Shown here: positions 1 through 64,000 of the stretch, piece after piece
Layout: the number at the start of each line of letters is the position of its first letter
Numbering within the stretch: position 1 is the first letter of the stretch
NCBI GenBank assembly: GCA_050013255.1
Contig: JBEKFP010000002.1
Span: forward strand, 640,001-704,000
Source: Candidatus Bathyarchaeia archaeon
GTDB lineage: Archaea > Thermoproteota > Bathyarchaeia > 40CM-2-53-6
Length of the DNA stretch: 64,000 bases
Reading direction: 5' to 3'
Translations under genes and position numbers: made by a program
The notes under the pieces: model-generated
The model's database searches: none
Seen by the model: only the letters and a program-made list of their open reading frames with translations
Told to the model about the DNA's origin: nothing

Positions 1-370
1 CCTCCGATACAGACGCCCTAGTCGTAGGCCCAACTACGACTCCAACCGCTCCTGAAAGGAGTTGCAGAACTAAGAAGAAGAAAAAGGAACCATGACGGGT
101 GTAGAGAATGAAAATTGCACTCATGCACGATAAAGAAAAGATCAGGAGATGCCTTCGATTAGTTCTGTCACTTAGACTGCCCCACACCCATTCGAAAAGA
201 AACATCCCCAAAGCGAACATAGCAGCCAACGTGCTCCATCCGACGATGCCGATTCCAAGTTTTTCAATGTAGAGAGGCAGGACAGGGCCCGTAAGGGTTA
301 CAGACAAAGAAACATTCCAGAGAAGCAATGTAACATAAGCTGGAAGCACGCGACGAAAACTCGGATTCAA
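1..370 (-). CDS. MFS transporter, N-terminal part (runs off the left edge)
   Basis: Manual translation from TTG ~370: LNPSFRRVLPAYVTLL...GPVLPLYIEKLGIG...WVWGSLSDRTNRR, containing MFS motif A (GxLSDRxxRR). Not in the ORF track. Confidence 0.75.
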   Translation of the reverse strand, partial: MNPSFRRVLPAYVTLLLWNVSLSVTLTGPVLPLYIEKLGIGIVGWSTLAAMFALGMFLFEWVWGSLSDRTNRRHLLIFSLSCMSAIFILYTRHGSFFFFLVLQLLSGAVGVVVGPTTRASVSE

Positions 371-598
371 CAAGCGGGATACGCCACCAACCAATACGTG
401 AGCATCTCGTTCAGAGCCGCAGTCTAGTCCGAGATTCTTTATGGTTACGTCCCATTCCCTTTCGGGACGAAGGACCGACATTGCGGATCGCCGCAGATAT
501 TGACTCCCCTGTAGCCCTCAAGGAATTTAACTGAGAACCGTACCTCGCGAGCAACAACTGAAGTTAGAGGGAACCAACGGAGTTCACAGTTAGGTAAG

Positions 599-2344
599 GT
601 GCATATGATGGTTGATTTCTGCCGGGACTGTGGAGCTTACATCCCATCAGGCTTCACGGAATGCGCAACATGTGACCCGAGGGGTAAACCATTCCTCCGG
701 TTGAAAGAGATCAATCCAAACCAGCTAACTCCGCAGGACGTGCTAGACTTATTTCCGAGTCGAACCTTTCGCGAACACCAGAAGGAAACCATCACTAAGA
801 TGGTCGAGGCGTTCACTTCTGGGATAAAGTGCATACTCCTCGTAGCCCCGACGGGCGCTGGGAAATCCTATGTGAATGCTTCCTTCACATCGGCCACCCG
901 CTCGTTCTACGCAACACCCCAGCTCGCATTAATCGACCAGATCATGCGGGACCCATTATTGGAGAAGCGATTTGTGGAGATCAAGGGCCGGCAGAATTAC
1001 CGATGCTACTATAACCCGAGTAGGGGTGTGCATGTTGGAAAATGTGAGACCGAGCAGTACCCCTGCAACGAACGCTTGGACATCTGCCCGTACTGGATGC
1101 AGAAGATGCGTGCGTTGAAAGCGCCTAGCGTCCTACTGAGCCTCGCTTACCTCATCTCGGAAGGCCAGACTGAGGGCATAAGCGAAACTTACCTAGGAAC
1201 CAGAGCACTAATGGTTTTGGACGAGGCGCACAACTTGGAAGAGCAATGCCTCAACCACATCTCAGTCCGACTATCCCCTTTCTCGATACCCTACGACGTC
1301 TACGATGAAATACTCCCCGCCCTTCGCGAGGTGGGGTCGGACATTGAGCTTGGAAGATTCCTGGAAGGCTTGGAGTCGAAGCTCAGCAGACTCTTGGAAC
1401 AGCTGAAACAGAAATCCGAAACCTCAGGCCTCTCAGTAGTGCAAACCGAGAACAGGGATCTCATTGAGCGATACCTCGCAAGCTACTACCTCTACATGAA
1501 TTCGCGGTCGGAATGGGTCTGGCAGATCAGGAACGACCAACTCCTCCTGCAACCAGTATTCGCGAAGGAGTTCATGAAGCAACTCATCTGGAAGCGAGCG
1601 GAGTACTATGTAATCTCCTCGGCCACCATTCTAGACCCAGAAGAATTCATCGAGCTGACAGGCCTTACAACGATTCTTGAGAAGGACGAGATTTACGTTC
1701 TTCAAGCGCCAAGCACCTTCCCCGTCGAGAACCGCCCAATAATCGACGCAACCGTCGGCCCCCTGTCAAAGCAAGAGTGGGACAAGAACATGCCCCAAGC
1801 CGTGAAGACAATAACGGAGATCCTTCGTAAAGAAAAGGGTAAAGTCGCGATCCATTCCCACAGCTATCGCCATCAACGAGCCCTCGTCGAGCATCTACCC
1901 GCAGACATTAAACCCCGCCTAATCGTACACACGAGCCGTGACCGGGAGGAGAAGCTGCAGGAGTGGATGCACTCCCGAGGAAAAGTATTCGTCTCCGTCG
2001 CCTTCAACGAAGGCCAAGATTGGAAGTACGACCTCTGCGATGCTCAAATCCTTTTGAAAGTTCCCTTCGCGGACCTGAGCGATCGACGAACGAGCCGCCG
2101 GTTGGGGCTTGGACATAGGAGGTGGTATGAGAATCAGGCGATGATGGAGGTCATTCAGGCGTATGGGCGGGCGATTAGAGCCGACGACGACAAGGCAGGG
2201 TTCTACGTGGTGGACGGAAGCTTCCAGAAACTTGTCAGAGACTGTTGGCCATACATACCCGACTGGTTCAAGGAAGCACTACCACCAACCCTCCAACCTC
2301 CGAACCCCTATCATGCTCTAGGTCACGTTTCAGAAAGTACGTAA
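599..2344 (+). CDS. DinG/XPD-family ATP-dependent DNA helicase with N-terminal Zn ribbon
   Basis: Q motif REHQ, Walker A APTGAGKS, DEAH, SATI, QAYGRAIR; Cys cluster after KGRQNY (Fe-S like); N-terminal CxxC...CxxC. Confidence 0.85.
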   Translation: MHMMVDFCRDCGAYIPSGFTECATCDPRGKPFLRLKEINPNQLTPQDVLDLFPSRTFREHQKETITKMVEAFTSGIKCILLVAPTGAGKSYVNASFTSATRSFYATPQLALIDQIMRDPLLEKRFVEIKGRQNYRCYYNPSRGVHVGKCETEQYPCNERLDICPYWMQKMRALKAPSVLLSLAYLISEGQTEGISETYLGTRALMVLDEAHNLEEQCLNHISVRLSPFSIPYDVYDEILPALREVGSDIELGRFLEGLESKLSRLLEQLKQKSETSGLSVVQTENRDLIERYLASYYLYMNSRSEWVWQIRNDQLLLQPVFAKEFMKQLIWKRAEYYVISSATILDPEEFIELTGLTTILEKDEIYVLQAPSTFPVENRPIIDATVGPLSKQEWDKNMPQAVKTITEILRKEKGKVAIHSHSYRHQRALVEHLPADIKPRLIVHTSRDREEKLQEWMHSRGKVFVSVAFNEGQDWKYDLCDAQILLKVPFADLSDRRTSRRLGLGHRRWYENQAMMEVIQAYGRAIRADDDKAGFYVVDGSFQKLVRDCWPYIPDWFKEALPPTLQPPNPYHALGHVSEST

Positions 2345-2384
2345 CATGATTATTTGATCCGCTACATCGAATTGTGCGGACCTT

Positions 2385-3302
2385 CTAAACTAGGAAGAGA
2401 ACTGCAACGCCGATTACTGCGATCATTGCGCCGAGAATCCCTCTCCAACTTGTCCTCTGCCTATAAAGAATCCAGACCACCGGGATAATCATGACTGGCA
2501 TTAGTGAGAGTAGGGTCTGCGCGATACCTACTTCCGCATAGGTTACAGCAACCATGGATAGCGTCACACCCAGGAAAGGCCCCACAACCGCAGCGGCAAG
2601 CGTCTGTCTCATTCCCTCCCTGTTCTTGAAGGCACTACGAAGTTCGGGCAGTCTTCCCGCAGCTATCAGGACGAGCCAAAGGGAGCAGGCTCCTAGAATC
2701 ATGCGCATTAGCGTGGCAGATATTGGGTTCAATGTTGCCGCGGGGTTGAGTTCGATTCCTTTCTTCGCCAGAACCAACCCTACTCCTTGGCCAATTGCAG
2801 CGACGAGGCCAAAGAAAATGCCGTAACTCTTCAGCTTCTTTGACACAGGAGCTTCGCCGGAGTGCTCATCACGTTCTAAGATGACTAAAACGACACCGCC
2901 CAAGGTCAGTGCGATGCCAACTGCGGCGACTGCTGGAATTGTTTCACCGAGCATGACATATCCGCCCAGAGACGCGAATATTGGAGCCAGAGCCATAAGC
3001 AGCAGGGAGCGGCGTGGGCCAAGTATTACGTAGGCGGCGAATAGTCCCGAATCACCAATACCTAACCCGACTATGCCGCTCGCACCTAACCAGAACCATT
3101 GGGGACCGCTAGCCAAAGGTAGAATGGTCCCGAGCAAAACAAATTGAGTGACGAGGAGCAGACCCACCGCTATCACAGTGCGGTACGCGTTCACGCTGAG
3201 CGACCCTATTCGTCTCCCGGCCGCGGTGAAGAACAATGAACTAACGGTCCAAAGGGCTGAAGTGATTACTGCAGCGGTTTCCCCGAGAAAGCTCGAGTTC
3301 AA
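2385..3302 (-). CDS. DMT/EamA family transporter
   Basis: About 10 TM segments in two repeats, 305 aa. Confidence 0.85.
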   Translation of the reverse strand: MNSSFLGETAAVITSALWTVSSLFFTAAGRRIGSLSVNAYRTVIAVGLLLVTQFVLLGTILPLASGPQWFWLGASGIVGLGIGDSGLFAAYVILGPRRSLLLMALAPIFASLGGYVMLGETIPAVAAVGIALTLGGVVLVILERDEHSGEAPVSKKLKSYGIFFGLVAAIGQGVGLVLAKKGIELNPAATLNPISATLMRMILGACSLWLVLIAAGRLPELRSAFKNREGMRQTLAAAVVGPFLGVTLSMVAVTYAEVGIAQTLLSLMPVMIIPVVWILYRQRTSWRGILGAMIAVIGVAVLFLV

Positions 3303-3515
3303 TTAGCTCACTGAAGCCCTAGCTTGCACAGCGACATATGCGGTCTTTTTTTGTCTTTGGTTACAGTCTCTCTGTTGGCGTATCAGCAAACTGAAAGGTT
3401 TACAGTTTGTTGCTCTAACTCCGGTCTGTTCGGTCTGCAGATCGGGCAAAAACTCTTTCTGGCTATTATGTTGGCCCTCGGGCGGGATGGTGGACGGTAA
3501 GAAGTCTCGCTGAGC

Positions 3516-3833
3516 TCAGATCTTGAATTGCAAAGCGCCTTCAGCGGTTCCCGTGTAGTGCACTATTTGGGTGACCCGAACTTCGTTTGGGCTCGCTGTT
3601 ATTCTGCCAATTACCCTAGGACCACCGTCAAGGTCGATTAGCGCAACAACGTATGGCGCTCCCTTCTCGAATCCTGTCGGCGGATACCTGATCACAGTGA
3701 ACGTGGCAACCTTGCCTTGCCCCGAGAATGATACTTCTTTGATATCGCTCAGGCAATGTGGGCACGCTTTAGTTGCGAAGAAGTCAGACCAGGTACAGTT
3801 CACGCACTTGTAGCCTCTGATGCCTTCATCCAT
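3516..3833 (-). CDS. DUF35 Zn-ribbon/OB-fold protein (thiolase partner)
   Basis: CxxC...CPHC, GKVATFTV, PYVVALIDLDGG; adjacent to thiolase. Confidence 0.85.
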   Translation of the reverse strand: MDEGIRGYKCVNCTWSDFFATKACPHCLSDIKEVSFSGQGKVATFTVIRYPPTGFEKGAPYVVALIDLDGGPRVIGRITASPNEVRVTQIVHYTGTAEGALQFKI

Positions 3834-3836
3834 ACC

Positions 3837-4991
3837 TTAATCACTTCTCAGTATGTGGACCGCGGCCGTGCCACCAATTCCGCCCACGCTCTGCGACATT
3901 CCCAGGTGGGCTTCGGGGACTTGGCATTTTCCTGCTTTCTTTGACAGTTGGAGAGCGAGTTCTGCGATTTGGTACATTCCACTAGCACCGACAGGATGGC
4001 CTCTTGCCTTTAGCCCTCCGAATGTGTTTGTGGGCATCGGCCCATCCCGCGCACAGACTCCATCCTTTACGAGTTGAGTACCAGAACCTTTCGTTGCAAA
4101 ACCCAAGTCTTCCAACGCCATAATTCCAAGAATTGAGAAGGCATCGTGGACCTCTAAGAGGTCGATTTCTTTGGGCTTCACACCCGCCGCCTCGTACGCC
4201 CGTTGGGCCGCTCTTCTTGAGGCCTCAAAGGTAGTCAAGTCTTGGCGTTGGTAGAGGCTGAGCGTATCAGTCGCAACGGCAGAAGCAGCGATCTTCACTG
4301 GCAAATCCGTGAATTCCTTCGCCTTCTCCACAGTCGTTAACACAAGGGCGGCCGCGCCATCTCCGATCGCTGAGCAATCATACAACCTCAATGGGTCCGC
4401 CACTAACGGGGACTTGAGCACATCTTCGACAGTGATGTTCTTGTGAAATTGAGCCTTAGGGTTGTTGAGGGCGTTTTCGTGGCAGAGGACCGGAAACTGA
4501 GCCAGTAGCTCATGTGGTGTATCGTACTTGCGCATGTATTCTCGGGCAATCATGGCGTTGAGGCCAACGAAAGTGATACCCGTAGCGCCAACCCGGGCTT
4601 TGTCCTCTGCCATCATAAGACCTGATGTCACCTCAGGTGTTGAGTAACCCGACATTTTCTCAACCGCCCCGACCAAGACCACGTCTTCTAACCCCGACAT
4701 TACACTCTTCACGGCGGCATGAGCGGCAACTCCACCCGAGGCGCATGCACCTTCCACCTTGAAACTTGGGACGCCTTCCCTTCCGAGTGCTGTCACCATC
4801 AAAGCGCCCAAATGCTCTTGGTTCTGCAGAAACCCAGACATCATGTTCCCGACGTAAATGGAGTCAATTTTGTCGACCCCCGAATCTTCAATCGCTTCCG
4901 TAGCGGCTTCGACGAATAATTGTGGCAGGCTTTTCCCAGAACCTGCCGTAACCGGCGACATTCCAACCCCAATTATGGCGACATCCCGCAA
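3837..4991 (-). CDS. Archaeal (SCP2-type) thiolase / acetyl-CoA acetyltransferase
   Basis: EGACASG, EVHDAF and GHPVGASG motifs. Confidence 0.9.
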   Translation of the reverse strand: MRDVAIIGVGMSPVTAGSGKSLPQLFVEAATEAIEDSGVDKIDSIYVGNMMSGFLQNQEHLGALMVTALGREGVPSFKVEGACASGGVAAHAAVKSVMSGLEDVVLVGAVEKMSGYSTPEVTSGLMMAEDKARVGATGITFVGLNAMIAREYMRKYDTPHELLAQFPVLCHENALNNPKAQFHKNITVEDVLKSPLVADPLRLYDCSAIGDGAAALVLTTVEKAKEFTDLPVKIAASAVATDTLSLYQRQDLTTFEASRRAAQRAYEAAGVKPKEIDLLEVHDAFSILGIMALEDLGFATKGSGTQLVKDGVCARDGPMPTNTFGGLKARGHPVGASGMYQIAELALQLSKKAGKCQVPEAHLGMSQSVGGIGGTAAVHILRSD

Positions 4992-5060
4992 AGTTACCTA
5001 CCTATACGTAGAACATCTTGCAGGCTCTATGTTTAATTATTCGCTGGTGGGCAGTTGGTT

Positions 5061-5189
5061 TGGAGTTGGCGGCCATAGCTGAGGGCTAGGACCCGTTCCC
5101 ATTCCGAACACGGAAGTGAATCTCTCAGGCGATTCGGGTAGTAGTGTGTTCCGAAAGGCCATGCGAGCCCCGGACCGCTGCCGACTCCA
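5061..5189 (+). rRNA. rrf: 5S rRNA (stand-alone)
   Basis: GGCCATAGC...ACCCGTTCCCATTCCGAACACGGAAGTGAA conserved core; terminal helix TGGAGTTGGC/GCCGACTCCA; TATA-like TTTAATTA at ~5032. Confidence 0.93.
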
Positions 5190-5229
5190 TTATTCTTGTG
5201 ACTTGGTTGATTAGCACTGAGTCAAATGA

Positions 5230-6420
5230 ATGAACGTTTATTACATGGGCGGCTTGGCTTATGATTTGAAACTTAGAGGAATCCTATTGTTAGGTCAACT
5301 AGGCGCCATAATTCTCGAAACCGGATTATTCGGCTCAGGCGGAGTCAGCAATTTAGTGAACATTCTGTTCTTCGTTATGTTCTTTGGTTTCATGTTGTTT
5401 GGTCAACAAATTCAAAGTCGAATTGCCCTAATGCAAATAGATGGGGCTGTTAGAAAACTTGAAAACATGAGGGACAACGCGAAATCTCTCACAATAAAAG
5501 TGCTTCGGGACGTAGGCAAACCCAAGGACGACCCGACAGCGCGATTGAATTCGTTGCTTGAGCAATTCCTCATTGAGCCCGTGAATATGGATCCATCTGG
5601 TGTGGTCAGGAAGTTCGATCACCTGCTCGACGTTCGGGAGTCGAAGTTCAAATCGGATGTGGCTAGAATTGCGCCCGAAGCGAATCCTTCACAGGTCAAC
5701 AATCTCGAGAACCTAGTCGAAGCAGCTTGGGCGCTGAACTACATGTTCAAGGTTGTTCGGCATTTGTACCTGCTCGGCAAGAAGACTTTCAGCATCTTCG
5801 TCATATTCCAGCTTCAGGCGTTCCTACCACTAATCATGATGGAGGCGGATGCTTACCAAGGGGCGACGAAGGCCTTCGCGGAAGGGCACCCGATAGGTGA
5901 CGGCGCTGGCGCGCTTGTGGCGTCGAGGTTGATGCGCGGCCACGAGGCTAGGAAAGTTGAGAAGGACATGGTTGCGGCCGAGACAACTTTGGAAGGCCGG
6001 AGAGTTATTGCGTTAAAGGCAGAGGGCCCAGGCGGGAACGTTGGAAAGCCTGGTGACGCCATCCGCCAGGTCCTGGAAGAAAACAACGGAAAAGCATCAA
6101 TGATAATCATGGTTGATGCTGCGTTGAAACTAGAGGGAGAGAAGACAGGGGAAGTTAGCGAAGGAATCGGCGCTGCGATTGGTGGCATTGGGACAGAACG
6201 GTTCAAGATTGAAGAGGAAGCAACGAAATTCGGCATACCCGTCTACGCCATCGTAGTCAAACAAAGCATACAGGAAGCAGTCACCACCATGAAGAAGGAG
6301 ATCGCTGAATCCGCTGAAACTGTCATAGAGAGAATAAAGCGGCTAATCGTTGAACGCACCAAAGAAGGCGAACTTGTCATAATCGCTGGCATCGGCAACA
6401 CCGCCGGCATCGCACCATAG
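5230..6420 (+). CDS. DUF1512 family protein (true start may be slightly downstream)
   Basis: N-terminal TM, PIGDGAG, KAEGPGGNVGKPG, VDAALKLEGE, GAAIGGIG, GIGNT motifs; near map as in other TACK genomes. Confidence 0.8.
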   Translation: MNVYYMGGLAYDLKLRGILLLGQLGAIILETGLFGSGGVSNLVNILFFVMFFGFMLFGQQIQSRIALMQIDGAVRKLENMRDNAKSLTIKVLRDVGKPKDDPTARLNSLLEQFLIEPVNMDPSGVVRKFDHLLDVRESKFKSDVARIAPEANPSQVNNLENLVEAAWALNYMFKVVRHLYLLGKKTFSIFVIFQLQAFLPLIMMEADAYQGATKAFAEGHPIGDGAGALVASRLMRGHEARKVEKDMVAAETTLEGRRVIALKAEGPGGNVGKPGDAIRQVLEENNGKASMIIMVDAALKLEGEKTGEVSEGIGAAIGGIGTERFKIEEEATKFGIPVYAIVVKQSIQEAVTTMKKEIAESAETVIERIKRLIVERTKEGELVIIAGIGNTAGIAP

Positions 6421-6430
6421 GCGACGACAC

Positions 6431-6823
6431 ATGAGTGGCAAGCCTTCAACATTCTACCCATACATACTGATCGCCTTCGGATTGGTGATCCTAGCAATTT
6501 CAATGTGGGCAATGGTACAAGCCCTCGATTACTATAACGCTGGACAATTCCCACAGTTTTTCGTGTACGGTATAATGGCAACTGTAGGCACCGTGCTCGC
6601 CATATCATCAATCACACAAATGCGCCGCCGAATGGTCGTCCTACAACACATCGCCGCCAAAGTACTCAGCGTCGTGCTCTGCGCGAACTGCGGATTCAAA
6701 GTGGTTAGGACATTCAGCGTCGGGGACTACGTGACTAAGGAAGTTGGGCAATGCCAACAGTGCAAGGGCAGCATGCGTGTCGACTCCATCTACGCTGATG
6801 ACCTTAAGCCAAAGAAAATCTAG
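6431..6823 (+). CDS. Two-TM membrane protein with C-terminal Zn ribbon
   Basis: 2 TM helices; CANCG...F..GDYV....CQQC. Confidence 0.75.
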   Translation: MSGKPSTFYPYILIAFGLVILAISMWAMVQALDYYNAGQFPQFFVYGIMATVGTVLAISSITQMRRRMVVLQHIAAKVLSVVLCANCGFKVVRTFSVGDYVTKEVGQCQQCKGSMRVDSIYADDLKPKKI

Positions 6824-7716
6824 GCAGTTAAGACTCGGCAACCATTCTCAGTCACGATTATCGTATGCTCCGCCTGAGCAACAACGTGGCCGCTCGCTTC
6901 GACGAGCACAGGGTAACCAACAATACACCGACGCTTCACTAGTTCCCCAAACGCCGCTTGGAAATTGGTACTGCGCCAAGAGTTATGCGCCCAACGAGCC
7001 GCGAAAGGTAGAGTTTTGTATGTATCCCTAACAAACTCAGCAAGTTTAACGGCTTCATCTGTTTTGGCACCTTTTGCCTTAACAAAACGGTAGATGTACG
7101 TGGAATCGCCATCGCGGACAGCACCCTCAGCACTTTTCAACGTAACAAAAGGCTCGATTGCATAGACTTCGCCCACCTCAAAGCGGCCGCTCTCCATCCC
7201 TGAAACGTTAGGAACCGACTTCCCTGCATGTATCGTGTAGCGGTCTATTTTGTGGCCGGTCAAGTTTCTAATCGGCTTGAAACCGTACCTCTCGATGCAG
7301 CGTTCCACCACACTACCGATTTCCGACAGCTTTCGTCCGGGGGCTACAGCTGCAAGCGCCTCCTGGAGAGCAGCCTCAGCCGCGACTTTCATAGACTCAT
7401 AAGCTGGGTCTAGTGCCATCGTTATCGCTGTATCTGTTACGAAGCCATCGAGCGCTACACCGAAATCCACCTTCACTATACAATCCTCCGGAATCTTGCT
7501 GGTGTCGTCCCACGGGCTAGTATAGTGGGCGGCCACGTCATTGATTCCGACATTGCATGGAAAAGCTGAGTCCGCCCCCAGGCTCTGTATCTTTCCCTCT
7601 ACCTTCTCACACACTTCCAGAACGCTCCTGCCGGCCACGGGAAGGGTTTTCACGAACTCTCGAACCTCGGCAAGGATTCGCCCGGATTTTGTGAACATTT
7701 CAATTTGCTGGCTCAA
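6820..7716 (-). CDS. map: Methionine aminopeptidase type II
   Basis: AFPCN, AAHYT, KVDFG, DTA, NLTGH, AIEPF, AQAEHT. Confidence 0.95.
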   Translation of the reverse strand: MSQQIEMFTKSGRILAEVREFVKTLPVAGRSVLEVCEKVEGKIQSLGADSAFPCNVGINDVAAHYTSPWDDTSKIPEDCIVKVDFGVALDGFVTDTAITMALDPAYESMKVAAEAALQEALAAVAPGRKLSEIGSVVERCIERYGFKPIRNLTGHKIDRYTIHAGKSVPNVSGMESGRFEVGEVYAIEPFVTLKSAEGAVRDGDSTYIYRFVKAKGAKTDEAVKLAEFVRDTYKTLPFAARWAHNSWRSTNFQAAFGELVKRRCIVGYPVLVEASGHVVAQAEHTIIVTENGCRVLTA

Positions 7717-7774
7717 CAGCAGCTAAACCTTCCTTATGGAGGATTTACTGGGGATCCTCGTACATGTGACAAGC

Positions 7775-7966
7775 TTACTGCTTCTTTGCAACCTTCACCA
7801 TTATCCGGCCAAGCCGCTTATGCCCGGTGTTAGATACTCCCACTCTTATTCTGTGCCTAGGGTAAACTCTTCCGTTGAAAGTGCTGTTGAAATTATAGGG
7901 AGCAATTATGGTCCAACCCTCACCATCGAAGATGCCTGCGCTGTAGGCCACATCAGTAGCGTTCAT
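7775..7966 (-). pseudogene. Chimeric ORF: LAGLIDADG endonuclease N-terminal fragment fused to a GHKRLGR tail
   Basis: AYSAGIFDGEG...RIRVGVSNT (LAGLIDADG helix and strands), then GHKRLGRIMVKVAK, which matches the C-terminus of the neighbouring gene. Confidence 0.6.
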
Positions 7967-8157
7967 TTGTTAGCTCCAGACTTGGCGATCTTTATGAGCA
8001 GTCTGCCCAAACGTTTGTGTCCCGCAGTCATGTACCATTTCAGCCACCAGACGGCTAAAGCTTTGACCGCTTCTTGATCTAGGGATGCGAGGTCTCTTTC
8101 TGCCTCTTCCGCTGCCGCGTCCATTTTAGCCAAAACATTGCCTTTCTCGTCACTCAT
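7963..8157 (-). CDS. Small helical hypothetical protein (WWxKWYxxAGHKRLGR)
   Basis: 64 aa from MSDEKG; protein-like composition; ATGA overlap with the next ORF. Confidence 0.7.
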   Translation of the reverse strand: MSDEKGNVLAKMDAAAEEAERDLASLDQEAVKALAVWWLKWYMTAGHKRLGRLLIKIAKSGANK

Positions 8158-8324
8158 AGCTACTCCCCAGCAACATGGCATCAATGGAGCTTCTAGAAGT
8201 TTACCCTATTTCTGCCGCAGCGGCTATTTGATTTATACAACTCGCCCGTTATGATATACGCACATTAATTGTGGGGAAGCAACTAAGTCGGAGCGTAGTT
8301 TCTGAAAGCGGGAGAACCTGAGCT

Positions 8325-9461
8325 GTGTCAGTCAATAACGAGGAAATGGTGGTCACCCCTTGGGAAGTTACGGGTAAAATCGATTATGATAAGCTGATAA
8401 GGGAATTTGGGACCCAACCCCTTACCCCAGAAATCCTAGACACGATTAGGAAGCACACCGGCGAATTACACCCTCAACTCGCTAGAAGAATTTTCTTCTC
8501 ACACAGGGATTTGGATTGGATTCTGCAGAGGTATGAAGCCGGAGAGAAATTCGTACTCTACACAGGGCGGGGCCCTTCTGGGCCGGTCCACATAGGTCAC
8601 CTGGTCCCCTGGATCTTCACCAAGTACTTGCAAGACAAGTTCGGCGCCAAACTCTACTTCCAGATCACAGACGACGAGCGGTTCCTCCAACACGATGAGT
8701 TCTCGATGAGTGAACCGGCGAAATGGGCATTTGAGAACGCACTCGACCTGATCGCCCTAGGCTTCGACCCCAAGAAAACCCGAATCATACTGGACACTAA
8801 GAACATGGACGCCCTTTACAGCCTCGCGATTAAGATCGCTAAGCATGTGACTTTCTCAACCGCCAAAGCGGTGTTCGGCTTTCGGGAGAGCACGAACATA
8901 GGCATGGTCTTCTATCCGGCTATCCAGGCGGTTCCAGCCTTCCTGGAGTCGCAGCTAGTGGGACATAATGTCCCGTGCTTGATCCCGGCGGCTATCGACC
9001 AAGACCCTTACTGGAGGATCACCCGGGATGTTGCACCGAAGTTAGGGTTTTACAAGCCCGCGCAAATTCACTGCCGCTTCGTGCCTGGACTTGGGCGCGG
9101 CGGAAAAATGTCTGCATCAATGCCTGAAACTGCAATATTCACAATAGATAATCCTCAACAAGCGAAAAAGAAGGTCATGAACGCATTCACAGGCGGACGA
9201 GCCACGATCGAGGAACAGAAACGGCTTGGCGCCAATCCTGACATCTGCTCCGTTTTTGCCTACGACTACTTCCTATTCATGAACGACAAGGAGATTGAAG
9301 ACCTACGCTACAACTGCCTCGCCGGAAACATCATGTGCGGAGAATGCAAACTCACACTCGCGGAACGAGTTGAGGAGTTCCTCATAGAGCATCAAGCGAA
9401 GCGAGAGAAAGCCAAAGACAGATTCGAGGAATTCCTCTTCAACCCCAAAGACTCGTGGTAA
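8325..9461 (+). CDS. trpS: Tryptophan--tRNA ligase
   Basis: YTGRGPS, HIGH, AIDQDPY, KMSAS. Confidence 0.97.
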   Translation: MSVNNEEMVVTPWEVTGKIDYDKLIREFGTQPLTPEILDTIRKHTGELHPQLARRIFFSHRDLDWILQRYEAGEKFVLYTGRGPSGPVHIGHLVPWIFTKYLQDKFGAKLYFQITDDERFLQHDEFSMSEPAKWAFENALDLIALGFDPKKTRIILDTKNMDALYSLAIKIAKHVTFSTAKAVFGFRESTNIGMVFYPAIQAVPAFLESQLVGHNVPCLIPAAIDQDPYWRITRDVAPKLGFYKPAQIHCRFVPGLGRGGKMSASMPETAIFTIDNPQQAKKKVMNAFTGGRATIEEQKRLGANPDICSVFAYDYFLFMNDKEIEDLRYNCLAGNIMCGECKLTLAERVEEFLIEHQAKREKAKDRFEEFLFNPKDSW

Positions 9462-9640
9462 ACAATCTATTATAGACCCAGCCGCCTATAGCTGCGAAGC
9501 TTCGAGGTTGAGCGTATGATTGCAGGTGACCGCGTTTTCAGGCCTCAACGCAGCACTCCAGTTGTCCTCTGAGCTAATTTCCCTGAATGCCGCGTGGAGC
9601 AGGCACGCAAACTCCATGGGAGCGCAAATTCTTGCTTGAT

Positions 9641-11149
9641 ATGCGTGAGAACGAAGCCGCGGTAATGCGTGGCCTACAATCCTCCGGCGGCAACTGCTCA
9701 TTCGAAGAATTAGTACTAAACACTAACCAGAGTAGTGCCGCAGTCACGCGAGCCTTAACGACTCTGCAAGAGAAGCAATTTGTTCGAGTGACGGAAGCTG
9801 AACGAACAATCCTGAAGCTTACAGAAGAGGGAATGAACTACGCAAAACAAGGTTTGCCCGAAAGACGGCTTCATCATGCTGTTCTTGAGCTAGGAGGCGA
9901 AGCAACTCTTGACCAGGCGGCGAGACGTGCCAATATAGCCGCGAACCTCGCTTCCGTCGCATTGGGATGGATTAAGGTCGCTGGGTGGTGCGAGGTCACA
10001 ACTCAACTTCAAAGAGTAGTACTCAAAGCGTCCGGCATACCTGACAAGACCGATTTAGAAAAGTCACTGGAAATTCTATCAATCAAAACCGAGACCACGC
10101 TCGAGGAATTACCAAAACCTCTACGCGAAACCGTTGAGACTTTGAAAAGACGAAAGTTGGTCATAAGCAGGAAGCAGACTAAGCGTTACACGGAACTAAC
10201 CTCGCAAGGTTGGAAAGCCCTTCAGGAAGGGATAACTGTCCCGGTAGAAGTGAGCGACCTCACCCCCGAGCTACTCGTGTCCCAGCGATGGAAAAGCGCT
10301 ACGTTTCGAAAATACAACATAGCGGCTTCAGTCACTCCGACCTGGCCCGGGAAGAGACAACCGTATCGGCTGTTTCTTGACAACTTGAAGAATAAACTCG
10401 TCAACCTTGGGTTCAAGGAAATGACCGGACCCGCGGTCGAATTGATGTTCTTCAACTGCGACGCGCTCTTCATGCCGCAGGACCATCCCGCACGCGAAAT
10501 TCACGACATTTACTTCATCAAGACGAAGGATAGGGGGAGCCTAGCAGAAAATGAACGCTTCATGAACCCCGTTTCGAGCACACATGAAAACGGTTGGAAG
10601 ACGGGGTCGACTGGTTGGAAGTACTCCTACTCACGCGACGAAGCACTGAAGCTCATACTCAGAAGCCAAGGAACCGCTCTAAGCGCCCGGACCCTCGTCA
10701 GCAAGGAGCTGCAGATACCGGGGAAGTATTTCTCACTCGTGAGATGCTTTAGACCTGATCAAGTAGACCGCACTCACCTTACAGAATTCAATCAAGTTGA
10801 AGGTATAGTGGTAGGCGCTGGCCTGTCACTAAGGGACCTTTTGGGGGTGCTCGAACGCTTCGCCATAGACATTGCGGGCGCGGACAAAGTCCGTTTTAGG
10901 CCGGATTACTTCCCCTTTACCGAACCAAGCGTGGAGCTGCAAGCCTACAAGGAAGGTTATGGGTGGCTTGAGTTCGGCGGGTCAGGAATCTTCAGGCCTG
11001 AACTGACACTCCCATTAGGAATCAAAGTGCCCGTGATCGCCTGGGGCATAGGCGTGGACAGGCTGTACATGATGCGCGCTGGAATCGATGACATACGCTT
11101 CCTTTTCGCCCAAGACCTCGAATGGATGAGGAAGCAGAAGGTCCTCTAA
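9641..11149 (+). CDS. pheS: Phenylalanine--tRNA ligase alpha subunit (start ATG 9641 preferred over 9587)
   Basis: PQDHPAR, FRPDQVDRTHLTEFNQ, YFPFTEPS, GIFRPE. Confidence 0.96.
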   Translation: MRENEAAVMRGLQSSGGNCSFEELVLNTNQSSAAVTRALTTLQEKQFVRVTEAERTILKLTEEGMNYAKQGLPERRLHHAVLELGGEATLDQAARRANIAANLASVALGWIKVAGWCEVTTQLQRVVLKASGIPDKTDLEKSLEILSIKTETTLEELPKPLRETVETLKRRKLVISRKQTKRYTELTSQGWKALQEGITVPVEVSDLTPELLVSQRWKSATFRKYNIAASVTPTWPGKRQPYRLFLDNLKNKLVNLGFKEMTGPAVELMFFNCDALFMPQDHPAREIHDIYFIKTKDRGSLAENERFMNPVSSTHENGWKTGSTGWKYSYSRDEALKLILRSQGTALSARTLVSKELQIPGKYFSLVRCFRPDQVDRTHLTEFNQVEGIVVGAGLSLRDLLGVLERFAIDIAGADKVRFRPDYFPFTEPSVELQAYKEGYGWLEFGGSGIFRPELTLPLGIKVPVIAWGIGVDRLYMMRAGIDDIRFLFAQDLEWMRKQKVL

Positions 11150-11150
11150 C

Positions 11151-12863
11151 ATGGTCACCATACTCACCCGAATAGACGACCTAGAGCAGTTAGTCGGCAA
11201 GAAACTGCCGCGAAGTCACGAGCAACTGAACGAGATACTCTACTCGGTCAAATGCGAACTGTCCGGCCTAAGCCGAACAGAACCCATCCTAGAAGACTCC
11301 GAACTTCAACTTGAGAACAAGGATACAAACCGGCCGGACACTTGGAGCACCGAGGGCATAGCCCGCGCTCTGAGAGGTTTGCTGGGAATTGAAGTCGGCC
11401 TTAAGACCTACGTGCCCACCGAGAAACCTGCCGTCCAAATCAAAGTCGACAAAGAACTGAAGGACATCAGGCCGTTCATTGCTTGCGTGGTCGCCAGACA
11501 CACGAAACTGAACGACGTTATCATTCGCGGGTTGATCCACCTCCAAGACAAGCTTGACCAGAGTTATGGAAGGAAACGCCGAAGATCATCGATCGGTTTC
11601 TACGACTTTGACTTGATTACTCCTCCACTGCGCTACGGCGCGGTGGGGCCGGACGATGTAGAATTCGTGCCCCTCGAAGGAGACAAGACGATGTCGCTCC
11701 GCGAAATCTTGGAAGCCCACCCGAAGGGCCTAGAGTACGGTCACATCCTTAAGGAGCATGAGAAAATGCCCATCCTGCTTGATGCAAAACAAAAAGTGCT
11801 CTCCTTCCCGCCCATCATCAACTCTAACGACCTAGGACGGCTCACACCAGACACAAAGAACGTACTCGTCGAAGTTACAGGTTCGTCTGAAGAAACCGTA
11901 ATGAACGCCGTCACCATCCTCACAACCTCCCTCGCCGACCGGGGAGCCAAAATCTCACCAGCCACAGTCCAGTACATGTACGGTAAGGTGCGGACACTGA
12001 AAACACCGGACCTCAACGAAAGACGAATCAAACTATCCATCGATAGCCTGAAAAGTCTAATCGGCCTGGAGCTCAGCCGCCCCCAGATAGTGTCGCTGCT
12101 TCGCCACGCACGATATGATGTGACAGGTTCTGCTGGGAAACAACTGAACGTTCGTGTCCCATGCTACCGGTTGGATATTCTACATCCAGTTGACATAATC
12201 GAAGATGTGGCCATCGCTTACGGCCTAAACAAAATGGAGCCGAAATGGCCATCGGATCTAACAATCGGCGGCCTCTCACCGATGGAAGAGTTCTCGGACA
12301 ATGTGAGGGCGTTGATGGTAGGACTTGGGTTCCAGGAGATGCTGGGGTTCATGATGACAAACGAGGAAAAGTTGTTCACGAAGATGAACAAGCAACCTGG
12401 CCAAGTGGTTGAGATTGCGAACCCGAAGATTATGACAATGAGATGCCTACGCCCCTGGCTGCTGCCAGACTTGATGGACTTCCTAGCGAACAACACCCAC
12501 GTCGAGTATCCTCAAAGAGTGTTTGAGGCCGGAGACTGCACAATCTGGGATCCGACCGTTCCGAACCGGGCGAGAGATATCCGCAGGTTGGCCTGCGTCT
12601 CATCTCACTCGAAAGCCAATTTTACGGAGATGAAATCTTACCTCGAACCGCTCATGCTCAACCTTGGATTCGAATTCACATTGAACCAAACCCTTGACCC
12701 AAGCTACTTGGAAGGTAGGGTCGGTAGCATTCTTATTGGCGAGCGAGAGGTTGGAGTAATAGGAGAGGTTCACCCACAAGTCCTCGAAAATTGGAAACTA
12801 GAAGACCCCGTAACCGCAATGGAGCTTGACCTTGACCAACTCTTCCAGTTGCAAAGACATTAG
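11151..12863 (+). CDS. pheT: Phenylalanine--tRNA ligase beta subunit
   Basis: DTNRPD, SFPPIINS, RLDILHPVDIIEDVAIAYG, GEVHPQVL. Confidence 0.96.
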   Translation: MVTILTRIDDLEQLVGKKLPRSHEQLNEILYSVKCELSGLSRTEPILEDSELQLENKDTNRPDTWSTEGIARALRGLLGIEVGLKTYVPTEKPAVQIKVDKELKDIRPFIACVVARHTKLNDVIIRGLIHLQDKLDQSYGRKRRRSSIGFYDFDLITPPLRYGAVGPDDVEFVPLEGDKTMSLREILEAHPKGLEYGHILKEHEKMPILLDAKQKVLSFPPIINSNDLGRLTPDTKNVLVEVTGSSEETVMNAVTILTTSLADRGAKISPATVQYMYGKVRTLKTPDLNERRIKLSIDSLKSLIGLELSRPQIVSLLRHARYDVTGSAGKQLNVRVPCYRLDILHPVDIIEDVAIAYGLNKMEPKWPSDLTIGGLSPMEEFSDNVRALMVGLGFQEMLGFMMTNEEKLFTKMNKQPGQVVEIANPKIMTMRCLRPWLLPDLMDFLANNTHVEYPQRVFEAGDCTIWDPTVPNRARDIRRLACVSSHSKANFTEMKSYLEPLMLNLGFEFTLNQTLDPSYLEGRVGSILIGEREVGVIGEVHPQVLENWKLEDPVTAMELDLDQLFQLQRH

Positions 12864-12864
12864 G

Positions 12865-13006
12865 TTCGTTGGAGAGGCACCAGAGCCGCCCACCTCCGAG
12901 AGAGCCAACTGAGTGGGGCGATGCCCTCCGGTGAAGTTTGCGTGTTAGTGTCGTGGGCGATAGGGGTCGGATCGTTCCGGCCCTGCGGCGAATCCCCTCC
13001 AACGAA
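12865..13006. ncRNA. Putative structured RNA of unknown family between pheT and tyrS
   Basis: Closing stem TTCGTTGGAG(A)GG/CC(C)CTCCAACGAA encloses CACCAGAG/CTCCGGTG, CGCCCACCTC/GAGTGGGGCG and GGGTCGGA/TCCGGCCC. Confidence 0.5.
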
Positions 13007-13053
13007 AGAAGAATAGCACAGCCCACACAATTAGAACTTGAGAGGGAAGAAAC

Positions 13054-14142
13054 TTGGACGTAGAAACACGACTAGGTCTCGTCTCTAGGGACACTGAAGA
13101 GATCATAACACGAGAAGAGCTACGAACGATTTTGGAGACTAAGAACCGCCCACGCGCTTACTGGGGCTTCGAGTCAAGCGGGATGATGCACATAGGGATG
13201 GGCCTCGTGTGCGGCAGGAAGATCATGGACCTAATTGAGGCTGGTTTCGATTTCAACGTATTCCTCGCCGACTGGCATGCTTGGATAAACAACAAGCTAG
13301 GAGGTCGGATGGAAAATATTCGAACCTGCGGAGAATACATCAAACAATGCTTCACCGCGATAGGGATCCCACCCTCGGTGGCCACGTATTCTTGGGCGTC
13401 TGATTTAGCGGGGAAAAGGGAATACTGGGAAAGGGTTGTACGAATCGGCAAGTCCATCAACGTAAACCGAGTATGGCGTGCGCTGCCAATTATGGGCAGG
13501 GAAATGGATAGCAAAGACCTCGAAGCCGCCTCAACCTTTTACCCATGCATGCAGGCGGCCGACATATTCGAACTACAGGTAGACGTCGCATGCGCAGGAA
13601 TAGACCAGAGAAAAGCTCACGCCTTAGCACGCGATGTCGCAGACAAGCTAAGATGGCCGAAACCAACAAGCCTGCACACACCTCTGCTCATAGGGCTAGC
13701 AGGGGCGAAAAGGATGGACACGGGCAAGTTCGATGAAAATCGGGAGGTCAGCTTCCAAATCTCCTCTAAGATGTCAAAGAGCATCACGGAAAGCGGAATA
13801 ATCGTCCACGACGAACCAGAAACAATCACGCACAAACTCAAGGGTGCCTACTGCCCCCAAAAGGAAACAGAGAACAACCCAGTCCTCGAAATCGCTCGCC
13901 ACATCATCTTTCCTTGGGCCAAGTCAGTCACAATGGATAGGCCGAGCAAGTACGGCGGCCCCGCAACATTCACCACGTACAAGGATCTAGAAACGGAATA
14001 TCGCCAAGGTAAGATTCACCCACTCGATCTGAAGACCTCAGTTGCGGAAGGCCTCATCAAAATCCTCGAACCAGTCCGAGAAGAATTCGAGAAACGTCCA
14101 GAACTACTTCACAAAATGGAACAAATGGAAATAACAAGGTAA
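13054..14142 (+). CDS. tyrS: Tyrosine--tRNA ligase
   Basis: AYWGFESSG, MHIG, LADWHAWIN, YPCMQAADIF, DQRKAH, KMSKS, HPLDLK. Confidence 0.96.
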   Translation: MDVETRLGLVSRDTEEIITREELRTILETKNRPRAYWGFESSGMMHIGMGLVCGRKIMDLIEAGFDFNVFLADWHAWINNKLGGRMENIRTCGEYIKQCFTAIGIPPSVATYSWASDLAGKREYWERVVRIGKSINVNRVWRALPIMGREMDSKDLEAASTFYPCMQAADIFELQVDVACAGIDQRKAHALARDVADKLRWPKPTSLHTPLLIGLAGAKRMDTGKFDENREVSFQISSKMSKSITESGIIVHDEPETITHKLKGAYCPQKETENNPVLEIARHIIFPWAKSVTMDRPSKYGGPATFTTYKDLETEYRQGKIHPLDLKTSVAEGLIKILEPVREEFEKRPELLHKMEQMEITR

Positions 14143-14151
14143 CAACCCGCA

Positions 14152-14643
14152 ATGCGTGCCCCCGCCGAAGTAAGGCTTGAACGGTTAGAGAAACTCATTC
14201 AACGAGTCACCCACGAGTCTGAACAAGGCGGCATCATCATAGTCGAAGGAACACGCGACCGAGAATCCCTCCGCAAACTAGGAATCCCTGGGACAATCCT
14301 CTGCTTGCAGAGCAGCCGAAAAAACCCGGCAGGCTTCGTTGAGGATCTGCAGCCATATAGTAAGGTGATAGTTCTCACGGACTTCGACCACGAAGGCGTC
14401 TTTCTAGCGAAGCGTCTCGCCCGGACATTATACTACCAGAAGATTCACGTGAACCTGGTCTTATGGCGCGAGCTCCGAGGATTGACACGATCGGACGTTC
14501 GCAGCGTAGAAGAACTACCGAAATTCCACTCCCGTCTTAGGACCGTAGTATTTTTCGGCCCTCAGTCCACCGGACGTGAATATGAAAACCCATATTTCGT
14601 AGGGAGGCACAAAGTGCGAAGCAAGTTTCTGAGGAAACCTTGA
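14152..14643 (+). CDS. Small stand-alone TOPRIM domain protein
   Basis: IIVEGTRD...VIVLTDFDHEG. Confidence 0.85.
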   Translation: MRAPAEVRLERLEKLIQRVTHESEQGGIIIVEGTRDRESLRKLGIPGTILCLQSSRKNPAGFVEDLQPYSKVIVLTDFDHEGVFLAKRLARTLYYQKIHVNLVLWRELRGLTRSDVRSVEELPKFHSRLRTVVFFGPQSTGREYENPYFVGRHKVRSKFLRKP

Positions 14644-15303
14644 ATGCGATTCAATATTCTTCTGTCATGCATTCTAATCTTAGTCTCAATATGTGCAATT
14701 CCACCGGCAATTCTGAACTCTAGGCCGGCGGATACTTCTACGACAACCGTGACACTAACCACGATTTTTCCAATTGCAAATGAGACCTACTGTGGCGTGG
14801 ATGCGGCGCCCATACCGTTCACAGGACCAGTCCACATAACCTTCCATTCAACTCTGCCCATGGATTTTTACATCTTCCAAACCCTCAACTACATTCCTTG
14901 CGGACAACATCTCCGAGTTGAGGATCTGGCGTCGAATGGATGTGTACTCGCGGAATGGGATGCCACTAAACTCAACCTCAACCAAAGTCTCCCATCAGCA
15001 TATTTCATATTCCTTGTCGCATGGGGCAAACCTGCGGATATCAACGGCGCGACTGCAACCATCATAATGAGCGGAACTCCTCAAAACACCAGCACGACGC
15101 AAGTTAACCTTACACCTTACACAACAATGCATCCTAGCACCTCAGCATCACTTGAGATGCCTCAACCACCACGAACTGCCTCGACACAATCAACAAGCAT
15201 CACAGAAGAAGCATTGGGTGTGGTCGTCATAGCCGGAATCGCATTATACCTACTCGTGAGGAGACGCGTCAAGCATTCTCAGAAGTTGTCAGTGCCACCC
15301 TAG
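14644..15303 (+). CDS. Secreted/surface protein with C-terminal membrane anchor
   Basis: Signal peptide, Thr/Ser-rich linkers, C-terminal TM followed by RRRVK. Confidence 0.7.
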   Translation: MRFNILLSCILILVSICAIPPAILNSRPADTSTTTVTLTTIFPIANETYCGVDAAPIPFTGPVHITFHSTLPMDFYIFQTLNYIPCGQHLRVEDLASNGCVLAEWDATKLNLNQSLPSAYFIFLVAWGKPADINGATATIIMSGTPQNTSTTQVNLTPYTTMHPSTSASLEMPQPPRTASTQSTSITEEALGVVVIAGIALYLLVRRRVKHSQKLSVPP

Positions 15304-15488
15304 TTAACAGCTTAACCTAGAATCCTGCTTCTCAACTGATAACAACATCTCTCATCTCTCCGTGTCAACGCCTGCCCCGTTCGGATATTTCGTGCACGGC
15401 GTTTTAGTGCATCGAGCGAAATTTGCAATGCAAAATAGTGCACCTGCCGCCAAACCATTCAGACCGAGTTCAATTTCCATCGGAGACC

Positions 15489-16487
15489 TTATAGAAATTT
15501 CGACATGGTTTGCACCATGTCAACCAGCCTGTTCGAGTAGCCCCACTCGTTATCGTACCATGCGAAGACTTTGACCAACCTATTGTCGAGAACCATGGTT
15601 GAGAGTGAATCGAAAACGGCTGAGTGTGGGTTCCCGATAATGTCAGAGGAGACTAGGGGCTCCTCAGAGTATTCTAGGATATGCTGCATGGGACCGTTCG
15701 CCGCATTTTGGAATGCCTTGTTCACGTAGTCAACGGTGATGTCACGGCCGACTTCAGCCACGAAGTCAACAATGGATCCGTCAGGGACAGGTACTCGTAG
15801 CGCCACGCCGTCAACCTTGCCCTTCAGCTCAGGGATGACCTCAGTTGTCGCGATGGCAGCGCCTGTGGAGGTGGGAATTATTGAGAGCGCTGCTGCCCTC
15901 GCCCGCCTCAAATCGCTATGTGGCAGGTCGTGGAGTCGTTGGTCGCCCGTGTACGCGTGGGCAGTGGTCATAAAACCATGCTTTATCGTGCACGAGTCAT
16001 TCAGCACCTTGACCACTGGCGTCACACAGTTCGTGGTGCAGGATGCAAGTGAGACTACGTCATGCTTCTTCGGGTCGTACTTATCCAAGTTCACTCCCGG
16101 GACAATCGTGATGTCAGGATTCTTGGCAGGAGCGGAAATCAGGACCTTCTTGGCGCCGCCTCTCATATGCTTCACAGCCATGTCCCGACTCGTAAACAGC
16201 CCTGTGGATTCGACCACAATCTCGACGCCGTACTTAGACCAAGGGATTTCGCCGGGATCCTTGACGGACAGTATCTTCACCGGTTTTCCGTCCACCTTGA
16301 AACCGTCAGGCTCTAGGCTGACGGTTCGGCTAAATTTCCCGAACACTGAATCATACTTGAGCAAGTGAGCAGCCGTCTTAGGATCCATGATATCGTTTGC
16401 TGCGACGATATTCAAGCCAGCCTCTGTCGCAGCCCTGAAGAAGCAGCGGCCAATTCTTCCGAAACCGTTAATTCCAATTCGCGACAC
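15489..16487 (-). CDS. gap: Type I (bacterial-type) glyceraldehyde-3-phosphate dehydrogenase
   Basis: GINGFGRIGR, ASCTTNC, IIPTSTGAA, RVPVPDGS, WYDNEWGYSNR; GTG start at 16487 after a GGAGG site. Confidence 0.96.
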   Translation of the reverse strand: MSRIGINGFGRIGRCFFRAATEAGLNIVAANDIMDPKTAAHLLKYDSVFGKFSRTVSLEPDGFKVDGKPVKILSVKDPGEIPWSKYGVEIVVESTGLFTSRDMAVKHMRGGAKKVLISAPAKNPDITIVPGVNLDKYDPKKHDVVSLASCTTNCVTPVVKVLNDSCTIKHGFMTTAHAYTGDQRLHDLPHSDLRRARAAALSIIPTSTGAAIATTEVIPELKGKVDGVALRVPVPDGSIVDFVAEVGRDITVDYVNKAFQNAANGPMQHILEYSEEPLVSSDIIGNPHSAVFDSLSTMVLDNRLVKVFAWYDNEWGYSNRLVDMVQTMSKFL

Positions 16488-16733
16488 GATTGCGCAACCT
16501 CCTGCCTGAAACGACGAACGATGAGATAAGATGTTCCCTCGGTAATACATTTTTGCTGATTACTAGATCATAGTATTGATTGGCGCTGTATCCGGAACTC
16601 CCCGTGTCTTTCACTTTCTTTCCATACTTCCAGAGTTCTGAGCTTCGTTCCAAGTTCGGCTAGTTCACAGTGTCAGGGGAGCCGCACGACTTGGCAGGCA
16701 GAGGTAAATTCAACATGCATGTTTTGAGGTATC

Positions 16734-17483
16734 ATGCGGCTGCATGCTATTTCACTGACTGCAATAGTGATTCTATTTCTTGGGGCATCAACAGGTTTGG
16801 CTTCAGCCCAGTCGCCCGTCTCCGGTGACATATTTTACTTTCACTTGAAGGCCGTGACATACCGTAGCGAGAACGCCTCTGCCACGCTTGTTGAAGAAGC
16901 CAATTTGACGGCCCCTTCAGGTTCAACTCCAAGAGTCTTTGAAGTCGCCGCGGCTATCCGAAACGCTACGACAATCTTCGGTACTATCTGGGTAGGATCC
17001 GTTGCTTGGGTGACTGGACCACTAACGGAACCTACAATGCTTGACGGAACCGCAACATTCACAGTGTGGCTCTCAAGCGACGACGTTACCCCATCCTTCT
17101 CTGGTGTGGGGGCAGGGGTTGCAGTTCTCAATCAACAAAATCAGACCGTTGGAAACTACCGTTACGCCTTCGACTACGCGCGCGGCAAGGCTCTCACCGG
17201 AACCCCGACGCTTTACAGTTTCAATGTCGAACTCAACCAAAACGTCTCTGCAGGCCAGAGACTGGTTTTCGCTGTTGGGGTGGGTTCGACGACTGAGGGG
17301 TGGCGTATGAATGTCTTTTTCGACGACGTACAACACTCTAGCGGCGTCCAACTACCCACGGCCGTAACCGTAGTCCCGGAATTCGACGCTGCCACATTTT
17401 TCCTGGCAATTCTCATCCCAACGATTCTATCGTTAACGATACCGCAACAAGCGATTCGGGGCAAGAAAGCCAGGCCTAGTTGA
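16734..17483 (+). CDS. Secreted protein with PEF-CTERM-like sorting signal
   Basis: Signal peptide; C-terminal VVPEF, hydrophobic stretch, then basic tail. Confidence 0.7.
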   Translation: MRLHAISLTAIVILFLGASTGLASAQSPVSGDIFYFHLKAVTYRSENASATLVEEANLTAPSGSTPRVFEVAAAIRNATTIFGTIWVGSVAWVTGPLTEPTMLDGTATFTVWLSSDDVTPSFSGVGAGVAVLNQQNQTVGNYRYAFDYARGKALTGTPTLYSFNVELNQNVSAGQRLVFAVGVGSTTEGWRMNVFFDDVQHSSGVQLPTAVTVVPEFDAATFFLAILIPTILSLTIPQQAIRGKKARPS

Positions 17484-17686
17484 GGAAAAGTTCTGAAAGA
17501 GAACGAGGGCCTGAATGAGATATGTCTCCCGAGCAATACCGGTCCAGTGATTCCGAATCTGCCTGTGCATAGCATTTATATGGGGTACTTCGAAAGGTAC
17601 GTTTTGGATGCTCATGTCAGTTACTTACGCTTCGCTTCCTCTGTATACCGAAGCAAACATGAGCAAATTAGGAGGTTCAATCATAA

Positions 17687-18874
17687 TTGGGAGCAAATTC
17701 ACAATATGCACCTACGACCAAGTATATGATCGTCGCCCGTTTCGAAGTGGAGGGCGTCGTAGAGAAGCCTGACGTGATAGGCGCCATATTCGGTCAAACA
17801 GAAGGATTGTTTGGTCCGGACCTGGATCTACGCGAGCTTCAAAAATCCGGTCGAATCGGACGCATAGAAATTCAATTGGAATCCAAACAGGATAAAACAT
17901 TTGGAGCAATCACCATCCCGTCGAGCCTTGACAAGACCTCGACAGCCATTATCGCAGCCGCTGTACAAAGCGTGGACCGCATAGGTCCATGCATCGCCAA
18001 AGTCACATTGGACAAGGTCGCCGACATCAGAGAAGAAAAACGTAAGGTGATTCTGGACAAGGCGAAGGACATTCTCCGCACTTGGGTCATTGAAGACTCA
18101 CCAAGCACAGACGAGATGGTCAAGGACGTATCGGGCGTAATCCGCTCGTCAGACGTTGCCGAGTATGGGGCGGATCATCTTCCCGCAGGTCCAGACGTTT
18201 CCACCAGTGCAGCCGTAATTTTCGTTGAAGGCAGGGCTGACATCGTCAACCTTCTCCGATGTGGAATTAGAAACGCAGTAGCGATTGAAGGGACGAAGAT
18301 TCCCCGGACTATAATGGACCTAGCGAAAACTAAGGAAACGACTGCCTTCCTCGATGGGGACAGGGGCGGGGACCTGATTTTGAAGGAATTGATGCAGGTT
18401 GCTCCGGTGGATTATGTTGCACGGGCTCCTCTGGGTAAGGAAGTCGAAGACCTAGTGCCGAAAGAAATCCTGAAGGCCCTGCGCGAGAAAGTGCCAGTTG
18501 AAACCGCAAGGCCCCCAGGGACACGCCCCCCAGAACCAGTTCATGTTCCAACGCGACCACCTCCCGCGCAGCTGCCTCAAAACGTTGTAGTCAAAGCCCG
18601 CGAACTCAGGGGCTCCCTGGAAGGGGTGTTGCTCGACCAGAACCTGAATGAGATTGCCAAGTTACCCGTAAGCGAACTTGCAGGCAAACTCGCTGACTAC
18701 CAAGGGGTTGATACCATCGTCTTCGACGGAGTGGTCACTCAAAGGTTGGTAGATTTGGCTGAGGAGCGAGGCATCAAATTACTTGTGGGAGACCGGATCG
18801 CGGACCTAGCACGTAGGCCCGCCTCAATTAGGATCATGACCCTCCCCGAAGTCGCTGGCCCGCCAACGGCCTAG
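17687..18874 (+). CDS. dnaG: Archaeal DnaG (primase-like, exosome-associated)
   Basis: GVVEKPDVIGAIFGQTEGL, FVEGRAD, FLDGDRGG; GGAGG upstream. Confidence 0.95.
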   Translation: MGANSQYAPTTKYMIVARFEVEGVVEKPDVIGAIFGQTEGLFGPDLDLRELQKSGRIGRIEIQLESKQDKTFGAITIPSSLDKTSTAIIAAAVQSVDRIGPCIAKVTLDKVADIREEKRKVILDKAKDILRTWVIEDSPSTDEMVKDVSGVIRSSDVAEYGADHLPAGPDVSTSAAVIFVEGRADIVNLLRCGIRNAVAIEGTKIPRTIMDLAKTKETTAFLDGDRGGDLILKELMQVAPVDYVARAPLGKEVEDLVPKEILKALREKVPVETARPPGTRPPEPVHVPTRPPPAQLPQNVVVKARELRGSLEGVLLDQNLNEIAKLPVSELAGKLADYQGVDTIVFDGVVTQRLVDLAEERGIKLLVGDRIADLARRPASIRIMTLPEVAGPPTA

Positions 18875-21228
18875 GTTTCCAACTGCCCTTCGCTTACACC
18901 GAACCGTTCTAAGATCCGCATCGCGGCAGGCTTCACCTGGTTCTCCAAGTAGTACTCTCTGTCAACGTCTTCAGGTTTCACTTGGCTTGAAGGTTTGGCC
19001 TTCTGGAAAAGCTTTCCAGGTCCCTTCGTGATCACATAAGCGACCTTATCGCCAACCGTTAGGGTCCAACCCTCCTTCATCAATCGCTTAGCAACCTCAA
19101 CGTGGGGCGTTCTCACAACGTACTTTTCAATGGGTTTGGTCAACGTTTTCCGAATCGTAAGGTCAGCGAGCGGCACTTTCCCCTTTTGCAGTTTGCGTAT
19201 AGTCGCCTTGACTGCCTCAACAGCTTCCTCTAGAGATTGATCACGTAGGATCTTCCCCAATACTTCTTCTTGGACTTGGCGCGCAATATCAGACCAATCG
19301 CCGCGAACAACCTCTAACCCGACTATGTCTAAGGAATCATCTGGGAGAAGGCCTGCATACCGCTTCATCGCCTCCGTGAACATGACCCGGCGGTATTCTC
19401 GTTCAACCCTGATTTCCAGTCCGAGCTCATCTTCAACCCAATCGAGGAGCTGCTTGACCTTCGCGCGCTCATTCTTGACGAAGAGTGAGTCAGTGTCGCC
19501 GTAGATTATTGAGAGCCCGAGGGATTCTGCTTTCGTTATGGTTTTGGTAATCGTCTCTCGCCCCAGGGCGGCGGCGGATTCTGCAACCTCCCGGACATGC
19601 CACCGCGCGCCTGCCCACCCCGCGTAACCGTAGCACGCGTTCGTTATCACCTTCAGAGCCCTTTCACGTTCCTTCAGGACCTTATAGCCAGTCGACTTGG
19701 GACTCGCTCCCTTCAGCAAGGCTTTGATTGACAACCGCTCGTGAATGAGCGTGGCGAGTACTGTTTTGTACAAGCCGTCCGGTTTTGTCTTGAACCGGTG
19801 GTTCACTTCAGGAATGATGAACACTGAGTCTTCAGGAACGCTTTCGCCTGGTTTGATGAATGTATCGGGTGAGAGGTTGTACTTTTCCATGAGGGTGGGG
19901 TACATGGAGGCGAAGTCAAGTACCGCAACGTCGTCATGCAACCCAGTCTTGGGCTCAAGCACAATTGCACCCCTATACGTGAAGTATGGTTGCTCATTCC
20001 TCCCCGGAATCAACTCTCCTATTTGATGGGCCTTGCGAATCAAATACGAGTCGACGCGAAACCCAGTCGCCGCAGCCATAACCTGGTCGAGCGGCAACCC
20101 TGTTAGAGCGGAAAGTTGCATCGGAAAAATCATTGTTTCTCTCGCCAGCTCTAACGAAGCCTGGGCCGACATGCTTGCGTTTTCGATCAGTTTTCTTCTT
20201 CCGGACTCCTCAGCCCATAACGAAGACCTGTCCCATTCTTCGAACGTTGTGAACTTTACAGCGGAATCAAGTTGAAGATATTTGGCAACGTTTTCGAGCG
20301 TCTTCACTTTGACTTCAGGGATACCACTTGCCACGTCGAAGAGGTCTAGGTTTGCTCTGCCAGCTACTGAAACGTGGCCGTAGACGCTGGTATGCGGTTC
20401 ACTGGAATCCCGTCCCACCGCCAACTTGAATTTGACGGCTTTTGATCGTTGGATCAGGTACAGCCAATCTTGTGTGTTGGTCTGGAAGCCGACGATGATA
20501 TCCGGGTCGTAGCCCTTTACGAATTCGACGAAATCTTTTAGGACCTTTACATCGTCCTTTTCGGAAACAAGAGTTGCCGATTTTCCTGAGGTTGTCGCTA
20601 GGGCTATCGCTCGAATGGGGTCGCTCTCAGGCTTCGCTGAACCTTTCTCCCCCACCGTGAGCGTGTAGAAAGCAAGGATTCGAAGGGTTGGAACAGTATC
20701 GTCGGCAACACTCTTGGGCGCTGTAGACGCGACGTAAGCATCGTACCCTTCAGCCCCATCGAGCTTTATTTTGTCGGTTTCGCATTCGTTCCAACCGCAC
20801 GGGGTCAACATCAGGTCGGCCATGTAGCGGACTGGGAGCCTTAGGTCGTTCTCAAAGCCCTCGCCCTTGCCTACTAGCTTCTGCAACTCTTTCGAGTAGC
20901 CTGATCGCACGTCGGACGTAGCGCAGGTTATCTTCAGCACTTTGCATTCTTGGCCAAGGTGCTTTTTTGTTTCGATTGATACGCTAATTATTCCTGGAAA
21001 ATGCTTCTTGTCCTCGATGACCTTCTGCCTAATTGTCTCGAGGTCGTCTTGCTGGTTTGGTAGAAAATAGCCGTAAGGCATTATCAGGTTGCTGAGTATG
21101 CAAATTCTAGCGCCCTTCTCGTCCACGCCCCAAAACCTGACGCAAGGTTTCCCTTCCCACTCCACTTCATTATCATCGAGTAGGTAGAATCGAGATCTCA
21201 CTAGGCCATCACCCTTACTCATGCCCAA
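18871..21228 (-). CDS. polB: Family B DNA polymerase, PolB3-like, with degenerate exonuclease motifs
   Basis: DFASMYP, KVITNACYGY and YGDTDS are intact; ExoI reads AFYTLT instead of AFDIE. Confidence 0.93.
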   Translation of the reverse strand: MGMSKGDGLVRSRFYLLDDNEVEWEGKPCVRFWGVDEKGARICILSNLIMPYGYFLPNQQDDLETIRQKVIEDKKHFPGIISVSIETKKHLGQECKVLKITCATSDVRSGYSKELQKLVGKGEGFENDLRLPVRYMADLMLTPCGWNECETDKIKLDGAEGYDAYVASTAPKSVADDTVPTLRILAFYTLTVGEKGSAKPESDPIRAIALATTSGKSATLVSEKDDVKVLKDFVEFVKGYDPDIIVGFQTNTQDWLYLIQRSKAVKFKLAVGRDSSEPHTSVYGHVSVAGRANLDLFDVASGIPEVKVKTLENVAKYLQLDSAVKFTTFEEWDRSSLWAEESGRRKLIENASMSAQASLELARETMIFPMQLSALTGLPLDQVMAAATGFRVDSYLIRKAHQIGELIPGRNEQPYFTYRGAIVLEPKTGLHDDVAVLDFASMYPTLMEKYNLSPDTFIKPGESVPEDSVFIIPEVNHRFKTKPDGLYKTVLATLIHERLSIKALLKGASPKSTGYKVLKERERALKVITNACYGYAGWAGARWHVREVAESAAALGRETITKTITKAESLGLSIIYGDTDSLFVKNERAKVKQLLDWVEDELGLEIRVEREYRRVMFTEAMKRYAGLLPDDSLDIVGLEVVRGDWSDIARQVQEEVLGKILRDQSLEEAVEAVKATIRKLQKGKVPLADLTIRKTLTKPIEKYVVRTPHVEVAKRLMKEGWTLTVGDKVAYVITKGPGKLFQKAKPSSQVKPEDVDREYYLENQVKPAAMRILERFGVSEGQLET

Positions 21229-21688
21229 CCTTCACGACCTGTTTCTTGAAGCTCATTCGCATCCGCAGTGCAGCTGAACCGTCTGAGTAATAATTCTCTA
21301 GAACCATCATACGTGCAAAGTCGAACTTCTCGTAAAGTTTGATGGCCTCTTTGTTATCCTGTTTTACTTCAAGCCAGAGCTCTTCTACCCGGTGTGCCTC
21401 TAGGTATTCTATGAGGTTCTCGAGTAGTGCTGTCGCTACGCCTTTTCTACGGCCCTCAGTGAGAACCGCGATAGAAATCAAGTGGGCTAGCCTACCCTCT
21501 ATGGAGGAGACGCAGTACCCGACCAGTGCGCCATTCCCATTTTCCGCCACTAGGAAATAGTTTCCAATTTCATCTAGCAATCGGTTGAGTAGGTGGCGGG
21601 GATATGGGTCGGAGAAGGAATTATCCTCGATTAGGCAAATGGCCTGAAGGTCTGTTGCCGATGCGGGTCGAATTCGCAAACTTTTCAC
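21215..21688 (-). CDS. rimI: RimI/Ard1-like N-terminal acetyltransferase
   Basis: HLISIAV, RRKGVATAL, LEVKQDN, AIKLYEK, YYSDG. Confidence 0.88.
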   Translation of the reverse strand: MKSLRIRPASATDLQAICLIEDNSFSDPYPRHLLNRLLDEIGNYFLVAENGNGALVGYCVSSIEGRLAHLISIAVLTEGRRKGVATALLENLIEYLEAHRVEELWLEVKQDNKEAIKLYEKFDFARMMVLENYYSDGSAALRMRMSFKKQVVKVGHE

Positions 21689-21786
21689 AGGGCATCCGGC
21701 TCAGTTTCGATTAGTCTAAGTCCTAGGAAAGTTAAATATGGCGAACTGGGTTGACCAGCCCGAATATTCACTTGGATGTGTGACGA

Positions 21787-22188
21787 CTGTCGGAGAAGAA
21801 AGTACCTCAGCGCTGGGGTATAGCGAATATCTATTCCTCGTTCAACAATACCATGGTTCACATAACGGACCTCAGCGGTGCTGAAACCATCTCCCGTAGC
21901 GCCGGGGGACAGCACGTAAAGGCGGACCGGCTTCAAGGGTCGCCTTACGCTGCGATGCAAGCTGCCGCGGCAGCAGCCCGTGTGGCTAAGGACAGAGGAA
22001 TCACATCCCTTCACATCAGAGTCAGGGCCCCAGGCGGCCACAAAGCGAGAACCCCAGGCCCAGGAGCTCAAGCTGCAATCAGAATGCTCGCGCGAACAGG
22101 TTTCAGGATCGGCCGAATCGAGGACGTTACCCCGGTTCCACATGATGGTACACGCAGGCCCGGCGGTCGCCGGGGCAGACGCGTATAA
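21787..22188 (+). CDS. rps11: 30S ribosomal protein S11 (uS11), probable CTG start
   Basis: [13 protein letters not shown]...HITDLSG...SPYAAM...PGPGAQAA...[16 protein letters not shown]. The conserved N-terminus lies upstream of the track's ATG 21853. Confidence 0.95.
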
Positions 22189-22212
22189 CCGTCGAACATA
22201 CCGCAGCGATCA

Positions 22213-22533
22213 GTGGACCAAATGCTCTCAATTCATCCTTCACTTGTTGAAAGACTTCGTCAGACGCTACTTGCGGATGGCTTTTCTAGCGCTGGAATAT
22301 TCCAGATTTGGAAGAGAGGGCAGGTTTTCGGCTATATCCGCCGCCTACGGTTTGATCTGGAGTGGCATGTGAGGGCTTATGCCGACGGACGCTTAGAGTC
22401 TGAGCTTGAACCGCCCCGAAACACAATTAGGCACCTACTCGTCAATCCCTACCAATCAGATGGCATGTTAGCCCTGCTTCTCAGCAACACCAAATCCCAT
22501 TTTGGACCGCTCAGTAACTTACCTGGTTATTGA
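22213..22533 (+). CDS. Hypothetical protein
   Basis: Globular-looking core (GQVFG...WHVRAYADGRLESELE); 3' end uncertain. Confidence 0.6.
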   Translation: MDQMLSIHPSLVERLRQTLLADGFSSAGIFQIWKRGQVFGYIRRLRFDLEWHVRAYADGRLESELEPPRNTIRHLLVNPYQSDGMLALLLSNTKSHFGPLSNLPGY

Positions 22534-22540
22534 TCTTCCA

Positions 22541-23743
22541 TTGAAACGTCAGACTAAGGAAAAGAAAGTAAAAATCCCGCCCTCCCTGAGGAAACTGCTA
22601 CACCAGCATGAAGCTTGGCGGCTAGGCCAATGCCTGAACCTTCTTCCCTCGGAAAACATGTCCAGCCCAGCAGTGCGCGGAATGCTCAGCTGCGACCTCG
22701 CCAATCGGTACACGTCGCCCGAACGATTCTACATGGGAACAAAGTACATTGATCAAATCCAGACCGAGACTGAGACATTAGCGAAAGAAATCTTCCGTGC
22801 CAAGTACGCGGATGTGAGGCCTCTTTCATGCCATTCCGCCGACATGATCGCCCTAACCGCATTGGCAAAGCGTGGAGACAAAATAATTACAGTCGGCCCG
22901 GGAAACGGCGGGTACCCGGGCATCTCTCAGGATGGGTACCCGAAAATTTACGGGCTCCAGGTCCTCGAATTTCCTTTCAACAGAAGAGTGTTCAACATTC
23001 ACACCGAACAGGCAAAGGCGCTCATCGAGCGGGAACGGCCAAGCGTCGTAGTTTTCGGGGCAAGCCTAATTCTCTTTCCACACCCCGTCCGAGCGTTGGC
23101 TGGTGTTTGCGAGCAAGTTGGCGCAAAGGTTCTGTTTGACGGTTCACACGTGTTGGGCTTAATCGCTGGAGGCCAATTCCAAGACCCACTGAGGGAAGGC
23201 GCAGCTGTGTTGATTGGTTCTACGCACAAGAGTTTCTTCGGCCCACAAGGGGGAATCATACTCTCAAACGCCTATGAGGAGAGCCTAAGGAAGGAAGTTC
23301 ATCCCGCCATCGTCGATAACGCCCACTGGAACTGCATCGCCGCACTTCAAGTTGCCCTCTACGAAATGAAAAGGTTCGGCAAACGGTATGCTCAGCAGGT
23401 CGTGCGCAACAGCAAAACCCTCGCAGAGGCACTGGACCAGCATGGGGTCAAGTTGCTTGGGAAGGAAGCTGGGTTCACCCAATCTCACCAGGTCATAGTC
23501 GACGTCCCATCCGAGGATGAGGGCTTTCGCCTGGCGCGGAGACTCGAGAAAGCAAACATGATCGTCGACATAGCAGTTAGGATTGGAACGAGTGAGGAGA
23601 CGAGGCGTGGGATGCGGGAAGGCGAAATGGAACAAATAGCCGAACTGATTGCTCGGGTATGGATCAGAAACGAGGACCCCGCTAGGATCAAGAAGGAAGT
23701 CTTGCGGTTAAGGCGAGATTTCCCATCTATTCATTTCGCCTAA
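22541..23743 (+). CDS. glyA: Serine hydroxymethyltransferase (start approximate)
   Basis: LNLLPSEN, DGSHVLGLIAGG, GSTHKSFFGPQGG (PLP Lys). Confidence 0.93.
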   Translation: MKRQTKEKKVKIPPSLRKLLHQHEAWRLGQCLNLLPSENMSSPAVRGMLSCDLANRYTSPERFYMGTKYIDQIQTETETLAKEIFRAKYADVRPLSCHSADMIALTALAKRGDKIITVGPGNGGYPGISQDGYPKIYGLQVLEFPFNRRVFNIHTEQAKALIERERPSVVVFGASLILFPHPVRALAGVCEQVGAKVLFDGSHVLGLIAGGQFQDPLREGAAVLIGSTHKSFFGPQGGIILSNAYEESLRKEVHPAIVDNAHWNCIAALQVALYEMKRFGKRYAQQVVRNSKTLAEALDQHGVKLLGKEAGFTQSHQVIVDVPSEDEGFRLARRLEKANMIVDIAVRIGTSEETRRGMREGEMEQIAELIARVWIRNEDPARIKKEVLRLRRDFPSIHFA

Positions 23744-24996
23744 GAGGCCCTATAGCGCAGGATCGCGGCGATCCCGCCGAAAGAATCCTTCAGCATTACA
23801 CCCTCATCAGTTTCCGTAGATATAACTGCGATGTTGGCGTTTTGTTTCTCCGCGATTTCCACCAACTCGTCTACCAAATCCGTCGTGTTCTCGATGAAGA
23901 GAGCTGATGCGTTGCATTTCTTGCAGGGAGTGGCCATGAGGTCCTGTTCGAACTTGACTAGGTTAGCTTGCGGAATGAGCGAGTCCTCAACGGCGCCGCA
24001 GTTTTTGCACTTCGTGTAGACGTGGAGTATGTTCATCTTCTCGGAAACAAGCAGAAGATCGATTATGCCCGCGGTCAAGAATTTTCTGACCTGAGTCTCT
24101 CCGTAGACGCCCAGGCCCGTTTCATGGCCGATTTCATACAGGAATTTCTGGACGAGACGTTTCTCCTCTAAGTACCTGACGCCTTTCAGAACGTCTTGGC
24201 TCTTGGAGATTATTTCCTCGACGCCCTGCTCCCCTACGTAGGACGTATCAACGGTGGCCATGATCTTCTCCTTCAACATGTAATTCAGGTAATCCCCTTC
24301 CACGAAGTCATGCTTCGTTGGCCCAGGGCCGCCTATGATCAGGCCTTTCAATCCCTGAACCTTGCCGAGTAGCTCGTATGAGTGGGTCGCAACCCTTCTG
24401 AAGTAGTCGTTCATAGCCTGCTCGCGGATCCGCTCAAAACGCCTGGCCGATTGCCCACCGGCTCTATGCTTACCAGGTATGCCCGACGTGAATTCCCGCA
24501 AGACTTCCATCCTTTGGCCTCGGACAGTAGCCACGACTGCTTCAGTAGAATCAACCACTATGACGCCAAACGCGTCCCGCTCGGTAGCCATCTCCAGTAA
24601 TGGCTCAAGGTGAAACTTCGCGTCACACCGGTAGAAGTAAATATTGATTGGTTCGGGTGGTTCGAGAACGTAGGTTTCCATCTTCTCCGTCCCGGGTCCT
24701 CCGTGTGGGATTGCCCCACAGAAAATGACTAAACCATTTTTTGGGGGCTCTTTGAAAAGCTTAAGCCTTTGCTGCACTCTCTCAATGGCTTCCAAAACGT
24801 TCTTTCGCGTCGTTCGCGATTTGATGTTTGAAGCGGTCCCGTACTCCTCACGGAGGTTAGCCATCACTTCGTGAATTCTCCGGGCTGGCGGGACATAGAG
24901 GCTTATGAGTTCGGTTCCACGACCCTCCTTGGAGGCTAGCATTTCCAATGTCCGTTTCAGCCTAAAGCGCGACACTGAATCCGAAGTCGTCGACAA
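23740..24996 (-). CDS. prf1: Peptide chain release factor aRF1
   Basis: TASNIKS, YRCDAKF and GGQS motifs. Confidence 0.97.
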   Translation of the reverse strand: MSTTSDSVSRFRLKRTLEMLASKEGRGTELISLYVPPARRIHEVMANLREEYGTASNIKSRTTRKNVLEAIERVQQRLKLFKEPPKNGLVIFCGAIPHGGPGTEKMETYVLEPPEPINIYFYRCDAKFHLEPLLEMATERDAFGVIVVDSTEAVVATVRGQRMEVLREFTSGIPGKHRAGGQSARRFERIREQAMNDYFRRVATHSYELLGKVQGLKGLIIGGPGPTKHDFVEGDYLNYMLKEKIMATVDTSYVGEQGVEEIISKSQDVLKGVRYLEEKRLVQKFLYEIGHETGLGVYGETQVRKFLTAGIIDLLLVSEKMNILHVYTKCKNCGAVEDSLIPQANLVKFEQDLMATPCKKCNASALFIENTTDLVDELVEIAEKQNANIAVISTETDEGVMLKDSFGGIAAILRYRAS

Positions 24997-25106
24997 TGGA
25001 AGGACCGTTGCGCATGGGTAACGTTCCGGATTTTATATAGGTTGGTTCGGAGGGGCATGGTTTCAGAAATCAAATAACACTCGGGACATACTATCAGTTA
25101 AGGCGT

Positions 25107-25790
25107 TTGTTTTTGAAAGCGGTGCTGAAGCTTGGCGGTTTCGCCTTCCCAGGCGGATCTGGAAAGCTTCTCGTCGAAGAATACGTGAAGTTACTCAAGG
25201 AACTTGCAGGCGAGTACCATTTTGTGGTTGTGACTGGTGGTGGCGGCGTCGCCCGCACATACATCAAAGCCGCTCGGACCATGGGTGTCACTGAGTCGCT
25301 TTGTGATCAGATAGGCATCCTGGTGAGTAGGTTGAACGCACGGCTGTTAGTTGATGGATTGGGAGAATACGCTTTCCCAGAAATCCCTGTCAGCATTGGG
25401 GACTTGAAACATTATTTTGGGTCAGGAAAAATCGTGGCCATGGGCGGACTCACACCAGGCCATTCAACCAACGCCGTTGCCGCAATCGCAGCAGAAACCG
25501 TCGGCGCCGAGCTTTTCGTAAATGCAACTGACGTTGAAGGAGTCTTCACATCCGACCCGAGCAAGGACAAGAAAGCAAAGAAGCTGGACGAAGTATCGGT
25601 CAGCAAGCTAACAGAAATCCTCTCGAAAGCCGACATCACAGCCGGAGCCTATGAACTCATGGACCCACTCGCCATCCGAATCATAGCTCGATCAAAGATA
25701 CCGACCATAATCCTGGACGGACGAACAACAGCAAACGTAATCCGAGCCCTAAGGAATGAGCATGTTGGGACCCGCGTGCTACCAGGCTAG
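25107..25790 (+). CDS. pyrH: UMP kinase
   Basis: VLKLGG, VTGGGGVAR, PGHSTNAVAA, DVEGVFTSDP. Confidence 0.93.
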   Translation: MFLKAVLKLGGFAFPGGSGKLLVEEYVKLLKELAGEYHFVVVTGGGGVARTYIKAARTMGVTESLCDQIGILVSRLNARLLVDGLGEYAFPEIPVSIGDLKHYFGSGKIVAMGGLTPGHSTNAVAAIAAETVGAELFVNATDVEGVFTSDPSKDKKAKKLDEVSVSKLTEILSKADITAGAYELMDPLAIRIIARSKIPTIILDGRTTANVIRALRNEHVGTRVLPG

Positions 25791-25802
25791 GCGGCTTGCC
25801 AT

Positions 25803-26081
25803 TTGAAGTTAAGCGACGTTTTTCAATCCAAAGCACAGGTCAGGCTACTGGAATATTTCCTAGACAACGCGGGAACACAACGCGTCTTCAACCAGGCACT
25901 CCTAGCAAACCTTCTTGGCCTATCGCCATCAACAATTGCCCGTATTGTCGAGCCCCTAATCAAAGAGAAGATAATACTCTTCGAAAAGTTTGACGAGGGC
26001 ATGAAAATCTTTACGCTTAACGAGGCTGAAGAGAAAACTAGAGCCCTCGTAGAATTCCACAAGAGGCTAAAAGAACTCTAG
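25803..26081 (+). CDS. Winged-helix DNA-binding protein
   Basis: Helix-turn-helix-like LANLLGLSPSTIARIVEPL followed by a wing. Confidence 0.75.
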   Translation: MKLSDVFQSKAQVRLLEYFLDNAGTQRVFNQALLANLLGLSPSTIARIVEPLIKEKIILFEKFDEGMKIFTLNEAEEKTRALVEFHKRLKEL

Positions 26082-26096
26082 GAGAGTTCCTTCGAA

Positions 26097-26243
26097 TTAC
26101 TTATTCTCAGTCTTAGCGACCGAGCGAAATTTGTCCGCCAGGGAATCACAAATCAGTGAACAGACGCGCCATTGCCGTAGGTTATAGTTTATTCTTAGCT
26201 CTTCGAGTGCTTCGACTACTTTGTCTTCTTCTTCTGGCGTCAA
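26097..26243 (-). CDS. Putative 48-aa protein
   Basis: Manual translation (M)TPEEEDKVVEALEELRINYNLRQWRVCSLICDSLADKFRSVAKTENK from TTG; fills the gap downstream of cutA. Confidence 0.4.
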   Translation of the reverse strand: MTPEEEDKVVEALEELRINYNLRQWRVCSLICDSLADKFRSVAKTENK

Positions 26244-26357
26244 TGTTTTTTTCCCAACTGAAGGTCGGCGAATATTTGGGCGGCCTATTAAGTGTTCCCC
26301 GAATTTCTCAAAGCAAGGATGAAAATTCCAAAAAGTACTCGAATTCCATTTGCGGAA

Positions 26358-26678
26358 CTAAACTTCGCTGAGTAGCTCTCTGTCCATCCATGCGAGGTAG
26401 GGTCGGGACCCGCGGTCGATTTTGAGAGAGACTATCTCAGGCACCTCATAGCTATGTAGCGCGAGAATTCGTCGCCTCAATTTTGAGAAAATCTTTGAGT
26501 CGGTTTTGATTATCAGGAGCCATTCGCGTTCTTTCATGACCTTCCCTTTCCACCTATAGCATGAAATGACGGGGGCAATGTTCACGCATGCGGCTAGTCG
26601 CCTATGAACCAAGTCTCCAGCTATTTCGTGGGCTTCTCGAATGTTTCCGCAGGTCGAGAGAACTATGCTTCGGGGCAT
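26358..26678 (-). CDS. cutA: Divalent-cation tolerance protein CutA
   Basis: LAACVN, YRWKG, LHSYEVPEI. Confidence 0.92.
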   Translation of the reverse strand: MPRSIVLSTCGNIREAHEIAGDLVHRRLAACVNIAPVISCYRWKGKVMKEREWLLIIKTDSKIFSKLRRRILALHSYEVPEIVSLKIDRGSRPYLAWMDRELLSEV

Positions 26679-26735
26679 CTTGTGTCCCAGAAAGGTTTTA
26701 GTTGAGCACCCTAATTTCACTGCCGAAGATTTCAA

Positions 26736-27908
26736 ATGGATCCATTTTTCTCTTTCTTAGTAGTCTATCTCGCAATCTGGGTCCTCATATGCATTGCGTG
26801 GTGGGCGTTTAGGGCTGAGAGGTTCGGCGTTTCCGGGCTCCCGTTCTACATAATTTACCGAACGACACGGCTGAACAGGCTGATTGAAAGGATCTCGAAC
26901 TCAAAGCCCGCGGCCTGGAGAACATTTTGGAACATCGGCATCGTAACCGTCATCGGTGCGATGGTATTCATATTCTACCAACTTGCGACCAATCTGCTAA
27001 ACTTGTTCTTCCGAACCCAACAAGCTGTCTCCATCCAGCCCATAATTCCGCTTCCGGGAGTTGGGGTAAGTTTCGAAACCTTCCCATACATCGTTCTAGC
27101 CTTGTCGGTTGTTGTGGTAACACATGAACTCTCCCATGGAATTGCCAGCCTCGCCGACCACGTTCCACTCAAATCCACCGGAGCTTTCTTTGGCCACGTA
27201 TTGATGGGCGGTTTCGTTGAACCGGACGAAGAGAAGCTGACGCATGCAAGGAATTCAACTAAGCTTAGGGTCTTCGCGGCAGGCTCGTTCACAAACGCCG
27301 TGCTCGGAGTGCTCTGTATCTTTTTGCTGTTCAATTTCTCGGCCACAATCGCCCCATTCTACACGGTAACTACAACCGGCGTCGCAATCGGCTCAGTCCC
27401 CTCGAACCTACCCGCACATTCTTCCGGCCTTCAGGCAGGGGATATTGTAACGAGCATAAATGGAACAAAGATCACTGGCATCAACGACCTGCGCCAATAC
27501 ATGGCTGGAGTAATCCCAGGGGACGAAATTGCAGTCGGCACTCCACGCGGAACTTTCACGGTCAAGACGGGAGTGGATCAGACCAACTCAAGTCACGCCA
27601 TAATTGGAATAGGCGGGTTGACGGATAACGTTGTTTACAACCCTAAGGTCCAAGGCTGGTCAAGTGAATTCCCCCCAGTCCTCTTGCACGCCGAGTTCTG
27701 GCTTTCCGTTGTCCTCATCAGCGTCGCATTGATCAACATGCTTCCAATGTACCCGTTTGATGGAGACAAATTCCTCGACACCGCCCTGAACGTACTTGGA
27801 ATTACGAAAACGAAACAGATTCGCGCAGCAGCAAATCTCGCTGCCTACACACTTCTCTTCTTGAATGTGGGTTTGTCGCTTCTCAGGTTTGGTTTCCTGA
27901 GGTACTAA
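26736..27908 (+). CDS. Site-2 protease (M50) with PDZ domain
   Basis: HELSH, GGFVEPD, AAGSFTN, NMLPMYPFDG, GLQAGDIV. Confidence 0.92.
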   Translation: MDPFFSFLVVYLAIWVLICIAWWAFRAERFGVSGLPFYIIYRTTRLNRLIERISNSKPAAWRTFWNIGIVTVIGAMVFIFYQLATNLLNLFFRTQQAVSIQPIIPLPGVGVSFETFPYIVLALSVVVVTHELSHGIASLADHVPLKSTGAFFGHVLMGGFVEPDEEKLTHARNSTKLRVFAAGSFTNAVLGVLCIFLLFNFSATIAPFYTVTTTGVAIGSVPSNLPAHSSGLQAGDIVTSINGTKITGINDLRQYMAGVIPGDEIAVGTPRGTFTVKTGVDQTNSSHAIIGIGGLTDNVVYNPKVQGWSSEFPPVLLHAEFWLSVVLISVALINMLPMYPFDGDKFLDTALNVLGITKTKQIRAAANLAAYTLLFLNVGLSLLRFGFLRY

Positions 27909-27912
27909 GGCT

Positions 27913-28836
27913 GTGGATACTGCAACTTGCACCTATTGCTCAGGGAATGCAGTTTACACGAGGGAGTATGAAGGCGTCTCCTTCTGCTCCAAGTGTTTTC
28001 GTCACGCCCTAGAGGAAAAAGTGCGCAAAACTATCACATGCCATCAAATGCTTGACTACGACGACCATGTCGCGGTCGCCGTTTCCGGCGGAAAGGACAG
28101 TTTAACACTGCTCAACGTTCTTGTAAGGTTGGAAGGCCGGTTTCCCAAGAGCCGCCTCACCGCGGTTTGCGTGGACGAAGGCATCGATGGGTATAGGGAT
28201 GAGGCGCTCGAACTTGCTCGCAGGGCCTGCAGCCGGCTGGGCGTCGAACAAGTAGTAGTCTCGTACCGTGAACTTTTTGGCGTTACGACCGATGAGATCG
28301 CTGGGTTGAAGTTAGGGCAAACGCCTTGCGCATATTGTGGCGTATTTCGGCGAAAGGCAATCAACAAGGCTGCAGCCAAGATTGGAGCCACAAAAATCGC
28401 GACAGCACATAACTTGGATGATGAAGTGCAGACAGTACTCCTCAACATGTTGCATGGCGACCCCATGAGGATCGTGCGCTCAGGCCCATTTCTCAAAGAC
28501 TCAAGAGGGAAGTTCCTACCACGCATCAAACCTCTCTCAGACATCCCCGAGAAAGAGATAGTTCTCTACGCCTACCTGAACCGACTGGAATTTCAGAGCA
28601 TCGAATGCCCACATGGACATGAGGCCCTAAGAAACGACATCCGAGCTTTCCTGAACCAGCTGGAGCAAAAGCACCCCGGAAGCAAGTTTACGTTGCAAAG
28701 AGCCGCCGAAAGACTGCGCGATACATTGACCGAGACAACCCAAATCACGGAATTGCGTCAATGCGAAAAATGCGGTGACCCAACCCCACACCAGCTTTGT
28801 GAAGCCTGCGTAATGCTTGAAACTATCACAGCTTGA
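27913..28836 (+). CDS. tRNA 2-thiolation protein, Ncs6/TtuA (TIGR00269) family
   Basis: SGGKDS, CAYCGVFRR, HNLDD, terminal Zn fingers. Confidence 0.9.
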   Translation: MDTATCTYCSGNAVYTREYEGVSFCSKCFRHALEEKVRKTITCHQMLDYDDHVAVAVSGGKDSLTLLNVLVRLEGRFPKSRLTAVCVDEGIDGYRDEALELARRACSRLGVEQVVVSYRELFGVTTDEIAGLKLGQTPCAYCGVFRRKAINKAAAKIGATKIATAHNLDDEVQTVLLNMLHGDPMRIVRSGPFLKDSRGKFLPRIKPLSDIPEKEIVLYAYLNRLEFQSIECPHGHEALRNDIRAFLNQLEQKHPGSKFTLQRAAERLRDTLTETTQITELRQCEKCGDPTPHQLCEACVMLETITA

Positions 28837-28897
28837 AACCGAAGAACACGGCACTATCACTGCCGTCTTTATATGACAACCAAGGTGAGAATCAATC

Positions 28898-29223
28898 GGC
28901 GATGGCAGGAGGATCGGGGAGCCAGCCGTTCCCTGTGACCCGAAATCGGCTATACGCGGGGACCCGTTAACCCGAGGGAGAGTCATCTCCTAACCGTAGT
29001 AGGCCTCCAAGGCCAACGATGAGACTCTGCCCCACCGGGCCAGCGCAGGGGAGAATCCTTCTGAAGGGAAGGATTCATCTCTTCATCGTCGAACCCGATG
29101 AGGCTCGGAAGAGAGCAGTCGTAAGGCGAGCGCCAAGGCGCTGATGGGATAACAGGGTGTAGGAGGTTGTGGAGAAACCGCTTAGGCGTGGAATGCCAAT
29201 TCATCGGGGATGCTGCCATCGCC
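28898..29223 (+). ncRNA. ffs: Archaeal SRP (7S) RNA
   Basis: Helix 8 GAACCCGATGAGGCTCGGAAGAGAGCAG; helix 6 with GNAR loop; terminal helix GGCGATGGCAG/CTGCCATCGCC; TATA TTTATAT at 28868. Confidence 0.92.
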
Positions 29224-29417
29224 ATACATAATGAAGAGCTCACCCCAAGATACACGGTAGTCTCTTTATTCGACGCTACCAAAGATTATCTGTACAAAAA
29301 TTCTCATTAAATTCGCGGGAGCTTAGAATCTGCGGCCGAAGCCATTGGGTGAAGTCAACGCTTAATACGGCGGACCGTGTAGCCTACCAAAAATTCAGTG
29401 CAAATCAGGTCTGCCCC

Positions 29418-29996
29418 ATGAGTCGTAAGCCGCCCGAGATCAGGATCTTCGAGAAATGGGGTGTTGATAACATCGAAGTTCTAGACCCGGGCCTCGAGAA
29501 GTATCTCTCTGTGAAACCCATTCTCTTCCCTCACAGCGGGGGAAGACATGAACACAAGCGCTTTCGTAAGTCAGCCCTCAACATCGTGGAACGCCTCGTT
29601 AACAATATGATGCGTCCCGGTAGGGTAGGTGGGAAGAAGACTAAGGCAATAAGCATTGTTCGGAACGCATTTGAGATCATCGGCCTAAAGACGGGAAAGA
29701 ACCCTATCGAAGTTTTGGTAAAGGCCGTCGAGAACACAGCTCCAGCGGAAGATGTCACGCGAATAGCTTACGGTGGAATCGTCTACCCCATCTCAGTCGA
29801 CATAGCCCCACTCAGGAGAATCGACATGTCCTTACGCTTCATGACAAACGGAGCGCGCCAAGCGGCCTATAGCAACCCTAGAACGATTGATGAATGCCTG
29901 GCTGAGGAGATATCGTACGCGGCCCAACGCGACAACAGGAGTTTCGCAGTCAGGAAGCGGGACGAAATGGAACGAGTAGCTTTAGCCTCGCGTTAA
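29418..29996 (+). CDS. rps7: 30S ribosomal protein S7 (uS7)
   Basis: PHSGGRHEHKRF, IVERLVN, NPIEVLV, ECLAEE, ERVALASR. Confidence 0.96.
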   Translation: MSRKPPEIRIFEKWGVDNIEVLDPGLEKYLSVKPILFPHSGGRHEHKRFRKSALNIVERLVNNMMRPGRVGGKKTKAISIVRNAFEIIGLKTGKNPIEVLVKAVENTAPAEDVTRIAYGGIVYPISVDIAPLRRIDMSLRFMTNGARQAAYSNPRTIDECLAEEISYAAQRDNRSFAVRKRDEMERVALASR

Positions 29997-30116
29997 GCAA
30001 ATTCCTTGAAATATTTTCCTACGCCGGACACTTTTCGTCTTTCGCAAAGTTCTAACCCTTAAATACGGGTGCCAGTGTTGACTAGCAAATAATCAGACAA
30101 ATTGGAAAGATGAAAT

Positions 30117-31442
30117 ATGTCTGCAGCGAAGAAGCCGCATTTGAACCTGATCATCATTGGCCATGTAGACCATGGAAAGAGCACGATGACAGGCCACCTA
30201 CTCTTCGATACAGGGAACGTGGACGAGAAGACCATTGCCAAGTATGCTGACGAATCGACCAAGCTTGGAGCTGGGGAGACTTTCAAGTTCGCATGGGTCC
30301 TCGACACGCTCAAGGAAGAGAGAGAACGTGGTGTTACGATTGACCTTAGGTTTGAGAAGTTCGAAACCGACAAGGTCTTCTTCACCATCATCGACGCGCC
30401 TGGCCATCGGGACTTCATCAAGAACATGATTACGGGCACGAGCCAAGCCGACGCGGCAATATTGGTAGTATCCTCGAAGAAGGGCGAGTTCGAGGTCGGC
30501 GTTGGCCCTGGAGGCCAAACCCGAGAACACGCATACCTAGCCCGAACGTTAGGCGTCGCCCAACTGGCCGTCGCTATTAACAAGATGGACGACGCGTCAA
30601 CAAACTACGCGGAAGAGAGGTACAATGAGTGCAAGAAGGAAATGGAAGCCCTCTTGAAAGTTGTCGGGTATGATACCTCGAAGATTCAATTCGTTCCCAT
30701 CTCAGGTTGGCTAGGCGATAACCTTGTTAAGAAATCAGCAAAGATGGCCTGGTACAAGGGCCCAACAATGATCGAAGTATTGAACAGCTTCACGGAACCA
30801 GTTAAACCAACCGACAAACCCCTAAGAATCCCCGTTCAGGACGTCTACTCAATTACGGGAATAGGAACTGTCCCCGTGGGCCGAGTCGAAACAGGGACTA
30901 TGAAGGTTGGCGACAGCATCGTCTTCATGCCGGCAAACGCCAGAGGCGAATGCAAGGACATTGAAACCCACCACACAAAGATTCCGCAGGCGCTTCCTGG
31001 AGACAACATAGGCTTCAACGTAAGGGGCATAGGAAAGACCGACATACACAGAGGCGACGTGGCGGGACATACTGACAAGCCACCAACGGTCGCAGCCGAG
31101 TTCATTGGCCGAATCATCGTAGTATTCCACCCAACCGCCATTGCAGCCGGCTACACGCCCGTGCTCCACGCCCACACCGCAACCACCTCAGCCACCCTAA
31201 CAGAACTACTGCAAAAGATAGATGCACGCTCAGGCCAGGTCACGCAGGAAAAACCTGACTTCCTCAAGACTGGCGACGCCGCCCTAGTGAAGATAAAACC
31301 GCTCCGCCCTCTAGCCGTAGAAGCATACTCCGACATTCCGCAACTTGGCCGCTTCGCAATTCGCGACATGGGTAGCACCATCGCGGTTGGCGTAGTTCAA
31401 GAGATCACACAGAAAGCCCAGATACCTGAGAAGAAGACCTAA
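30117..31442 (+). CDS. tuf: Translation elongation factor 1-alpha
   Basis: [39 protein letters not shown]. Confidence 0.98.
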
Positions 31443-31550
31443 CCTTCTCAGACCCGAAATTATTTTTCCAGACATCCTTCGCCTAGCGAACGCTTTTTAT
31501 TGGCCCCACCGGCCTAGGGGCATGTTTCGCACCTAGAAGGAAAGCATACT

Positions 31551-31859
31551 TTGCCAAACAAAGCGAGAATTCGGCTGTCAAGCACTGACCCCCAGGGCTT
31601 GAACAGCATCTGCGGTGAGATCATGAAAATTGCCGACCGCACAGGTGTGAAGCTCCGCGGGCCGATACCCCTCCCGACCAAGAGGCTATGGGTCCCGACA
31701 CGAAAAAGCCCATGCGGGGAAGGAACGCACACATGGGACAGTTGGGAAATGCGTATCCACAAGCGGCTAATCGACGTTGATCCGAACGAACGGTTTCTCA
31801 AGCGTTTGATGCGAATTCAAACCCCTGAAAAAGTCTTCATCGAGATTGAACTTCTCTAA
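31551..31859 (+). CDS. rps10: 30S ribosomal protein S10 (uS10)
   Basis: [27 protein letters not shown]. Confidence 0.97.
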
Positions 31860-31870
31860 GCTCCCGCGTC

Positions 31871-32149
31871 CTATCTCCGGATTCTATTGATCTTTCTGGC
31901 TAACGTAAAATCCTTCATCGTTAAGCCGCCGGAATCATGTGTCGTTAGCACAAGCTTGACCTTATTGTATTGAACTAATATGTCCGGATGATGGTTCATG
32001 GATTCGGCGCGTGTTGCAACGCGATTTACGAAGCGCATGCTCTGAGCAAAGTCTTCAAAAGCGAATGATCTCCAAATGTATTTGCCCCTGAGTCGCCAGC
32101 CATCAGTTCTCGTGAGCTCTAACTTGATCCTACGCTCAGTTAGCCTCAA
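31871..32149 (-). CDS. Pterin-4a-carbinolamine dehydratase
   Basis: NHHPDI, LTTHDSGGLT.KD. Confidence 0.9.
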   Translation of the reverse strand: MRLTERRIKLELTRTDGWRLRGKYIWRSFAFEDFAQSMRFVNRVATRAESMNHHPDILVQYNKVKLVLTTHDSGGLTMKDFTLARKINRIRR

Positions 32150-32326
32150 TTCGCATCAAGCATTCTAGTTTCTACTTGCAACTATTTATGGACAACTCAG
32201 GGAAGATGGGACGTTTTGTTATCGAACTGCGACTGTGTGGTTTATCAAGCACAGAATAGAGAAAAGATCGTGCTTAGGTGATAGAGTTCGAATTCCCAAA
32301 CAGGAACCTCGAATAAGAATCAGCAA

Positions 32327-33106
32327 TTGGCAGTGCTGCCTGCAAGTTTGATTTTGCCCCTCCGCATCTTCATGGGGGCCACTTTCCTATACGCTGGCCT
32401 ACAACACCTCACAGACCCATCATATTTTGATGGGTCGAAGCAGGGTTACATTGGACACCTGGTTGCGCAATACGCCGTCGGGTCACCGATCCATGATTTT
32501 CTGTTGGGAGCTATTGCGCCAAATGCGGTCGCCTTCGGTTATATGGTCGCGGTTGGGGAATCGCTGATTGGAGTGGCAGTGCTACTTGGATTTCTTTACC
32601 GCATCGCAGCTTTTGCAGGGCTCCTGCTCAACTTTACGTTCTTTCTTTCAGCCACATGGAACGCTTTTCCGTTCTACTTTGGATCTGATATAGTGTTCGT
32701 TTTGTGCTGGCTGACACTCCTGCTGACGGGACCGCAATCGGGCCTAAGCCTAGACTCAGCGATCGCCAAACGCGCCTCCGGGTTACGGTGGCTTGCCCCA
32801 GCCACGATTCAACAACCAGTTACCGCACAGGCGGCGGAGCAGGAAACGAAAACATCCGAAGCGAGAATCCAGGCCCCCGAGAGAGCGAAACTCTACCCTC
32901 GGCAGGTTGCCGAAGTCAACAGGGCATTTGATAGAATAGATTCACAATTTGTTTCACATGACGAAACGCGAACGATACTAGAATTCGTTCGAGCCTTTGT
33001 CATCAGCTTGGGAGTTGACAGGGGCGATACGGCCAAGTTGTTAAGTGGCCTCCGAACTCTGGTGGAAAGAGACACGTGGCAAGAACCACAAGCAGAGAAC
33101 AGTTGA
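32327..33106 (+). CDS. DoxD/DoxX family membrane protein (TQO small-subunit-like)
   Basis: PLRIFMGATFLYAGLQHL, GESLIG, LSLD; extra soluble C-terminal region. Confidence 0.8.
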   Translation: MAVLPASLILPLRIFMGATFLYAGLQHLTDPSYFDGSKQGYIGHLVAQYAVGSPIHDFLLGAIAPNAVAFGYMVAVGESLIGVAVLLGFLYRIAAFAGLLLNFTFFLSATWNAFPFYFGSDIVFVLCWLTLLLTGPQSGLSLDSAIAKRASGLRWLAPATIQQPVTAQAAEQETKTSEARIQAPERAKLYPRQVAEVNRAFDRIDSQFVSHDETRTILEFVRAFVISLGVDRGDTAKLLSGLRTLVERDTWQEPQAENS

Positions 33107-33744
33107 TAGGATTGCCTGACGTGGAGAATACTGAGCAGCTCGCAGAGACACTCGCCCGAAAATATGAATTGAAGGTTCCTAGCGATGTGGTTGCCTCGAT
33201 TCTTGCGTCGAAACCTAAACTTCCCGTTCTACTTTCGCGTGCGGCATTCAGGGCTGACGCTGTTAGGACTGCGCCGGAAGTCAGAGTTCAGAGAGAGCGA
33301 AGAAACTTCCTACGGAACGTCTTAGGGCTCGCCGCGGTTTCACTCCCAATCCTATTATGGATTAAGGTGGCTTTCTTCTCACCTCAGGCTCAAGCACCGT
33401 CGTACGTTTCGAACCCCGGCCCGCAAGCTGGGGAGCGGCTGCTCGCGAATGCTTCGAACATTGCGTTGGGTCAATCGGTGGCGTTAAGCGACCCAACATA
33501 TGGGCCCATGCTTCTGATTCACTTGATGAATGGACAATTCGTGGCGTATAGTGCAATTTGCACGCATGCTGGTTGTCAGGTTCAATTTGACCCGAGCGCT
33601 CAAGACATTGCGTGCCCATGCCATGGTGCTGTCTTCGACCCCAGTAACAATGCCCAGGTGATAGCTGGCCCAGCTCCTTACCCGTTGCAGAAGATATCCA
33701 TCCATTACGACCAAGCGTCCGGGAACATCTTCTTGCAAGGCTAA
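33076..33744 (+). CDS. Membrane-anchored Rieske 2Fe-2S protein
   Basis: RRNFL Tat-like motif plus TM; CTHAGC, CPCHG, GPAPYPL. Confidence 0.88.
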   Translation: MARTTSREQLIGLPDVENTEQLAETLARKYELKVPSDVVASILASKPKLPVLLSRAAFRADAVRTAPEVRVQRERRNFLRNVLGLAAVSLPILLWIKVAFFSPQAQAPSYVSNPGPQAGERLLANASNIALGQSVALSDPTYGPMLLIHLMNGQFVAYSAICTHAGCQVQFDPSAQDIACPCHGAVFDPSNNAQVIAGPAPYPLQKISIHYDQASGNIFLQG

Positions 33745-33863
33745 TTCCAAAAAGTACTCTCCAAGATTTCGTTCGCTAAGAAAGCCGCACCGAGGCTTCC
33801 TGGGTGATTTTCTCGCCTGCACATCACCTTAATTTGCAACACAGGATTGTATGAGTGCCCGGT

Positions 33864-34075
33864 GCGGGGATACCAGAGCCAGGTCAAATGGGCGGGTCGC
33901 GTGCTACGCATGAGTGCGGCATGTGATGCTTACGCATGGCCACGCGCGCTACACTCAAGATTCGCGCTCGGCGCGAGGGTTCACGTGCGCGGGTGAGCTA
34001 TCCCGTGGCGTAGGCCTTCGTGGGTTCGAATCCGGGCCTTTGACAAGGTCGGCGAACGTCCCACTCCCCGCACCA
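33864..34075 (+). tRNA. tRNA-Leu(CAA) with three introns (30/31, 37/38, 59/60) and encoded CCA
   Basis: Exons 33864-33896, 33953-33959, 34000-34030 and 34059-34075 join into a complete cloverleaf; each junction forms a BHB-type motif. Confidence 0.92.
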
Positions 34076-34324
34076 ACCACCGTCACGGACGCAGGCGGGC
34101 AGGGCAGTGTCAACCCGACATCGACCTAGGGAGCTTGCGCGCGTTTTCTTTCCTTGCTGGACCATACGCCCCGAATAATTCATTGCCAATTCCTCTTTCA
34201 CAGCGGTTCTGCACAGTGGGACGAGGGCGTCCAGTATTCCAAAGGCTTAGGCATCGTGAGCCTGCGAAGTCAAGTATGTTTGTGTGTGTGCAGGACTTCT
34301 GCATGACTCTCCAAGCTAACCGGT

Positions 34325-35209
34325 TTAGCCAGTCCCCGCAATCTTGACGGCGAGATAGGTAACGAGCAAGAGCAATCCAATGATAGTTCCCCTATTCACG
34401 AACGTAGGCATTAGGTCCTGATCCTTTTGCTCATACCGAAGTGCATTGGTAATGGGCGTTACAAGGAATATGATGGATGGCGAGAAAAGGAGCAGAACCC
34501 AAGGTAATCCGCCAACCAAGACAACGCTGACAAATAACACGAGAACCAAGAAAAGGAGCACAACACAAACCTTGAGCGCCCTCTTCCTGCCAAGCCACGT
34601 CACGGTTGTCCTTATCATGCCTCTATCGGAATCATGATCTCTAATCCCATTGACAAGCTCTGCCAGGATAGACAACAGAAAGAGCATACCGCTCAACCCG
34701 GCCCCCACGAAGTCAATGGGGTGATAAACGGAGTAAGCCATTACCCCATATATGGCATTCCAGGAAGCGTGGCAGACAACATCAAGACCAGGCCTAGCCT
34801 TTGCCCTAAGACCTAAAGAATAGCCACCAAGCAACATAATCACCAGGATCCCAAGCAACCTATTCAGAAAACTGAGGAGATAGATGGATAAGGCCGCCCC
34901 GCCCAAAAGAATTAGCACGAGTGCCCAAGCCGCAGCCACAGACAAGTCACCCGACGCCACAGGGTTTCTTAGCTTGCCAGCCTTTCTGTCAAGTTCTGCA
35001 TCGGCAATATCGTTAATCACAAAACCAAAAATGGAGGAGACTGCAACGAAAAGAAGCACCGTCAGAATTCTGCCATCGACGGGATATCTGGCCACGAATG
35101 CACAAGCCAAGGCAGAAACCAAGTAGCACGGCCCGTACTCATGGAATCTCACGATTCGCACAAACGCGTTCCGCGAAACAACTCGCTTCATAGAATCGCC
35201 CGAGTCCAA
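34325..35209 (-). CDS. UbiA family prenyltransferase
   Basis: INDIADAELD...RNPVASG, NGIRDHDSD, multiple TMs. Confidence 0.88.
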   Translation of the reverse strand: MDSGDSMKRVVSRNAFVRIVRFHEYGPCYLVSALACAFVARYPVDGRILTVLLFVAVSSIFGFVINDIADAELDRKAGKLRNPVASGDLSVAAAWALVLILLGGAALSIYLLSFLNRLLGILVIMLLGGYSLGLRAKARPGLDVVCHASWNAIYGVMAYSVYHPIDFVGAGLSGMLFLLSILAELVNGIRDHDSDRGMIRTTVTWLGRKRALKVCVVLLFLVLVLFVSVVLVGGLPWVLLLFSPSIIFLVTPITNALRYEQKDQDLMPTFVNRGTIIGLLLLVTYLAVKIAGTG

Positions 35210-35236
35210 CCTCGACGTACACCAGATGATGACGTC

Positions 35237-35416
35237 TTAGTGCATCAGACCTACAATTATCATGCTAACGCCGATTAGGCCGCGCAGAATTCTTCCGGCC
35301 TGGAACAGCCAGGGCGGATGGGAAGGACGCCAGTAGAGGATGTTCAAAAATCCTTCAGCGGAAAGGTAGATGCCCATCGATATGAGGAAGGCAGCGACAA
35401 GCAAGCTGAGAACCAA
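35237..35416 (-). CDS. Small two-TM membrane protein (59 aa from TTG)
   Basis: Manual translation LVLSLLVAAFLISMGIYLSAEGFLNILYWRPSHPPWLFQAGRILRGLIGVSMIIVGLMH; co-oriented with ubiA. Confidence 0.6.
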   Translation of the reverse strand: MVLSLLVAAFLISMGIYLSAEGFLNILYWRPSHPPWLFQAGRILRGLIGVSMIIVGLMH

Positions 35417-35623
35417 ACCGAATTTCCTGAAGAAACTAATCTACTTTTGCTCGCAGTATTATGTTTGAACCACACTCAATGTGACAAAACAACTAAATGC
35501 GCGACAAATTGGTGTGTGCACCCTTTTGGGCCACCAGATGCAATGCTTCCCAGCTTTTGGAAGAGCGACGTTAGATCACGCAGTGAAAACGTTTCTTTCT
35601 AAGTCGTCCTTACCTGCTATGGG

Positions 35624-36064
35624 TTAGCTGAATGACTTGTAAATTGCAGGGTATTTTTCGATGAGTAGTAAGTTGAGTTTGAGAACGTTTACGTACGGAT
35701 CGCCGGCGACCCACATTGTTCTCTCGACGTTATCATCGACGATTTGCTTAATCGAATCTGAAGGAATCCCTGTTGCGTTGCTTATTCGCGGAATTTGTGA
35801 GTAAGCATCTTGGAGAGTTATATCGGGGTCCACTCCTGAGGCCGAATTGCTCGCCCAATCTGCATGGAAGAACATTGAGGAATTGAAATTCTGAGCGATC
35901 ACGATCGCGCCTACTGGGCGACCGTGGAGTTGCACTATGCTGCCGTTTGCCTGGGACGGGAGCAGAACTTGCGCAACACCTGTCACCAATAGTGGGAAGA
36001 CTAGTCCACATAATACGAGTGAAATGATTGCCAGTCGAACGGTTGGCCCATAATTACTCCCCAA
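35624..36064 (-). CDS. kdpC: K+-transporting ATPase subunit C
   Basis: QANGS, SASGVDPDI, YVNVLKLN. Confidence 0.92.
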   Translation of the reverse strand: MGSNYGPTVRLAIISLVLCGLVFPLLVTGVAQVLLPSQANGSIVQLHGRPVGAIVIAQNFNSSMFFHADWASNSASGVDPDITLQDAYSQIPRISNATGIPSDSIKQIVDDNVERTMWVAGDPYVNVLKLNLLLIEKYPAIYKSFS

Positions 36065-36076
36065 CTTGATAGCCTC

Positions 36077-38218
36077 CTAAGTATGCATCGCCAAGATTAC
36101 GATATCGATTAGCTTGATTCCGACGAAGGGGACTATTACTCCTCCGACTCCGTAGATCAACGTGTTCTTCAGGAACAATGTCATTGTGTCAGATGGTTTG
36201 AAGGATACACCCTTCATGGCTAGTGGAATCAGGAGCGGTATTATGATCGCGTTGAATATCAACGCGGAGAGCACCGCAGTATGTAAGCCCAGACCAAGAA
36301 CATTCAGGGCCTGAAGTTCGGGTATGACCGCAAAAAGGACTGGCGTAATGGCAAAATATTTCGCTACGTCATTTGCGATGCTGAAGGTTGTGACTGCTCC
36401 GCGTGTCATGAGGAGCTGTTTTCCGAGCATGACAACTTCGATGATTTTCGCGGGATTGGATTCTAGGTCAACCATGTTGGCTGCTTCTTTTGCTGCTTGA
36501 GTCCCGGAATTCATTGCCAGTCCGACGTCGGCAAGAGCAAGGGCGGGCGCGTCATTAGTTCCATCACCGATCATGGCAACGATTCTTGTGTTAGCTTGTT
36601 CACGTTGGACGATTCCATGCTTGTCTTCGGGTTTTGCTTGAGGTACAAATTCGTCAATGCCCACTTCCGTTGCGATGCTTTTGGCTGTGAGTGGATGGTC
36701 TCCGGTTATCATCACTGGCCGTATGCTCATTGCCTTAAGGGATTGAATCTTTTCCTTGATACCGGGCTTCAAAATGTCTCTTAGCCGAATTATGCCGATT
36801 ACTTCGCGGTTCTTGGTTATTGCAACAGGACTGTCGCCTTGATTGGAAATCTTGGTTATGACATCGTCGAAGTCAGGTGGAGTTGATTCCGCGAGCTTCT
36901 TTATTGCGTCTGGCGCACCTTTGATTATCTCAACTTCGCCGCCGGCCAAGGAGCTGGTTATTGAATCTGTGAACTTTCGCCTGAATCTCATCCTCTCCTG
37001 ACCACCTTTGGGGAGCATGAAGCCCGTACCGCCGGTGAATTTCACACCACTCGTTCTGGTCGTCGCGGAGAACTCATAGGACTCGGATAAGGCGAGGTCG
37101 TTCAACTCCCTCGGTATCAAACCGCCACTGTAGGCTAACCTGATTATGCTACGTCCTTCAGGTGTGTCGTCATGCCAGGAGGCGAGAAACGCCGCTTCTC
37201 CTACTTCTCGTTCTGAGTGGCCTGCGAAGGGTATGAATTCTATTGCTTGTCTGCTTCCTACGGTTATTGTTCCCGTCTTGTCGAGAAGGATCGTGTCTGT
37301 GTCGCCTGCGGTCTCAATTGCTCTTCCTGACTTCGCAATAATTTTCCTCGCGTAGAGCCTAGACATACCAGAAAGCCCTATCGCAGGAAGAAGCGCACCT
37401 ATAGTTGTGGGAAGGAGGCAAACGTACAACGCGATGAGAACGGAGAGATCGGCTCCAAGGCTAAGCACAACGGATAATCCGAGGAGCGCGAAGATAATTA
37501 TTGTAAAAATAGCGGTAAGGCCGATGAGGACTACGATAACAGCCTGTTCGTTTGGTGTCTTAGGCCTCTTCGAGGATTCTACTAACCTGATCATCTGATT
37601 GATGTAGCTATCCTCAGGGTTTACAGTAACCCTGGCGGTTAATGTATCGCTAATTAGCTTTGACCCGCCGATTAGGGGATCGCTGGGGGCCTTCCTGACC
37701 GGTACAGATTCGCCTGTGAGAAGAGATTCATCCGCCATCGCTATTCCTTCAGTGACTTCCGCGTCTATCGGAATCAGATCGCCCTTCCCAAGCAGAATCA
37801 TATCCCCTCGGCGTAATTGACCAGAAGGAGTAAGGACGACCGTCTGCTCCTCAGTTTCGCCTTTTGTCTCAATGACTATTTTCTTAGTCATGGCTTCTGT
37901 TTCGAGTTTCCTAAGACTCTTCGCGGTGTTCTTTGCCTGTGTTTCAGCGAGAGAATCTGAGAGAGTGCTGAACCAGACCGTAATGAGTAAGATTGCAGCA
38001 ACTTCAACATAGAAGATCCGCTCATTCGGGCTTGCTACCGGAACAAACCATTGCGGGTACACGGCCATCGCAGTTACAACGAAGAAGGTGACTTCGACGA
38101 TGAACATAACTGGGTTTTGTATGAGCGAGATTGGGTTCAATCGAACAAGTGAGTCGATGAATGTTTTCCCGGACATAGCCCCTTGCGAAAAGCCAATTCG
38201 CTGACCCTTCTCTGACAT
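36077..38218 (-). CDS. kdpB: K+-transporting ATPase subunit B
   Basis: TGES, CLLPTTIG, DKTGT, GDGTND, SIANDVAKYF. Confidence 0.96.
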   Translation of the reverse strand: MSEKGQRIGFSQGAMSGKTFIDSLVRLNPISLIQNPVMFIVEVTFFVVTAMAVYPQWFVPVASPNERIFYVEVAAILLITVWFSTLSDSLAETQAKNTAKSLRKLETEAMTKKIVIETKGETEEQTVVLTPSGQLRRGDMILLGKGDLIPIDAEVTEGIAMADESLLTGESVPVRKAPSDPLIGGSKLISDTLTARVTVNPEDSYINQMIRLVESSKRPKTPNEQAVIVVLIGLTAIFTIIIFALLGLSVVLSLGADLSVLIALYVCLLPTTIGALLPAIGLSGMSRLYARKIIAKSGRAIETAGDTDTILLDKTGTITVGSRQAIEFIPFAGHSEREVGEAAFLASWHDDTPEGRSIIRLAYSGGLIPRELNDLALSESYEFSATTRTSGVKFTGGTGFMLPKGGQERMRFRRKFTDSITSSLAGGEVEIIKGAPDAIKKLAESTPPDFDDVITKISNQGDSPVAITKNREVIGIIRLRDILKPGIKEKIQSLKAMSIRPVMITGDHPLTAKSIATEVGIDEFVPQAKPEDKHGIVQREQANTRIVAMIGDGTNDAPALALADVGLAMNSGTQAAKEAANMVDLESNPAKIIEVVMLGKQLLMTRGAVTTFSIANDVAKYFAITPVLFAVIPELQALNVLGLGLHTAVLSALIFNAIIIPLLIPLAMKGVSFKPSDTMTLFLKNTLIYGVGGVIVPFVGIKLIDIVILAMHT

Positions 38219-38233
38219 CTCATTCGCCTCGCA

Positions 38234-39892
38234 CTATTGACTAAACCCGTTCACATTTCCGTGAAGGAAGGACAGGATTGGGCCCATTGCGAGGAATGGG
38301 AAGAAGGTTAAGACAACAAGGATCAGGGTAGCCCCTATGAGTACGATTGAAAACATTATGCTATCAGTCCGTAGCCCTATCTCTGCATGTCTCTTCCTGT
38401 TTAGCATCGAGCCTGCGAGCGCCAAGAGCAAGAGCATCGGAGCGAACCGACCTGCAAACATTACCAGGCCTGTTGAGATATTGAAGAATGGAGTATTCGC
38501 AGACGCGCCTAGAAAGTCCGAGCCGTTGTTTGCCGCTGCGGACGTGTACTCGTATAGGATTTGGATGAAACCGGTCGCATTCCCGCTTACGCCGATAGCG
38601 TTGGCAGCTCCTGTTGCATATGCGAGGACTGTAGGTAACAGGATTATAATCGGATGAACAAGGAAGGCCGCCATTACAAGCAATACGTCACGCCCGTTAA
38701 TTTTCATCCCCAAGTATTCCGGCGTTCTGCCCGACATGAGCCCAACTATGAATACGGTAATCACGGTGTACATGACCATGTACATCATTCCAACACCCTT
38801 TCCACCGGGCGTTGCCTGAATCAACATGCCCATGAAGGCCGCGAGTATGACAAGCGGGTGCATGCCGAAGAGCGAAGCGTTAATAGAACCAGTTGTAACG
38901 GCCGTCGTGACTACGGTCCAGAAGGCTGAGAAAAATCCTCCAAACCGAACCTCCATCCCCGGACCAAGTTGGGGAGTCGGGACAAAAGCGATCATTAGAT
39001 CTATAATGAAGAGCCCATAAGAGGCCCAAAGTATTGGCCTACTTTCCTTTCTCTTTCCAAGAACCTCACCATACACGAAGCACAAAACTGTCGGCAGAAG
39101 TAACATCAAGATAATTTGAAGAACGTCCGATGCGGGATTCGGGTTCTCTAATGGGTAGGCAGAGTTTGCTCCGTAATATCCCCCGCCATTCGTACCTATC
39201 TGCATTATCGAGACGAGAGACGCGACGGGACCGACCAGAATGAATTGCGTCGTCCCTTCCACTGTTTTCACGACAGTGTAACCGTTGAGCGTTTGGGGCA
39301 CGCCCAGCCATACGAACATCATTGCGGCTACAAAGCACAACGGGAAGAGTATTCTTGTCAGGGTCCTCACGAAGTCAACATAGAAGTTTCCTAGGTCTTT
39401 GGAACCGGTCTTGAAGCCCCTTACCATTGCTACAGCGGCGCATAATCCTGATGCCGCTGAAGTGAATTGTAGAAACTGAACCGCCGACATCTGGCTTAGA
39501 TATGAAAGCGTGCTCTCCCCATTGTAATGCTGAAGGTTAGTATTCGTTGCAAATGAGATAACTTGCATGAAGGCGAGGTCCAATGTTAACCCCGGAAACC
39601 CTTGGGGATTCAAAGGTAGCCTGTCTTGGAAGACAAAGACCAGGAACGCAAGCGCCATCTGAAAGACGTTAAGCATCATCAATGATAGAAAATACTGCTT
39701 CCAATCCATTCGATGATTCTTGTTAACGCCTCCGAGTCGATAGATTACGTTCTCAATCGGTAATAGCGCGGTGTCAAGGCGGCTTGGCGCACATGCAAAC
39801 ACTCTTGTGACGTAGGGCGCTAGAAGGCGGCCCAAAGCAATCACTAACGCGAATATCAATGCAATGACGGATAATTGAATTAAATCGATCAA
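38234..39892 (-). CDS. kdpA: K+-transporting ATPase subunit A
   Basis: TNTNLQHY, GTNGGG, GRTPEYLG, AANNGS. Confidence 0.96.
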   Translation of the reverse strand: MIDLIQLSVIALIFALVIALGRLLAPYVTRVFACAPSRLDTALLPIENVIYRLGGVNKNHRMDWKQYFLSLMMLNVFQMALAFLVFVFQDRLPLNPQGFPGLTLDLAFMQVISFATNTNLQHYNGESTLSYLSQMSAVQFLQFTSAASGLCAAVAMVRGFKTGSKDLGNFYVDFVRTLTRILFPLCFVAAMMFVWLGVPQTLNGYTVVKTVEGTTQFILVGPVASLVSIMQIGTNGGGYYGANSAYPLENPNPASDVLQIILMLLLPTVLCFVYGEVLGKRKESRPILWASYGLFIIDLMIAFVPTPQLGPGMEVRFGGFFSAFWTVVTTAVTTGSINASLFGMHPLVILAAFMGMLIQATPGGKGVGMMYMVMYTVITVFIVGLMSGRTPEYLGMKINGRDVLLVMAAFLVHPIIILLPTVLAYATGAANAIGVSGNATGFIQILYEYTSAAANNGSDFLGASANTPFFNISTGLVMFAGRFAPMLLLLALAGSMLNRKRHAEIGLRTDSIMFSIVLIGATLILVVLTFFPFLAMGPILSFLHGNVNGFSQ

Positions 39893-39977
39893 ACTGCCTT
39901 AGCACCATCTATTTACTCCAGAACCTTCATCAACACTATGGATTAGTTGCATCAAGACCCTAGAATAAAAGAAACCG

Positions 39978-40259
39978 TTACTGCGGTTTCGCGGGCTTAA
40001 CGCCGTTCCTTGGCCCTTTGGGTGCGCTTAGTACGATCGAAGTGACCGTACTCTTTACGCCTTTAATCTTCAGAATTTTGTTTTTCAGAAGTTCCCGAAA
40101 TTCCTCAATGTCGGCTGCTGAAACAAGCGTGACGATATCAAATTCGCCCGTTACTTCGTAGAGTTCTTCCACGTTAGGTAACTGAGACAGGGTCTGTACG
40201 ACGTCGGCAAGAGTGGGCGAGTCGACAAAAATGTTTACGAAAGCCAGAAGACGTGCCAA
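39978..40259 (-). CDS. Stand-alone Lrp/AsnC ligand-binding (RAM) domain protein
   Basis: VEELYEVTGEFDIV...IKGVKSTVTSIVL; no HTH. Confidence 0.85.
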   Translation of the reverse strand: MARLLAFVNIFVDSPTLADVVQTLSQLPNVEELYEVTGEFDIVTLVSAADIEEFRELLKNKILKIKGVKSTVTSIVLSAPKGPRNGVKPAKPQ

Positions 40260-40591
40260 AGTCAACCATCGATCCTTTGCTCCGGATTTACAACTTAAAA
40301 CCACACCGAACGGTAGACGGCATATTAAGCGTTGCCGTTCAATTAGTTGAGATATTAACTAGAACTTCCAGGCGGAAGGAAATTTCTGCGTTAGAGAGAA
40401 AATTAGTCGTTTGGATTTCGACTACTCTTGGAACCAGGAATAGGGTTCCGCAGAAGTTTCTTCCTCTGACAGACGTCTTAGCTTCTCTTTCTTCATATCT
40501 TATCCTCCTTCACGCTTTTTGCGGATACTAGAGCTATTTGCGTAGCCGCTGCGATTCATGTGAGCTATATGATTCCACCACATTCGTAACA

Positions 40592-41686
40592 TCATTGCTT
40601 TTTCGCGCTTTGTTGTGTTGCCTCTTCTACTGTGAGGTTCAGCACGACTTCTGCAACGTCGCTGGCGTATTCTCCGATTCTTCTAAGGCTGTCGGAGATT
40701 AGGGTCGTTGCGGACAGGTCGTTAGCAGGTAGCTTCTCTTTGACAAGGCGGTCTAGGAGCTTAGACTCAAGTACTGCCATCTTGTCCTTTTCGAGAAGTG
40801 TCTTCTCAGCAAGCTCATAGTCATGCGCAAAAAGGGCGTGCAACGCGCTTTCCATCACCTTGTACGAGAATTGTGCGAGAGCGTTGGTTTCCTTCGTAAC
40901 AGCAGGTTCAAGAGGGTGACTTAGGGCCAGTGAATTCTGTGCCACGCGACAGGCATGGTCTGCTGAACGCTCGACGCTTTTCGTGATAATCCTGTATCCG
41001 AGACACTCGACTGGAGATTTGAGACCTATTCGTTCCAATAATGGCAGATGTTGGACCGCCCACTTGAGCTGCCTGATTATGTAGAGGCTGAACCTGTCTA
41101 TTTCATCGTCAATCTTGATGACCTGTGCTGCCAAGTCCTTGTCTCCAGCGATGAGGGCCTGCATCGCGTCCTGTTGCATTGAGCTCATTATCGAACCCAT
41201 TCGCCGGAGAGCATCGGGAACGAGTAGCTGAGGATAGTTGAGAAGGACCTGCAACGTGGCGCTTCTAGCGGACTCGGTCACCATTTCTGTACCGACCAAT
41301 TTCTGTCGCGCTACATCGCGTATCGCATCGCGAACTGGCGGTGCGAGATTACCCGATTTTGAGCTAATGTCAATCGTCGAATATCCAATGACATACAACG
41401 AGATGATTTTCCTGGTCACAGCGCCTGGATCTGCGTCGGGGGCAACTGACAATTCGCACCTCGCGTGCTCTCCATCAGATCTCACTGCATCAAAGGGAAT
41501 CAGAAGAAGCCCCTGGTTCTGCTGCTTGCTGAACTCAACGCGCCCTCCTTTCTTCAGCCCCGCAGATTCAACCCAATGCTTAGGGATAGATACGATGTAG
41601 GACCCACGCCCTGTTACTTGCACTCGACGAACGTACCTATCCTCGAAGCCTTTGTCGGCATCTATGACAGATTTCATGGTACGCAT
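40592..41686 (-). CDS. phoU: Archaeal phosphate uptake regulator (AbrB N-domain plus PhoU domains)
   Basis: RRVQVTGRGSYIVSIPKHW, DDEIDR, ERSADH, RRIGEY. Confidence 0.9.
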   Translation of the reverse strand: MRTMKSVIDADKGFEDRYVRRVQVTGRGSYIVSIPKHWVESAGLKKGGRVEFSKQQNQGLLLIPFDAVRSDGEHARCELSVAPDADPGAVTRKIISLYVIGYSTIDISSKSGNLAPPVRDAIRDVARQKLVGTEMVTESARSATLQVLLNYPQLLVPDALRRMGSIMSSMQQDAMQALIAGDKDLAAQVIKIDDEIDRFSLYIIRQLKWAVQHLPLLERIGLKSPVECLGYRIITKSVERSADHACRVAQNSLALSHPLEPAVTKETNALAQFSYKVMESALHALFAHDYELAEKTLLEKDKMAVLESKLLDRLVKEKLPANDLSATTLISDSLRRIGEYASDVAEVVLNLTVEEATQQSAKKQ

Positions 41687-41725
41687 GTAGATGCGCCAGG
41701 ATTTCTATGTAACGCTTCTAGATTA

Positions 41726-42358
41726 CTATATCTTGCTGGCCGTAACTATGTATACCACTGAATCACCAATGTAACAAGCGTGGTCGGCAATCCGCTCTAG
41801 GTATCTCATAACTAGCGTTGAGGCAAGTGCACATTTCACGGATATCGTCTTGTCTCCAGTGATTTGTTTCATGTAGTCAAGGTACATCTTGTCAACCAGA
41901 TCGTCCTCGGGGCGCAACGATCTTGCGAGCTTTGTGTCCTTGGTGCGGAAGGATTGTACGCTAGTTTGAATCATCTGAGTAACTCGTCCCGAAAGCTCTT
42001 CAACAGGCGTCCTGTCGCATAGTGAGACATCTCCGAAAATTTCAAGGACCTGGGCGATGTCATATGCGTACCTACCGAATCTCGAGAAACCATACGCGAT
42101 TTCGAGACACGACTTTATGTAACGCAGGTCTGAGGCAACGGGTTGGTAACGGGCAAGTAATTCGACTGCGAGTTCTTCAACCTCGTTGGACAGGGTCGAT
42201 AGTTGACGCGCGCGGTCAAGGGCTTGCTGGGTAATTTGTTCTCCTTTCGCGTAGGCTTGGATCGCCCTCATCACAGAGTCTTGGGCTAGGTTGCCCATAT
42301 CGCTGATGGCATTCGATAGCCTCTCAAGGCCCATATCCATTAGGCGTGGCAATGTCAT
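41726..42358 (-). CDS. phoU: PhoU protein
   Basis: RYQPVASDLR, DDLVD, LERIADHA. Confidence 0.92.
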   Translation of the reverse strand: MTLPRLMDMGLERLSNAISDMGNLAQDSVMRAIQAYAKGEQITQQALDRARQLSTLSNEVEELAVELLARYQPVASDLRYIKSCLEIAYGFSRFGRYAYDIAQVLEIFGDVSLCDRTPVEELSGRVTQMIQTSVQSFRTKDTKLARSLRPEDDLVDKMYLDYMKQITGDKTISVKCALASTLVMRYLERIADHACYIGDSVVYIVTASKI

Positions 42359-43123
42359 TCAACCAAATTTTCCACTAATGTAGCGCTCAGTTAGTTCATT
42401 CTTTGGATTCGAGAAGATTTGTTCCGTGATTCCGAATTCAATCAACTTACCCAGGTACAGAAAGCCAGTAAAGTCAGAGATCCGAGCGGCCTGTTGCATA
42501 TTGTGCGTTACGACGATAATCGTGTAAGTTTCCTTTAGCTTGACTATCAGTTCCTCAATCTTTGCCGTCGCAACTGGGTCGAGGGCTGAACATGGTTCAT
42601 CCATGAGAACAATTTCTGGCTCCACAGCCAAGGCGCGTGCGATGCAAAGCCTTTGTTGCTGGCCTCCCGAAAGACTTGATCCAGACTCATTCAACCGGTC
42701 ACCAATTTCATCCAACAAGAAGGCCTGCCTCAGATTCTGCTCAACCTTCTCAGCAATCAACTTACGGTCTCTTACTCCGTTCAACCGAAGGCCAGCCGCT
42801 ACGTTATCAAAAACGGACATGGTCGGAAACGGGTTCGGCCGTTGAAATACCATCCCGATCTTTCGACGAACGGTCACAGGATCCACATCCTCAGAAAGCA
42901 CGTCCGCATCGTCGAGCACGATCCTACCAGAAACCCACGCGCCGGGAGTAACTTCATGCATCCGGTTAAGACAACGAATGAACGTCGATTTTCCGCAGCC
43001 AGACGGCCCAATCAGGGCAGTAACAGCGTTCTCTTTGAACTCGATACTGATTTTCTCCAAGACTTGTTTCTTAGCGAAACCTGCGCTGAGGTCTTCGACC
43101 CGAAGTTTATTTTCCAAATCCAA
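42359..43123 (-). CDS. pstB: Phosphate ABC transporter ATPase (start TTG ~43123)
   Basis: [38 protein letters not shown]. Confidence 0.96.
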
Positions 43124-43322
43124 TGAATTTCTCCCGTCGCTCGCAACTCTAGACTTTCTTATCAATTCGACTAGAGCATTTGAATTAATCAATGCTGGTC
43201 TAGGGACTCTCGCCAGGCACCATAGTTGAAGGTAAGGCATGCGACTCGTATAGATACATGTGCTTGCGCGTAATCATCATGGTATTCCACTAAATACGAT
43301 CATGGAGGCATGTGCAGACACG

Positions 43323-44501
43323 ATGATGAATATGTCTAACCAAACAAGCAAACGAAATGTTCGATACGTGATTATTGCTATCGTTATAATAGTGATAATT
43401 GCAGGCGGACTCTACTACCAAACAACACTGAACATGGGCAATACATCGACTACCAGCATGATGACTGAATCCAGCCAAGTCCCGGTTTCCTTACTCGGCG
43501 CTGGGGCCACCTTCCCAGCTCCACTCCTCCAAAAATGGACTGTGCAATATGGCCAGCTAAACCCCTCCATCACTATCAGTTACAACCCGATCGGCAGTGG
43601 TGGCGGAATCCAACAGATTACTCAGAAGACGGTTGACTTTGGCGCGTCTGATGCTCCACTAAACGACAACCAACTCGCGGCAGCTCCAGGACTTGTGCTC
43701 TTCCCCGAAACTCTCGGGGGGGTGGCAGTTACCTATAACCTCGTCCAGTTCGGAATCGCAAATACTACGATTCTTCACTTCACGGGCCCCGTCCTCGCAG
43801 CCATATATGCAGGCAACATTACCAAATGGAATGACCCACAAATCCAAGCACTTAACCCTGGCATCGCCCTTCCCAACAACCAGATTATCGTGGTTCACAG
43901 ATCCGACGGAAGTGGGACCACCTACGCGTTCACGAACTATCTTTCAGTCGTCGATAGTGCGTGGTCGAGCGAGGTAGGATACAGCACCTCAGTAACGTGG
44001 CCGGTTGACAAGCTAGCAACGGGCGTAGGTTCCAAAGGGAACGCAGGCGTTGCCGGGACTGTAGTGAACACTCCAGGAGCAATCGGATACGTTGATGTCA
44101 TCTACGCAGTTCAGAACCACTTAGGAGTAGGCGGAGTGCAGAACGCCGCAGGAAACTTCGTGGCACCCAACTTACAGACCATTCTCTGGGCTGCTGCAAA
44201 TGCAACCGGGACACCAAACCCTGTCGACTTACGGTTGCACATAGTCAACGCGTCTGGCGCCCAGTCTTATCCCATCGCAACCTACACATACATTCTTGTC
44301 TACAAAGACATGTCAGCACAACCAAATATGAGCTTGGACAAGGCGAAAGCACTCGCGAAGTTCCTGTGGTGGGCAATACACGATGGACAACAATACTCTA
44401 CAGCTTTGATCTACGTACCACTTCCACAAAACGTTGTGGCCGCAGATGAACAACTCCTGATGTCGCTAAACTATCAAGGCCAACCATTAGTCAGTCAGTA
44501 A
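43323..44501 (+). CDS. pstS: Phosphate ABC transporter substrate-binding protein
   Basis: GAGATFP, GSGGG, DFGASD, HRSDGSGTT. Confidence 0.96.
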   Translation: MMNMSNQTSKRNVRYVIIAIVIIVIIAGGLYYQTTLNMGNTSTTSMMTESSQVPVSLLGAGATFPAPLLQKWTVQYGQLNPSITISYNPIGSGGGIQQITQKTVDFGASDAPLNDNQLAAAPGLVLFPETLGGVAVTYNLVQFGIANTTILHFTGPVLAAIYAGNITKWNDPQIQALNPGIALPNNQIIVVHRSDGSGTTYAFTNYLSVVDSAWSSEVGYSTSVTWPVDKLATGVGSKGNAGVAGTVVNTPGAIGYVDVIYAVQNHLGVGGVQNAAGNFVAPNLQTILWAAANATGTPNPVDLRLHIVNASGAQSYPIATYTYILVYKDMSAQPNMSLDKAKALAKFLWWAIHDGQQYSTALIYVPLPQNVVAADEQLLMSLNYQGQPLVSQ

Positions 44502-44506
44502 ACAAA

Positions 44507-45481
44507 ATGATGAACTCGAATCCACGAAGCCGCGCCCAAAAGCGGGCGCGGCCTCCAAATTTCTTTTTTCTTATCCTCGGGTTAGCCGCAGTCATAATCC
44601 CCATCATTGCAGCATTGATGCTATACGAAATTGGTAACGGCAGCCTCAGCTCCATAGATGCCTTTGGAGTCAGTTTCCTTTTCAGTTCCGACTGGATCCC
44701 TAACCCACCCAACGGTGGACCACCCATTCTTGGGGCGCTGCCCTCTATCTACGGCTCGATTGTCACAACGGCGCTTGCCTTAGTTCTTGCAGTCCCCGTT
44801 AGCCTAGGAGTTGCTCTTTTCCAGAGTGATTTAGCACCTATCAAACTGAGGGTCCCGTCGATGTTCATGATAGAGATGCTCGCTGCAGTTCCGAGCGTTG
44901 TGTACGGCCTTTGGGCACTACTTGTTTTGGTTCCCTTCATGCGAGATTACGTCAATCCACAGTTGAAATCAAGCTTAGGATTCCTACCGCTATTTACTGG
45001 CCCCACAACAGGTCTTGGAATGTTGACTGCGGGCGTCATACTGGCCATTATGATAATCCCTTACGGATCAGCCGTGATGCGAGAGGTGATCTCTGCCGTA
45101 CCCCGAAGTCAACGTGAGGCTAGCATAGCCCTTGGTGCAACAAATTGGGAAATGATTCGCACCGCAGTTCTCCCATTCGCGCGAGCTGGAATTATCGCGG
45201 CGGTTGTGCTCGCCATGGGGCGAGCCATTGGCGAAACCATGGCTGTGACGATGGTGATAGGAAACGTTGCCAGAATTTCACCATCACTCTTCCTGCCCGC
45301 CGAGACGATACCGAGCGTTATCGCCAACGAATTTACAGAGGTCGCCGGCAACGACGTCTACCTATCCGCATTGTTCGAGCTAGCACTAATTCTGTTTGCA
45401 ATTGCCTTCATAATGAACCTCGTAGGAAGGGTCGTCATCAATAGACTGAGCTTCAAGGTTCGAGGTGAGCTTCCTGCTTAG
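44507..45481 (+). CDS. pstC: Phosphate ABC transporter permease
   Basis: LAAVPSVVYGLW, RAIGETMAV. Confidence 0.95.
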   Translation: MMNSNPRSRAQKRARPPNFFFLILGLAAVIIPIIAALMLYEIGNGSLSSIDAFGVSFLFSSDWIPNPPNGGPPILGALPSIYGSIVTTALALVLAVPVSLGVALFQSDLAPIKLRVPSMFMIEMLAAVPSVVYGLWALLVLVPFMRDYVNPQLKSSLGFLPLFTGPTTGLGMLTAGVILAIMIIPYGSAVMREVISAVPRSQREASIALGATNWEMIRTAVLPFARAGIIAAVVLAMGRAIGETMAVTMVIGNVARISPSLFLPAETIPSVIANEFTEVAGNDVYLSALFELALILFAIAFIMNLVGRVVINRLSFKVRGELPA

Positions 45482-46319
45482 CCACAGCAGACGAAGAAAG
45501 GCAGGCAACGCATTATACATCATCCTCGCGACGGCCTGCTTTTTCGCGGCCTTAGTCCCGTTGATTTCAATTCTTTACGAAACGATCGCACACGGAGCCG
45601 CCGCTCTGAGCCTCGCATTCTTCACCCAAGTTAGTCCCCCAATAGGGGGTAACGGGGGAGGAATACTGAACGCGATTGAAGGAAGTCTAGTGATGGTGGG
45701 CTTAGCTTCTCTCATAGGGGTTCCAATCGGGGTTTTTGCTGGAGCATACCTCGCTGAATATCCTGGGAAATTTGGGTACTACGTGAGGCTTCTGGCAGAG
45801 GTTCTAACCGGAGTGCCATCAATTGTAACTGGAATCTTCATCTACGAGTTGATAGTGGCCACCCAGCATAGGTTCTCAGCTTTCAGCGGCGGAGTCGCAC
45901 TTGGTGTCATGATGGTCCCAATTGTTGCAATTTCGACGCATGAATCGCTAAAGCTCGTTTCCTCTTCCATAAGAGAGGGTGGCTTGGCCTTGGGGATTTC
46001 TCGGGCCAAGACGCTAGTGTATATTCTCCTCAGCTCCGCAAGGAGCGGCGTCATCACTGGCATCGCACTAGCGGTTGCTCGCGTTATGGGTGAAACTGCA
46101 CCCCTACTATTTACTGCACTCGGAAGTCAGCTCATGATGACAAACATCAACGACCCCGCATCTTCACTAACATTGCTCATTTTCGACTTTGGCACGTCTC
46201 CGTACGAAAACGCCCATGCACTAGCATGGGGAGCTGCTCTTACATTGCTTGTTATCGTACTAAGCCTCAGTATAGTGGTTAGACTTGCATCACGCCTGAA
46301 GGTTTCTGGAACAGAATGA
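45465..46319 (+). CDS. pstA: Phosphate ABC transporter permease
   Basis: GVPSIVTG, ARVMGETAPLL. Confidence 0.95.
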   Translation: MSFLLSHSRRRKAGNALYIILATACFFAALVPLISILYETIAHGAAALSLAFFTQVSPPIGGNGGGILNAIEGSLVMVGLASLIGVPIGVFAGAYLAEYPGKFGYYVRLLAEVLTGVPSIVTGIFIYELIVATQHRFSAFSGGVALGVMMVPIVAISTHESLKLVSSSIREGGLALGISRAKTLVYILLSSARSGVITGIALAVARVMGETAPLLFTALGSQLMMTNINDPASSLTLLIFDFGTSPYENAHALAWGAALTLLVIVLSLSIVVRLASRLKVSGTE

Positions 46320-46558
46320 CATAACCAAGAACCAATTAAGTCCGCGCGAAAAGTTGACAAGCTGGAATCGGGGAAGTAGACAGATCTTCTCTGCCTACTT
46401 ACACCGAGACAACTTAGCACCATCACGCCAGAAGGCCAGCCTTCTATAGTAATCGCGTAGATTCACAGTGTTCTCGCGAGTTCTATACGCATCTTTCTTC
46501 TACTTGATTATGCTCATCTCAGGGCAGAACTCAAGAACGCTTGAACGTGTTGGTTGAA

Positions 46559-46720
46559 ATGGAAAAAACAACAGGAAACGCATGCCCCAGATGCGGGTTG
46601 GGAACTTTCAACATATACTATGATGACGGAACCGATTTGCAACTTGGGGCTTTGTGCGATTCATGCGGCCTCAAAGGCTTCTTCGCAAACGACAAGCTTG
46701 TTCCACTAGCACTTGCCTGA
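46559..46720 (+). CDS. 53-aa CPxCG-type zinc-finger microprotein
   Basis: Manual translation MEKTTGNACPRCGLGTFNIYYDDGTDLQLGALCDSCGLKGFFANDKLVPLALA. Confidence 0.65.
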   Translation: MEKTTGNACPRCGLGTFNIYYDDGTDLQLGALCDSCGLKGFFANDKLVPLALA

Positions 46721-46739
46721 ACCGCGGAGCGAATAAGGA

Positions 46740-46931
46740 TTGGTAAGCAGACTTCAACACAGAGGAAGAGTCATCTTCCAATGCGAATATTGCGGTTTCG
46801 GTTACGAAGATCTTGGCACATCAGAGAGATGCGAAGAATTCTGCGCTACCCATAGCAGCTCCTCCACTAGAATAACTCGGACTGCCGTTTACGTTCCCTC
46901 CGTTCGCACCATCCCCGTAACAGTGGCCTGA
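46740..46931 (+). CDS. Small Cys/His metal-binding protein
   Basis: FQCEYCGFGY...CEEFCATH. Confidence 0.65.
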   Translation: MVSRLQHRGRVIFQCEYCGFGYEDLGTSERCEEFCATHSSSSTRITRTAVYVPSVRTIPVTVA

Positions 46932-47027
46932 GCAGTTGAAACTTCAGCGCATTTCTGTTCCTCGTGCTGCTGTTCAGCCTTTCCCCTTCCGTGCGACACC
47001 TTCCTATGTCACAGGATAATAGTTGAA

Positions 47028-48440
47028 CTAGTTATCGACTCGTTTTCGGCGAAGGAACAGAATGGCGGTGATTGCGCCAACAAGCCCGAGCAGCGCTACG
47101 ATAATTCCCGCAATGGGAGCTAAAGCTGTGTTCAGGTTTGTTGCTTGCGGAATTAGGTTCATGTCGCTGACAGTAAGGTGAAAATTCATGGAATACCCGA
47201 CATTCAGGGTGCCGTTGTACTGCCTCGATGCCAAGACACCGGCGCTATTCGTCGCCTTGCTCACGAATAGTTTGAACCCTGCGTTTCCTCCCGACGTCAC
47301 TACGAGTTCGTATTCGCCGGTTGGGTTAACTATTAACAAATCTTCTGAAGAATTGTGAGTAATTGAAGCATTTGGAATTTCCTCGACAAGTTTTCCTGTT
47401 TGGGGGTTGACCCCTAGGGGCCTTTGCTCTTCGTCATAGATCGTAAGGTAGGCATAGAGCGATCTCAACTCGGCGTATAGATAGGTTTCAGCAGGAGGAT
47501 TAGGGATGGTAGGTGGACCAACCACCCCGGTTGCGATAGCAGACACGTATATCCCTTGATCAGCTCCACCGCCAGACCAATAGAATTCCCCACTCGTACT
47601 GTTCCACACGAGGTCCATCGAAGCTTCGCCTGTAGCCAACATCCCCAGGCAACCACCAACAACGAGGCAACGAAGAGTTTTCACCGTAGCTTCACGCCAG
47701 AATCCATCCGCGGATTCGACTAAGATAGGCCCGATAGTTCCAACTGTGTCATTCCTGAAGACTGCAATCGCGGAACTGTCCAATCCAACAACAACCAGCT
47801 CAAATGGTGAACTGCCCCATGGGGGCCCTTTTTCTGGGACAGTTCCTATGTAGCATGGGCATATAATCGAGGCTGGAATCGCCCACGTTGTTGCGCCGAA
47901 ATTGTTGGACATCTGGAGCACGTACATTGAGCCTTCGTTCGAGATGTGTGAGTAGAAGATGAATGATTGAGGGAATGAAACAGGGTCGGTGTAGAAAGGG
48001 GCGCGGCATGAAAGCCTGCGACTCGATTCGGGTTCGCACAAAACGGGTTGGCGGGCCGTGGAGCTATTCCAAACTTGGAAGGTAAACGTTCCGTAGTAAG
48101 TCGGACTCTCAAGCTTGGCTAACTCAACCGTGTTCTGAGCCCATAGAACGAAGTTACCGAGTGAATCAGAGATCCAAAAATTCTGTTGGATAGAAAAACA
48201 ATCTACAAGGTTGGGCCGTAAGCAGTCCTCGATTGGACGCTCACCAAGTATGGAATAAGCGTCCGCCATCCCGAACGTGATCTTACTCCAAACGGAGACC
48301 GCTTGATGACCGAGGACTGCAAATGGGATTCTTTCGAAAGAAACCGTCGGTTGAGCGGAAAAGAGGACGACTAACAGTAAGAGGGCTCCCCCTCTTTTAG
48401 CGGCTGCTCTAATAGGACCGCTCGAAGCCCATCTTTTCAT
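47028..48440 (-). CDS. Secreted, C-terminally anchored protein with thermopsin-like N-domain
   Basis: Signal peptide; FSIQQN...WAQN and ELVVVG resemble thermopsin (A5) motifs; C-terminal TM plus RRKR. Confidence 0.6.
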   Translation of the reverse strand: MKRWASSGPIRAAAKRGGALLLLVVLFSAQPTVSFERIPFAVLGHQAVSVWSKITFGMADAYSILGERPIEDCLRPNLVDCFSIQQNFWISDSLGNFVLWAQNTVELAKLESPTYYGTFTFQVWNSSTARQPVLCEPESSRRLSCRAPFYTDPVSFPQSFIFYSHISNEGSMYVLQMSNNFGATTWAIPASIICPCYIGTVPEKGPPWGSSPFELVVVGLDSSAIAVFRNDTVGTIGPILVESADGFWREATVKTLRCLVVGGCLGMLATGEASMDLVWNSTSGEFYWSGGGADQGIYVSAIATGVVGPPTIPNPPAETYLYAELRSLYAYLTIYDEEQRPLGVNPQTGKLVEEIPNASITHNSSEDLLIVNPTGEYELVVTSGGNAGFKLFVSKATNSAGVLASRQYNGTLNVGYSMNFHLTVSDMNLIPQATNLNTALAPIAGIIVALLGLVGAITAILFLRRKRVDN

Positions 48441-48533
48441 TCTATCTCACCAAGTGAATTTGAGGAAGTCTTATACAATGTTGGCGTTCAGGCCTCTTTC
48501 CATGACGTTGCAAATGCATACGAGGGACCAAGG

Positions 48534-49649
48534 ATGAATTCGACGCAAACTCAAGCGGATGGGTATAGGCTGCGTCTTGAAAGACTGAGAAAATCGATAG
48601 CTGTGAATGGGCTTCAAGGAATGATTCTCGTCCCCGGCCCAAACCTAAGATACTACACAGGCGTCAATTCGATGCTTTTGGAAAGGCCATTCCTATTCTT
48701 TGTAAGCAAAGAAGGAGACCCGCACCTTGTCGCGCCGACGCTCGAATCAGGCCCTTACCTGACAAACCCCGTCCACATGGTCGTACATTCCTGGGACGAT
48801 GGGGTAGGTCCAAGGAACGCAATTGAAGGTGCGGTTCAGCAAATCGGAATACAGGGCAAATGGGGGCTGGAGGGTAGAGTACCTTACCAGTACATCAGCA
48901 CATTGCTCAAGTCGTCACAACCCCAGCTCGAGAATGCCGAACCGATTCTTCAGGGGATAAGAGCGCGAAAGGAGTCCGGGGAAATTAAGCTGCTGCAGTA
49001 TGCTGCCTTGATTCTTTCCAAAGCATTCTTGAAGATTCCAGGTATGCTGAAACCAGGGATGACTGAACTGGAATTAGCCCGGAAGGTTTCCGAAGAGATT
49101 ACGCGGAACGGTGCCGAATCCGTGGAAGATGTGCTCGTCCAATCCGGAGCGATGGCTGCGCACTGTCACCATCTGCCGAGTGCCAAGAGAATAAACCGAG
49201 ACGAGAGCATCGTTGTTGATACCTCATGCTCGTCCTCTGGTTACGTCGCGGATATTACTCGTACATTCATTATCGGTAAAGACCCGACATTCGAAGGCAT
49301 CTACCGAAAAGTACTCGACGCAGAGGTCGCCGCAATAAGCGCATCACAGCAAGGAGTTACTGTTGGGTCGATTGACCACGCGGCCCGAGGCCGCCTTCAC
49401 GAGTATGACCTCGACAAGTATTTTGTTCACAGGACGGGGCACGGGTTAGGGCTTGAGGTCCACGAGGCACCATACATCGTACCTGGAGGTAACGAAATGG
49501 TTGATGCATCGATGGTCTTTACAGTTGAACCAGGTGTCTACATAGAGGGGAAAACGGGAATAAGAATCGAAGATGACCTCGTGGTCACGAAGCAGGGGAG
49601 AAGGGTACTTACGAAGGTTCTTCCAAAGGAATTCGGGTGGTGGCGCTAG
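48534..49649 (+). CDS. Xaa-Pro peptidase (M24B)
   Basis: DITRT, HRTGHGLGLEVHE, EPGVY, GIRIEDD. Confidence 0.93.
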   Translation: MNSTQTQADGYRLRLERLRKSIAVNGLQGMILVPGPNLRYYTGVNSMLLERPFLFFVSKEGDPHLVAPTLESGPYLTNPVHMVVHSWDDGVGPRNAIEGAVQQIGIQGKWGLEGRVPYQYISTLLKSSQPQLENAEPILQGIRARKESGEIKLLQYAALILSKAFLKIPGMLKPGMTELELARKVSEEITRNGAESVEDVLVQSGAMAAHCHHLPSAKRINRDESIVVDTSCSSSGYVADITRTFIIGKDPTFEGIYRKVLDAEVAAISASQQGVTVGSIDHAARGRLHEYDLDKYFVHRTGHGLGLEVHEAPYIVPGGNEMVDASMVFTVEPGVYIEGKTGIRIEDDLVVTKQGRRVLTKVLPKEFGWWR

Positions 49650-49678
49650 CGCCACATATCCGAATTATTTGTGCCAGG

Positions 49679-50524
49679 TTACTTGGAAATCAGCGAGCAA
49701 CTCAGACAGGCCGGGTTCCCGCAGAGCAATGCGTTGGGTTGTTTCTCGATGAGAGATTCTGCCCGGTCAATCAGAGTCTTCATCGAGTAGGCTTGTGAGT
49801 TTGCGGCTCCAATCTTTGTCTCTTTGAAATCTTTGCTCCCAAGGTAAGCCTTGAGTTTTTCGAAGCCATTGCTGCATCCCAGCGCGGTGATGTCAACCCA
49901 CGTACGCTCCTTCGAGGTGAACGTGAGGGCGCGCTCTCGCACGAACTTGGCACTCAGCTTTAGTTGCTCGGCTACATGAATGGCCGTTACCGAATCGAAA
50001 CCCACGCCAACAGCTAAGACCTTTGGATCCGGCTTCAGGAATCTCTTGATTGGTAGGAGTGGGTCTTCTAATGAATAATTCCGGACTAGGTCGTCTCCGT
50101 GCTTTCCCACGGCGACGAACGAATATGCTGGGTGGGCGCTTCGCCTCGAAGAGGGCCAACTGCATAACCTCTGGGCGATTACCCCGATGTTTCTGTCAGG
50201 TTGCAATTCGGGAATGAATGGCAAATGCCGGTCTTCATGACTCTCGCACCAACACCCAGGCTTGGTATTGTTCTCATGTGAGTTGGTATGTCTTGTGATT
50301 GAGGTGAAGGTCGGCATCAACAGTGTCCCGGTTTTGCCGAGGACGCCCAGCAACCGGTGCAACACCATCGCGGCGCCCCCATCAACTGCTCCGATATTGT
50401 CGAGGAACGCATGCATTATGATTCGGTCGCCTTCACGAAGGCCAAGCTGCCTGAAGCCTTCTGTTAATTCTTCTGGAGACACTTTTCTCGGCTCTACGGC
50501 ACTTGGTTGGATTGCCGATGTCAT
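49679..50524 (-). CDS. AAC(3)/YokD family N-acetyltransferase
   Basis: GTLLMPTF, RSAHPAYSFVAVG, TAIHVAE. Confidence 0.85.
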   Translation of the reverse strand: MTSAIQPSAVEPRKVSPEELTEGFRQLGLREGDRIIMHAFLDNIGAVDGGAAMVLHRLLGVLGKTGTLLMPTFTSITRHTNSHENNTKPGCWCESHEDRHLPFIPELQPDRNIGVIAQRLCSWPSSRRSAHPAYSFVAVGKHGDDLVRNYSLEDPLLPIKRFLKPDPKVLAVGVGFDSVTAIHVAEQLKLSAKFVRERALTFTSKERTWVDITALGCSNGFEKLKAYLGSKDFKETKIGAANSQAYSMKTLIDRAESLIEKQPNALLCGNPACLSCSLISK

Positions 50525-51138
50525 CGAGCTCTGCTCACTTTCCCGATTCTTGGAAGTATCATCATGATCTCGGAAGGGTCCCCTATCGCGAGGTAGCTTC
50601 CCTCAGCGTAATCTTTGGAAACGAGGGCGCAGTTGATTGAATCGAGTTCGTCGCCTGTCAAATCCCTTGTAATGATATCTCCTTTACACCCGAGCCTAAG
50701 AAGACTCTGTTGAAGTTCTGGTAGGCCACGCTGTTTCCGTGGAATCCCGAGCAAGTCCTGCGCGGCGCCCGGAAAGGTTTCAAATACTTCAAGGTTCAGC
50801 CGTTGGAGCTTTTTCTTGAGCCGAATCCCTCTGGCTGTGAGGGTTCTCATTGGGCCGATTGTTATCGGAAAGAATTTGATTCCCATCCAGGTTAGAACCC
50901 TATCACAGGCTCGAAAGTGCGCCCGACCACGGCAATGCTCTCCAAGACAGTGGCGGCCTTTGGGTAGCGCGAGGGGCGCATCAACCCCCACGTACTTGGC
51001 TCCGCTTCTCCGTACGAATGCAAGAATCTCATCGTCGCCATGGAGGATAGCACATTTCACCTTCATTTTTCCATCAATCACACAACCGCCCGTTGGACGG
51101 TTTGGGGACCCCGCCAAATCCAGACCAACATAATTCAC
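50521..51138 (-). CDS. DUF429 (RNase H-fold) protein
   Basis: VGLDLAG, GVDAPL, ETFPGA, DELD. Confidence 0.8.
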   Translation of the reverse strand: MNYVGLDLAGSPNRPTGGCVIDGKMKVKCAILHGDDEILAFVRRSGAKYVGVDAPLALPKGRHCLGEHCRGRAHFRACDRVLTWMGIKFFPITIGPMRTLTARGIRLKKKLQRLNLEVFETFPGAAQDLLGIPRKQRGLPELQQSLLRLGCKGDIITRDLTGDELDSINCALVSKDYAEGSYLAIGDPSEIMMILPRIGKVSRAR

Positions 51139-51158
51139 GTATCACTGCCCCCTGATCA

Positions 51159-51791
51159 TCATAGCGCAACCAAAAGGCCGAGTGCAATGAGGATGCTTGC
51201 TGGGATTATTTTCTGAAAACGCGTGAAACCTGACCGTTTCCTTAATGAATTGCTAACATGGCCGGCGACCGTAGCTACGATTACATTTACACTCGTTCCA
51301 GACGTATCAAACAGTAAACCCAGAAATATCATCTGCGGGGCGAGCGCGCCCTTTGACCGGTCGATAAATTGTGGAAGAAAGGCCAAGAAGAAAAGCGCAA
51401 CCTTCGGGTTGAGGATGTTCGTTGTGACACCCTGACGAAAAACACTTCGGAGGCTATGGCTGCTCGTTAAGGCAGACGAGTCTGCTGATGCTTTACTGTT
51501 GCTTCTTGCTAGAAGCATACGGACTCCTAAGTAGATGAGGTAAACTGCGCCCGCATATTTGATGAAATCAAAGGCTATGGGAAAAGAGAGGAGTATCGCA
51601 GACAGCCCGATTGCTGCAACGAATGTATGCACTAACGTTCCTGCTCCGATTCCGAGCGCCGATACGATACCGGCCCTTCTTCCCTGCTCTAGGCTGCGGG
51701 AGATTACGTACAGCATGTCTGGGCCCGGGGAAATATTCAATGCGAGCGCGGCAAGTAAGAACACTGGAAGGGAAGCGGTGCCAGGCATCAA
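51159..51791 (-). CDS. LysE/RhtB family exporter
   Basis: SPGPDMLYV, GAVYLIYLG, NILNPK. Confidence 0.92.
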   Translation of the reverse strand: MMPGTASLPVFLLAALALNISPGPDMLYVISRSLEQGRRAGIVSALGIGAGTLVHTFVAAIGLSAILLSFPIAFDFIKYAGAVYLIYLGVRMLLARSNSKASADSSALTSSHSLRSVFRQGVTTNILNPKVALFFLAFLPQFIDRSKGALAPQMIFLGLLFDTSGTSVNVIVATVAGHVSNSLRKRSGFTRFQKIIPASILIALGLLVAL

Positions 51792-51935
51792 GGCAAACTC
51801 AATCTTTTCGATGTGATTTCCTATTTTTCGACGAGTATGTTCAATTTCAAGTGGCCAGCCAGCAATTTATGCTGGCACCCGTGTCGAACCTTTAATGCCT
51901 CAGAATCAAACCGCCCTTATTTGCGTGTGTGGACT

Positions 51936-52265
51936 GTGGACACTAACGGCCTAGCGACCCTACTCATGACCCAGATCGGGTTTGGCGGAACCTTAGGATT
52001 CCTCTTAGGCTACGGCCTGAAGAAAGTCGCCACGATCATTCTCAAAATCCTAGCCTTAGTTTCAGGCCTCTTTATGCTAGCCCTGACCTGGCTAGCCTCC
52101 ATCGGGGTCATATCAGTCAACTTCAACGCGTTCTCTAGCGCCGTCGGTAGTGGTTTCGCTGGCGTTATAGCCGGCCTTGTCAGCTCCCTTGCATTCGTAG
52201 GCCAAATCTTGCCCATTGGAGGAAGCTTCAGCTTAGGCTTCTACTTAGGGGCGAAGAAAGGCTAA
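51936..52265 (+). CDS. FUN14 family membrane protein
   Basis: QIGFGGTLGFLLGYGLKKV...GVISVN...GFYLG. Confidence 0.8.
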   Translation: MDTNGLATLLMTQIGFGGTLGFLLGYGLKKVATIILKILALVSGLFMLALTWLASIGVISVNFNAFSSAVGSGFAGVIAGLVSSLAFVGQILPIGGSFSLGFYLGAKKG

Positions 52266-52619
52266 CGCGATTCAACAGCTTGACCCAGTCAGATTCACCC
52301 TTGCCCTCAGCCGACGTTCGGCAAGGCGAACACAGTTCCTCGACATGGCCCGGGCCTGTAGACCGCTTCGTATGAGGGGATCGAGGCGTAAAATGAGGCG
52401 AGGGTTGCCTTCGTTTGGCACCGTTTGGCACCACCCTCTCGAGAGGTGGATCCACCCTCTTAATTGCGAACGGTAGTGGTAATGCTACGCTGGACGAGTT
52501 TACTCATGAAACCACTTAGGGGTGGAACGCCGACTAGGGCAAACAGTGAAATCGTAAGCGTGAAAGCTGTGATCGGCATGCCCCCTACGCTCACCTACAA
52601 GTGAGGTGGCGTCTCACCG

Positions 52620-53084
52620 TTGAAAAGAGCCGTAATCGCAGTCGCGGTAATTATTATCATCCTAGCCGTCCCTGTCGGATATTTTGTTTTCCAACAGTGG
52701 ACTTCCAATAGAATAAGCATTGACGGGGTCGTCCTCAATGTTGATTTAGCGACAACTCCGGCTGAGCAGCAGCAGGGACTGTCGGGACGAGATTCGATGG
52801 CTGCAGATCACGGGATGCTCTTCGTATTTCAAAGCGAGGGTTACTGGAGCTTCTGGATGTTCGAAATGAAGTTTCCGTTGGACATGATCTGGTTCAATTC
52901 CAGTAGGCAGGCCGTTTTCTTTGAGCAGAACTTGCCGCCATGCGGCCCAACCTTCTGCCAAGTCTTCACACCGCCAGTAAAGGCAATGTACGTCCTAGAG
53001 GTCAACGCTGGCTTCATCGCAGCCCACCAGATATCTCTGGACGACAAGTTCACCTTCGTCATGTTCGCTTTCCCAATGGCGTGA
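52620..53084 (+). CDS. DUF192 family protein
   Basis: GLSGR, GMLFVF, FWM..MKFPLD, YVLEVNAG. Confidence 0.9.
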   Translation: MKRAVIAVAVIIIILAVPVGYFVFQQWTSNRISIDGVVLNVDLATTPAEQQQGLSGRDSMAADHGMLFVFQSEGYWSFWMFEMKFPLDMIWFNSSRQAVFFEQNLPPCGPTFCQVFTPPVKAMYVLEVNAGFIAAHQISLDDKFTFVMFAFPMA

Positions 53085-53291
53085 GCTCCCGCCTATAGGA
53101 TGATTCAATCAACAACTTCGTATGGCCATGGCCATTCTTTCACGTGAGGATTTTCTTCACCAATTCAAACTATTGACGCTAGATCCCTTAGCTTCATTGG
53201 CACAACAGGGGAACACCGTCTCCGTACACCTTGACACTCGATTGGTTTTTAGGATGTGAAACCCAGAAGCGATAGCAACGAAAAAAGCGTT

Positions 53292-54185
53292 TCAAACATG
53301 GCGGCCTAGTGGTTTTAGGGTTGTGTAGACGCCGGCCAAGATCAATACCGCGCCAATGCCAACATTCGGATCGGGAACTTCTTGCAGCACGACCCAACCG
53401 AGCAGCAATGCAACTATGGGGTTTAGAAAAGTAACCATGGAAGTGTTAGTGGCACTAGCTCTTTTCAGAAGCCAGTATAATCCGATGAATCCGAATGCGG
53501 AACCCACTACGCCCAAGTAGAGGACGGCCACGATTGCGGCGGGCGTGAAGTTGAGCGAGGCTGTGGATTCGGTGACTAAGCCAAAGGACAGGAGAGCAGC
53601 TGCGCCTATGGAATGTTGAACCAGAACATTGGCAACAGGATCAACTCCTTCCGCGTGCTTCTTGGCTACGACATTGGCCAGCCCGCCGGAAGCAGCGCTT
53701 CCAACGATCGCTAAGCTTCCAAGAACAGAGTATTGAGCTGCAAGGTTTTGGAATGCCGTAAGATCCTTCCAGAAAATTGCTATCAAGCCACAGAATGACA
53801 GGATTATGCCCCCGACCTTGATTCCAGTAAGTTTCTCCTCGGTGAACATGTGTGCGAAGATTGCAACGAAGAAAGGCAAGGTAGCGAATAAAACGGCTGA
53901 CAAGCCGGATGAAACATATTCTTCGCCCCAAAAGACTAGGCCGTAGGGCAAGGTGATTTGGAAAATGCCTAGAAATAGCATCAAAATCCAAGAAGCACGA
54001 TCTCGAGGCATACGAGCGTGAAGCAATTTCGCCAAGAGGATGAGGCTAGTGGTGGCCGTTGCGAAGCGGAGGCCCGCAAAGAGGAATGATGGCAGGAATT
54101 CTAAACCAATCTTTATTCCAAGCCACGTGCTGCCCCAAATTACACAGAGTGCGCCGAAGACTAGACCTGGGGCTTTCGACTGCAA
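53292..54185 (-). CDS. EamA/DMT transporter
   Basis: IWGSTW; about 10 TMs. Confidence 0.9.
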   Translation of the reverse strand: MQSKAPGLVFGALCVIWGSTWLGIKIGLEFLPSFLFAGLRFATATTSLILLAKLLHARMPRDRASWILMLFLGIFQITLPYGLVFWGEEYVSSGLSAVLFATLPFFVAIFAHMFTEEKLTGIKVGGIILSFCGLIAIFWKDLTAFQNLAAQYSVLGSLAIVGSAASGGLANVVAKKHAEGVDPVANVLVQHSIGAAALLSFGLVTESTASLNFTPAAIVAVLYLGVVGSAFGFIGLYWLLKRASATNTSMVTFLNPIVALLLGWVVLQEVPDPNVGIGAVLILAGVYTTLKPLGRHV

Positions 54186-54246
54186 ATGCCTCGCGTTCCC
54201 TGCGTGGATTGAATGGGGAGACTCTATTCGGGATTACGATGAGTTT

Positions 54247-55395
54247 TCAGTCGAACCAGGCTTTCATGCGGTCCTCCAGGAAATTGTGTTTCTGCTTGTA
54301 CCCATCCTCACTCGGGGGTTCGAATTCCCATTTCGGATTAGGCTGCGCATAGAAATTCGCGCGAACCGGTGCGGCTCTTCCACCTCCGACTTCCATGAAA
54401 CAAACTCCCTGGCCATCGAAGGCAGCTGTTTTCTCAGCGCCTTGGATTTCGTTAATGATGTTCTGCGCCACAACCTTTCCTTGCTCTTCTGCTAAGACGC
54501 CTGCCCTAGGAAGCATGGCCCCTTTTGGTGTCTTGGGGGCCGCGCAGTCGCCGACCGCGTAAACGTTCGGAATCTCCGTCGCTAACGTAGCTGAATTTAC
54601 AGAAACCCATCCAGACTCAGCCAAAAGTCCAGAATCCTTCAGCACTGATGGCGCCACGTGTATGGGGATCGCGAAAATCGCATCGTGTGGGATCTCATTT
54701 CCTTCTTCGGTTAGGACACTCTTTTGTCGAATCTCTTTCACCTTTTGCGAGGGATAATAGGCGATTTCTCGACCTGCCAGGAGCGTCGTTACCCTCTTCC
54801 CGGCTTCAGAGCCAAGAATGCCGAGTGGGTGAGACTCAGGCGTTACAATTTGCATTTTCACTTTGTCCCTGACCCCGTTTTTTCTTAGGACATCGTCTAT
54901 GATCATTGATGCCTCGTAAGGTGCTGGGGGGCACTTGAATGGCAACCCGCAAACAAGGACAGTCAGCGTCCCTCCTCTCAGCGACGAGAGCATGTCCCTA
55001 ATCTCCGCGCAACCGCTCTCCGTATACAAGTTCGTTGCATACCTAGTGAAGCCCTTTGGCGAGCCGAGCGAATAGTCTGCACCCAATGCGATAATCAGAT
55101 AGTCATAGGGGAACGTTTTGGCTCCAACTCGAACCTCAAGTTTTGCAATGTCAATTGCGGTCACTTCACCCTCAACGAAATTGACCCCGCGCTTCGCCAA
55201 GAGAGTCCTATTGCCGGGATTCTGGCCCACCTGCCTTCTGCCGTTAACTATCCAGAGTTTTGTAAGGCCCATGAAAAAGAGCGCTTGCTTGTCAACCAAG
55301 GTCACTGTGTGCTCGGGGCTGAGGCCTTTTCGGAGTGTGTCAGCTGCGGCTAGGCCGCCAAAACCGCCGCCGAGGATTAGGATACGTTTGCCCAC
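54247..55395 (-). CDS. Sulfide:quinone oxidoreductase-like FAD flavoprotein
   Basis: GGGFGG, KCPPAPYE, YAVGD and VCFME give the two-Cys SQR/FCSD pattern; start GTG 55395. Confidence 0.75.
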   Translation of the reverse strand: MGKRILILGGGFGGLAAADTLRKGLSPEHTVTLVDKQALFFMGLTKLWIVNGRRQVGQNPGNRTLLAKRGVNFVEGEVTAIDIAKLEVRVGAKTFPYDYLIIALGADYSLGSPKGFTRYATNLYTESGCAEIRDMLSSLRGGTLTVLVCGLPFKCPPAPYEASMIIDDVLRKNGVRDKVKMQIVTPESHPLGILGSEAGKRVTTLLAGREIAYYPSQKVKEIRQKSVLTEEGNEIPHDAIFAIPIHVAPSVLKDSGLLAESGWVSVNSATLATEIPNVYAVGDCAAPKTPKGAMLPRAGVLAEEQGKVVAQNIINEIQGAEKTAAFDGQGVCFMEVGGGRAAPVRANFYAQPNPKWEFEPPSEDGYKQKHNFLEDRMKAWFD

Positions 55396-55478
55396 TCGAA
55401 TTCCACGCCGTATGTAACAAGTAAAGCCTTTAGAAATCTTACTCAAACCGAAGAGAGGAGTTTCGGTTGCCAGGGCCC

Positions 55479-55673
55479 CTATCTAATATCGACAACTACG
55501 ACTGAAACCCGTTTCCCGCATCCCCGTTTCCCGATTTTCTGGCAGAAGATGAAGTTCTCTAGGACTTGCCCTACGTTTGTTATGACCGACGTGTCGAAGG
55601 CGTCATACTTGCTGTCGAACTTCGCTTTGCACTCCATACACCTTAGTTTTACGTGCGTTGTCTGTTGACTCAT
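55479..55673 (-). CDS. Small Cys-rich hypothetical protein
   Basis: CMEC...FCQKIGKRGCG. Confidence 0.6.
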   Translation of the reverse strand: MSQQTTHVKLRCMECKAKFDSKYDAFDTSVITNVGQVLENFIFCQKIGKRGCGKRVSVVVVDIR

Positions 55674-55770
55674 TATCTATACTTCACAATTGAAAGCGAG
55701 AATTCAGTCTTCTCCAATTGAAACCTTTCGGTCGATTCTCCCCCTAAATCGGCCAGCGAGGCTTGGCAAC

Positions 55771-56904
55771 CTAGGAGGACAGCTTGGGGAGGCTGTCCAG
55801 TGTTGAAAGCACGTCTCCGACGCGTCCCAAGCCTGAAAGCAAACGCTCCCGCTCACAGCCGTAGCCTATTCGCAAATAATGGTCCATTCCGAACTGGTCA
55901 CCTGGCACTACTAAAGTGCTCTTCTCCCGCAAAAGTCGCTCCGCGAGCCGGGTCGAGTTAATTCTAAGAAAATACTTCATGTACGCGATAGCTCCGGCCT
56001 TGGGCGGAATGAATGATAAGTAATCGTGATGTTTGTCGACCCAACTTGCTAAAATTGGTAGATTCGAGCGGAGTATCTCCCTCGTTCGCCCTAGGATCTT
56101 TGCTCGCGTTTCGGGTTGCATGACCTTCCTTGCGATGTAATCGCTCAAAGCGCTCGGACCGATGGTTGTATAGTCATGGTAAGACCAGAGTTCAGTTGCC
56201 AATTCTTTACCCGTCAATGCCCAGCCAACCCTGAGTCCTGGTAGGCCGTAGGCCTTCGACAACCCGTTAGTTACAATGACCTTATCGTACTTGCCCCAGA
56301 ATGTTGGAGTCTCCAACCCAGATAGTTCAGCGCCATGATACACCTCGTCGGAGAGAATCCACGCACCCGCCTGCTTCGCGATCTCGCAAATACCTTCAAC
56401 CGCCTCCTCATCGAGAACCGCGCCAGTCGGGTTGTTCGGGTTGCAGACGGCGATGAGTTTTGTCCTCTTCGTCACGATTTTTCTTAGCGCTCTTAGATTG
56501 ACTGCCCATTGACTTGCTTCTTCCCTGAGCCAAAACGGCTTGACCTTGGCTTGCATTGTTTTGGCCAAGCCCCAGACTTGCATGTAGTTTGGAAGCATCA
56601 CAACGATTTCAGCCCCTCGCTTCAGGAAAGACCAGAGGGTAACGAAGATCGCCTCAGAGCTACCATTCGTCACCAACAAGTCATCGGCCGACGCTTTCGA
56701 GTATGTGGCCGCGATTCTCTTTCTTAGTTCCTCCGTTCCATTCGTTTGACTGTACCCTAAAGGTTGTTTGAGCATATCGGACGTGTCGCCGTCCAGCAGT
56801 TCGACCAGCTTTAGCGGATGGACGCCGCTTTCCGAGAGATTGTATTCGACTTGGTTTTCCCATGTAGATTGCCAACGCTCCATTTCAAAGGGCTGAAGCT
56901 TCAT
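55771..56904 (-). CDS. PLP-dependent aminotransferase class I/II
   Basis: NPNNPTG, DEVY, SKAYGLPGLRVGW. Confidence 0.92.
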   Translation of the reverse strand: MKLQPFEMERWQSTWENQVEYNLSESGVHPLKLVELLDGDTSDMLKQPLGYSQTNGTEELRKRIAATYSKASADDLLVTNGSSEAIFVTLWSFLKRGAEIVVMLPNYMQVWGLAKTMQAKVKPFWLREEASQWAVNLRALRKIVTKRTKLIAVCNPNNPTGAVLDEEAVEGICEIAKQAGAWILSDEVYHGAELSGLETPTFWGKYDKVIVTNGLSKAYGLPGLRVGWALTGKELATELWSYHDYTTIGPSALSDYIARKVMQPETRAKILGRTREILRSNLPILASWVDKHHDYLSFIPPKAGAIAYMKYFLRINSTRLAERLLREKSTLVVPGDQFGMDHYLRIGYGCERERLLSGLGRVGDVLSTLDSLPKLSS

Positions 56905-56973
56905 AACCTTCAACGAAACTAGATGACCCGCAGTGCGTGATAACAACTTTTCCAGATGGGTCGGACCAGGTAG

Positions 56974-57636
56974 ATGAAGGAAGGCTCGCCGATATCAGCG
57001 TCCCTTGAACACGTCGTGTACTATCCTCCAAGGAAGGCCGAGAAGTATGCGACTGTTGTCGCATTGCATGGCCGAGGAACTGACGAGAATGATTTGATAC
57101 CTCTTGTGCATTCGCTAGGTTTGACTGACGCTCTTCTAATTTCCCCACGTGCACCAGCGCCCTTCGAATTTGGTGGAGGCTTCGCCTGGTACGACGTAGG
57201 CCAGGAAGGAGTGCCTAACGCGCAGAGCTTTGGTGCGAGCCTTGACCTTTTGCGTCGGTTCATGGATGAGATTAGGGCAGGTTACCCTGTCGACCGTCAG
57301 CGCGTCATCCTGCTAGGTTTCAGTCAGGGGACTGTGATGGCGTATTCGGTAGCCTTGTTGGACCCAGCTTCGTTTCTCGGGATCGCAGCCTTAAGCGGTT
57401 ACATCCCACAAGAGTCAGGCTTACCCCTCGCCGTTGAAGATCTTAGACGGTTTTCCGTTTTTGTCTCCCACGGAGTTTACGATCAAATCATACCAGTTCG
57501 TCTAGCGCGTGAATCCGCGGAGCTACTGAAAAAGGCCGGAGCACGCGTAGAGTATCGAGAATATCCTATGGGGCATGAGGTTAGCGAGAAAACAGTTCGA
57601 GACTTATCCGCTTGGATCAAAAATCTGCTGAAGTGA
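56974..57636 (+). CDS. Alpha/beta hydrolase (phospholipase/carboxylesterase)
   Basis: LHGRG, GFSQG, HGVYD, MGHEV. Confidence 0.9.
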   Translation: MKEGSPISASLEHVVYYPPRKAEKYATVVALHGRGTDENDLIPLVHSLGLTDALLISPRAPAPFEFGGGFAWYDVGQEGVPNAQSFGASLDLLRRFMDEIRAGYPVDRQRVILLGFSQGTVMAYSVALLDPASFLGIAALSGYIPQESGLPLAVEDLRRFSVFVSHGVYDQIIPVRLARESAELLKKAGARVEYREYPMGHEVSEKTVRDLSAWIKNLLK

Positions 57637-57701
57637 CCTAGGTTCCTAAGCTTTGTGGCATAAAGGACGAAGTTTTATTCAACTTGAGAAGTCAATGACT
57701 A

Positions 57702-58331
57702 GTGAGAGGAGTAGTGTTGGGTAGTAGGTCGCCGCGACCTAGGGAGGTAGCGCTTACCGCCGTTATGACCGCGGCGACGGCTGCAGTAACTATGGTACTC
57801 AGCATACCATTCCCACCCACACGAGGCTACTTCAACTTGGGTGATGCAATGGTCATGCTCGCAGGCTTGCTATTTGGGGCAAGGCTCGGGGGCATTGCAG
57901 GTGGCGTTGGATCGGCAATCTCTGACATTCTCTTAGGCTATGCGTACTTCTCACCGTTGACCCTTTTCATCAAAGGAACTGAAGGTTTCCTCACAGGCCT
58001 GATAGGGAACAATCGGAGATTCCCTTTCAAAGTGGCAGGGGTCGCGGCGGGCGCTGTGGCGATGCTGGTCGGCTATTTTTCCGTTGAAACCCCCCTGTAC
58101 GGGATTGGCGCGGCTTTTGCGGAACTTGCCACGATAAATTCTATTCAAGTCTTGTCTGGGGCTGTTGTTTCACTGCTGTTATGCCAGGCGATTCTGAAGG
58201 CTTATCCTGACATCAAGTTTCTCCAACCGAGACATGAAGGCATCCGATTGGGTGTCATAATGGTCGTTGTTGCTTCACTAGTTCTAGCTGTGATTGTTGG
58301 CCTCTATCTAATGACGGGTATTTCGCCTTGA
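57702..58331 (+). CDS. ECF transporter S component
   Basis: GYFNLGD, GGVGSAISD, IKGTEG. Confidence 0.85.
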   Translation: MRGVVLGSRSPRPREVALTAVMTAATAAVTMVLSIPFPPTRGYFNLGDAMVMLAGLLFGARLGGIAGGVGSAISDILLGYAYFSPLTLFIKGTEGFLTGLIGNNRRFPFKVAGVAAGAVAMLVGYFSVETPLYGIGAAFAELATINSIQVLSGAVVSLLLCQAILKAYPDIKFLQPRHEGIRLGVIMVVVASLVLAVIVGLYLMTGISP

Positions 58332-58355
58332 AACAGAGGCTGATAATCCCAACAG

Positions 58356-58595
58356 TCAGGAGAGCCTAATCCATTTCGACTTTTTGTCTTCATCCGTCCT
58401 AACCACCTTGGGTCGTTTCCCTAAATAGAAGCCAACCAAGAGGGCGGCGAGAATGTCGATGAATGAAGGGTGTACGAAATTGTGGCTTGCCAGTCTCCAC
58501 GCCAGGTCCATTAATATTCCCAGAATTGCAAGAATTTGGGTAACCCGAATCTTGGGGAAGACTGAGGAAAAAGCTTCAACGAATTCGTAAGCCAA
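58356..58595 (-). CDS. Small membrane protein
   Basis: Two hydrophobic segments. Confidence 0.5.
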   Translation of the reverse strand: MAYEFVEAFSSVFPKIRVTQILAILGILMDLAWRLASHNFVHPSFIDILAALLVGFYLGKRPKVVRTDEDKKSKWIRLS

Positions 58596-58642
58596 AGTGA
58601 ATCTTCTCCTCCTAGAACTAACCGAAGGGATTTCTTAAGAAT

Positions 58643-58879
58643 TCATGACTGCCTTTCTAAGCTTACTGGACCTCTGCCAAAGTAATTGTATAACCAAATG
58701 GGCAAGACAGTAAGATCCAACACGAGCATTAAGACCTCCATGACGACGCCCACTTCAGCCTGCTGAGGTGCTGGGTACACGGAGTATATGTGGGTAGGAG
58801 TGAGGAGGAGGATAGCACCGTAGAGGCCCATCGCCTTCCCGAGGACTATTGGCGCAAGTTGCCGCGCTCTTTTCGTCAA
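58643..58879 (-). CDS. Short CtaG/DUF1404-like membrane protein (C-terminal part only)
   Basis: IYSVYPAPQQAEVGVVM resembles the CtaG C-terminal YxxY..Q...G..M motif; divergent from the cox operon. Confidence 0.5.
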   Translation of the reverse strand: MTKRARQLAPIVLGKAMGLYGAILLLTPTHIYSVYPAPQQAEVGVVMEVLMLVLDLTVLPIWLYNYFGRGPVSLERQS

Positions 58880-58994
58880 CCCTCTTTCGACGCTCCTCGT
58901 TTCTAAGCAGGAGTTTCATTAGCAAACGCGCAACATTCAAACCTAAATATCAGTGCAAGAGATTTGCACTACTCAAAATCCGTGGTAGTCTGTA

Positions 58995-59228
58995 GTGCAA
59001 TCATGCGCGCTGCGTTTCGCACCCAAATTGTCCGCTTTGGTTGGACTGTGTCTCTTCTTCTTCTCGATACCATTCGCTTTCGCTCAGTCCTCGCAAGTTG
59101 AGATGGAATGGGCGCTGTTTAACCAGATTCTGATAATAGGAATAATTGTAGGCGTAGTAGTGTTTGGCCTTCTGTTTTACGCCATTATCAGGTTCAGAGA
59201 GAAAACGCGTGAGGCTGGTGCGAAGTGA
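58995..59228 (+). CDS. Heme-copper oxidase subunit II N-terminal (signal + TM1) as a separate gene
   Basis: Signal peptide, then LFNQILIIGIIVGVVVFGLLFYAIIRFRE, typical of COX2 helix I. Confidence 0.7.
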   Translation: MQSCALRFAPKLSALVGLCLFFFSIPFAFAQSSQVEMEWALFNQILIIGIIVGVVVFGLLFYAIIRFREKTREAGAK

Positions 59229-59704
59229 TGGTTTCGAAAACACATGCCATAGAAATTCTCTCAATCATTGTCACTTCTGCGGTCTTAGCCTACATAGGTG
59301 TGGTCGCCGGTATTTCGCTGATGGCAGTGGACACTCCACCCCAACAGGAAGAGGCACTCCATGTGAAGGTTATCGCGCGCCAGTTCTATTGGACGTTTCA
59401 ATATGCGCCCGGTAGCTCGATCACATTCCCCAACGGAACAACCATTGAATACCCCAATGGAACCTCCATACAGAACACACTCTATGTTAAGGCTGGACAA
59501 GTAGTAGACTTAGAGGTAGTTTCCGGCGATGTTGCGCACAGCTTCTTCATCCCCCAGTTGGGAGTCCACATTGATGCCATCCCAGGGCACGATAACCATT
59601 ACTGGCTGAGAGCAGACAGCCCTGGGCAGTACCTTATTGAATGTACCCAGTTCTGTGGCACAGGACACTACACAATGATAGGCCAACTAGTCGCAGTCGC
59701 ATAG
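59225..59704 (+). CDS. coxB: Heme-copper oxidase subunit II, TM2 plus CuA domain
   Basis: ARQFYWTF, DVAHSF, DAIPG, CTQFCGTGHYTM. Confidence 0.92.
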   Translation: MMVSKTHAIEILSIIVTSAVLAYIGVVAGISLMAVDTPPQQEEALHVKVIARQFYWTFQYAPGSSITFPNGTTIEYPNGTSIQNTLYVKAGQVVDLEVVSGDVAHSFFIPQLGVHIDAIPGHDNHYWLRADSPGQYLIECTQFCGTGHYTMIGQLVAVA

Positions 59705-59720
59705 CGGAGTTTAATGAGCT

Positions 59721-61208
59721 TTGCAGGTCGCAGTTGAAGAGAAACCGAAACAAACACCAGCATTCTATTCAAGCTTGAAAGGAATCCTCACAACCACACA
59801 CCACACGGACATTGGGATTCTATACATTTGCACTTCATTCTTCTTCTTCCTCCTGGGCGGCGTCGCGGCGCTGCTTATCAGAACCCAACTGGCCGAACCA
59901 GGAAACGCGATTGTGACACCTGAGATATACGACAGCCTCTTCACAACCCACGGCACAACGATGATCTTCCTTTGGGTAATCCCCTGCCTCGTAGGGTTCG
60001 GAAACTACTTGGTGCCCAAACTAATCGGTGCTAAGGACATGTACTTCCCCAGATTGAACGCGCTTAGCTTCTGGCTGCTTCCCGTCGGCGGTGCTCTGAT
60101 CTGGGCTGGGTTGCCTGACGCCGGTTGGAGCGGTTATGCACCTCTGTCAGTTTATTCCCCTGGTTACGGGATTGACCTCTGGCTTCTGGGCCTCACCGTG
60201 CTAGGCGTCTCCTCAATCCTGGGCGCCGTAAATTTCATAGTCACAATCTACAGGCTCCGCGGCCCCGGCGTCATGTTCAGAAATATGTCGCTTTTCGTTT
60301 GGATGGTTCTGGTTAACTCCTTCTTGATTATTGGCGCGACCCCTGTCCTCTCAGCCGCGTTGGTTATGCTTCTTTTCGACCGAAACCTGGGGACAGGATT
60401 TTTCCTACCTAAATTAGGTGGTGATCCGCTTATGTGGCAACACATGTTCTGGTTCTTCGGCCACCCCGAAGTATACATAATGATAATTCCCGCATTCGGC
60501 CTCATATCCGAAATTATCCCAATAATGTGTCACAAGAAAATATTCGGCTATGGAATGATCGCCGGGTCCGGAATAATGATAGGTGTTTTCGGTTTCGGCG
60601 TGTGGGCTCACCACATGTTCACATCGGGATTATCGATAACTGCCAGATTCCCCTTCATGGCAATGACTCTCGCTATTGCCGTCCCGTCTGGAATCAAGGT
60701 GTTCAACTGGATCGGTACCATGCTGGGAGGACGTATCAGTCTCAAGGTGCCGATGAAATATGCAATAGCATTCATCTCTACTTTCTTCTTCGCCGGTGCC
60801 ACAGGCGTCTTTCAAGCAGCGATCCCTGTGGACTACTTACTTCATGACACCTACTGGGTTGTCGGCCACCTACACTTGATGCTCTTGGGCGCTTCAACTC
60901 AGGCCATTTTCGCTGCATTGTACTTCTACTTCCCCTACATGTCGGGGAGAATGTACAATGAGAGATGGGGAAACATTCAATTCGTCATAACGGAAGTCGG
61001 CATTTACATGCTCTTCTCAATGATGTTACTTCTCGGGTTGGAGGGAATGCCCCGGCGGTGGTACACCTACCCAATCCAATACGCAACGCCGAACCTTCTA
61101 GCTAGCGTGTCGGGTTTCCTTATAGGAATAGGCGTAATCATTATGGTGGCTAACCTGGTTTTCAGTTGGCTTCGCGGGCCACGAGTAACCGGTGATCCAT
61201 GGCCTTGA
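59721..61208 (+). CDS. coxA: Heme-copper oxidase subunit I, A1 type
   Basis: HGTTM, DMYFPRLN, GHPEVY, WAHHMF, GIKVF, GHLH, MPRR. Confidence 0.97.
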   Translation: MQVAVEEKPKQTPAFYSSLKGILTTTHHTDIGILYICTSFFFFLLGGVAALLIRTQLAEPGNAIVTPEIYDSLFTTHGTTMIFLWVIPCLVGFGNYLVPKLIGAKDMYFPRLNALSFWLLPVGGALIWAGLPDAGWSGYAPLSVYSPGYGIDLWLLGLTVLGVSSILGAVNFIVTIYRLRGPGVMFRNMSLFVWMVLVNSFLIIGATPVLSAALVMLLFDRNLGTGFFLPKLGGDPLMWQHMFWFFGHPEVYIMIIPAFGLISEIIPIMCHKKIFGYGMIAGSGIMIGVFGFGVWAHHMFTSGLSITARFPFMAMTLAIAVPSGIKVFNWIGTMLGGRISLKVPMKYAIAFISTFFFAGATGVFQAAIPVDYLLHDTYWVVGHLHLMLLGASTQAIFAALYFYFPYMSGRMYNERWGNIQFVITEVGIYMLFSMMLLLGLEGMPRRWYTYPIQYATPNLLASVSGFLIGIGVIIMVANLVFSWLRGPRVTGDPWP

Positions 61209-61660
61209 GGCTCACACCCTTTCGCGGCTTATCGCTAGTAACAGCAGTCTCCGTGTACATCCTAATCGTAATCGGCGGAGTGGTATCTTCCACGGGTTCC
61301 GGACTAGCATGCCCCGATTGGCCCTTATGCAGAGGCCAAGTAGTTCCCACGCTGACGCTTAGCGTACTGATCGAGTTCACACATAGAGTTTGGACGATTG
61401 TCGTTACTATCTTAGTTGTAGCGACGCTGCTCTTTGCTTGGAGCAAGTACCGCTGGCCCAGCAAGCTGACAAAACTCTCGACATTAACTTTCGGCTTGCT
61501 GCTCTGCCAAATAATTCTCGGGATGATAACTGTAAACACGGGGACACTTCCGGCAGCTGTCACGGCGCACCTTGCTGTAGCGACGTTAGTGTTCGCTAGC
61601 GCGTTGACAACAACTGTCACCGCCACGTTATCCGATTCCAGAGGGATGGTTGCTGCATGA
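61199..61660 (+). CDS. ctaA: Half-size heme A synthase (COX15/CtaA)
   Basis: GLACPDWPLC, EFTHR, TAHL; only about 4 TMs. Confidence 0.85.
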   Translation: MALRLTPFRGLSLVTAVSVYILIVIGGVVSSTGSGLACPDWPLCRGQVVPTLTLSVLIEFTHRVWTIVVTILVVATLLFAWSKYRWPSKLTKLSTLTFGLLLCQIILGMITVNTGTLPAAVTAHLAVATLVFASALTTTVTATLSDSRGMVAA

Positions 61661-61746
61661 CTAAGGAGCAGGTTGTTGTGATCGCATTTACGATAACAGC
61701 AATCGCTGTGGTGTCGGTTATTCTGCGTGCGCTCTTGACGAGGTAG
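61657..61746 (+). CDS. Putative 29-aa single-TM peptide
   Basis: MTKEQVVVIAFTITAIAVVSVILRALLTR; ATGA-coupled to the ctaA stop. Confidence 0.5.
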   Translation: MTKEQVVVIAFTITAIAVVSVILRALLTR

Positions 61747-61752
61747 CTGAGG

Positions 61753-62646
61753 CTAGCTCGAAGCGGAAGGAACGCTTTCCGCTGAGCTTGCTAGCAAGGC
61801 CAGCAACTCTCTCATTGAATCAACTGAAAGATGCAAAATCCCGATCCTTACATCCACGCCGTTCTTTACATTGCCTTCCAGCAGCTTCCTGCTCAACTCA
61901 TATGGTCCAGCCAAATACACTGAGCGCATTCCTTTCCTATCCTCCCTCCAAGCTGTAACGCCTTCTCGTTCCATTCGGAACATATCGTAAATCTCGTCGG
62001 ACAGATGACGTTCGTATTCACCGCTCGACGACCTCGTAAAGTCTCCCACTTGCATTTCCAAGGACTCCGGTAATGTCGGGTTGGACGCGGTAGGGACTTT
62101 TACTAGCGGCGTTACATTTTCTTGGTAGAGTTTGGGCTGGGCGAGAGGAACAGACAACTTAGCTTCCTCTTGTGAACCAAGCCGGCCTATTGAACCGAAT
62201 ATTGTGTACGATAGTACGCCGAAGGTTACGAGCAGGATTTCAACCCACCAGCGTGCTTCGTTGTATGTGGAACGGATGAATACTTGAAGGACTAGGTCCG
62301 CGGCAGAGAACAGGCCGAGAACTGTGAAGGAATACCCAATATACTCTATGTTTCTGTAGAAGCTTGATTTCGGAGGCGTTTCTTCTTCCACAATTGTCTC
62401 GACACCCACATCCGGCCGTGTCAAAGTGGACGGGGCAATTGGCGGCGCTACTGAAACAGGTCTAAGCAAATAATACAGTGAAGCGAAAACTGCAACCGAC
62501 CCTCCGGCAATGAGGTTGGCTCCGAGGAATTGCGAAGTGAGCTGCCGTGCTCCTGGAAAACCCCCGGCAACGAAACTGAAACCATAGTCAATCAAAACAA
62601 AGCCGCAGGCGAAGCCAAGAAACTCGTAGATCCGACGGGAAACCAA
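61753..62646 (-). CDS. Hypothetical membrane protein (4 TM plus soluble C-domain)
   Basis: 297-aa ORF with hydrophobic segments. Confidence 0.7.
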   Translation of the reverse strand: MVSRRIYEFLGFACGFVLIDYGFSFVAGGFPGARQLTSQFLGANLIAGGSVAVFASLYYLLRPVSVAPPIAPSTLTRPDVGVETIVEEETPPKSSFYRNIEYIGYSFTVLGLFSAADLVLQVFIRSTYNEARWWVEILLVTFGVLSYTIFGSIGRLGSQEEAKLSVPLAQPKLYQENVTPLVKVPTASNPTLPESLEMQVGDFTRSSSGEYERHLSDEIYDMFRMEREGVTAWREDRKGMRSVYLAGPYELSRKLLEGNVKNGVDVRIGILHLSVDSMRELLALLASSAESVPSASS

Positions 62647-62771
62647 GGATATTCGAGCTTTGCGAAAAGTAAACGGTAGCTAATAAGAATACGATTTGAG
62701 CGGGCTGTATTGATTCGGCAGGCCTTTACCGAAAATTTATATTTCATGCAGCTGGGCTGGGCGGAGGGCTC

Positions 62772-63626
62772 ATGAAAATGGGAACCGACGCGGAGACTTC
62801 GCCGGCGCAGTTAGAAGGACATGTTCCAGAGTATTTGGAACACAGCGCCTGGCCGGTACTCATCGCCCTTGCGACCGGGGTGGCACTTACTGGCCTCTTC
62901 TTCCTATTCAAAGGGCTTGTCTTGTTAGCGGGGATCCTGATGATGTTATCATTCGGTGCGGTTCTTGTGGGGTTTCTTTACAGCGAGACCAAGAACTGGG
63001 CCTCTGCAATTAGCAAATCTCTGCCCCGGCTCCCGCGAGACACGGTCCTCGGGCCGTTCCCAGTCGACATTAGCCTGACTATCCAAATCATCATTCTAAC
63101 GGAGCTTCTTCTTTTCGGAGGCGCGTTTGGAATGTATTTCGCCATCAGACTACAATTCCCCTTCTGGCCCCCTGCTGGGGCACCAATCTTGGACGACTTC
63201 ATCGCACGCATCCAGACCCTCATATTGATCTCAAGCAGCGTTCTTGTGGAATGGGCGGTTTGGCAGCTGAAGCTGGGCAGGCAGAGAGCCTTCAAAGCGG
63301 GAATTCTCGGAACCACGATTCTAGGGAGCCTTTTCCCTATTCTCCAATTCGGCTTCGAATGGCCGCACTTGATACTCAACCACATACTAACCCCGGCAAC
63401 CGGATTCTTCGGAGCAACCTTCTTTCTACTAACGGGAATTCACGGGGCGCACGTAGTCGCGGGCGTAATCGCATATGTCTATACTGACATTCGTGCGTTC
63501 ATGGGGCAATATTCCCCGAAGAACCATGGCTTTGTTGAGGCTACCTCAACCTACTGGCATTTTGTACATATAATCTGGCTCGTCCTCTTCGCATTGATGT
63601 GGCAGGGGAGTCGACTCTTAGGTTGA
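62772..63626 (+). CDS. coxC: Heme-copper oxidase subunit III
   Basis: HSAWP, TELLLFG, LTGIHGAHV, YWHFVHIIW. Confidence 0.92.
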   Translation: MKMGTDAETSPAQLEGHVPEYLEHSAWPVLIALATGVALTGLFFLFKGLVLLAGILMMLSFGAVLVGFLYSETKNWASAISKSLPRLPRDTVLGPFPVDISLTIQIIILTELLLFGGAFGMYFAIRLQFPFWPPAGAPILDDFIARIQTLILISSSVLVEWAVWQLKLGRQRAFKAGILGTTILGSLFPILQFGFEWPHLILNHILTPATGFFGATFFLLTGIHGAHVVAGVIAYVYTDIRAFMGQYSPKNHGFVEATSTYWHFVHIIWLVLFALMWQGSRLLG

Positions 63627-64000
63627 AGCTAGAGGACTTCGGGACGTTCGTAATTTTTACCGCTATCTACGCTGCAGGCACTTTGGGGCTTCCGAAAATT
63701 CCACTACTCGCATATCAGATTAAGATCGGGGAAATGCCAAGCGCTTTTGTTGCGATTTTCGGTATGCCAGCTGTTTTCGGATTGACGCTCGGCCAATTCG
63801 TAGCAAACCTTGGTGTGGAAGCATCGCCGATCGCATCTCTATCCCCGCTGTTCTCGTTCATTGGTCTACTGATAATCTATTACGCCCGCAAATTCAGCAC
63901 TCTTGCAGGTTGCATGGCCTACGTAACCATAACCTCGCTTTGGCTAACCTTCCTATTGCCAATGAATTCCGGCATATCGATGACCGAGGCCGGCTACTCA
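63623..64000 (+). CDS. QueT family transporter, partial (runs off the right edge)
   Basis: Manual translation from TTG: ...TAIYAAGT...QIKIGE...AVFGLTLGQFVANL. Confidence 0.7.
   Translation, partial: MKLEDFGTFVIFTAIYAAGTLGLPKIPLLAYQIKIGEMPSAFVAIFGMPAVFGLTLGQFVANLGVEASPIASLSPLFSFIGLLIIYYARKFSTLAGCMAYVTITSLWLTFLLPMNSGISMTEAGYS

Follow-up and report, generated by a model that had tools for sequence, protein, structure and literature searches.

The feature described here occupies positions 33864–34075 on the forward strand of the window—that is, of the whole stretch of DNA that was analysed, 64 kb in length—and corresponds to positions 673864–674075 of contig C2 in its genome (G000); the sequence, read directly, is as quoted in an earlier note on the same DNA. 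We regard this interval as very probably a real, conserved, and functional tRNA-Leu(CAA) gene, present in single copy and interrupted by three BHB introns, with a 212-nt precursor that would be spliced by EndA and RtcB. The locus sits between two ORFs, and no sizeable ORF runs across the tRNA region.

When the four exons are joined (Table 1), the result is an 88-nt molecule that ARAGORN calls as tRNA-Leu(caa), with an acceptor stem of 7 bp, a D-stem of 3 bp, and an anticodon stem and T-stem of 5 bp each. The class II features of tRNA-Leu are present in this product—a variable region of 14 nt with a 3-bp stem, A73, and the anticodon CAA—and CCA is encoded at the 3′ end of the gene (34073–34075). 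By our own scoring, the cloverleaf of the spliced molecule reaches 39, among the highest values in the genome. In standard numbering the inserts fall at 30/31, 37/38 (the canonical site), and 59/60. The earlier note had proposed these three introns, a 7-nt micro-exon carrying the anticodon, and the Leu(CAA) identity, and all of this was borne out: ARAGORN accepted the product and an unbiased search for BHB motifs ranked the same introns top, while the micro-exon and the identity were confirmed by the ARAGORN call and by the alignment of orthologues.

In its unspliced form the locus yielded no tRNA, either from ARAGORN run with and without intron mode or from Rfam in gathering-threshold and E-value searches, in agreement with the note's expectation that standard pipelines would miss the gene. 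Nor did ARAGORN call a tRNA anywhere else in the 64-kb window. Only two features of the window gave Rfam matches at gathering level, an archaeal SRP RNA (162 bits) and a 5S rRNA (84 bits), at 28902–29219 and 5065–5186, respectively. Upstream of the gene lies a TATA-box-like element, TTAATTTG, and an A/T-rich element of the TTAWTT type stands at the same distance upstream in most of the 20 orthologues from the genus; judged by its sequence, TTAATTTG is probably an archaeal promoter element.

Table 1. Features of the tRNA-Leu(CAA) locus, in window coordinates
Feature	Positions	Strand	Description
TATA-box-like element TTAATTTG	33829..33836	+	−35 to −28 relative to the tRNA 5′ end
Exon 1	33864..33896	+	tRNA positions 1-30: acceptor 5′ strand, D-arm, G26, C27-G30
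Intron 1, 56 nt, at 30/31	33897..33952	+	Central helix 33891-33894/33947-33950; bulges 33895-33897 and 33951-33953; inner helix 33898-33903/33941-33946
Intron 1 segment GCTTACGC (GCCTACGC in most relatives)	33928..33935	+	Complementary to variable arm 34008-34015
Exon 2, 7-nt micro-exon ACTCAAG	33953..33959	+	tRNA positions 31-37 (A31-G37); anticodon CAA at 33956-33958
Intron 2, 40 nt, at canonical 37/38	33960..33999	+	Central helix 33954-33957/33994-33997; bulges 33958-33960 and 33998-34000; inner helix 33961-33967/33987-33993
Exon 3	34000..34030	+	tRNA positions 38-59: anticodon stem 3′ strand, long variable arm, T-stem 5′ strand, T-loop to A59
Intron 3, 28 nt, at 59/60 in the T-loop	34031..34058	+	Outer helix = T-stem 34020-34024/34060-34064; central helix 34025-34028/34053-34056; bulges 34029-34031 and 34057-34059; inner helix 34032-34035/34049-34052
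Exon 4	34059..34075	+	tRNA positions 60-76: T-loop end, T-stem 3′ strand, acceptor 3′ strand, A73, CCA

Splice motifs of the three introns

All three inserts have a central helix of 4 bp with two 3-nt bulges, and every pair that the earlier note had assigned to these motifs is a standard pair. Intron 1 combines GGCG/CGCT (three Watson-Crick pairs and one G.U) with the bulges GG|T and AC|A; its inner helix measures 6 bp and its outer helix 1 bp, making it a relaxed HBh′ motif. In intron 2, the central helix is CTCA/TGAG (four Watson-Crick pairs), the bulges are AG|A and CT|A, and the inner helix has 7 bp. Its outer helix is the anticodon stem, which amounts to 1 bp in the genomic context and to 6 bp once intron 1 is out, such that the motif is HBh′ in the primary transcript and becomes hBHBh′ after the removal of intron 1. 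Intron 3 has TTCG/CGAA (again four Watson-Crick pairs) with the bulges AA|T and CG|T, and with an outer helix of 5 bp, formed by the T-stem, and an inner helix of 4 bp, it is a strict hBHBh′ motif.

We then considered how readily such motifs arise by chance. Across this genome, the strict BHB filter was passed by ~2.2e-4 of the (position, length) pairs (274,622 of about 1.23e9); given this rate, the fact that all three junctions dictated by the cloverleaf pass the filter is not due to chance. An unbiased search, which took each T-arm+acceptor+CCA of the genome and scored the BHB combinations lying upstream of it as cloverleaves, led to the same structure: among all combinations upstream of the T-arm and CCA of Leu(CAA), the top solution consisted of exactly these three introns. 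The spliced product would be unchanged if the boundary of intron 2 slid by 1 nt or that of intron 3 by up to 3 nt, and the placement at 37/38 and 59/60 is therefore fixed by the geometry of the BHB motifs.

In the unconstrained minimum free energy (MFE) fold of the precursor, the motifs of introns 1 and 2 do not appear. Folding under the constraint that all three motifs be kept gives -80.5 kcal/mol, compared with -96.9 kcal/mol for the MFE fold; being 16 kcal/mol worse, this structure would need a co-transcriptional or protein-assisted route.

Two further ideas about the introns were tried and rejected. Intron transposition found no support, as local alignments of the three Leu(CAA) introns against the other introns among the 43 solved in this genome scored only 8–10 at best, which is noise, and thus no sequence kin of these introns was found in that set. 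A box C/D guide RNA within intron 1 was also discarded: inspected by eye, the box-like strings are weak, and four relatives have 41-nt versions of the intron without them.

Conservation of the exons and turnover of the introns

When 40 related genomes were searched at the DNA level, the locus was recovered from 20 species of the genus, a figure that includes the present genome. Across these 20 orthologues the exons are invariant save for A7/G7 in exon 1, either of which pairs with U66. The introns vary in sequence as well as in length, with intron 1 (41–60 nt) present in all 20 and intron 2 measuring 35–41 nt. Intron 3 is found in eight of the 20 species, in two length classes of 25–28 and 45–48 nt, and its inner helix remains paired despite different sequences (CCGG/TCGG, CCCGG/CCGGG, CCCAC/GTGGG, and TCCGG/CCGGA). 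The other 12 species lack it, with an uninterrupted T-loop precisely where the junction was predicted. Even the closest relative, which matches the first 194 nt of the query at 97% identity, is without intron 3, and thus this intron turns over quickly.

Outside the genus, we measured ten genomes of nine genera by exon matching, one from the same family and nine from other families of the order. These share an intron at 30/31 (17–30 nt), the same micro-exon, and an intron at 37/38; ACTCAAG is thus invariant in all 30 orthologues examined. Across lineages the central helix of intron 1 covaries in a compensatory manner, appearing as GGCG/CGCT, GGCG/CGCC, and CGCG/CGCG. The conservation across the order of the pair at 30/31 and 37/38, with its 7-nt exon, argues against a recent burst of intron gain. 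A third insert is present in six of these ten genomes (G030, G038, G039, G033, G026, and G035), where it lies not in the T-loop but in the D-loop, at about 17–21 nt in length; a seventh, G023, has an odd insert in the D-region. With the third intron in the D-loop in other families and at 59/60 in this genus, three-intron versions of Leu(CAA) arose at least twice.

The same intron-exon junction was also found on contigs of Bathyarchaeia/Bathyarchaeota MAGs from peat and soil. A metagenome scan with the spliced junction recovered only intron-less genes of other organisms, and no spliced transcript of the Leu(CAA) locus was found in it. These genes, 16 tRNA-Leu(CAA) genes of unrelated archaea, have an identical anticodon arm in contiguous form, holding in one stretch a 23-nt sequence that spans both of the predicted anticodon-arm junctions. 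The best intron-less archaeal Leu(CAA) is identical to the spliced product at 76 of 85 positions.

The tRNA set of the genome and known multi-intron genes

The host genome comprises 2.46 Mb on 3 contigs at 50% G+C, and contains 46 sites with a T-arm, acceptor strand, and CCA, about a full set of tRNAs. Five of these are 3′ ends of the Leu type, which resolve to the anticodons UAA, CAG, UAG, GAG, and CAA. The earlier note had asked whether this is the only Leu-CAA gene; CAA occurs once among the five Leu-type genes of the genome, and no second copy was found among them. The codon it would serve is a common one: in 845 long ORFs, UUG accounts for 17.3 of every 1000 codons and is over twice as frequent as UUA.

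The BHB and cloverleaf search resolved about 20 of the roughly 46 tRNA genes, with 43 introns solved. Among the 20 solved genes a single one is intron-less, Arg(CCG) at C2:260000-260077, and three—Lys(UUU), Pro(GGG), and Leu(CAG)—have four introns each; these carry the same kind of motif as Leu(CAA), which has fewer introns and is not an extreme case. Where the earlier note had set the gene against a rarity best known from Thermoproteales, the host instead belongs to the Bathyarchaeia, and three-intron tRNA genes are commonplace in this lineage. The Rfam tRNA model exceeded its threshold at 18 loci, compared with the 46 T-arm+CCA sites, and CCA is encoded in the genome after 19 of the 22 tRNA matches listed. 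Because more than half of the tRNA genes in this genome escape ARAGORN and the Rfam tRNA model, any tally of 'missing tRNAs' in such MAGs is an artefact.

Several side observations concern this wider set. Nearly the whole of it is interrupted (for example C1:291268-291457 on the reverse strand, C3:122293-122472 on the forward strand, and C1:524981-525175 on the reverse strand). Inserts at 59/60 in the T-loop occur in four other genes (C1:1381040-1381064, C1:1391227-1391244 on the reverse strand, C2:632842-632867, and C2:734609-734631 on the reverse strand), where CGAA or TGAA pairs with the T-loop and where there is no sequence similarity to intron 3 of Leu(CAA). Five 3′ ends consisting of T-arm, acceptor strand, and CCA have no plausible 5′ acceptor strand: C1:1306724 (+), C2:250593 (-), C3:41783 (+), C3:281362 (-), and C3:86741 (-). 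For four of them no 5′ strand was found within 600 nt, and for C3:281362 the lone candidate, at 537 nt, gives no credible cloverleaf. C2:250593 shares its 3′ half with Arg(CCG), and C3:41783 with Val(UAC). These orphan ends may belong to genes with acceptor-stem introns, or to split or permuted genes.

Against this background we weighed two other readings of the locus. If it were a decaying pseudogene, the three inserts would be junk and no functional tRNA would be made; the blindness of standard detectors to the locus and the lack of a match to this gene in the transcript search of metagenomes would both suit such a reading. On the contrary, the exons have stayed invariant in 20 species while the introns drifted, each insert bears a splice motif, the gene is the sole Leu(CAA) gene found in a genome where UUG is a common codon, and nearly all other tRNA genes of the genome are interrupted in the same way, such that we consider decay very improbable. 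One might also suppose that only two introns exist and that the insert at 59/60 is part of an aberrant, enlarged T-loop, a view to which the dispensability of intron 3, missing from 12 of the 20 relatives, lends something. Yet that T-loop would measure 35 nt, the insert has the strictest motif of the three (four Watson-Crick central pairs, the T-stem as outer helix, and an inner helix), eight species preserve its structure through differing sequences, and an insert at 59/60 recurs in four other tRNA genes of the genome; the chance that this reading is correct appears negligible. The reading of the locus as a functional tRNA-Leu(CAA) gene with three introns is the one that we carry forward.

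Much of what is seen at this gene has counterparts elsewhere. In Pyrobaculum islandicum, tRNA-Pro(UGG) has introns at 25/26, 37/38, and 56/57 (Sugahara et al. 2007/2008, as related in PMC4090602 and PMC8450103), and both 30/31 and 59/60 figure among the non-canonical sites catalogued in the literature (PMC4090602). The multi-intron genes of Thermoproteales resemble Leu(CAA) in combining one canonical with two non-canonical BHB introns, in the occurrence of relaxed HBh′ motifs, in a host endonuclease that, for Leu(CAA), is putatively of the same alpha2beta2 type, and in neighbouring introns that may need stepwise removal; they differ in that Thermoproteales are hyperthermophilic, whereas the host of Leu(CAA) belongs to a mesophilic lineage of peat and soil Bathyarchaeia. 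Among soil Asgard archaea (Atabeyarchaeia and Freyarchaeia), more than 90% of tRNA genes contain introns, with up to five in each (PMC11291895; bioRxiv 10.64898/2026.10.13.758758). Here the likeness extends to the wetland soil habitat, to the many non-canonical introns with several per gene, and to how many of them standard annotation misses, but the phylum is another one, and Bathyarchaeia are absent from the main text of PMC11291895 and of bioRxiv 10.64898/2026.10.13.758758. In the literature searched, we found no paper on the tRNA introns of Bathyarchaeia.

Published work already covers three-intron tRNA genes, introns at 30/31 and 59/60, relaxed motifs, and stepwise removal, and the Leu(CAA) gene alone adds little to it; its value is that of a clean, well-supported example from the Bathyarchaeia. 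Throughout an entire order of Bathyarchaeia, two introns continue to flank a 7-nt exon that bears the anticodon, even as a third intron is gained and lost; the locus thus lends itself to dating such gains and losses and to tests of the order of splicing.

Predicted splicing enzymes and the likely order of intron removal

Two homologues of EndA are encoded in the genome, one near 171.5–172.1 kb of C2 and one near 301.9–302.5 kb of C1, each with an N-terminal (PF02778) and a catalytic-type (PF01974) Pfam domain. The homologue of 190 aa has crenarchaeal endonuclease chains as its best PDB matches and aligns end to end with the top one, 3p1z_B of Aeropyrum pernix (E 1.5e-38), including the stretches IDHAPFIV and VRK with the His and the Lys. 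We take the matched PDB chains to be the catalytic alpha subunits of the heterotetrameric enzymes of Aeropyrum, Sulfolobus, and Pyrobaculum. Residues about 36–54 of the 190-aa protein (GKPVGIPKPKPEQEFKAPL) align with GQPLDVEKPRGADFEGPL of A. pernix with a single gap of one residue, and this stretch is presumably the crenarchaeal lineage-specific loop in alpha that is tied to a broad substrate range. The homologue of 187 aa is diverged, being 33% identical to the 190-aa protein over 78 aa; it reads LRRLISIV at the stretch of the catalytic His, a residue that, by eye, seems to be missing. Regarding the type of EndA, a point that the earlier note had raised, the presence of two paralogues is clear, and sequence comparison together with inspection by eye suggests a putative catalytic and structural pair, which would fit the alpha2beta2 type. 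Endonucleases of the alpha2beta2 type have been linked to non-canonical introns, multiple introns, and introns with relaxed motifs (PMC4090602).

The ligase RtcB is present as well (PF01139, 494 bits), its match falling in two pieces. At C1:110968-113778 on the reverse strand, profile positions 1–60 and 49–426 are matched ~1.4 kb apart within one open frame of 1039 aa, an arrangement that suggests an intein.

With these components, processing might proceed as follows. The gene's own TATA-like promoter would drive a precursor of ~212 nt plus leader and trailer, and an EndA of the alpha2beta2 type, assembled from the catalytic and the structural paralogue, would cut within the 3-nt bulges of the three BHB motifs, releasing introns of 56 nt (from 30/31), 40 nt (from 37/38), and 28 nt (from 59/60). 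RtcB would then join the four exons, the 7-nt anticodon exon among them, into the 88-nt tRNA reading UUG. The most likely order would have intron 3 leaving independently and intron 1 leaving before or together with intron 2.

The reason for this order lies in the central helix of intron 1, which is built from G25, G26, C27, and G28; because it uses these nucleotides, the motif and the anticodon stem are mutually exclusive, and intron 1 would thus be removed before or with intron 2. That splicing is probably ordered had been put forward in the earlier note from the incompatibility of intron 1 with the anticodon stem. This incompatibility holds, but the order is not forced, given that intron 2 has an inner helix of its own, of 7 bp; ordered splicing of the Leu(CAA) precursor is plausible on the evidence of its predicted helices. 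Within the genus, the inner helix of intron 2 has 3 bp in three species and 5–8 bp in the other 17, making the order likely rather than forced. In other genera it has 0–2 bp in nine of ten orthologues and 3 bp in the tenth, and recognition of intron 2 before the removal of intron 1 is probably impossible there. The order of splicing thus appears more strongly implied in the other families than in this genus. Stepwise or ordered removal of neighbouring tRNA introns is already accepted, and is built into tRNAscan-SE 2.0 (PMC8450103).

A stricter version would hold that splicing is an obligatory cascade, in which intron 2 becomes recognisable only once intron 1 is gone. Several observations lean this way: the central helix of intron 1 and the anticodon stem cannot both form at once, intron 2 has an outer helix that grows from 1 to 6 bp when intron 1 leaves, the near-absence of an inner helix in nine of ten orthologues from other genera makes the motif there dependent on the outer helix, and multi-intron tRNAs are recognised as requiring iterative removal (PMC8450103). 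On the other side, intron 2 in this genome presents an inner helix and a 4-bp central helix, that is, a relaxed HBh′ motif of the kind reportedly cut by alpha2beta2 enzymes (PMC4090602), and all three BHB motifs use disjoint nucleotides, such that they can be drawn simultaneously and can coexist on paper. A strict cascade is therefore possible for this precursor, though we hold it to be somewhat doubtful, and the preferred reading remains that of an order that is likely and not obligatory.

One element of intron 1 stands apart from its splice motif. Across the genus, the 3′ half of the intron hardly varies, its conservation reaching far past what the motif requires, and it holds an exact 8-nt antisense of the variable arm (Table 1); in this genome one C of the block has changed to U, with a wobble pair kept. 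The block pairs with the variable arm in the unconstrained MFE fold, and it is missing from the short intron 1 of other genera. Archaeal leucyl-tRNA synthetase uses the variable arm of tRNA-Leu. Masking of this arm in the precursor could in principle act as a chaperone or checkpoint—holding the anticodon stem open for cleavage of intron 1, setting the order of removal, and blocking the charging of unspliced precursors—but we think such a role quite unlikely. The block may be a relic of intron growth or an aid to intramolecular folding.
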